Below are positions 1-41,183 of a stretch of 41,183 nucleotides of DNA, piece after piece. The notes beneath the pieces were generated by a model. It had not been told where the DNA came from, did not search any database, and saw nothing but the letters and a program-made list of their open reading frames with translations. The position numbers were made by a program, and so were the translations under genes. Position 1 is the first letter of the stretch. The number at the start of each line of letters is the position of its first letter. Location: positions 1-41,183 of the forward strand of contig JYFJ02003461.1 in assembly GCA_000934665.2 (NCBI GenBank), given 5' to 3'. This stretch comes from Catajapyx aquilonaris (Eukaryota).

Positions 1-117
1 CCCCCGGGATAAAAATATTTAGATTTTATATGGTACCACAGGGTTCATATTCGAAAATATAAACATGTGCAGCAAGGGTAGGAGGGCCTATCAAGACAGG
101 GCATATTAAGACAATTT

Positions 118-474
118 GGGGAGGTGTGGTGGCCGAGATGGTAACGTCTCGGCTTGCTGAGCGAAAGGCCCCAGGTTCGATCCCCGCCTGGGGAACTTTC
201 CTTTCACCTGCGTCAGGAGGGTCTCTGACCTGCACCAAGGAGGTGTCTGGCAACCTATAACCTCCTGGGGAACAGCACGTGACCCATAGTTACGACATTG
301 CACCTTGCACCCATGTTCCCTCACCAAAAATCCATATCCTTTCCCATTGTCCCTGTTTCCTTGCACCGGTGAATGAAGTGAAAATATATACAGAAAACTG
401 ATGGTGGTATGCCACCCCCCTATAGCTCCCGTAAGGGACATCACGGGGTAAAATAAATAAATAATAATACAAAA
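118..474 (+). mobile_element. tRNA-derived SINE, family A
   Basis: A box TGGCCGAGATGG, B box GGTTCGATCCC, A-rich tail, 13-bp TSD ATTAAGACAATTT (105-117 / 475-487). Related copies at 21313-21648 and 22855-23210. Confidence 0.9.
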
Positions 475-504
475 ATTAAGACAATTTCGCCCTTTATGAT
501 GTCC

Positions 505-791
505 TGTACAGGCGCATAGGCAGAAGAATTTCAGAGGGGGGCCCATTTCGTAAGCAAAAGGTGAACAATCCGTAAAGGGGGGGAACGGGCCCGCCGCAGG
601 CGAAATTTTTTGGGGGTGAGGTGAGGAGATTAGGTGAGATGTGGGAGATTTGAATGGGTGTGTATTTGATGAAATTAGTAGCACTTTTTCCAAAAAAAAA
701 TCCTGAATTAGTAATTTATCATGCGCGGCGCCCCCTTCCCTTTGGCGCCCCGGGCGGTCGCCCGGCTCGCCCCCCCCTAAGGCCGGCCCTG
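505..791. mobile_element. hAT-like MITE fragment(s)
   Basis: Shares internal sequence (GCCCGCC.CAGGCG.AAATTT, GATTTGAATGGGTGTGTATTT) with the TSD-flanked elements at 23898 and 25380; ends in GGCCGGCCCTG. Confidence 0.5.
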
Positions 792-1019
792 CACTTACTT
801 ACTTACTTAGCAGTACCAGAGAGTGTGTGTGTGGGTGTGTGTGTGTACGGGTCTTCAATTAGCTCTCGGGACGGAAATGGGACTTTTTACTGTAACTGTG
901 GAGATATTTTCAAATTGTGGGGACATTTCTCGTCCCCACAATTGATTTCACCGGTTGAGTACATACATAGTGGGGACATGTCCCCACAATTGGGTCACTT
1001 TAAAAACCTTTTATCTCAG

Positions 1020-1097
1020 CCTAGGTAAGTTAGGGTAGGGTAGGTTAGGTATGTTAGGTTAGGTTAGCATAGTTTATGTTAGGGTAAACTAGGTTTG
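1020..1097 (+). repeat. Degenerate (TTAGG)n-like tract inside a repetitive element
   Basis: ctaggtaagttagggtagggtaggttaggtatgttaggttaggttag... Confidence 0.55.
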
Positions 1098-1845
1098 AAA
1101 AGTTGTGTTAGCCATGTCCCCACAGCTAATGGCATGCAAACATGTGTTTGTTGGCAATGGTAGGCTACTGCTGGTACAGTGGTACTGCTAAGTTAGCAGT
1201 AACTAGCAGTGCAGTGGGACGAAAATTCCACAAAAGATGTATTAATATAACGACTATTGTCATTGACTACCGCTGAGGGGGGTAGGATTGAACCATGGGA
1301 TTGAACTAAGGTGAGACCAAAACTTAAATCATTTCAAAATGGCTACAAGTTTACGAGTTATAGAGTTTCAAAATTGGGCCATTCTTTTTCGATGCCCTGT
1401 ATGTTATGCCCACTTGTTCTTACATTTTTCCAGACAACCATTTACAACTTTTATAAGTAAAGTCACAGAAAATAACACCTCCATTCATATCAAGACTATA
1501 GTCTCATACTGTATAAAATTGTCAACTTCAGAAGCTGTTGAATATTTTTCTTCTGCAAACTACTTAATTGGACAGTGAGAGTATTTGTTCCCAAATTATC
1601 AATTACCAGCTACTTTTTTGCAAATCAACTGTTGATATAGATTACAAATACATTTGTCGTTAACTTTCACACTCAAATTGTCAGTCATTAGTAGATCTCT
1701 TCAAAGATCCTGTTATGGAATCCAACTTTTGTTTTGCTAGCTATGGATATTTTGTGGGAAGAAACAGGCAAATCCAGGGAAAACCAGCCATGCACAACAG
1801 AAATGAACCTCAGCCGTTTCCATATATGGTCAAAGGACGTCCAAG

Positions 1846-3057
1846 CAGGGTTGTGAACTGAACCGAACCCGTGCTCTGTGAACCCGATAACATCGGAGCC
1901 ACTCCGGAGCGAGCGTTGGAACTTGGTTCAGGTTCAAGCCGGTTCGGGGGAGAGTGGAGCCATGGTCGGAGCGGGTCCGGAGTTTGGCTGGGAGCTTGCC
2001 AGCTTGCTCCGGAGCATGGTTCGGGCCAACGCCTCCAGAGTTGAGCCCGGTTCCGGAGGGGGGTTCGGAGCGGTTCAGAGCTTGGTTAGGTCCAACATAC
2101 CAACGCAACGGGGGGAAAGGCAGAAAAACCGCTGGATTTACTCCAGCATATGTGTCATGTTTTCATGGTGCCAGAATGACATTTCCAAGCAACCGCGATA
2201 CAGGGTGTACAGCAAATGTCACATTTTTAGGTCATATGCATTTTTGTATGTTACAATATGTCATATGCATTTGTTGTATGTCCCAATATGTCATACCCAT
2301 TTTTTGGATGTCACATTTTCATGTCATACCAAGAGCTAATGGTCATACGCATTTGTTGTATGTCACATTTTCATGGCATATGCATTTTTGTATGTCCCAA
2401 TATCGGCAATATGTCATAAACATTTGTTGTATGTCACAATGCCATACACATTTGTTGTATGTCACATTATGTCATACCCATTTTTTGGATGTCACATTTT
2501 CATGTAATACGCATTTTTTTTGTATGTTACAATATGATATTGTAACACACAAAAAATGCGTATGCCATGAAAATGTGACACACAACAAATGCGTATGACA
2601 TAAAAATGTGACAGCCAAAAAATGGGTACGGTATGACATTGTAACATACAAAAATGCGTATGACATAAAAATGCGACATTTGCCGTACACCCTGTATCGC
2701 GGGTGCTTGGAAATGTCATTCTGGCATCATGAAAACATGACGCATACGCTGGAGTAAATCCAGCGGTTTTTCTGCCTTTCCCCCCGTTTCATTGGTATGT
2801 TGGACCTAACCAAGCTCTGAACCACTCTGAATCCCCCTCCGGAACCGGGTTCAACTCCGGAGGCGTTGGCCCGAACCATGCTCCGGAGCAAGCTGGCAAG
2901 CTGGCAAGCTCCCAGCCAAACTCCGGACCTGCTCCGACCATGGCTCCACTCTCCCCCGAACCGGCTTGAACCCGAACCAAGTTCCAACGCTCGCTCCGGA
3001 GTGGCTCCGATGTTATCGGGTTCACAGAGCAAGGGTTCAGTTCGGTTCACAACCCTG
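1846..3057. mobile_element. hAT-type foldback MITE with long inverted arms and an internal degenerate TGTATGTCACAT minisatellite
   Basis: Termini CAGGGTTGTGAAC...GTTCACAACCCTG, 8-bp TSD CGTCCAAG (1838-1845 / 3058-3065); mirrored ORFs on opposite strands. Confidence 0.92.
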
Positions 3058-3243
3058 CGTCCAAGAATGCACCTCTGGAACCTCCCACTTTTCCAGTTTC
3101 CATGGAGATGCCCTCACACAACAATAGTAGTAAACAGTATTACAGTATTTTGTTGACACTGTTTACTCCTATTGTTGTGTGAGGGCATCTCCATGGAAAC
3201 TGGAAAAGTGGGAGGTTCCAGAGGTGCATTCTTGGACATCCTG
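3058..3243. mobile_element. Short palindromic Tc1/mariner-type MITE whose left tip (about 1832-1845) was split off by the hAT insertion
   Basis: Near-perfect ~80-bp arms; right end ...CTTGGACATCCTG followed by TA; AGGACGTCCAAG remains left of the hAT element. Confidence 0.75.
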
Positions 3244-4227
3244 TAACTATAGACATTCTTTGGCCAACCCAGCTATGATGAGATGAATGGCCGTTACTGG
3301 TATCCTGCACCTTTTGCCTATGGCGCCCTGAAACAATAGTCAAGACAAGGTCACAGGGTGAAAGGCCCATAAATGAAATTCAGGATGAAGCTCAAGCAAC
3401 TCAAACTCTGTATTGCTTCTCTCAACAAGGGTAAATATACAATTTTACAACTAACCATGTGAATTGCGGAGCCACTCAGATAGTCAGCAAGCAGACAACT
3501 ACTGCTTAATAGGCAACGCTCTAACTGGCTAGACCCTACCTCTGAGAGTAAATATAACAAGGCGTGTCATGTTGAAACAGACACTGCGCCTCATCTAAGT
3601 ACATGAAGAGTACAATACTCCGTAAGCACCACAGTAACAAGGAATAATAATTACTATCTTCAAAAGGCAAAGTGCAAGATTCAAAATCAGACCTGACTGA
3701 CCAACCTACTTTTATCTTTGGTTTTCTGCCTCTCCAATTTTCTTATGTGGGTTGAGGGGAACAACAATAGGAATACACCAATGCTATATTAGACACAACT
3801 TGTGATAAGTTACAAGTATACACACATGCATGCACACATGATAAGACACACATGTTCTGGAATGTACGCTGAGAGTTCTGGCTAGACAAAAAAAAAGCCA
3901 GGCGGAATGCTATTCAAGGTGGCTGGCACCTACATTATTATCACCTCATGGGAAATAAGAACATGATTATGGGTGACTAGTAAGAGAGCTGGGCACAACA
4001 GACAGCAACAACAACGACTTACTGGCTGAAGTAATGGATTGATTATACACGATTATGATGCTGTGACTCATAATAATTATATTGCAAGAATCGAATACAC
4101 CCCTTGCAAGTCAAGGGTGCATCGGCTAGCCCAAATGTGCATAAAATGCATAATAATCGTTATGATATTATTGTTATGATGAAGAGTGAATATGAGCCAT
4201 TGATGTTGTGGCAGCACTGGCAGGCTC

Positions 4228-4289
4228 TTAGTTGCTGAGGTCACCCAGGTCGCTCAAGAATCCCTCTGGAGTCAGTATCTGGGTTGAAC
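4228..4289 (-). CDS. Rop: Rop last coding exon ([20 protein letters not shown])
   Basis: Acceptor tattttcag|GT, stop TAA at 4228-4230; matches the Munc18 C-terminal GSTHILTP motif. Confidence 0.93.
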
Positions 4290-7200
4290 CTGAAAATAAT
4301 GAAGAATGAAGACTCCATGATACACACTCAGGTTGGGAAACAAAGTACTGAAACCATTTCCCAAGTAATTTTAAACCATAACACCCTACTCCCAAGTTGC
4401 AATGATTCTGTGCAACAACCAAATAGACTCGCAGAGAATTTGAAAGCAGAGACACAACTATTTATGTAGAGCAGCCAATATCACTTCTAACACCTCAATC
4501 TACAGGGATGATACTCTGCTGAAGTTGACAGTCCCCCAAGTGTAGCAACATAGCAGAGTGGTGGATTTTAGCTATTCATAGAGAAATCAACGAAGTTTGC
4601 ATTCTAGCAGTTGTTCCAAGTCACTATTTCGGTCAATATAGAGCTGCCTTTACCTGTTTTCGATTTTTTAAATTGCCTGCATGACACATGAGCATGGGAA
4701 GTGGACACTTTTCACGTACAACTATTAAGAGGCTGCCCATAAAGTACATCATGATGATTTTTGGGCTCTATTTGATCTCCCCAAACCCTTATGTAACGCA
4801 CATTCACATGGGGTCACACCTCCCCTCAAAGTTGTGGACTCTCCCCAAACTTTCAGTGTTATTCCATACATAAATAAACTTCCCATTGAACTTGTGGATT
4901 AACTTTTGGGTACCTTGATGGTATTCTTGTGGAATATTGAGCTAACTACTCCTACCCTCACACCATACTGCACCAAGGTACGTAAGTCAACCACCCTCCC
5001 CTGCCCCAAGCATGACAATGTACTGATGGATGATCCCTTACAATTTAACTTGGCTAACATTAAACCACAAGTAAATGCACTGAAGATGCAGAGATTGTGA
5101 GTGTGTATGCATCTTACATGCGATTACGCATATAAGATCTCTAAATGGTGTACAGCTTGTAGCTCCAGTAGCGATATTCCTACGTTCAGGCAACTGGATG
5201 AGGGGAAAAAATGGCAGGTTTACACTGCATTATATTCTGCATGGGACTTAACCTGCTAGTAGCAGAATTTCATTTGTGAATAGTCTAACACAAAAAGTGT
5301 CCACTCCTCACATACATGTGCGTGCAGGCAAGAATAAATTTCACAAAAAAGGCACAAAACATCCACACTGACATACAGTTACCACACTTGAGGGACCGTT
5401 GACTTTGGCAGAGCAACTCCATGTAAAACAACAAGCTAATCAAGTGAAAGTTGCTGTAAAATGTAAAACTGATGCCACATAGCAGCAAGAATTGAAGGGG
5501 TCGGTGCAATACTGCCCTAACCCTCCCAAACCTGATTTTGAGAAAACTGCAGTTGAAAGTTTGAGAGGCCATATACATCCCATATACCATGACTTATTTT
5601 ATTTGATTTCTCAGTGACCGATGGCAGAAACTGCACAATTTCAATGGATTTTATTAGATACATGAGTGTAGTACATGGAAGTGTGCTTAACTCAATTTGT
5701 GTCATTTGGTGGGTTAGGGTGGTATTGCACCGACCCCTTCAATTATTATTACTAAGGAACAGATTTTTAGGTTCTAAAAGACCGTAAAAGACCCTCAAAT
5801 AGGTAGGCATTTAGGTCCTGAAAATAGTCAAAATAGGCTCTTAAATAGGCACTAAAAATCAAGCAGGTCCTAATGTTTATCTTTACCCCTATGCCTACTC
5901 TTGGCCGTGGAATTTTGTAGTACAGTAACCAACTAGCAGTGGTTCCATATTTTCGTTCTTTAATCGCAGTTCTTCGGAGACGCCTGTCTGACAATGTATC
6001 TTTATACACTGAAAATGACCTTCAATGCCACAAAGTAACTGGATCATACTTGAAAAGTGAAATGTCTTCTAAGTCAATTCATCCGGCACGCCTACAGCTT
6101 CTTGGCCCTTCGCAGGTTGAAGCGGGAGGGATGCCTTCAGCAGAAAACCCACAAAACTCTAGAAAATCTTACGGAATGGCGTCAAAGAGGTGAAAATAGG
6201 CGCTAATAGGCCATTTAGGTCTCAACACCAGAAATAGGCAATTTTAGCTTCTATATAACTACAATTTTTGAGGTCCTTGTGTTATGAAACTGATAGATAT
6301 TTTGGTTCCGGTGTTCTGCCTATAGAATAAAAAGGAGGTAAAAACCTAGAAATCCGTTCCCTATTATTATATGCACTGTTCAACAGGGAACCAAGTCATG
6401 TACAAATCCGACTTAGACGTTCTCAGGAATGTAACCCCATTCATAGACGAGGGACTTCCTGTATTTTGCAGAAAATTTTCATCTGACTTTTGTAAGGCCC
6501 TACATTTGTCCATAGGAGAATATTTCTGGACATCTGGGAGAAACTCAAAGTGACCAGAAATAATCTACATACCAAGAATAACCTCCCAGTTCTTCAGAGC
6601 ATTGGTGACTTCATATGCACACCGAATCTCAGAAAAGCAGATCCCTCCAACAACAAAGACGAGGAGCCTAGGCAAGTTCTTGAGGTTGGGCTGGCCCTTG
6701 TCCCTGTGCCACTGGCCATAGCGAGCACTGGAGGGAGCAGCCCTGTATCCTGAGGAGGCTGCTCTTCCGGCCAGGAAGGGGAAATGTTTGGCGTCCAAAC
6801 GCTCCTCTATAGTATCCTCCATCAGGTCCTTGATCACTGGGGTCCAACGACTCATCTGGTAAGTTTGTTCTGTTATGCGCTCTTTGCGGGCCACCTGGTA
6901 GATCTTGCGGCGATTACCCTGCATGTAAGAACACATATCATAAAAAACTTTCCCATTCAGCTAACTTCAAGAAAATGTGTCATTGTTAGTGTTGAACCAC
7001 TTGTGCGCAGAGAACATCTATGCATGCTGTTTATACTGAGAAACTTTACTGGATAACAAAACTGAGGAAACTTCACACTACTTCTCTGCATACGCAGATC
7101 CTGCAAAGACAGCTCATTATAAGTCAACAATAAACTTAACACTAACAAGGCAGGTGTAATTATGTGCTGATATGGCAGCAAAATTTTTTCTTATGACAGA

Positions 7201-10200
7201 CAAATATTTCTCATGCCAAGTAACAGGGTCTTTGTATGGCCCTTTTAGTCACATGCACTACAAAAGTGTTTCGAGTTTCAAATAAAATGAATTGTCAGCT
7301 GGGAGGGAACTCCCCTTGTACTCACATCAACAACAACATTGAGTCCAAGGTGTGCCATGTTTGTGATTATCTGCTTCTCTGCAGGTGGGATCTGTGCATG
7401 TTGAACTAGCTTGGTGAGGTTGTCTTCCGAGATGCCATTCTTAGAGAGGATGTAGAGAAGGATGATCCTAATCTTGTCCTTGGTGGAGACAGCCTGGTCA
7501 AGCAGCACTGGCACAATATTCCTCATGTGATCCTTGATTTTCTCTCCTTCTGCATCTGTTCCCATGGCTAGATCTTGTTCCACTTTACAGAGTTTGTCTA
7601 CATATCCTTGATAGGCCTTCATGCAGTCCTCAGCCAAATGCAAATGGGTCGAGTACTTGCTCAGCTCCTTCTGGTACTGAGGCATCTTCTTTATCATCTG
7701 GGACAGGTCCCGCATGCTTGCCTTGTCACTCGCAGGGACACGCTTTGAGTCAACAAACTTCTTGAGGTTTTTGGTAACATTCTGAGAGACCACTGCTATG
7801 TGTTGATGGCGCAGCTCCACCCACAAGTCATCATTCTCGTCCAGCAAAACTTCCTTCTCAGGAGCTCCCTGTGATGCCTCAAACTTGTACACATCATTCT
7901 CAATTGGGAGTAGGTCATATGCCATTGCCTGAAATAATTAGGAAATAAATATTAAACTGCTTCAGTACCAGGGGATAATGAGGCACTAGAGGCAGTGATT
8001 TTCATGGCTCATACCACCATAAGAATACTCCAAGTATTCCAACATTACCAGAAGACTTATGCTCTGGGTATTGGCAGTAACCCAATTGTTCAATTTTTTT
8101 TGGTGATCACAAATTTCCAAACCACAACTGGTGTCATCATTATCTTTATTGCAAATCCATTCTACCATGCATTATTCATTACTGCTAGTATGGAGATAAA
8201 AATCCTGGTCCTCATGTTTCAAGATTATGTCATGTGCCATGCAGCATAATTAAAGGAGAAAACAAGTAAATTAACATGAATTGATATTACACCTGTTCTA
8301 AAAATAACTCCATTTTTCACCCTTAAACATGCAATATTGGCTGTGTATCTTGACATCAAAAATTAAGGAACTCTCTCTGATTCGTTTGCTTTAACTCTGA
8401 TTACTTGCACCAGGTGTTACATGTATTAGTCCACACTCATTAGCTACATATCTTGATGTTTCTGAGAAATGAGCATTTACTTCTTCAGAATTACGTGCTT
8501 TGGGAAGAGAAGAAATTATAGATGACAGGTAGGAGCCTGAACCTGATGCATCCCAATGAATTACACTTCAAACCTAAACAGTATATTCATAACAAATTTC
8601 CTGTTTAAAAAAATCCAAAATCACCAAATGGAAGATGATAAATATTTTATAAAGGTATTGGAAATCAACTGCATTGTAACCACAGTAAAAGCTGCCGCAG
8701 TTCAAAACTATTTTAATGAATACAATCTCTGATCATTATTTGCCATTTTGTATCAGATTTCATAATAATGATGTTGCCTGAATAAGACTTCCAAGTGTGT
8801 ATGATCTAACCTGGAAGGTGAGTTCATGCAGCAATGGGCTGACACAATCAAAGCCACGGTCAAGGATGAGGAGCTGAGACCTGGCTTTCTCTGGTCCCTC
8901 ACCCATAGTGGGCTCATCTGCCTTGTAGGCATCCAGCTTCTGTTGGATCAGCTGGGCAAGCTCCACATTCCGCTCTGTGTCCACCCTGTACCTGACTGCT
9001 GGATACTCACCAAGTGTGGCACACAGTGTGGCTATCTGTTCAGCCATGCGCTCTAAGCTGCTTCCCTTCCCTCCCCCACCAGGTGGTCCTGCACTTCCAC
9101 CACCACCTCCTCCACCCCCTCCTGCCCCACCTCCTCCACCTGCCATCCCAGGAAGCCCACCTCCTGGAGGCCCTCCTGGAGGCCCACCTGGAGGACCCCC
9201 TCCTCCTCCACCTGCTCCATTGGCTGCTCCTGGTGCTCCAGCCCCACCAGCTCCTCCTGCACCACCACCTCCACCACCACTTAAACCATTTGGATTGTAG
9301 TACAGTTGAAATGCTGAAGGACAGTCCAGGGAGAACACCTGAAAAGCATATGGATATACTGTAAGTGTAATCATTTAAAAAATTACACGTGCTACATTGC
9401 ACTATCATTGCAGAAGTTTCAATTTTGACAGAAATATCTGTTGGAACCTCAGAATGACCATCACTGCTGTTATTGACTTCTGCAACGCACTGGCTCATAT
9501 GAGCAATGTGATCAGAAGCCCAGTATCCTGCTATCACCTCTACCACTTTTATATGTCCTTACTCAGTACTGTACGTCTCTGGTGTTTTTCCAAAACTTCC
9601 AATTTGCATGCTTTTAACATTTAAAGCCCAGTAAGTGGTTAGATGATTTTGATTTAACCCTTACATTACACACGTCCTTAAAAACAGTCACTATATAGAT
9701 TTACCCTACATTTTGCCTTTCTCTTCAAATCCAGAGTACTTTATAAACACTGAGCAACTTTAACCATTTAAAAAATTTAACACCAACAGAATTTTTCTCT
9801 ATGCTCTCAGAGGTTACCCTTTCAACTTGTAAACACACCAGCTCCATAATTCCTAAAGTGACATACATCTATTGCAATCAGTACTTCCTTGTCCATTACC
9901 CCATGCATAGGCTCCTGAGGCAACAATATAAATAACAATCCTTACAGAGCACTTCCTATAAACCTATCACATGACTGTCAGTGGAAATCACGCAAGCCAT
10001 GTCCACATATTGGCAATTTGGGCACAGGCTTCACCCACTGGGAACGAAAATATATTCACATATCAATGACTTTTCCCAGAAAACAACTGATTCTGAGTCA
10101 CACAAACTGACATCAATTGTTCAATCCAAATTTCGGAGATGCAAATGGATCAACCAGTGGGAGAAATGAATGGAGGGAGCTGGTGGGCTCCTCTGGACTG

Positions 10201-13200
10201 GGGGTATGGAGGCAACTGAAGGGAGGTGCACAGGGCTGTGCCATCTTCAAGCCGGCTTTGTAGATTGTGACTCACCAAATGGAGGTTCAACTTTACATGA
10301 GGCATGGCTCTCAGGGACAATAATTGTGTAATTACGAGTTCCCCAATGCTTATTGGAGGGTATTATGCTGGCTGGTGGGGTAATAATGGCTACTAAATCT
10401 TCCCAGCTCAGCCTGCTTGGCTGCTCCAATTCCTGATCGGATCTGCAACCAGCCACACAATGGTTTTAGCCAGCCACTGCATTGGTGGCAACAAAATAAT
10501 GACTCAGTAGTGCAAAATTGCCAATATGTAAACCCAGCTTCAACAAGTACGTAAAAGGTGCAGTGATATTGGTCTCTTCCTGCACATCATTCAATCCAAC
10601 AGAATATTAGCAAAATAAAAAATACACACTTGGTGGCCCAAGCAACACACACTGGGATACTTTTCCATAAAAATCTTGAGTCCAAATCATACCAAGAACA
10701 GCACATTCAAAGTTATAAGAACAATTGAGGGGTCTGACAAGTAAGATCAAAAACAACCAAGTCCATCAATAGGGGGGTCTAACACAAATACATGCAGCAA
10801 TATTATTATGTATTTTACTGTCACTGGGTATTAATTGCTCTGACCGTATGTAGCTGAACTGCAGCAACATATGGACGCAAAAAGTTTCAAGATGGTAGCA
10901 GTGCAAGTTAAGTAATCTTCGTTTTTGCTCATTTTATGACCAGTTTTTCCAAGTGGCCTTGGCTGTTTTTTATCTCAGACCCTTCAATTACTCTGTTTCA
11001 CATGATTTTCATAATGTGCGTTTTTGTACAGTGTATTGGCAGGAGTATAGGAGGAGGGGGAGGAGAGAGACAACAAACCACTACAGTAGCAGAGTGCACA
11101 AAACAAAGCAATTCCAGTTGTCTGTCCTGAAAATATTGAAAATGCAGAGACCTCTTCCAACCATGTTTGTCTGTTCAAGGGCACCTTATTGTGTTCAGAA
11201 ATGTCGGTTGCACTTCCTGCTTTTGATATTGAAGCAACAGCTCAAAATATAAGCTTGCTAAGACACTCTAGTGCAGCTACATGGCAGGAAATGGAACTGA
11301 TTATGTTAACATTTTAAAAAGTGCTTTTCCCACTCAGAACTGATATTTACCTGGTTACAATCCATTATTTATCACAATATGCAATATCCCAACATTGAAG
11401 CACTATTGCATGTTGCTTGGGCCGTTCCTCTGTTATACTACCAACTATGATAAATCAGTGAAAACAGCTACATGCAGGCAGGTAGGCAGGTAATAGATGG
11501 CAAGGATTATCTACAAAGACAGAGAGTAGAACCTGGCTCTCGTAGGGAAGGAAAGCAATGTTGATCTCCTTCAGGGTCTTGATCTTGCGGGCAGCAGAAG
11601 ACTTGCACACCTCATTAAACAGCTCCTCGGGGCACACTGCACATGTGTCAGAAAATGTGGGGAGGAAAGGTTATAAGAGGTCATAAATGAATATGACAGG
11701 TGAGATGAGACACAGGAAGGCAAGGAGAGGAGTAAGAGAAAAGCTGGCACAAATCACCCCAAATAAACCACACGTTAGCAGTGTACATCTACAGTTCCAT
11801 TTTCCGAGTTAGCCTGTTAGTCAGTCACTTCCACTTCAGTGGCAGCAAACAAGAGACAGGTTAGTATGTTTAGTACATGACAAAAGCACCCAAAGCACCA
11901 ATGCCACTTCAAAAACCAATTCCAAGCCTCTGTAAACCATTAAATGAATCAATTGATGCTTGTACCTTTGACTCGTAGGGGATGAAGGCAATGTTAATCT
12001 CCACTATGCTTCGGATGAACTTGGACACTCGCGCCTTGCACAGCTCCCCAAATAATGCATCAGGACAAGCTGCAAATTCCCTCTGCAGCTTTATTATTGG
12101 ATTCAATTCACACCCAACCAATCCCCTCCACTATTAACCTTATTGAAAAATATCAAAGTGTATGCCCCACATCCTCTTCCCTAAATTCCCAATTTCAGGT
12201 CTTACAAAATATCTTGCTTGTATTAATGTCATTCCAACAAATATACGGAAGCTTCATTTATTGAAAAAAGTTTTAGTTGCATGGAACACATCACATGATT
12301 GTCAAGTAATGGTAAATCCTCCAAACCCCATATCTAAGTCACCTGACAAATTTAAAACTATTAACCCAGATATGCCTGAATTATTTTTTTGTTAAATTTT
12401 TACATATTTTTCTTTTCATGAGCAAATCAAGAACAATGACTAACATAAGTGTCCTATATACAGGGTGTTTCTTACTAGTAGGCCAACCTGAAGTCAACAT
12501 ATTCCTCGTCCCAAACCAAGTCTAAAATGTAGGGGGGAGAAATGTTGAGGGAACAACGGTAACGAGGTACACAACCCACAACATTGGCCTACCCCTAAAC
12601 ACATGTGCAACACACAACACCTCTTCGTAGGGAGATCCCCTGGCAGATGGAATAGCGCCCCTTACAGTGGTTGCCTAGGGAGCAGGATATGACTGTGATA
12701 ATCACTTATGTGAAGAGGTGATCTCGCAAAATCTCAACAGTCATGATTATCACGTTCATATCCTTCTCCCTACGCAACCACAGTAAGGCGTGCATACTGA
12801 AGCAGGTTGGCATAGTGGATAAGGCGTCCGACTGCTAATCGGGAGGTCCTGGGTTCGAATCTCGGGGCCGGCAACCCTGGCCGTGGTTTTCTGTGGTTTT
12901 CCACGGTCTTCCTAGGATAATTCCGGGGTCGCTTCCGTATAATAGGCCACAGCCGCTTCCTTCCTTCCCTATCCTTGGAGGTTGAAAGGCAATGCTGGGC
13001 CAACCTCCTTAAATATCAATTATAAAGTAAGGCGTGCGAGTCCATCTACCAGGGGATCTCATTGCAAAGAGGCGTCATGTGTTGCACACATGTTTAGGGG
13101 TAGGCCAATATTTCGGGTTGTCTACCTCGTTACCGGTTGGTCCCTTGACATTTCTCCCCCTGCATTTTAGACTTGGTTTGGGCCAAGGAATATGCTGACA

Positions 13201-15250
13201 TTGGGTTGACCTACTAGTAAGAAACAGACTGTGTAGTACACCAGGCATATCTGGGTTAATGCTCTTTTCACACATTTGAAGTTGCAGACAGGGAAGAAGT
13301 GTCCACATGATCCCCACACAAATAATCCCATTATAGGTACGTCACTTGATGGTAGTAGTTTTAGAGTCACAGGTTCAGTAAACATTTATGTCTCAAATTT
13401 TGACTGTGTATGTCTCTAGAATTTCAACACCAATGTTAGACTAGACCTTTTCATTTCAAAATGCCTGCCTATAATGACTTCTGCCTTCATTTTGATCACC
13501 ATCAGCCAAAAACGATGGACAAGTGTCCTGGTTAGATATCTCATAAGGTTTGAAAAATAGCATTGATACTGATTCTGCCATACAAATATGTGTTGAAAAA
13601 CAAATGTGACAAATAATCACAATTCTGTGCTCCCAATCCTCCATTACTACCATAGTACTGTATCAAGAAAGGAAACATTCTATAATCCCATCCAAATCAA
13701 ACAGACAGGAAGTGTTGTAGGATTGGTTTCAGCTCGTACCACAAAAAAAAAACCAAAAACCCCCTGCATCCTGAAAATCTCTTGGCAAAACCACCAACTC
13801 CATCTACTGGATGCGGGGGATGTCACAACTTTTACATCTAACATTGTTGGGAATAACTTCCCGAAAAATTATTGCAAAAGGAGCCAAACTGATCCTGCAA
13901 CATATTTCCGTTGTGCAGTCACCATTGTGAAGTAGAGCATAACATAATAGCCTTAGAGCCAATATTTTGAGGCAGTCCTGACTCATTGTCACATTTTAAT
14001 CCCACCCCATATTCTGCCATCCCAAGGTAAATCACCCTAACTGCAAAACTAGTAAGGGTGAAATTCGCATGCATGCCCTGCCCTAATCCCCCCCTGACTC
14101 AGAGGGGATTAGTGCAGGACATGCGCACAACCTTCACCCTTACTAGTTTTGCAGTTAGGGTGTTTTACCTTGGGACGGCAGATATGGGCTTTTACAAAGT
14201 TGATACAAGTTCAACTTCATCTGCACGTAATGAGAAATATAAATTTCTGAGAAAAGCCAAGGTGATGCAAATGCATATTGCTCTTATTTGCTTTTCACAC
14301 ACCAGTAAGGACCTAAATTTCCTACATTACTTTCACACTGAATGTATGCGAGTTAACATTAATGTAATGAACTCACCCTCAGTGAAGTAGACGTGTGCCG
14401 CCTTGTATGACGTGCGGTTTGGTGAGTAGAAGTCATTGACAAGTGCTTTGACTGATTTTTCTGAAGGGGTGATGAGGTACACAGCCTCAATGGTGGAAAG
14501 AGGCTCCCTTTTCTTGCTAATGTCCTCTACTAGGGTAATCCCCTCAGCTGAAATCTCGTGCATTTTGCAGCAAGCTGACACCATGCGCATTGCCAATTGG
14601 TCCACCACCAATACACGCCAGTCCATCGCCTGACCTTTTTTCTTCGTACGGATTACCTCATTCATGATCTCTGTAACAAGACAGGATGATTACCAGGCAT
14701 ACTTGAGTACACAAATGCTGGGTTCACAGTGACAACCAACAATAGGATTGTTTCCACTGTTCAGGGAGCATGTTCCTGGGAATGTGATTGAGCAGTCAGA
14801 ACAGTTATGCCCAAGTCAGTTCACCTGAGTAACCTGAAGAGCTGGGCAGCTCACCCTCCCTGTCTTTGGCATGGGGTGAGAGAGAGAGGCAAGGCAGTTG
14901 GGATTAGGGCTGGGTTACTTCCCCCAACTGACACGAGTATTTTTGATCATGAATAGAGCCTCATACAACAAGTATGGCAGTGAAAAGGGTGAAGCACTTG
15001 CAATTTTTAAAAACCAACTAAAATTGCTACCTGGGGCCCACCACCACACCAACTCCTGAGGTGGTGTGTTGTGGGGAGAGTGGAGATGAAAAGGTTGGAA
15101 TGGATACTCTTGCCTGGGTAAAGAAAGCTGCATGAACAGTGGGAACATGGGTTAATGCATCAAAAAAACTCTTAAGCTTAATTTAAATTATTAACCTTTC
15201 TTATGTAGCATACCCACTGAATCGGCAAATAACATCTCTTGACGCGAATC

Positions 15251-15333
<83 letters not shown>

Positions 15334-18300
15334 CAGGTAGTGCTTGACCTCTTTACAAGGTATGTAGCACGGACCTTTATTAACCTTTTGTGTCAATCTG
15401 TACATTTGGAACCCTTTACAAAGTGCACCCAAGTCGAAGCCAGAGATGACCCCAAACTCTGCACGAGATGGAGGAGGGAAATGCCCGAGCCTGGGACCAT
15501 TATTTTGTGAGCGCGTATGTTACCTCAGTGCCACTCCGCCTCCCTAACATGAGTCGATTATACAGGGTGTAAATGAATTCAATCGACAAACTTGTAGGGG
15601 TAATAGAGGGGACCAAGACAAGTATTTTTGACATAGGAATCCGTGTCCAGAAACGCCATCTAGAGGGGGTTCATAGACAAGGAACGGGTGCACTCAGACG
15701 CTCCACGCGGGAGGCGCTAGGCGAGCGGACCGTTTTGTTGATAGATGGCGCTCGGATAGTAAACATAGGTGAGATGTGCCATAACCTGGCAACAACAGAG
15801 CCATCTAGCAACTAAAGTACGCCTCCTAGGAGACGCGTGGAGAGTAAACAAAGGTTCTGTTGTTGTCATGTTATGGCGTATCACGTCGTTGTTTGCTTAC
15901 GATGACGCGATATGCCATAACCTGGCAACAACTGCGCATCCTCTATCAACAAAACAGTCCGCTTGCCTAGCTCCTCTCGCCTGACGCGTCTGAGCGCACC
16001 CGTTCCTTGTCTATGAACCCCCTCTAGATGGCGTTTCCGGACACGGGTTCCTATGTCAAAAATACTTGTCTTGGTCCCCTCTATTACCCCTACAAGTTTG
16101 TCGATTGAATTCATTTACACCCTGTATTCCTCAGTGTTTACAACTGCAGCATCTGTTTCGCTCAATAATTTCTTCATACCAAACTATGTATTTTTAACCA
16201 GACATTCCAATAGTCACATTAGCAGGCTCTTGAAAACATTGGCTTCTAATATCAAGTTGAAAAAAAGCATTTATTCAGGTGCTGAATCGTAATGAATTTC
16301 TGAGTTTATGACACTGAAAGTCATGTGTTTTGACCCATTTGCATCGCAGTCAAGGGCTGAACCCATTTTTCTGCAGGTTAGCCCCTCCACATTGCTTTAA
16401 AAAAATACATATCTATTCCATATAATAATAGCAGCCAATACTTATGTTCCTAAAAGTAAGTCCTTAAAATTAACTGTTCAATAAGGTGCTTAGGATGAAA
16501 AAAAAACTAACTGAAGTGGGCACCTCAATTGGAGCACACCATAGGCCCTACATGATTTCAGAATACCTGCCCATGTGCAAATAGCACAGCAGCTGCACCC
16601 CATTCTCTGCCCAGGGCCAGAAGAAAAGGTCTCGCATAAGGACTGTCCAAAATGACTAGAAACTATAACAGCGCCCTCCCTTGGGAACCTCCCCCCTCCC
16701 CAAGCGCCTATGAATCAAGGTGTTGCAGCAGAACAAGCTCCTCTGGATGAGTTAATGTATGCATTTAAATGAAGATCCATGCTATACCTCATGTGAGGTC
16801 CGCACTACCCAATAGTACAGCAGCAGAATGGGAAACAAGACACTGACAACAATACCTTTCAACAATCAAAATAACAATAAATAACTAGCTACACATCAGT
16901 ACCCAAGTTCATTACTAAGTCTATAAAATCCTCCTGAATAGATAAAAATTTCCTGCCCAAATTTTGCAATTTCACTGTCACAGCAGAACTACTGTCACAA
17001 CAGAACTACTGTCACAACAGAACTACTGCCAGGACAATTTCACACCAAACCCAGTTGCTGCTTGAAAAAAGGTAATGTACAGGTAGGAAAGTGCTCCATA
17101 AGGGAAGTGAAAAACAGAAATACCTTTTCATACAGATCTCATAATAATTATGGACCTCTCAAAAATTTGATTGCGATCCAAACAAGTATTCTTTTCAAAA
17201 TGAACTTTACTGAATATGAAGGTCTTGATGCTACTGAGAGGTTAATGACATGCTAAGATTACATCACAAGCTGATATAAAATATTTTGCACAACCACAGA
17301 TAAGAATGAATACCCCATATCTGATCAGCACTGACAATTCGTAGGACAAATTACACCTCCCCAAAAAGTTTCTCAATATCCTATTCCATATACCCCTCTG
17401 AGATATTTCAGTAGGGTCCTAATTCTGTGACATCTAATTTAATCTGGGCACAAGAAGGTTCTGGCCACTCTGGCTCTCCTCAGTTCAGGTCAAGATGAGG
17501 GTGGTAGGGTAAGGAAAGAGATGCCACTCATTGTTTACCCCAGCAACTAATTCAAACTTGCATCGACAATTCCTGCAAAGTTAATATGGCCCTCATCACT
17601 AATTACAATCAATCACCTCTCTTCTAACTAGATGCTGGAGTAAACAATCCAGCAAAATTCTCCTCTTCTTTCCCTAGTACATCATCTTCAACTGGGGACT
17701 TGGACAATGCAACCCTCTTGTCCATTTCCTGCAGCCAGCAACTCGCATGCCCACAGGGATGTTGTGGTTGGGGCGGACGCATGAACCAATCCGAACCATT
17801 CTTTCCACTGCATCTGGGTCCAGAAGGAATTCACAGATCGGCAGTCAGCCACCCGAACCACAACATGCCTGTGGGGCCCTGCCAGCACCAAATTCCAGGC
17901 TGGGGGAGACTTTTATATTCAACAACCATCACCATAAGGCTAGATAGAGAGTTGCAGGGGGCTGCCTGCAGCAATAACATCAACCATAGCAACAAGGCAT
18001 GATGCCGCATTTCAAGTAACTTGTGGGGATCATATTTATGTATTATTTAGGCCTTTTAGGGCATATAATAGTATTATGTTTACCTTAAATTATGTGTATA
18101 GTGCAGAAAACTAAACAACGATCTGATGTCATCATCACACAACAATATGAGTAAACCGTGTCAACAAAAAGAACATTGTTTACTCCTATTGTTGCATGAG
18201 AACAAAATGATTACTTCAGACCGTTTGTTTTCCGCACAGTATTTGCTGTGTAAGTTAATAAAAGTAGGCATTGTTTAGGATCTGGAAAAGGATTAATTCA

Positions 18301-19231
18301 CTTTCCATTACACCTTATGTGGAAAATTGATTCGGACTTCTAACAATTCAGTGTTCGAATGGTCTCCTGGAATAAATTAAATTCAAAGTACAAGGCACCA
18401 CTCTACTACCTTATTATGCAATTATGTTAGGTTATGTTCCAAATACTGTATTACAATTTTTGGAAGTAGCAGCAGTTATTCCATACTGTAATACATTAAT
18501 TAAACACAAAGCTCCCAATTGAGCATTTATCTCATGACACTATCCCACCATGACTCCCTAAGCATGCCTGATCTTGTATCACAAACACTGGCATTCCCAC
18601 TGATAACAAATCAGGTAAACTGGAAATTGTGCATGATGCTCTGAATCTGTTTGCTTAGTGAGACAATTATATGCTTGGGTTTTCAGGGTCAAGGTTAAAC
18701 TAATAACCATGGGTGGAATGTTTGTCCCGCTGCTAGTTATTGCTAACTTAGCAGTACCAGTGTTGGCAATGGTACTGCTGAGTTAGCAGTAACTAGCAGT
18801 GGGACAGAAATTCTACCCATGTCTGGTACATGCTAAATACAACATTGTTGACATCCAAATTGTCACCTCCTAATAAACGCCCAAGTCACATATTTTTAAA
18901 GAACTCTCAGCTGCAGATCTGGTACCGGTACCCATAAGATTTAGAAGCCACCCAACACAGGGAAACTGACAATGTGTTACATCCCATGGAGTAACTTCAT
19001 CGTGCAATCTGCTGGGACAAGATATGCTGCGGCCAACATGGCATGACATCCCACCCTTATGCTCGGCACAGATGTCATTTATTACTCCACATTGCATACC
19101 ATGCTGTGCAATGCTGATCAAGTAGTACTCATAAGGCTAGGCCTGACTTTCCTGCCCCACCCTTCTTCCTTCTGTATGAAGAAGGCTGAAGTAATGAACT
19201 CACTCTGCCCAACCAAGGCCTTCAACGCCAT
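4228..19231 (-). CDS. Rop: Rop / Munc18-1 / unc-18 (syntaxin-binding protein, Sec1/Munc18 family), spliced CDS of 654 aa: 19204-19231, 14377-14670, (11966-12069 or 11533-11636), 8811-9338, 7326-7928, 6573-6918, 4228-4289
   Basis: All junctions are GT-AG and phase-compatible (28+294+104+528+603+346+62=1965 nt). The translation has Munc18 hallmarks: [26 protein letters not shown], EINIAFx[90 protein letters not shown]. Confidence 0.97.
5494..5740. mobile_element. MITE with 4-bp AATT TSD (Sola1-like)
   Basis: TIR GAAGGGGTCGGTGCAATAC..CCCTAACCC with AATT on both sides. Superfamily inferred from the AWWT TSD. Confidence 0.8.
5753..6363 (-). mobile_element. Internally deleted hAT-like transposon with a decayed transposase C-terminus
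   Basis: TIR TA(A/G)GGAAC(A/G)GATTT(T/C)TAGGTT. Minus strand ~5915-6042 reads [28 protein letters not shown] across frameshifts, like a hAT dimerisation region. Confidence 0.7.
6573..6918 (-). CDS. Rop: Rop coding exon 6
   Basis: Acceptor tacatgcag|GGT, donor G|GTATGT, 346 nt; GNRRKIY...[11 protein letters not shown]...NWEVIL. Confidence 0.96.
7326..7928 (-). CDS. Rop: Rop coding exon 5 (domain 3)
   Basis: Acceptor tatttcag|GCA, donor GAT|GTGAGT, 603 nt; [15 protein letters not shown]...HLGLNVVVD. Confidence 0.96.
8811..9338 (-). CDS. Rop: Rop coding exon 4 (domain 2, contains the Gly/Pro-rich insertion)
   Basis: Acceptor cttttcag|GTG, donor CAG|GTTAGA, 528 nt; VFSLDC...[24 protein letters not shown]...LLHELTFQ. 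Confidence 0.94.
9057..9290 (-). repeat. Coding Gly/Pro/Ala low-complexity tract (GGN/CCN codons; PPGG x3)
   Basis: In frame within Rop exon 4. Confidence 0.9.
11533..11636 (-). CDS. Rop: Rop alternative exon 3B (mutually exclusive): (V)[34 protein letters not shown]
   Basis: Long pyrimidine tract then gtgcag|TG, donor CAG|GTTCTA, 104 nt, phase 1 to phase 0. Confidence 0.93.
11966..12069 (-). CDS. Rop: Rop alternative exon 3A (mutually exclusive): (A)[34 protein letters not shown]
   Basis: Acceptor tttgcag|CT, donor AAG|GTACAA, 104 nt, phase 1 to phase 0, no stops; homologous to exon 3B. Confidence 0.88.
12461..13231. mobile_element. Tc1/mariner-type foldback MITE
   Basis: TA|CAGGGTGTTTCTTACTAGTAGG ... 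CCTACTAGTAAGAAACAGACTG; the inverted arms extend ~240 bp. Confidence 0.8.
12794..13025 (+). mobile_element. tRNA-derived SINE, family C
   Basis: A box TGGCATAGTGG, B box GGTTCGAATC, 12-bp TSD AGTAAGGCGTGC (12782-12793 / 13026-13037), 3' hairpin GGAGGTTG...CAACCTCC. Confidence 0.88.
14006..14188. mobile_element. ~180-bp palindromic MITE
   Basis: CCCATATTCTGCCATCCCAAGGTAAA...TTTTACCTTGGGACGGCAGATATGGG; self-complementary over almost its whole length. Confidence 0.75.
14377..14670 (-). CDS. Rop: Rop coding exon 2 (domain 1)
   Basis: Acceptor ttgttacag|AG, donor G|GTGAGT, 294 nt; [11 protein letters not shown]...AAHVYFTE. Confidence 0.96.
15251..15544 (-). mobile_element. tRNA-derived SINE, family B, with an expanded (ATT)n tail (15251-15332)
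   Basis: Shares CATCTCGTGCAGAGT..GGGTCATCTCTGGCTTC with the copies at 32660 and 38339; internally shortened. Confidence 0.78.
15563..16124. mobile_element. Tc1/mariner-type MITE with long TIRs
   Basis: TA|CAGGGTGTAAATGAATTCAATCGACAAAC...GTTTGTCGATTGAATTCATTTACACCCTG|TA. Confidence 0.92.
16974..17028 (+). repeat. 17-bp tandem repeat, about 3 copies
   Basis: ACTGTCACA(A/G)CAGAACT repeated. Confidence 0.8.
18708..18821. mobile_element. Short palindromic MITE (related copies near 1150-1230 and 32617-33094)
   Basis: CATGGGTGGAAT..GTCCCGCTGCTAGTTA.TGCTAAC mirrored by GTTAGCAGTAACTAGCAGTGGGAC..ATTCTACCCATG. Confidence 0.7.
19204..19231 (-). CDS. Rop: Rop coding exon 1 (MALKALVGQ + phase 1)
   Basis: ACAATG start, 28 nt, donor A|GTGAGT. 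Joins the next exon to give ...VGQKIMNEV, matching the Rop-type N-terminus. Confidence 0.92.
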
Positions 19232-19259
19232 TGTGGATGTTTATGCTAGACTTCCTCCT

Positions 19260-20070
19260 GATGACAAGGACTCCTGGGAGTCCACGGATCGTTCTCGTCC
19301 CTCTCTTGGCTCTGCGACAAATCTTCGGCTGGACTTCGATATCAGTACGGCGGGGGAGGCACAGCTGTCGGGGTGCGGAAGGGACGGGGGCAGAAGTAGG
19401 GTGGGGCGGAAAATAGCCAGAGTAGCACAACGGTTACTCTCCTCTCCTCTACCTAATATGAAGCTGGTACATATGTAGAAGCATGATGCGGCATGATCCA
19501 TGATGTTCGTAACGTATATTTCATATTGAAGTTTTCCATTTTAGGACGGCAATAATTTGTCACACTCTATACTAAATAATAAGAAATTGAACTCAAATCA
19601 ATTTTTAACCTAATCGCGGCTACATGAAAGTAGCTAGTTGATCAAGCTAGGAAGCAGCCAGCGTATCGGTGCAGTAACGTCGACATTTGCTGTTATCGAT
19701 AGCAATAGAGTGAATAGACATGAACCGATACTGCTATTACGTGACGTACTATCGTTGATGACCGTGTTGACGACACACGCACACTTGACGAGAACGACCG
19801 CGACGAGAACTGATTCACTACAATAGCTTCGGGAAACTTCGACAATCAGAGACAGTGCCGGAACTACGACAGAAAGTCGCAGGGGGTTTGGATTGTTGGA
19901 AATAAGTGAAAATATATGCCAATAAACTGCAAGGGCCAGGGGCGGTTTGCACTAATCGCACAAATTATTATTGTGCGCTCAAGTTCCTGGACGTTAGTTC
20001 CTACCACGGTTCCTAACCTTCCATTCGTCTGATCGCACACTGCGGCGGTACGGACTACGGGCAGGAGACA
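19260..20070 (-). promoter_or_regulatory. Probable Rop promoter / 5' UTR: CpG-rich segment with a DRE (TATCGATA, 19694-19701) and an Inr-like TCAGTT (minus strand, 19808-19813)
   Basis: Lies directly upstream of the Rop ATG and is visibly CpG-rich compared with the gene body. Both motifs are exact matches; the TSS is inferred only. Confidence 0.55.
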
Positions 20071-20399
20071 TGTGCTGAAGAAATGCTATCAATTTTTTGC
20101 ACCGAGTCCCCAAAATGATTATTCCGGGCAGTGAATGTGTGGCATTATTACTTTATTAGTAATAATCTCATAATTGCCTTCATAAATGCCCCAGTACTTA
20201 AATGCATGTCTTCAACAGTATAATGATGTATTATATTGATTGCTACATATAAAAACACAATTAATAATAAAATGAATCACAATGACCACCACCTCAGTAA
20301 CACACACCTGAACATCCAGTGCTGAAAGTCAGCGTCATATCTGTATAATTATATTGGTCTTGTTCCCTGCATTAAGGCTCCTCAACAAAAAAAAAATAA

Positions 20400-20986
20400 A
20401 AAAATGCAAGGATGAGTCAGTCGAAGATCATGGTGATGTTGGTTGTGTTCAGTTGTGTTTTTTGATTGAAAAGGCATTATCAATTATGAATTTGTAGGCT
20501 TACATACCATATGTGGTCAGATGGTAAACAAACAGTTGCACCAGGAAGTTTTAGCGCATTTGAGGGATGTTATGTGCAGAAAGAGACCTGGAATTGTAAG
20601 AAAGACAGACTTGGATTGTACCCTATGACAATGATGCACTGGTTCACGTGTTGCTCCTTGTCCGCAGTTCTCAGGCAAAACCCAGCATACATCTGATGTG
20701 CCTATCCACCTGATAGTCTGGACCTAGTCTGAGCAAACTTTTTCATGTTTCATAAACTTAAAACCACTTTGAAAGGACGTAATTTCCAAACCATGGAGGA
20801 GATTCAGGAAAATGCGATAAGAGCACTGCACACCATCACAGAAAGCGCATTCCAACAATGGAAAAAGTTGGGAACAATGTATCATCAGTAGAGGGAACAA
20901 CTTTGAAGGGGACAGTGCTTAAATGCTGTAAAATTAGCAATATAGTCTTTATATAAAAAGTTTGGTCTCTTTTTCAACACCCCTTG
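20400..20986 (+). mobile_element. Decayed mariner transposase, 3' half plus right end
   Basis: Frameshifted peptides such as MVNKQLHQEVLAHLRDV, PPDSLDLV (YSPDLAP-like), KLKTTLKGRNFQTMEEIQENA and RGNNFEGD; ends CAACACCCTTG|TA. Confidence 0.85.
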
Positions 20987-21044
20987 TATAAACACACTTC
21001 AATTGACATGGTGTTTGCGTATAAGTAGTATGGTAGCTAAAGTA

Positions 21045-21734
21045 CAGTAGAACCCTGATTATCTGTCACCCACGGGATCAGGGCATGGTCAGACAACAAA
21101 AATGGTTGGATAATCCGAAGAGCAAAGGAAACTTTAATGAACACAACAAAAAACATATGAAAAAATGTACAATGTCATGGTTTTCTAAGAAATAGTGAAG
21201 TACCAGTATTTATCTTTTACATACACACTCTACTGTTTAAAATTTAACGAAGGCCATTCAAACCAAATGCTTATAAGGCCTACGCTACAGCATTTGATTA
21301 GAAAACATAGATAATAATAATTGTGGGTAATGCTTTCACCCCCAACCGGGGGTATATCGCATGAACCTTTATTTATTTTGTTCAAGTTTCTCAACTCAAC
21401 TTCGGTGCAAGGAATCAAGGAAATTGGGTAAGGATAGGGATTTTTGGGGAGGGAACATGGGTGCAAGTGCAATGTCTGAAAATGGGTCATGTGCTGTTCC
21501 CCAGGAGGTTAGGTTGCCAGACACCTCCAAGGTGCAGGTCAGAGACCCTCCTGACGCAGGTGAAAGGAAACTCCTCAGGCGGGGATCGAACCTGGGGCCT
21601 TTCACACAGCAAGCCGAGATGTTACCATCTCGGCTACCACACCTCCCCGAAAACATTGATTTATTGCTGGAGCGGGATGGCCGGATAAACCGAGGAGTCA
21701 GATAAGCCAAGGTCGGATAATCATGGTTCTACTG
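21045..21734. mobile_element. pogo/Tigger-like MITE hosting a SINE
   Basis: TA|CAGTAGAACC..GATTATC ... GATAATCATGGTTCTACTG|TA. Confidence 0.8.
21313..21648 (-). mobile_element. tRNA-derived SINE: family A head and body with a family B-type 3' tail
   Basis: Reverse complement of the 118 copy over head and body; TSD GAAAACAT(A/T)GAT (21301-21312 / 21649-21660); (ATT)n tail. Confidence 0.85.
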
Positions 21735-22399
21735 TAGGTGCCATCATGCTATGGATATTTTGCAGGAAAATTCTTTCAACTTTTAAAAATAACCTAACTG
21801 TTCTTACTCTCTGTAAGCAATTATTATTACAGTGAAACCTGTCAAGTTGGACACCTTAATAAGTTTGCCACCTCCGGCCTATGTTGGACATTATTTTTAG
21901 AAACATCAAAAAGCCTATCCCTTGTAATGTTGCTAAGTAGGACACCAGTCTATCTTGGAAGTTGGACAAGTGTAGTGCAATTTTCACATTTACTCTACAT
22001 GTGAGGGGGAGGCCGCCAAAAGCAGCTATCTTCGATTTTTGTCGTTTTTGAGTTAACACCACCATTAACATCTTCATGTAAAGGTGCACCTAATGAGCCA
22101 AAGAGCCGGATTGAAATGATTTTTTTTTTTTTTTCAGCCATTACATGAGGATGAAATCTGGAAATCCCATTTGCAGACATACAAATCGAATATACAAAAT
22201 TGGCATTTTCTCAGAATAGGGTTTGGCGAAGATAGCCGCTATTGGTTGCTGCATCCTCATGTATTCCCGTTTTTTTCTAAAAAGCTGAGCTCTGCATACA
22301 TTAAATCTTGTGAAGCATGCTTTTATGTCTTCAAGTGACAATTATTGTCAACTGTATGACAACGGGGCAAGGGGAGGCCTAGGAAGACATGGTTGGACC

Positions 22400-22850
22400 A
22401 GGTGGGTCAGTGTCTTAAAGGTGTTGCTAGTGTTAAGCCGAGACGTTCATGTGTCAATAGGACCATGGACGTGGCTGGCGCTAAGGTTGTTTGTTTGGAT
22501 AGGTGTAAATGGCGTAGGTTAATGGGTAGAATATTCACGGATTTGTGAGGAATGGCAGTGTCCATTGAATTCTTCAGAATGGGTAGAATGTTTGCAGGTT
22601 GGTGGGAGGAGGTCGGCGTCTGGAAGTTCATACTCGGGCTCTGGGTGCTGTGCAGAACTACAAGTTTGGCAAATATCTCTTGCACAGTAATGCATAGGTA
22701 GACACTGGTAGTCATGCTGCCTCTCTCTCTGTCCTGCACAGCACTTGGAGTTCGGGTGTGGATTTCTGTATGCTGGTTCTTCTCGCTGGCCTGTGGGTGT
22801 TCTGGTCGTTTGGAGGAGAATATTCTTGTCACTTGGAGGAATTTAACAGT
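22400..22850 (-). mobile_element. Possible decayed LINE 3' fragment
   Basis: A/C-rich minus strand with a broken ORF; no diagnostic motif confirmed. Confidence 0.3.
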
Positions 22851-22854
22851 TCCT

Positions 22855-23210
22855 GGGGAGGTGTGGTGGCCGTGATGGTAACGTCACGGCTTGCTGAGTG
22901 AAAGGCCCCAGGTTCGATCCCCGCCTGGGGAACTTTCCTTTCACCTGTGTCGGGAGGGTCTCTGACCTGCACCAAGGAGGTGTCTGGCAACGTAACCTCC
23001 TCGGGGACAGCACATGACCCATTTGTAGACATTGCACTTGCACCTATGTTCCCTCCCCAAAAAATCCCTACCCCTACCCGACATCCTTGACTCCTTGCAC
23101 CGGTGAATGAAGAAAAAAGTGTAAAACACACAGAGAAAACTAATGGTGGTGTGCCACCCCCCAAAGAGGCCTTTGATGCCTAGCACGGGGTATTTAAAAA
23201 AAAAAAAAAA
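22855..23210 (+). mobile_element. tRNA-derived SINE, family A
   Basis: A and B boxes, poly(A) tail, TSD TTAACAGTTCCT (22843-22854 / 23211-23222). Confidence 0.9.
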
Positions 23211-23619
23211 TTAACAGTTCCTGATTCCTCTACCAGGGGGGTGGGGGACACTTGATTTCTCCAAGTACCGCGTTCGACCGCGTTGCATAGTGTAATATTT
23301 AAATTTAATATTGAGAGTTTGTCGTCTGACAGATGGGCAGGGGTGGGGGGGCGGGACGGGTTGTTTATAGGTTTATTTTTACAAGTTTTAATTTAGTTCA
23401 TATTTTGGGTTAGCATGCGGTTCCTGTCATGAAAAGCTGAATGTCCTGTAAAACCTGATTGTAATGATAAACCCCACCTTTTATCAGAATGCCCTATTAG
23501 AACCTTATGCTTTGGCATACCACTCTTATTGATGACATTTTTCCCACCCAAGAGAAATTGAAATTTCTCTGATTAAACCAGTGACTTATCAACAATTTAT
23601 GAACCAAAAAGTAGACCAG

Positions 23620-23758
23620 TTTCAGAAAACTCACGCGAACACGGAGAGAACCCATCAAAACTCTATCCACATAAGTATCCTCTGTCTGACCCAGGGATCG
23701 AACTTTGGACCTTAGAGGTGGAAGGCTGCAGCACTCGTCACTACACCACCGTGTCGCC
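23620..23758 (-). mobile_element. Old tRNA-derived SINE head with a V-domain-like segment
   Basis: GGCGACACGGTGGTGTAGTG...AGTTCGATCCC...GTTCTCTCCGTGTTCGCGTGAGTTTT. Confidence 0.6.
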
Positions 23759-23897
23759 CTAGAAATTGCATGTACACTGTGCTGTGTACTGTATCGAAAA
23801 TAAGAAAACATACATTGGAAGTTGATTACTGGATGATTGCTGTACAGTATGCACTATGAAACCCCCGAGATTGAAATCCTAATATGTTGGACACCTC

Positions 23898-24312
23898 CAG
23901 GAGCGGACTGGGTCTTAAAACCGGCCCAGGCATGTCACCTATCAGACCAGCCCATTGTTTATCAATAGTTCAATCAGGGTAGTAGGCAGAGAAAAAAAAT
24001 CGCGGGGAGGATTCCATAAGCACTAGGTGAAGAAGCCGTAAAGGACGGGGAGCGAGCCCGCCACAGGCGCAAATTTGGGGGGGGGGGTTCAAGGTCACAC
24101 GAGCTTAGGTGAATGTAGATTTGAATGGGTGTGTATTTCATGAAATTGGTAGCACATTTTCCAAACAATCATGAATTAGTAATTTCAAACATTTCATGCC
24201 ACATGAGCCAAATTTCTTCCAAATTTTTAGGTGGGTGGGAGTTTTTTCTTCTTTTTCTCCAGCCCGGCCCACCGGGCATTGCCTAAATGCCCATATGGCC
24301 AGTCCGCCACTG
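23898..24312. mobile_element. hAT-type MITE
   Basis: CAGGAGCGGACTGG...CCAGTCCGCCACTG with 8-bp TSD GACACCTC. Confidence 0.88.
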
Positions 24313-25182
24313 GACACCTCCCTATGTTGGACATTTTCCTTGGAACCGTCAGTGTCCACCATAGACAGATTTCACTGAACACTGCATTGATAGATTTTCC
24401 CCAGTATACTTTCATCCATTTTCTGTTTCAATAACTATCTATAAAAATTGTGAAAGTAACTCTGGAACCACATGATCAGGCAGAGTTGGTTGCTGAGGCT
24501 GTCAAGATGAGTGACCCCGGCATCTTCCAAGATGGATTCACAGACCAGATCTGCGAGCTGAGTTGAGAGCTAAAGGGAATATAGGGTCTTACAGTAAGGT
24601 CAGAGAGATGTTTTTCCATTCATATGGACGAATTTGGGAATTTTATGAACACTTGCACACCTTTGGAAATACATAATCTTCCTGCAGTCTTTATTGCACA
24701 CACAATATTTAAATCTTATAATTTGACTCATGTTCCATCCGTACTGATCGACATCTGAGTAAGGCTCTAACCCTCATGCTACATCAACTTTTGCATCTGG
24801 CAAGGGATGCTAGTCAAATGTCAGCCTCTGATTTTCTTCAAACATGGTAGGTAAGTTGTCCAGCCTGGGTAATGAATATCCATAAAAGTTATTTTTTATT
24901 TCCAGATGTTGAGTTAAGGTTAAAAACAGGCTGGCAGACATGGCATGGATCTGATTTGAAACCCCTCACCTCCACAACATAATTATGTTTAAAATTTGTT
25001 TCATAAGATTGTGTGCTCATTGAGAGTACAAATTGTACCCAATTTTGCTTTCCTTACATAAGAGTTGTGCATAGAAGTGAGGTTTCTCTCCTTCATTCCA
25101 GCAGTTGTTGGATTCCATTGATGCTATAATGGTGTGGCAATCAAAGAATGAGTATATTTCTAATCTGTTGCTTATAAAGTCC

Positions 25183-25563
25183 AGAACGGAAACCCAAACA
25201 TTCCTCAATAACTTTTTAACTATGGTATGGTTCCCGATGAAAATTGACATGTGCTTACCTTGTATCATGCCAAACAAGGTCTGACTACAGAATATACCAA
25301 AAGTGGTCCCTTCCAGCATCCAAGAATTTTTTTAAATGCGAGTCTGCATATTGCCGAAGACTCCTGCAGATGTGGACACCAGCGGCGTAGCCAGGAAATT
25401 TGTAAGGGGGGGGGTTATGTGAGGGAAGAACGAAGAGGCCCGCCACAGGCGAAATTTTTTTAAGCTGTTCAAGCTCACACAAGCTACAGTATTTGCGCAT
25501 GTGCGTTTTAACACCTTAAAATTACAGATTGGAACTATATTTTTTGGGTCCAGGTGGGGGGAC

Positions 25564-25595
<32 letters not shown>

Positions 25596-26050
25596 NCCCC
25601 CCCCCCGCCTACGCCACTGGTGGACACTGACTTGGCGGGAGTGAAACACCTGCTTGGCGAGAGGGCATCTCAAGGCCACGGGAACAGTCCAATTCGTTTT
25701 GTGGTATGATGGGTTGTTTTTTTTTTTTCTCACGGAGTTTGTTGAAGGGCTGTGTATACAAAAATAACCCTCGAACAATAATATTGATGCTCTCAAAGAC
25801 ACCTTACAGCACGCAGCGGGTGGGAGATTGATGCCATCTGCGCCGCCACATCTGAAGGAGTCTTCGGCAATATGCAGACTCTCATTTAAAAATTCTTGGA
25901 TGCTGGAGGGGACCACTTTTTGTATATTCTTTAGTCACACCTTGTTTGGCATGATACAAGGTAAGTACATGTCAATTTTCATCAGGAACCATACCATCCT
26001 GAAAAAGTTATTGAGGAATGTTTGGGTTTCCATTCGGGAGAATCATCCTG
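25183..26050. mobile_element. Tc1/mariner-type MITE with ~190-bp inverted arms (left tip eroded)
   Basis: 25188-25375 is the reverse complement of 25846-26031; right end ATCATCCTG|TA. Confidence 0.8.
25380..25619. mobile_element. hAT-type MITE nested in the previous element (contains a poly-C tract with an N)
   Basis: CAGCGGCGTAG...CTACGCCACTG with 8-bp TSD GTGGACAC. Confidence 0.88.
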
Positions 26051-26704
26051 TATTATACTGCACAGTGAAAACATCTGGTAGCATTATTAATGAAAAATCC
26101 TGCATCATTAAAACAATGAAATTCATTTGGATCACAGGTTCCTTGTCAAATTCTGCAAAGATTACTCACATGGCAGTTATGGTGCCAGTATGGATTTATA
26201 CACTTTTTTTTAGCTTAAGTGCTTGCAAAAGGGCTACCTTCACTGTGGAATTAATGGTATGATTTATTGAACATCCTGTCTAATGGACTTGTCCCCAAGA
26301 AAATGTAAATAGCTGGATACATATACGATGTTTCAGTCATGGTATGTTTAACTTTCAACCTCGCCTCACCATTCAGTGTGGAGGGGCAATATGCCTTTGG
26401 CCAGGGGAAAGGAATTCACTTCTGTGCACAACTCATTTGTAAGGCAAGCATAAAAGAGCACAAAATTTCTAATCTAGATGGATGCATGTGTCATGAAAAG
26501 CATTTTAAACATTTTATGAAGGTCAAAAAATTTTAATCTGACCCTTCCTAGCCCTGTTTTTATTCATAAATGCAGCATCTGGCAAAAATAAATTTTCAAA
26601 TCTACTTATTACTCATGGTGAACTACCAAATATGAAGGAAATTGAGACTGACACCAGTCTCCCCTTTCCTACAAATGATGTGGTCCAACTCAAGCAAAAC
26701 ATAA

Positions 26705-27837
26705 CGTCGCTGTTCTGACAAAACCTCGTAAGCGCCACCAGGTGCCGATTACGTTTTATTACACATTCGAGAACAATCTGGCACCCTTTACGTCCTGCGA
26801 AAACCTCGTAACCGTTCACCCAATGGTTGGAAGCCTTTTCTGTGCGTAAAACCCAAGGCAAAACCACGTAAGTGACAGTTCCGCCATGACAGCTGAGCAC
26901 GTGGTAGGAGCCCTGGATCAATCTTGGAGTGTGCCCCCTGTAATTCCTCCTGATTGCCATGATTTTTATGACAACCTTGCTCATGGATAATAACCTTTGG
27001 TGAATAAAAAAAATAAAAATGAGTGCATTGTGGTGTGTCTGGTCGCATTCTTAATTATTATACCCTATATTGCTATAAAACCACGTATGAGCCATTTGGG
27101 GCAGGACAGCACTATTCTATAAGCACGTAAGCACCATTTTTATTAACATCATTCCACAGGCCATGATGTTCTGAAACCTGGATTTAAGGCCCGTTTCCAA
27201 AGAAGCTTCAGCTTGAAAAAGTGTGCTCTGGCGCTCGCTCTAGCTCCAGCCGCAACGCGTTTCTAGCGCTGGGTCGATATTCTAGCTCTCCAATTCAGCT
27301 TGCTTTGAACATCGAGCACGAGGCGATATTCCAGCTGGAGCTGGAGCTAGAGCGTCTTTCTGACCAATCCGACGTGGCTCGTGGGGTCACCTGGGACAAT
27401 CTCGGTGGGGAGGTGGCTAGGGGTGGGGCGATGATGCAGGGTGGGGAGGCCAGGGAAGCAGAGGAGAAAAAAAAGATGACCTGTCGAAGGTCACGGAAGG
27501 AGCTGCTCGGGCATGCAGGGGGAGGCAGCGAGGAGAGACAAAGAGTGACCTTGAGCCTGAAGAACAATCTCCTCCGCTTGTGAAGCCAAAGCTGTTTTGG
27601 AAACCGGTCTGAGGGTGCTAGCTGTGAAGCACCGGCTAAGATGAGCTCCAGAGCTCACTTTTTCAAGCTGAAGCTTCTTTGGAAACGGGCCTTTACTGCC
27701 TTTCATGTAATCATTTAGGCAAGCTAGGAATAATGACTCATAATTTTATTACGACTCATGCCTTCGGAAAATGGTTCTTTGTGTCTCCGGTGACATTTGT
27801 TTTTTGTTGCTTACGAGGTTTTGTCAGAACAGCGACA
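26705..27837. mobile_element. Non-autonomous DNA transposon with 28-bp TIR and 4-bp TSD (Sola-like)
   Basis: GTCGCTGTTCTGACAAAACCTCGTAAGC at 26706 and its reverse complement ending at 27836; ATAA on both flanks. Confidence 0.78.
27187..27692. mobile_element. PIF/Harbinger-type MITE nested in the previous element
   Basis: TTA|AGGCCCGTTTCCAAAGAAGCTTCAGCTTGAAAAAGTG ... reverse complement|TTA. Confidence 0.9.
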
Positions 27838-27975
27838 ATAAGCACTATTGATTACAGAGAAATTGTTAACAATAGAAATTTCTTCCCGTATACTATGATA
27901 TTATGCAACAAAAAATAAATCAGACTTTCTCATTTGTACTCCAGCACACTTGCACACCATATGAAAGCGTACTAC

Positions 27976-28086
27976 TCATGGCAGACTCTGTCTTAGCATA
28001 ATGCTTAGTGGGTCACTGAATGGGCCAAATCGGGAATGGACATCAATGGCCCTTACAGCAAAATGATACTTCCGACCTCCCTGAAA
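27976..28086 (-). CDS. ATF7IP: ATF7IP-like last coding exon (FQGGRKYHFAVRAIDVHSRFGPFSDPLSIMLRQSLP*)
   Basis: Acceptor cttttcttcag|TTT, TGA at 27976-27978. Too short for the ORF track; found by reading the minus strand. Confidence 0.9.
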   Translation of the reverse strand, partial: FQGGRKYHFAVRAIDVHSRFGPFSDPLSIMLRQSLP

Positions 28087-31000
28087 CTGAAGAAAAGAGC
28101 ATAATTATATTTTTAACATGAACACAAACAAAACATCAATTAACTAGTTTTGAATCTTGCATTTTTTGCCTATTTGAAAATTTTTGTTACATAATAATCA
28201 AAAAAGAAATGTGGGACATCAATTTAAAGTCTTACAAAATAAATCCTACTCACTGATGCAAAATAGCAAAAACAGCCTACATTTAGGTATTATATTTTTG
28301 TGCTGATTCTGTCTGATCAAAGTCATAAAATTTCATTTTTATGCGATGCTCTGTCTCTTTGACACCCTGCCAGAAATATTCCACCTATTTTCGCCTCTTG
28401 CATGAATCCCCCCCCCCCCCCCCCCCACCNNNNACCCCCCCCCCCCCCCCCCCAATATTGCAAAATTTGTTGCAGAATCTGCACAAATACAACTCAGTGC
28501 CCATGTGGTTGCAATGTGTGATTCGAATTAAATGCATTCTAAATCACCTTAGCTAGTTTGAAAGCCATTGGCAGTGGCAAGGCTTTGGCATCTTTAATCT
28601 TCTCCCACAAGGACGGGTTGGGTGGCATATGACTTTCCTGGTAAGCAAATACTTGGTAGGTGCTGATCTCAGCATGGTTATGGACTCCAGGGATGTCCCA
28701 AGCTAGACCAATACCTGCAAAAGCCAAGCATGTAGTTGTAGATTTTACATAGGACACAGGAATATCATTAGAATATTACAGTCATGTCTTACCATTGTCC
28801 TCCAGGGAAACCCTTAATTCCAGCTTTGGTGGCAAGTCTTTCCAACCAGCCATCCTAAAACATGATGGTTTAATCTGAGGTAATGGGGCAGGATGAGCCT
28901 GTGGAAGACTTCCTTCCTGGGCAAATGGCATAATCCCCTTCAACAAGACTGTCTGAACAGGATTACTGCCCTTTTTAACAGCTACTCCAGAAGGTCCTAC
29001 ACCAGTAATGGTTGTGTTTGGCTGCACCTGCAGGAAGTACAAGTTTCAAACAGAGATGCATGCTCCCAGTACCAATTAATTTTGTGTGTAAGGAGGTGAT
29101 TGCTGCAGGCGTTTTAATTGGTGTCACCAGGCCAATGAAGAATTTACTATCACACTAGAAAAACCCTCGCTTCGCTCACATTTTTCCATGGTGCAGGCTC
29201 AGTAAACCAGTCGCTTCGCTCCTTTATTTCTAGTAGTGCTTCAACATCTATCCGGATTCCCGGACTGTCCGGTATCCGGATATCCGAGCCTGTTTCAGAT
29301 CCCTCTTCCCAGATCCTCACTATCCGGATAGTGTCGGACGGTCCGGACAGTCCGGGTTTCGGATCCGGTCCGAGACACTTTGTACGCATCGGGATCCGAG
29401 GATCCAGATCGAACGTTTGATGTGAGAAATGAGCAAATTTTATTCGCATAATTAAAAACGCATTTATTGGAGGCAGGTAAAAACCTCAAGTCAAATGGTC
29501 CATCCCAAAGGCCTAGTGTATCTCAATCCCGGGTTTCTCATTTTTTTTTTCATGTGTGGGCTTAGGATTGTAGGGTTCATTTCTATGAAATAAGTCAAAT
29601 AAATTCGATTACGTCTAGGTAACACTGCACTTTCTTTCACCGGTACTATGGAAGCTATAATAGTCTTCATTTCATAATGTATGTTGTGAATGTAATTGAA
29701 ATTATTGACATTTCTCTAACTAAAGAAGAGACTGTTCATGTATGAACTCTTTTTATTACCCTACACCCACGATACGGAACCCAAGATCCGGATAGTTACA
29801 AAGTTTCGGATCTGAAACCCGGACTATCCGGACCGTCCGACACTATCCGGATAGTGCGGATCTGGGAAGAGGGTTCGGATTCAGGTTCGGATATCTGGAT
29901 ACCGGACAGTCCGGATATGTAGAAGCACTAATTTCTAGGCCTGTGGTGTAAACCTTGTTATTAACTATATGCCCATCCAACAACCATCCACAAAATACTC
30001 CCCCCCCTCCCCCCCCCCCCTAAGGGTGCGCAGTTTGAAAATGCGGTTCCAATGGCTGTGACTCAAGATGGCGAACCGAGCCTACCCAATGTTTGTACAA
30101 CAATACAGGGTGACCTTAAAGCCTGGGCACATAGGTAAATGGATTGTATTGTTGGTTGCCAAATGCCAACTGTGCCAACTCAACCTTTACTGTCTGTCAA
30201 CAACCTACCAGTTGGCGCAACTGGAAACCAACAATACAATCCAGATCATTCTAAATAGGCACAGATTTCACAGATGGGAATTACACTGTCTTCGAGGCAC
30301 TCACCTTCACTCAACTTCTTTCGGTGAAGTGTCAGAAACTGACCACCAGCAAATACGTAGAATTGAACGGAAAAAAGGCAGGCTGAAAACCTCCCGCGTT
30401 CGAATCATGGGTACACATGCAGTAATGTTCGAATTTAGAAAGGCCTTACATTTCTACACCAGTGCATACAGCCATTTTTCAATAACCAGCAACCACACCA
30501 GCGACCGATTCACAGCCCAGTCGCAGCGAAGGGGGACAGGCATGGGTGGTGAAGGGTAAAAGGTCCAGGTGATGGGAGAGACAAAAAGCGACCCTCACCT
30601 GCTGGCGATCAACGTGCAACTGAATGGGTCCTCCACCGATTGCGCATGTGCTGAATACAGGCCAATCAGAAGCGTCGCGGAAACAATGTGGGGCAGACCA
30701 ATCAGAGGGAATAACCATACCATTTTAATATTATAGATTTTCCCTAATGATCAATGTTATTGTGAAAGATAACTCAGAAGGGGGACCTGTAACCAGAAAA
30801 GCATGCCCCTCCAAGACACCAATTCTACTGGTAGACATGGGACCAAATGCCACCAATGATGAAAATGCTGTGGCCACACCTCTAATTTAAAGTGAAGTTT
30901 TTAACTTTTTATGACCAAGTGCTTTTCAGTTATTTCAATTTTTGGGCCCCAGTGGGGATCATTGATGTACTAGGAGACTATATTGAAAAATGATACTGTC

Positions 31001-33977
31001 GTTTTATTTCCATCACCCCTGGAACATAGCCAGGACAGAAACTTTTGGCGCCTACCTCGTATATCACGTGACATTTATACACGGTGAAAATGGAGCCGGG
31101 GCGCACTTCCTTTTGGATCTAGTTCCTTTAATATGCGAGACATTTTTAAAGACAATTTCACTCTAGTTGATTTTTTTCGCTTTCGGCTACAAGACAGAGA
31201 TAATTGAATTTAATTATTAGAATTCAATGCCAGCACCGTCTCTTGGGTCTTACAACCAAACTAACTCTTCTTACCCTCCTAAATTTTGATATTTTCTGGA
31301 TTTTCTCATTCTGCTTGACCTATAGACTATAGTGTTGTGCAAACATCACCTCTGCTGCTAATTTTCACGTTAGCAGGGTCAAAATACAAGCCAAAAGACT
31401 CGAAATGCCGAAGCCACAACACCTGCATCCAGTGGCGGGTGGCATAAGGGGCCGTCCATAAATCACTGCTGGTCCCGGCAGGCCGGTCATGGGTCGTCGC
31501 GACTGATATCAGTGATATGTAAATGATTGATAAAACTTGATTCGTAAATTGCTCCATAAAATCGATTTCGAAGCATATGAGGTCATATTCTCCTTGCTCG
31601 TGCCACCCTAGAGCGTGCTACAGTCGTGGTGACTGGGGACCTGCGACCCGCGACTGGCTGCTAGGTGTTGTGGCTTCGGAATATCGCATTCAGCTTGTAT
31701 TTTGACATGAAAATTAGCAGCAGAGGTGATGCTTGCACAACACTATAGGCCAAGCAGAATTAGAAAATCCCAAAAATTTCACAATTTAGGAGGGTAAGAA
31801 GAGTTACTTTGGTAGTTAGTGTTCGTCTCTTTTAATATACCGCCGTTTATATGTCTTGCAATGTAGCATTGTCAAGTAATGCCTTGGGGTATCATATAAG
31901 GGACAACAATAAAAAATATGTTCTAAAGTTTGAAGGTCATTTGTATTACAGTTGGGGCACACAGTTTCAGAGTTGAAAGCCAGGGATCCGGATTTGGCGT
32001 ATAATCTATGGGATTGGTTCCTCAAATTGACCAGCAGCCTTGTTAAATGAAGAGGCATATTTAACGAGAAATTGAGTTCTTTATTTAAATTATTTTTAAT
32101 TTTTGCATAACTACGATACGTCTCTAATTTCACCAACTTCATTTGATCTAAGTTCTGAAAATGAGTGGTAAGAGAGGGGATATATTTCGGCAATTCTTCA
32201 ATTTTCAAGACTTGCGGGTTTATTTCGATAATAGAGAGGACATCTGCTTCTTGCTTACACCAATTTAAGGAACGCATCCTACAGAGTGGGGCGGAGGTGA
32301 CCGAATGTAGCAAAGCACTACATATGCAATGCATGCACAGAAGAAAAGCACTTTCTTACCACTGGTGGAGTGGCTGGAACTAGTTTCTGGGGAACTCCAG
32401 CCATAGGTGCTTTCGTTCCAACGGGAGCTGGCACAAACTTGTTTTGACCATCATACACCATAACCTGTAAGGACTTTTTCTAGTGCAGGGCCCAGGACAA
32501 GAACATACAAGGAGGTGAGATGCAAAGTGATCTACACTGCACTCCCGATTATCCGGGTGCAGTTTATCAGTGCATTGCCAAAAAATAAAATTCAACATTA
32601 AAGTCCGAAAAAATGTGTCGAATTTTTGTCCCACTGCTAGATTCTGCTAATTTAGCAGTGGGGGAGACGGAGTGGCGCCGCGGTAACGTGTGCGCCCACG
32701 GATGTTAAGGTCCCGGGATCAAATCCCGCCCGGGGACACCCCCTTCATCTCGTGCAGAGTGTGGGTCGTCTCTGGCTTCGTTTCTGGGTGGAATATCCTA
32801 CAGACAAATCCACCCGGGGGAGTTCACAAAATGACCTCGTACAGCATTGCACTGCACTTGCACATCCCCTCCTGTCATCCCCTATCGCTCGCGGTACCCG
32901 GGCGTTACGGAAAAGGACCAAATATGTAGCTGTACACTTAAAAAGCAAATAAAGGTACCGTGCCAGATGCCCACCAACGGGCGGTGCACTAACCCAATTA
33001 TTATTATTATTATTAAAAATTCAGCAGTATCAGTGCCAACACTGGTCATAGTAAGGTAGCAGTAACTAGCAGTGGGACGAAAATTCCACCCACTGTCAAT
33101 ATGTCTCGCACAATGAAGAAATATATAACTTTTTCTAGAGGACAAAGTAAAAATCTGTGGTAAGTGTCATTATTTTGATTCAACCAAGCAGCATACTCTC
33201 CGTACAGTAGTGCATTAAAAACCTGTGCATAGCTTGTCTTTTACGAAATCCACAACGATTTTCCAAATTTCAGTGTTTTCCAATTATCCGGCAACACCTG
33301 TGCAGCCATTAGCATGCATAATCGCGAGTAGCGTATCTTCAAAAAATAGAATTTTTGAGATAATTATGCCATCACGTGGTGGTACTTCAGAGCTACTGAT
33401 TAGTCCATTTAAAATAATCCACCAAAAAATTTGTACAGAATATTAGTTTTTCTTGTACGTAATTTTCCAAAGTGACCTCGATTGGCTAAAGAATGTTTAA
33501 TAACTCAGTAATTATTGATGTCATCTTGCTGTTAAATAGTCATCTGGTGAACACTGATAACATATCCCGCGGTGAGCACCACTAAAAATAAGTAACGTGA
33601 AATGGTCACAACAAAAAATCGTCTCTCCTGAAAATTACTTCTTTCTCGATTTAGATCACTTTGCATCTCACCTCCTCATATCACGCTGAAGGAACTGCCT
33701 GAATTTTCAACAATTTGGGTGGGCAAACCCCTTACCACATCCATGCGAGCCTGAAGTCCAACAGAGCGAGTTATCTTGACAGGAACAAAATGATCACGTC
33801 TATTCTTCATGTGCATTGCATATCGCCTCTTCACAACTGTTAAGTTATTCACCTGAAATAGGAGTATACTAATAATTATAGTAAGCATTAGTTGCCCTGA
33901 AGCCCAAAAGGAAAAGCCAAGTTTCAATTGGTACTGGTCAATAGGGGACAATAGTGGTAAGTGGTAAGAACACTCCA

Positions 33978-34034
<57 letters not shown>

Positions 34035-37026
34035 GTTATTGTTAGAGCATCATTCGAAAGGCCATACATATGTTTCTACACCCGTGCATACGGCCATACC
34101 CAGAGACTAATTGGGCGAACCATCACTGTGAAGGAGGGAAGGGTGGGTGGGTCGAGGCGGGGGAAGGGATGAGGTGACGGGAGAGACGCTGCTCGAGATG
34201 TGCACCTGATGCCCGTCAGGACAGGAATGACGAGGTCCCACCCCCAAGTGCATGAGAGGAATGGGGGGCAATCGGAAGGTGGTGACAACAATATGCGGCA
34301 GACCAATTAGAGGGCATAACCAAACATTATGAATAGGATTTTAAATTTATAGACTAGGAAAACCCTCGGTCTGATCGCATTTTCCTAGGGCGCAGGCCTA
34401 GAAAACCACTCGCTTCGCTCGCTCTTTTCTAGGCTTGCGGCCTTGGGTACCTATTCGGGGCACCATATCGCCGGGGGAGGGTGTAACGTTAGCCCTTCAG
34501 CAGTCTTCGAACGGCCCAATTAGTGAGAGGTGAGAACATGTCTGTCCTGTGTCTGTCGTTCCATAAAGGGAACTGACTCTGTAAACAACTTCACAGTAGT
34601 GCCAACTGGGCAAGAAGTCAGAGAAGGGATGGACAGTTTCCCCTACAACCCAACAGAGGAGTTGTTTACACCCCATTGCGCATAAGTAGAACGCAGGGCC
34701 AATGGGGAGGTGGCGGTAACAATATGTGGCGGACCAATCAGAGGGCTCGGCCAACTCCCGCAAGGATTTTAATATTAAAGATTTCATTACCAGACATGGA
34801 ATCTAAATCAAAATTAGACATTAGACAGCCTGCCTCCATGTTATACTCCTGACACACAAATAGTGCAAGAGTGAAGAATAGGAAATGGTAAAAGAAATTC
34901 AGCATTACACTGGATTCCCAATCAGACGGTTGCAGATTATCCGTGCATGCATCCGTACATGCATGAGGTGGGTAGTTGACCATAAAGAGCAGTTAACTGT
35001 TATTCACAGCCAAAATAATGGTACCAGAACCTATTCAGACTCACCCACTGCTGCATCAGTGATGCACGTCTTTTATAATGTTCGACATGCCTTTCCAGGT
35101 CATTCATACGCAGATGTGCCTTCGCAAGCTCACTTTGCAGCTTAAGTTGAACACTCATTTGTTGACAAAAAATTCTCTCCAAATCCTGTGACAAGACAAA
35201 CAAGCTTGATATAACAACAACAAAAAACAACAACACCATCACGACATTTCCCTATAAGGGGTAGTCAGTGATGAAGGGAGACGCAAGTTAACCAAACTTA
35301 TCAACTATATTAAAACTTACAAAAAAAAGACTATAAACAACCCGCCCCACTCCCCAACCCTGCCCATCTCAGACGACGGACAGGGTGTCAGGTACCCCGA
35401 GTACCATGTGCCGGCAAGCAGGATCCTCTCTGGCCACTCCGACACCCTGGCTGCCTGGTTGACTTCACTCCTGCCCTAAGATAAGGCATGCAGGCCCTAC
35501 TATAACAACAACAATAGTGATATAACAATAATAATACAGGTTGACTATCTCTTATCTGAAACTCGGAAAACCAAAAAGTTCTGATACCAAAAGTTTTTCC
35601 ATGGATGTCATCTGCAAAACAAAGCTTACTGTTGTAGCCAGGCATGTTCCAATGCAACCCACAACTATTATGACATAGATGCACCCTCTTCTGCACGATC
35701 TTCATTCTATGGATAATGTGGTTTTACTGTATAAAACTGTACAAAACTACTTCCAGGGTTAACGTATAACCGCTATTAAGTTTTAAAATGTATATGGATA
35801 TCATGTTCAGGCATTTATCCCATCCCAAAGCTGTCCTAATTTTTATATGCAAATATACAAATATTCCAAAATCCAAAATTTGAAACACTTCCAGTTCCAA
35901 GCATATCGCATTATCAGGATTCTCAACCAGTAGGCAATATGAGAGCATCCATTGTCCAACATAGAGATTGAAATCATAACCTGAGAAAAAAAGCTAGGGT
36001 CTAACCCTTTGATGGAGGAGTTTTTTCGGCAATTTTTTTCTTTTCTTGGTAAAAATTTGTAGTAGGAGTGATATTAATGAAAAACAATATGCTCCAATAG
36101 TTATCATTTTAACTAGTGGTGGTCCTTTTGAATGTAAAATGCAGAAAAAGTTATCTACAGGGTGTTCCAGAAGAAATTTTTAAATGCAATTAACTTAAAT
36201 GTAATTAAACTGATTTCAATTTTTAAAGTCACTATAAAATTGTTACTATGCTTACAAAATAATACTAAAACACTGTACTATGAGAAATTCCGAGAGTCCA
36301 GACTCACGGGGCACCCTGTTCTGACGCCGCAGGAGGGGGGATGTTTAGCTCACGCTGGGAGGCGGAAAAACTGATTAAGTGATTAGCATACGCCATAGTA
36401 GTTGAGCCCCCTTCCACGAGGTGGTAAGAGCAGTTTGAGCATCAAACTGTGCCATTTCTGTCTAAACTCTAGCAGGCCCAGTTCAAAAACCAGCAGATCA
36501 TATGATGATCGTACGCCTCAAAGGGTTAACTTGTTTTGGAAGAATGCAAGTTACATTCTGCAGGCAGCTTCTGTACTGTGCAAGAGGACAAAAGACAGAT
36601 ACAAAAGAAAACTTGTCTGCAGCATGCCATTAACTCAAACAGCCACACATAGTTGCAATACTGGTTGATTGTACTCAATGGAGAGAGGAGATAAGGAGGA
36701 TGTGTGTGTCACACATGGAGCTCTGTATGGGACTGTCAATTGACTGTGGCATATTGCCCACAAGTGTTGGCCCCTGGCTGAGTCAGAGCAGTCACTGGCA
36801 CTTGCAAAAAAAAATCCACTTATTTGATACTGAGAAGTTAAATGAAGCTGATAACAATATATTATGACAAAACTTTAAAACATACCTGACGTGTGTAATA
36901 AGATGACTGTAGTGCCTTCAATTCCTCTCCAACTTTTGCTGCTTCTTCTTCTGTTAATTGTTTTCTTTTTTTGGTGGGCCGAGACACTACAATTTCATCA
37001 GAGTCTGGTGAATGATCTGGTGGCAT
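27976..37026 (-). CDS. ATF7IP: ATF7IP/MCAF/Windei-like protein (SETDB1/Eggless cofactor family), 338 aa as assembled: 36886-37026, 35045-35185, 33736-33852, 32360-32464, 28793-29027, 28548-28714, 27976-28086
   Basis: All junctions are GT-AG and in phase (1017 nt). The C-terminus has HPAPLP, YQVFAYQE, KALPLPMA and KYHFAVRAIDVHSRFGPFSDP, typical of the ATF7IP FN3 domain. An upstream coiled coil is followed by PVKITRSVGLQ. Orthologue vs paralogue status is unknown. Confidence 0.85.
28548..28714 (-). CDS. ATF7IP: ATF7IP-like FN3 exon (GIGLAWD...YQVFAYQE...KALPLPMAFKLAK)
   Basis: 78-nt upstream intron, acceptor cttttgcag|GT, donor AAG|GTGATT, 167 nt. Confidence 0.9.
28793..29027 (-). CDS. ATF7IP: ATF7IP-like exon (VQPNTT...HPAPLP...LELRVSLEDN)
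   Basis: Acceptor cttcctgcag|GTG, donor G|GTAAGA, 235 nt. Confidence 0.87.
29155..30737 (-). mobile_element. Non-autonomous Helitron (hosts a hAT MITE)
   Basis: Minus strand A|TCTATAATATTAAAATG...GAGCGAAGCGAGGGTTTTTCTAG|T: 5'-TC, 3'-CTAG, A/T insertion site, no TSD. Both ends are shared with 34354-34781. Confidence 0.75.
29234..29930. mobile_element. hAT-type MITE with TCCGGA-rich subterminal repeats
   Basis: TAGTGCTTC(A/T)ACAT...ATGTAGAAGCACTA with 8-bp TSD ATTTCTAG. Confidence 0.9.
31255..31813. mobile_element. Long inverted-repeat (foldback) element, ends not resolved
   Basis: 31255-31440 is the reverse complement of 31647-31813, with indels. Confidence 0.7.
31816..32280 (-). mobile_element. 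5'-truncated non-LTR retrotransposon, ORF2 C-terminus
   Basis: CPNCNTNDLQTLEHIFYCCPLY..PR is a CCHC-type motif typical of LINE ORF2 ends; no RT core is present. Confidence 0.75.
32360..32464 (-). CDS. ATF7IP: ATF7IP-like Pro-rich linker exon (VMVYDGQNKFVPAPVGTKAPMAGVPQKLVPATPPV)
   Basis: Acceptor ccttacag|GTT, donor GTG|GTAAGA, 105 nt, phase 0/0, open frame. No conserved motif, so it could be skipped without a frameshift. Confidence 0.65.
32660..33017 (+). mobile_element. tRNA-derived SINE, family B, inserted in a small palindromic MITE
   Basis: Degenerate A and B boxes, (ATT)n tail, TSD AATT(T/C)AGCAGT (32649-32659 / 33018-33028). Confidence 0.85.
33736..33852 (-). CDS. ATF7IP: ATF7IP-like exon (VNNLTVVKRR...VPVKITRSVGLQARMDV)
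   Basis: Acceptor cctatttcag|GTG, donor GTG|GTAAGG, 117 nt; PVKITRSVGLQ recalled from arthropod Windei-family proteins. Confidence 0.82.
33978..34040 (+). repeat. (ATT)n microsatellite
   Basis: Read directly from the sequence. Confidence 0.95.
34050..34353 (-). mobile_element. 3'-truncated Helitron copy abutting the next copy
   Basis: Minus strand starts TCTATAAATTTAAAATCC; similar to 30440-30737. Confidence 0.65.
34354..34781 (-). mobile_element. Non-autonomous Helitron
   Basis: A|TCTTTAATATTAAAATCC...GAGCGAAGCGAG...GGGTTTTCCTAG|T. Confidence 0.75.
35045..35185 (-). CDS. ATF7IP: ATF7IP-like coiled-coil exon (DLERIFCQQ...RRASLMQQW)
   Basis: Acceptor tcttgtcacag|GAT, donor TGG|GTGAGT, 141 nt, heptad-like pattern. 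Confidence 0.8.
35537..35930. mobile_element. pogo/Tigger-like MITE
   Basis: TA|CAGGTTGA.TATC.CTTAT ... GGATTCTCAACCAG|TA (degenerate). Confidence 0.6.
36886..37026 (-). CDS. ATF7IP: ATF7IP-like first identifiable coding exon (MPPDHSPDSDEIVVSRPTKKRKQ...YYTRQ); exon starts at 37081
   Basis: Acceptor tttttcaacag| at 37082, donor CAG|GTATGT, basic NLS-like PTKKRK; in-frame TGA at 37051-37053 upstream of the ATG. Confidence 0.65.
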
Positions 37027-37627
37027 CTTTTTGCTTCTGAGGCAAGTAGCTCAGACACCTTCAGCTTTCTTCGAGGTGTATCTGTTGAAAAATGAAAGCT
37101 TCCTCATTACAATGAACTACACAAAGAAACTAACAAAGAAAAAAGCCACACCAAGTAGGCCTACTGTTATCAGGTAAAGAATCAAAAATTGAAAGCAAAT
37201 GCCATTTGTCACACAACCCATTTAGCATATCAGCAATGTTATAAAGTTAATTCACATACCTGTGTTTCATTAGTTAGCTCACATCTGTATCAGTTGAAAT
37301 ATCTTGCATACTCCTGCATCATGTTGGTATTCCTTTTCCAAAGCAGACCCACAAATACACATGCGTCAGCAAAACTGAATATGCATTTCCCAGCGACACT
37401 AGTCTCTTTCTTAAGCTTCGACCCTCTCAGGCCATCAACAGGATTTGTGAGAGTTCACAATATTTTTGTTGATACACATGTGAGCTACATTATGATACAC
37501 ACTGTATACACAATTATTTGGCACCAGCAGTTTGCAATTTGTTGAAGAGCGATCTAAAAAATCGTGACAAGCATGAATAGGGCTTTAGGAATATAAATGT
37601 CATTGCCCTGAGATATGCAGGCATGTG

Positions 37628-38016
37628 CAGTCCCGCTCATCATAAAGAATGGTACGACTCTATGGACGACGTGTTTATTCTGATATCCACCATTATTCCC
37701 AACCTGATTTCGTCGCGACACTATGGACAACTTGTCCTAGATCTCTGGCGACCCATATGACCCCCTCCTGAATTTTTCCGAAATTTTTCATTACCAAAAT
37801 GTTCAACCTGGTACAACGCTTACATAGATTTGAGATGAATTTCCCCCCTTAAATTATCTTACTTTGCCTTGTTTTTTTCTTCTCTTTTTTTCTCGATTTT
37901 AATTGCCTTTTCCCAGCCTTCCTCATGACCCCTAAAAACATGCTGGTAACCCAGGGGTTGGGAACAGAATAAACATTTTGTCCATAGAGTCGTACCATTC
38001 TTTATGAGTGGTACTG
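37628..38016. mobile_element. Tc1/mariner-type MITE
   Basis: Inverted CATAAAGAATGGTACGACTCTATGGAC..TGTTTATTCTG arms; right end ACTG|TA. Confidence 0.75.
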
Positions 38017-38109
38017 TACTGTACCTGCACAGTAAGTAAAAATAATTGATACCCAGATGTTAACGAAGTGAGTAAAACAGTAGCCTTTAAAACAATTTGC
38101 CAGCAGTTG

Positions 38110-38261
38110 CCATATTTGACGGCATATAAGATGCACTTTCCCCCAAAAACTTGCTCAAAAAAATCTCTCTGCGTCTTAAATGTGAACATACAATACGAAG
38201 TTTTGTTTACTGAATACGATCTGCTAAAATGGGGGTGCGTCTTACATGCCGTCAAATATGG
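38110..38261. mobile_element. Short pogo/Tc2-like MITE
   Basis: CCATATTTGACGGCAT.TAAGA ... TCTTACATGCCGTCAAATATGG. Confidence 0.72.
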
Positions 38262-38338
38262 GAATTCAAAAATGAAGACATCACACAAATATGGACCAGC
38301 AGTTAGCATAAAGAGCACTGCATATTGTACAGACTCTA

Positions 38339-38656
38339 GGGGAGTGGTGCTGCAGTAACGTATGCGCCCATGGATGTTAAGGTCCTGGGTTAGATCCCAG
38401 CCCAGGGACACCCCCTTCATCTCGTGCAGAGTTGGGTCATCTCTGGCTTCATCTCGGGTGGAATTTCAGCTAGACATGTCCACCCGGGGGCGTTCATAAA
38501 TTATGTACCATCTTGGAAACTTTGCCATCAGCTCCTGTCATCCTGCCCGTGGGCCCAGGCAATTCAAATGAATAGGCACCAAAATGTAACACCAATCAAT
38601 AAAAAATAAATAAAGGTCAAAGTGCTTGTGCCCAAGGGGTCAGAAGCACTACCCAC

Positions 38657-38719
<63 letters not shown>
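38339..38719 (+). mobile_element. tRNA-derived SINE, family B, with a long (ATT)n tail
   Basis: 16-bp TSD TATTGTACAGACTCTA (38323-38338 / 38720-38735); similar to the 32660 copy. Confidence 0.88.
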
Positions 38720-38723
<4 letters not shown>

Positions 38724-38771
38724 GTACAGACTCTATCAACCAACCATACTTTCATTAGCTAATGTGGGTGT

Positions 38772-39407
38772 TAGTTTTGAAATGCTAAGAAATGTCTAAA
38801 GTTTTGGTCTTGCTATAGTTTGTTTCGATATGAGCTCCATTTGTTGTCTGGAAAATGTAAATACGGTAATTGGGGCCTTGCCTAATCCACGCAGACATGT
38901 CTGGCGTAACCATTGAAATATTTTCCCGTAGGTGCTGGAGATGCCAGATCTTTTCGCCATACATGTATCTCTACAAAAAAGTCAATTGGGATCAGATCTG
39001 GACTTCTGGGAGGGGCTGGGCATTTAGAAACTTTTCATTCAAGACTTTGCACAATGGGAGGCTGAACAAATGAAACTTTCCTAGTGCAGGTTTGTTTCAT
39101 GGATGAGGTGACCTTTTATGTAAAATGTAAATCATCAAGAACAATGCTTGTGGTGTAAAGACCAATCACCTCCAGCACCTACGGGATAAGATTGAAAGGG
39201 TAACTACAGATATGATTGAGCGGGTTTGGCACGAGGCCAAATACAGTTTTTAAAATCTGCCGAGCAACAAATGAAGCTCATATCGAAACAAACAAAGGTC
39301 AGATCAAAACTTTAGACATTTCTTAGCATTTCAAAACTTAAATCATTGTCTACAAGTTTACGAGTTATAAGGTTTCAAAATCCACGCATTCTTTTTCGAT
39401 CACCCTA
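38772..39407 (+). mobile_element. Tc1-like derivative whose 3' end is duplicated in inverted orientation at the left
   Basis: Right arm encodes MIERVWHEAKYSF*..CRATNEAHIE, and 38774-38880 is its reverse complement. A related right end lies at 1320-1400. Confidence 0.7.
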
Positions 39408-39794
39408 TATTATTTTCTTCATTTGCGAGACATTTGACATTTTTTTCGGATTTCATTTCTAAATTAATTTTTTGGCAATGCACGGATAATCCGCACCCGG
39501 ATAATCGGGAGTACAGTGTACACATTTTCCCATTAAGAGTGTGTGTTACAATTGACCTCGCCCTCTGTTACAACCACACCTATGATGGTGTCAGTTGTAA
39601 CACTCTGCCTTGTCTTGGAAAAACATTCATAAATCTATCGATTTTCAATCTTAAGAATTTTTAATGTTAATTTTAAGGAGAGGAATGTTGATTTATTTCC
39701 ACCATGTCATAAACTTTTACCTAAATGCATAAGTAACAGAATTAAAAGTTCTAAACGAAAAAGTGTTACAACCGACCCTGATCTCCCAGCTACA

Positions 39795-40490
39795 TCTGAA
39801 AGCTTCACAATGTCTTCTTTTTTTCAACATAGTTTCTCGCCAAATTGAGTTATTTGTCATAGAGTTGCACAAGATTTTGTATGCCTACATCATAGAAGTT
39901 TGACTCCAGCCATTTCCTCAACCCCTGAATGCTGGACTGCAACTCCTCGTCATTGTCAAACCTATGCTTTGCATGCCATTTCTTCATGTCCATGCCGCTA
40001 CGTTTGTTCAACCCAAAGGTTTATTGTGAGACATTACAAAAGTTAAGGATGGCCATAATAAAGAAACATAGCAGCATGTTCAGTTCCGGAGTGTTTTTCT
40101 TGCATGACAATGCCGCCAGCCTACTGCCTTGCGTACTGGAATCCTGCCGCAACAATTAATGTGAGAATATTATTGTTCAATCACCTTCCTCAGAGCTGGG
40201 ATTTAGAGCCTAGCGATTATCACATGTCCATAGACATGAAGAAATTGCATGCAAAACAGAGGTTTGACGATGACGAGAAGTTGTAGACCAGCGTTCAGGG
40301 GTCATGGAAATGGTTGGAAGCACACTTCTATGACATAGGCATACAAAATATTCTGTAACCCTATGACACATGCCTCTAGATTTGGCTGGAAACTATGTTG
40401 AAAAAAAAGTACACAGTTGAAGCTTCGTATAATAAAAATTCTGGAGGTGCTTTGTAGATTTTATAATACAAAAGTTACTTTCCGGATGGG
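39795..40490 (+). mobile_element. mariner derivative with an inverted duplication of the transposase 3' end
   Basis: YCETLQKLRMAI..FFLHDNA and HLPQSWDLEPSDYH..QRFDDDEKL (YSPDLAPSDY-like); 39799-39994 mirrors 40223-40426. Confidence 0.85.
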
Positions 40491-40523
40491 ATGGTGAAAA
40501 CCTGGGCTTGAAAGTTGAAAATT

Positions 40524-41183
40524 GAAGGGGTCGGTGAGAGATAATCGTATGCCACAATTTCATATTTTTCGAGATGCAGGTATATTCCTACTGTGGCAGC
40601 ACCGGTTTACCTATGGACACAGTACAGTTTCGAAAATTGTGAACAGACGGCTATGAGATCTCTACGATTTTCTCAGATTTTGAAAAGTGACAAATATTCA
40701 GTGGTGTCACAATCGTAAGCCACACCAAGATGGCCGCCATTGGGAGAGGAGGGTCTTCTTCATCTGCGAGAAAACGTTTATTTGTGGCGACGGAATCAAG
40801 TGAGCAAGAATCTGACATGAGTTCAACTGACTCTGACGAGTCATGGAAGCCATCCAGAAGTGAATCATCTTCCGGAAACGATCAGGTGGGTCCATAGTTT
40901 CGTTTCAAAAAAAAATGTGGCTTATGATTATATCTGTTTCAAAACGGTTTTCATGAAAGCTTTATTAAATTTTAATAAAGCTTTCATGCAAAGCCGTTTT
41001 GAAACAGATGTAATCATAATAAGCCACAATTTTTTTGAAACGAAACTATAGACCCACCTGATCGTTTCCGGAAGATGATTCCAAGTACTAGTCAGGATTT
41101 CTTTTTATCGTTATCCTCGATACCACCCACTGGGGAAGAAAAGAATGTCGAAAGGGAGGAGGAAAGCGAAGACGGACGATTAT
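40524..41183 (+). mobile_element. Left end of a Sola1-like transposon with an acidic ORF start (ATG 40730) interrupted by a palindrome; runs off the window
   Basis: AATT|GAAGGGGTCGGTG is the same terminus as the 5494 MITE; ORF MAAIGRGGSSSSARKRLFVATESSEQESDMSSTDSDESWKPSRS. Confidence 0.55.
40862..41081. repeat. 220-bp near-perfect palindrome
   Basis: GAATCATCTTCCGGAAACGATCAGGTGGGTC...GACCCACCTGATCGTTTCCGGAAGATGATTC, centred near 40971 with almost no spacer. Confidence 0.92.

What the first reader, a model, noticed from the sequence alone, without database searches (positions are those of the whole stretch)
11533..12069. Mutually exclusive duplicated exons swap the syntaxin N-peptide pocket of Rop/Munc18
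Seen: two homologous exons, each exactly 104 nt and phase 1->0, separated by a 329-nt intron. 3A reads (A)[34 protein letters not shown]; 3B reads (V)[34 protein letters not shown]. Including both gives a TGA at the 22nd codon read into 3B, and skipping both shifts the frame, so only either/or yields protein. Established (recalled): this segment aligns to Munc18-1 residues ~109-143, which include F115, L130 and E132 of the N-peptide-binding pocket, and corresponds to the 104-nt exon 6 of human STXBP1; vertebrate Munc18-1 splices at the C-terminus instead. F and E are kept in both copies, but neighbours differ (KTLKE vs RSIVE; AARK vs VSKF). Inference: a single gene produces two SM proteins with different syntaxin affinity or specificity, perhaps replacing the Munc18-1/-2/-3 paralogue split. 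Similar isoforms may already be auto-annotated in other insects.
Basis: partly seen in the sequence, partly recalled or inferred. Interest (0 to 1): 0.82.

Follow-up and report, generated by a model that had tools for sequence, protein, structure and literature searches.

The report
Alternative exon pair in insect Rop
An insect gene for the vesicle-fusion protein Rop/Munc18 carries two interchangeable copies of one small exon; the same pair exists in many insect orders and is already in automatic genome annotations, but my literature searches found no study of it.

Summary
On the minus strand lie two homologous 104-nt exons, 3A (12069-11966) and 3B (11636-11533). Both have AG/GT borders, and a 329-nt intron separates them. 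They sit inside a complete seven-exon Sec1/Munc18 (Rop) gene. Using either exon alone keeps the frame open. Using both gives a TGA, and using neither shifts the frame. Both exons align to Munc18-1 residues 110-143.

The pair is not peculiar to this genome. Named insect proteins fall into two classes for this segment. The B class is nearly invariant and includes 3B. The A class evolves faster and includes 3A. Thirty species of seven orders show both classes, either as same-length isoforms or as read-through models. A always comes before B. Five independent metagenomic DNA arrangements show the same tandem layout. Intron-free Rop ORFs on short contigs, which I take to be mRNA copies, carry either class.

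The "pocket swap" reading is only partly supported. F115 and E132 are kept in both classes, and the class differences lie mainly at positions 112-126 and 138-142.

This window's 3A is the most divergent A exon examined (RSIV in place of KTLK, a purine-rich acceptor). No RNA data could be obtained, so its use in this species is unproven.

Verdict: a new member of a known kind; moderate interest.

The parts
19204..19231 (-). Rop coding exon 1 (ATG at 19231; MALKALVGQ plus 1 base; donor GTGAGT)
   Evidence: pattern search of the translated minus strand
14377..14670 (-). Rop exon 2 (294 nt; ends with one base of a split codon)
   Evidence: 85% identity to Schistocerca Rop residues 10-108; Pfam Sec1 profile positions 2-76
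11966..12069 (-). Alternative exon 3A (A class): 104 nt, purine-rich acceptor, donor GTACAA
11637..11965 (-). 329-nt intron between 3A and 3B
   Evidence: no conserved element found
11533..11636 (-). Alternative exon 3B (B class): 104 nt, pyrimidine-rich acceptor, donor GTTCTA
   Evidence: Pfam Sec1 profile positions 79-113
8811..9338 (-). Rop exon 4, including an in-frame Gly/Pro-rich stretch at 9287-9063 that the relatives compared lack
7326..7928 (-). Rop exon 5 (201 codons)
   Evidence: Pfam Sec1 E 8e-44, profile positions 226-419
6573..6918 (-). Rop exon 6
   Evidence: Pfam Sec1 profile positions 450-561
4228..4289 (-). Rop last coding exon (…[22 protein letters not shown])

Best explanation
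The region is the alternative exon pair of an insect Rop (Munc18-1 orthologue) gene. An old tandem duplication of the 104-nt exon that encodes residues 110-143 of domain 1 left two copies. A spliced mRNA must contain exactly one of them. Because 104 is not a multiple of three, transcripts with both or with neither are frame-shifted and end early; I infer they would be removed by nonsense-mediated decay.

The downstream copy (B, here 3B) is close to the ancestral sequence and almost frozen across insects. The upstream copy (A, here 3A) evolves several times faster. Both copies keep the core residues F115 and E132 of the syntaxin N-peptide site. They differ along residues 112-126 and 138-142.

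My inference is that choosing the exon retunes the surface next to the N-peptide site, and so the binding of a syntaxin or another domain-1 partner. It does not replace the pocket itself.

Shown: the gene model, the frame logic, the membership of 3A and 3B in the two conserved classes, and the presence of both classes in mRNA-like contigs and annotated isoforms of other insects.

Inferred: that this species uses 3A, that the choice is regulated by tissue, and that the two proteins differ in partner binding.
For: 1. Anatomy and frames. All exons match Pfam Sec1 in profile order. The best named relatives are insect 'protein ROP' (975 proteins at E<=1e-10 among 1059 candidates, best 120 listed, top identity 86%).
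2. Two classes of the segment.
3. Both classes in the same species for 30 species of 7 orders (Hemiptera, Thysanoptera, Neuroptera, Ephemeroptera, Hymenoptera, Lepidoptera, Coleoptera), either as equal-length X1/X2 isoforms or as read-through models (some orders checked, the rest from my own knowledge).
4. In all 10 read-through models A precedes B.
5. DNA-level tandem pairs with 104-nt exons and AG/GT borders in L001/L002, L007, L008/L009 and L013.
6. Tree (80 rows): 3B lies in a 40-row B clade (support 97/87). 3A lies in a 27-row A set (96/89), nearest to the orthopteran Anabrus.
7. Rate asymmetry, taking one species per order: mean pairwise identity is 61.9% for A and 92.3% for B, and A is lower in 21 of 21 pairs.
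8. mRNA-level use in other insects: of 11 unnamed near-full-length ORFs (574-593 aa) on contigs of 1844-5002 nt, 8 carry A and 3 carry B. An uninterrupted ORF on so short a contig should be a spliced copy.
9. 3A keeps the A-class hallmarks (Ala from the split codon, D112, V123, aromatic 126, I138). Its replacements relative to other A exons are more conservative than random nonsynonymous changes: mean BLOSUM62 +0.58 against -0.43, reached by 85 of 5000 resamplings against Anabrus. This is a rough test.
10. F115E/E132A abolish N-peptide binding (passages).
Against: - There is no RNA evidence for this species, so inclusion of 3A here is unproven.
- 3A is the most divergent A exon in the set. Its end branch is 1.2 changes per column against a median of 0.11. 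Its profile score is 59.6, against 72.5-83.5 for four other A exons and 53.8 for L013. It has no Pfam hit, while 3B has a weak one.
- 3A carries R-S-I-V at positions 128-131 and K at 143. Among 42 unique non-B segments, K131 is in 42, T129 and L130 in 40 each, K128 in 35 and Q143 in 41.
- The 3A acceptor is purine-rich (pyrimidine fraction 0.32, against 0.59-0.64 for four other A exons) and has further AG dinucleotides just upstream.
- The isoform names in other species are automatic predictions that I could not check against reads.
- The functional claim (altered partner binding) rests on position alone. The structure model was too poor in domain 1 to map surfaces.
- The 3A-seeded protein search found no close relative of this particular 3A (5 hits among 9 candidates, best 66% identity).
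Confidence: 0.72

Rival explanations
1. In this lineage 3A is a decaying or nearly silent relic of the insect A exon. 3B is in effect constitutive, and only one Rop protein is made.
For: 3A has the longest end branch in the tree. It has four changes in the otherwise near-invariant KTLK stretch plus Q143K. Its profile score is second-lowest of the A exons scored, after L013 at 53.8. It has a purine-rich acceptor with upstream AGs. Some hexapod genes lack an A exon altogether. Collembolan-like genomic loci L016, L019 and L025 leave only 92-99 nt between exon 2 and the B-like exon. L010 has none. The listed Diptera show only B.
Against: The 104-nt length, the AG and GT borders and the open frame are all intact. 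The A hallmarks are kept, and three of the four KTLK changes are conservative (K>R, T>S, L>I). The replacements are more conservative than random. Equally or more divergent A exons (mayflies, L013) have intact borders or are annotated as isoforms. An open frame over 34 codons is weak evidence by itself.
Confidence: 0.2
2. Both exons are used, but the switch has nothing to do with syntaxin N-peptide binding. It might tune folding or stability of domain 1, or contact with another partner. Alternatively it is an old, near-neutral subfunctionalisation of expression: two splice-regulated copies doing the same biochemical job in different cells.
For: F115 and E132 are invariant in both classes, and K128-K131 nearly so. 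The A class tolerates many different residues at 116-126. The literature read here calls the importance of N-peptide binding disputed (passages in PMC13452794 and PMC4750926).
Against: The B copy is held at about 92% identity across orders, and A keeps class-specific residues (V123, an aromatic at 126, I138) for as long. This points to distinct constraints on each copy. The variable positions lie in the same 34-residue segment as F115 and E132.
Confidence: 0.3
3. The pair acts mainly as a quantity control. Joint inclusion or joint skipping yields frame-shifted transcripts that are destroyed, so splicing sets the Rop level rather than the Rop type.
For: Both aberrant patterns give premature stops.
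Against: Both exons are conserved as protein sequence in seven orders. A pure 'poison' role would not preserve that. No data on aberrant transcripts were available.
Confidence: 0.05

Closest known systems
Automatically annotated 'protein ROP isoform X1/X2' pairs of other insects (e.g. Apis florea, Thrips palmi, Chrysoperla carnea, Leptinotarsa decemlineata, Neocloeon triangulifer)
   Same: Same gene, same 34-residue segment, same two classes, same order (A upstream of B), equal isoform lengths.
   Different: This genome's A exon is the most divergent one apart from those of the mayflies and L013 (RSIV for KTLK, K for Q143), and its acceptor is weak. Those records are predictions, and none is described in a paper found by my searches.
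Mutually exclusive tandem-duplicated exons in general (SNAP-25 exons 5a/5b in the same fusion machinery; homologous exon substitution events surveyed in PMC4465641 and PMC9741552)
   Same: Adjacent homologous exons of equal length and phase, with one chosen per transcript, old and conserved. SNAP-25a/b is named in the search listing. The general properties come from the abstracts listed.
   Different: Different gene. The SNAP-25 comparison is from my own knowledge and from a title and abstract only. No regulatory mechanism is known for Rop.
Vertebrate Munc18-1a/b splice variants and the Munc18-1/-2/-3 paralogues
   Same: Both are ways of diversifying the plasma-membrane SM protein.
   Different: The vertebrate variants differ at the C-terminus (abstract of PMC4583478), not in domain 1. 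The paralogues are separate genes. Whether the insect A and B forms divide the same labour is untested.
Insect exon clusters controlled by competing RNA pairings (docking site and selector, as in Dscam1, 14-3-3 and Mhc) or by steric hindrance
   Same: Mutually exclusive choice among tandem exons.
   Different: No conserved intronic element and no convincing docking/selector pairing was found. The 329-nt intron is too long for steric hindrance. Here the frame rule alone enforces exclusivity, as far as shown.

Membership tests
Sec1/Munc18 family (Pfam PF00995), Rop/Munc18-1 orthologue | Sec1 profile match along the protein | tested here: met
   exon 2 (69.5 bits, profile 2-76), exon 4 (73.5, 144-225), exon 5 (151.2, 226-419) and exon 6 (65.6, 450-561) are all above the 30.7-bit cut-off. 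3B gives 16.3 bits (79-113), below the cut-off. 3A gives no hit.
Sec1/Munc18 family (Pfam PF00995), Rop/Munc18-1 orthologue | Closest named relatives are Rop/STXBP1 rather than Vps45, Sly1 or Vps33 | tested here: met
   the named rows of the best 120 are almost all 'protein ROP' or syntaxin-binding protein; the best solved structures are squid Sec1 and syntaxin-binding proteins 1, 2 and 3.
Mutually exclusive tandem-duplicated exon pair | Two adjacent homologous exons of equal length and phase with canonical splice sites | tested here: met
   104 nt each, AG/GT borders, 61 of 104 nt identical.
Mutually exclusive tandem-duplicated exon pair | Only single inclusion keeps the reading frame | tested here: met
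Mutually exclusive tandem-duplicated exon pair | Transcripts of this organism contain one exon or the other, never both or neither | not testable with these tools
   No RNA run was listed and no genome is held. In other insects, intron-free ORFs on short contigs (taken to be mRNA copies) carry A (8) or B (3).
Mutually exclusive tandem-duplicated exon pair | Both copies conserved in other species | tested here: met
   30 species of 7 orders. DNA pairs.
Insect Rop A-class exon (for 3A) | Class hallmarks: Ala from the split codon, D112, V123, aromatic or His at 126, I/V138; lies upstream of B | tested here: met
   3A has A, D, V, F and I. One search places it in a 27-row A set (support 96/89).
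Insect Rop A-class exon (for 3A) | K128-T129-L130-K131 and Q143, nearly invariant in both classes | tested here: not met
   3A has R, S, I, V and K at these positions. V131 occurs in 0 of 65 unique segments.
Insect Rop B-class exon (for 3B) | Val from the split codon, E112, E113, N116, K120, A123, K126, L138 | tested here: met
   all present. 3B is 29-33 of 34 identical to B exons of other orders and lies in the B clade (97/87).
Exon choice by docking-site/selector RNA pairing | Conserved intronic complementary elements | tested here: inconclusive
   no intronic 10-mer is shared by the window and at least two of L002, L007 and L008; the strong inverted repeats are transposon-like, and the arm at the 3A donor is only 72% complementary.
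Exon choice by steric hindrance | Intron between the two exons too short to be spliced | tested here: not met
   329 nt here. By contrast, 35-37 nt in the unrelated pair of L027/L029.

The most novel reading that the evidence does not exclude
The A/B switch is an ancient device, present at least since the common ancestor of winged insects. Shared derived residues in Collembola suggest it may be older and was later lost there. It lets one SM gene make two proteins. The frozen B form resembles Munc18-1. The fast-evolving A form has a remodelled surface beside the syntaxin N-peptide site and serves another syntaxin or another kind of secretion. In this lineage the A form has gone furthest, rebuilding the 128-131 rim next to E132. 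Only B-class entries were listed for Diptera. I recall, but did not check, that Drosophila makes a single Rop form. If so, the standard model insect would have hidden this layer of regulation.
Probability: 0.3. Interest if true: 0.65.

Novelty: new member of a known kind. Interest (0 to 1): 0.45.

Why it matters
Rop/Munc18 is essential for all regulated and constitutive exocytosis. The role of its syntaxin N-peptide site is still argued over (passages in PMC13452794 and PMC4750926). Most insects appear to carry a natural either/or pair of this very segment. One copy is frozen and the other is free to change. That offers a ready-made experiment: compare the A and B proteins of one species, or delete one exon. 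It would show what the region around F115/E132 contributes in vivo, and whether insects split neuronal and general secretion by splicing where vertebrates use paralogues. For this particular window the finding mainly improves annotation. It also flags an unusually divergent A exon.

Tried and rejected
- RNA evidence: no RNA holder was listed for window:7278-14700. The single search was thereby used, so read laying could not be run.
- Own genome: none is held, so paralogues could not be counted.
- A protein search seeded with 3A plus six flanking codons found 5 proteins among 9 candidates. All were ordinary A-class exons at 62-66% identity, and none was a close relative of this 3A.
- Earlier findings of this scan: nothing by place, by words or by sequence.
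- Structure: an AlphaFold2 model of Anabrus Rop from a 120-row alignment had pLDDT below 50 over residues 1-84 and 96-144 (mean 61.7). I did not use it to map the variable positions, and no fold search was run.
- Conserved intronic elements: no intronic 10-mer is shared by the window and at least two of L002, L007 and L008.
- Inverted repeats in the 5-kb interval are dominated by transposon-like arms. I drew no docking/selector model from them.
- Steric hindrance was rejected because the intron is 329 nt long.
- A third copy of the exon in the window was rejected.
- Assembly duplication was rejected because the copies differ at 43 of 104 nt.
- Papers on the N-peptide pocket by PMC id (PMC2323264, PMC3024693, PMC6254354) are not held. 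L130 as a pocket residue therefore stays unverified, and a search for L130K found no paper with that term.
- Literature on a Rop exon pair: searches found no paper describing it. The Artemia paper (PMC8465105) only lists 'Protein ROP-like isoform 1' with 7 isoforms in a table.
- Supplements were not consulted. Lists of predicted mutually exclusive exons in supplements could hold this gene.
Full report
**What is in the sequence**

On the minus strand, 12069-11966 (3A) and 11636-11533 (3B) are two 104-nt segments. Each is preceded by AG and followed by GT, and a 329-nt intron separates them. They share 61 of 104 bases and 18 of 34 codons.

They belong to a complete gene:
- exon 1: 19231-19204
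- exon 2: 14670-14377
- exon 3A or 3B
- exon 4: 9338-8811
- exon 5: 7928-7326
- exon 6: 6918-6573
- last coding exon: 4289-4228

With one of the two alternative exons the coding sequence is 1965 nt. Every sizeable exon matches Pfam Sec1 in the right profile order. The best named relatives are insect 'protein ROP'.

With 3A alone or 3B alone the frame stays open. With both, a TGA is reached at the 22nd codon read into 3B. With neither, the frame shifts and stops 99 codons after exon 2. Both peptides align over their whole length with Munc18-1 residues 110-143 and squid Sec1 107-140. A profile of the segment finds no third copy in the window.

**The pair is old and widespread**

I searched with exon 2, which is neutral with respect to 3A and 3B. 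This returned 975 proteins at E<=1e-10, of which the best 120 were listed. All were insects apart from one scorpion model and some unnamed rows. The top identity was 86%, to Schistocerca.

In these proteins the 34-residue segment falls into two classes.
- **B class.** It follows a Val from the split codon and reads C[PQG]EELFNELCKS..A[KR][17 protein letters not shown]. Window 3B matches B exons of other orders at 29-33 of 34 positions.
- **A class.** It follows an Ala, usually has D112, V123, an aromatic or His at 126, I or V at 138 and E/Q at 142, and is much more variable. Window 3A has the A hallmarks.

A second search added beetles, flies, a flea, springtails, Daphnia and a horseshoe crab.

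In all, 30 species of seven orders show both classes in the same species. The orders are Hemiptera, Thysanoptera, Neuroptera, Ephemeroptera, Hymenoptera, Lepidoptera and Coleoptera. Some show them as equal-length X1/X2 isoforms, others as gene models that read through the intron and hold both. In all 10 read-through models A comes first.

A and B also occur in different species of Orthoptera, Blattodea and Psocodea. A flea transcript has A. I checked the orders by taxonomy look-up for five species and assigned the others from my own knowledge.

**Independent DNA and RNA evidence from other organisms**

A scan of metagenome contigs gave 79 loci. Of these, 78 hold the segment, and 68 of 85 segments have AG and GT at exactly the same borders. 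The 104-nt exon is therefore old.

Tandem A-then-B pairs lie on single contigs in four kinds of locus:

| Locus | Intron between A and B | Resembles |
|---|---|---|
| L001/L002 | 320 nt | Hymenoptera (identical to ant and wasp sequences) |
| L007 | 4065 nt | cockroach or termite |
| L008/L009 | 830 nt | — |
| L013 | about 107 nt | very divergent A exon |

Among the unnamed proteins, eleven ORFs of 574-593 residues sit on contigs of only 1844-5002 nt. They should be spliced copies. Eight carry A and three carry B. Both forms therefore reach mature mRNA in other insects, and A is not a rare by-product there.

**Evolution of the two copies**

In a maximum-likelihood tree of 80 segments, the B exons form a clade of 40 rows (support 97/87) that holds 3B on a very short branch (0.05). 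3A sits in a supported set of 27 A exons (96/89), nearest to the katydid Anabrus. The columns are few, and the tool itself warns that many forks cannot be resolved.

Taking one species per order, mean pairwise identity is 92.3% for B and 61.9% for A. A is lower in 21 of 21 pairs.

Outgroups with a single exon (horseshoe crab, scorpion, Daphnia, many marine contigs) follow an Ala and end in AFLPYESQ. B thus keeps the ancestral C-terminal half, while A keeps the ancestral Ala and the aromatic residue at 126.

Springtails have only a B-like exon, with Val, E112 and R126. Collembolan-like genomic loci leave just 92-99 nt between exon 2 and that exon, so no A exon fits there. Springtails share B's derived states. 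I therefore infer, weakly, that the duplication predates the split of springtails and insects and that A was lost in springtails. The alternative, a later duplication followed by reversal in A, is not excluded.

The three Diptera listed show only B. I recall, but did not test, that Drosophila has a single Rop form.

**What the switch changes**

Mutating F115 and E132 of Munc18-1 abolishes binding of the syntaxin N-peptide (passages in PMC13452794 and PMC3204075). [quoted passage not shown] The importance of this binding mode is disputed.

Both residues lie in the alternative segment, but they are invariant in both classes. K128, T129, L130 and K131 are invariant or nearly so in B. In A they are nearly so: 35, 40, 40 and 42 of 42 unique non-B segments. 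That set still held at least four B-like sequences that failed my strict rule.

The class-specific differences lie at 112, 113, 116, 117, 120-124, 126, 138, 139 and 142. The conserved positions 114, 115, 118 and 119 alternate with variable ones in an i, i+1, i+4, i+5 pattern. This suggests the variable residues form the exposed face of a helix. That is an inference from periodicity only, because the structure model was too poor in domain 1 to test it.

My reading is that the exon choice retunes the surroundings of the N-peptide site rather than swapping the pocket. This is inferred and not shown.

**How this window differs**

3A is the outlier of the A class:
- It reads R-S-I-V at 128-131 and K at 143. 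V131 occurs in none of the 65 unique segments.
- It has the longest end branch of the tree, 1.2 against a median of 0.11.
- Its profile score is second-lowest of the A exons scored, 59.6; only L013 is lower, at 53.8.
- Its acceptor is purine-rich (pyrimidine fraction 0.32 against 0.59-0.64 in four other A exons) and has AG dinucleotides just upstream.

These points fit a relic exon. Against that reading:
- The length, the borders and the frame are intact.
- The A hallmarks are kept.
- Three of the four KTLK changes are conservative (K>R, T>S, L>I).
- The set of replacements is more conservative than random nonsynonymous changes (85 of 5000 resamplings reach the observed mean against Anabrus). 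This is a rough test, confounded by changes on the reference lineage.
- A exons of other lineages also vary at 128-130: thrips, Chrysoperla, Bemisia, mayflies and L013.

I put the chance that 3A is used in this species at about 0.7-0.8.

**How exclusivity is kept**

The only mechanism shown is the frame rule. The intron is too long for steric hindrance. No intronic 10-mer is shared by the window and at least two of three other A-B loci. The strong inverted repeats between exon 2 and exon 4 look like transposons. The A donors are GTA-type, and three of five B donors are GTT-type. Here the A acceptor is the weak site. Such a balance of weak sites is usual for regulated exons, but that is only a remark.

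**Novelty**

Six literature searches found no paper that describes alternative exons in Rop or in the domain 1 of any Munc18. I consulted no supplements. The finding is thus a new member of a known kind. It is an unstudied but already recorded exon pair, seen here in an unusually divergent state.

Noticed in passing
window 9063-9287 (-), inside Rop exon 4: An in-frame Gly/Pro-rich stretch of about 75 codons (GGGGGGAGGAGG…[12 protein letters not shown]…) replaces about 6 residues of the loop that follows 'YNPN' in other insect Rop proteins. The other two frames are also open, and there is no RNA evidence. Whether it is coding, or partly an unusual intron, is open.
   Followed up: partly
L027:585-829 and L029:960-1202: An independent tandem duplication of the same 104-nt exon in an unidentified animal. 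The two copies differ by two residues, and the intron between them is only 35-37 nt, too short to be spliced. That would enforce mutual exclusion sterically. L029 also holds two copies of the preceding exon (29-190 and 241-396).
   Followed up: partly
L013:263-368 and 476-579: An AT-rich insect-like locus with an A-B pair whose A exon has lost C110 and P111 (reads VRDELFEKLKQHQNVVKFIKTCKE…) yet keeps its AG/GT borders. A exons can evidently drift far.
   Followed up: partly
L016, L019, L025 (collembolan-like); L010: Genomic Rop loci with only 92-99 nt between exon 2 and a B-like exon, so there is no A exon. L010 resembles mayfly Rop but has no A exon between exon 2 and exon 4, although the two mayflies annotated by NCBI have one.
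   Followed up: partly
window 12360-12704 / 13027-13260, and 14013-14182: Large inverted repeats (arms of 19-109 nt, 83-100% complementary) in the intron upstream of 3A, and a 79-nt hairpin close to the exon 2 donor. They are probably foldback or MITE-type transposons. Related sequence recurs near 15540-16200.
   Followed up: no
window 26-289, 21331-21705, 22829-23179: A repeated element whose translations share strings such as VQVRDPPDAGERK…GIEPGAF. It looks like a SINE-type repeat present in both orientations.
   Followed up: no
window about 15250-15350: A long trinucleotide (ATA/ATT-type) microsatellite that reads as poly-Ile, poly-Leu or poly-Tyr in different frames.
   Followed up: no
window about 25500-25600: At least one N in the sequence (an X in the translation of ORF 25332-25934), next to a poly-Gly-coding run.
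   Followed up: no
P0006 (Centruroides sculpturatus 'protein ROP-like isoform X1', 681 aa): This model contains the exon 2 peptide twice in a row, identical. It is probably an assembly or annotation artefact. It inflated this protein's score.
   Followed up: no
P0128 and P0129 (Allacma fusca): Two different Rop proteins from one springtail species (85% and 77% identical to the L011 ORF), both with the B-like segment. This may be a gene duplication rather than an exon duplication.
   Followed up: no
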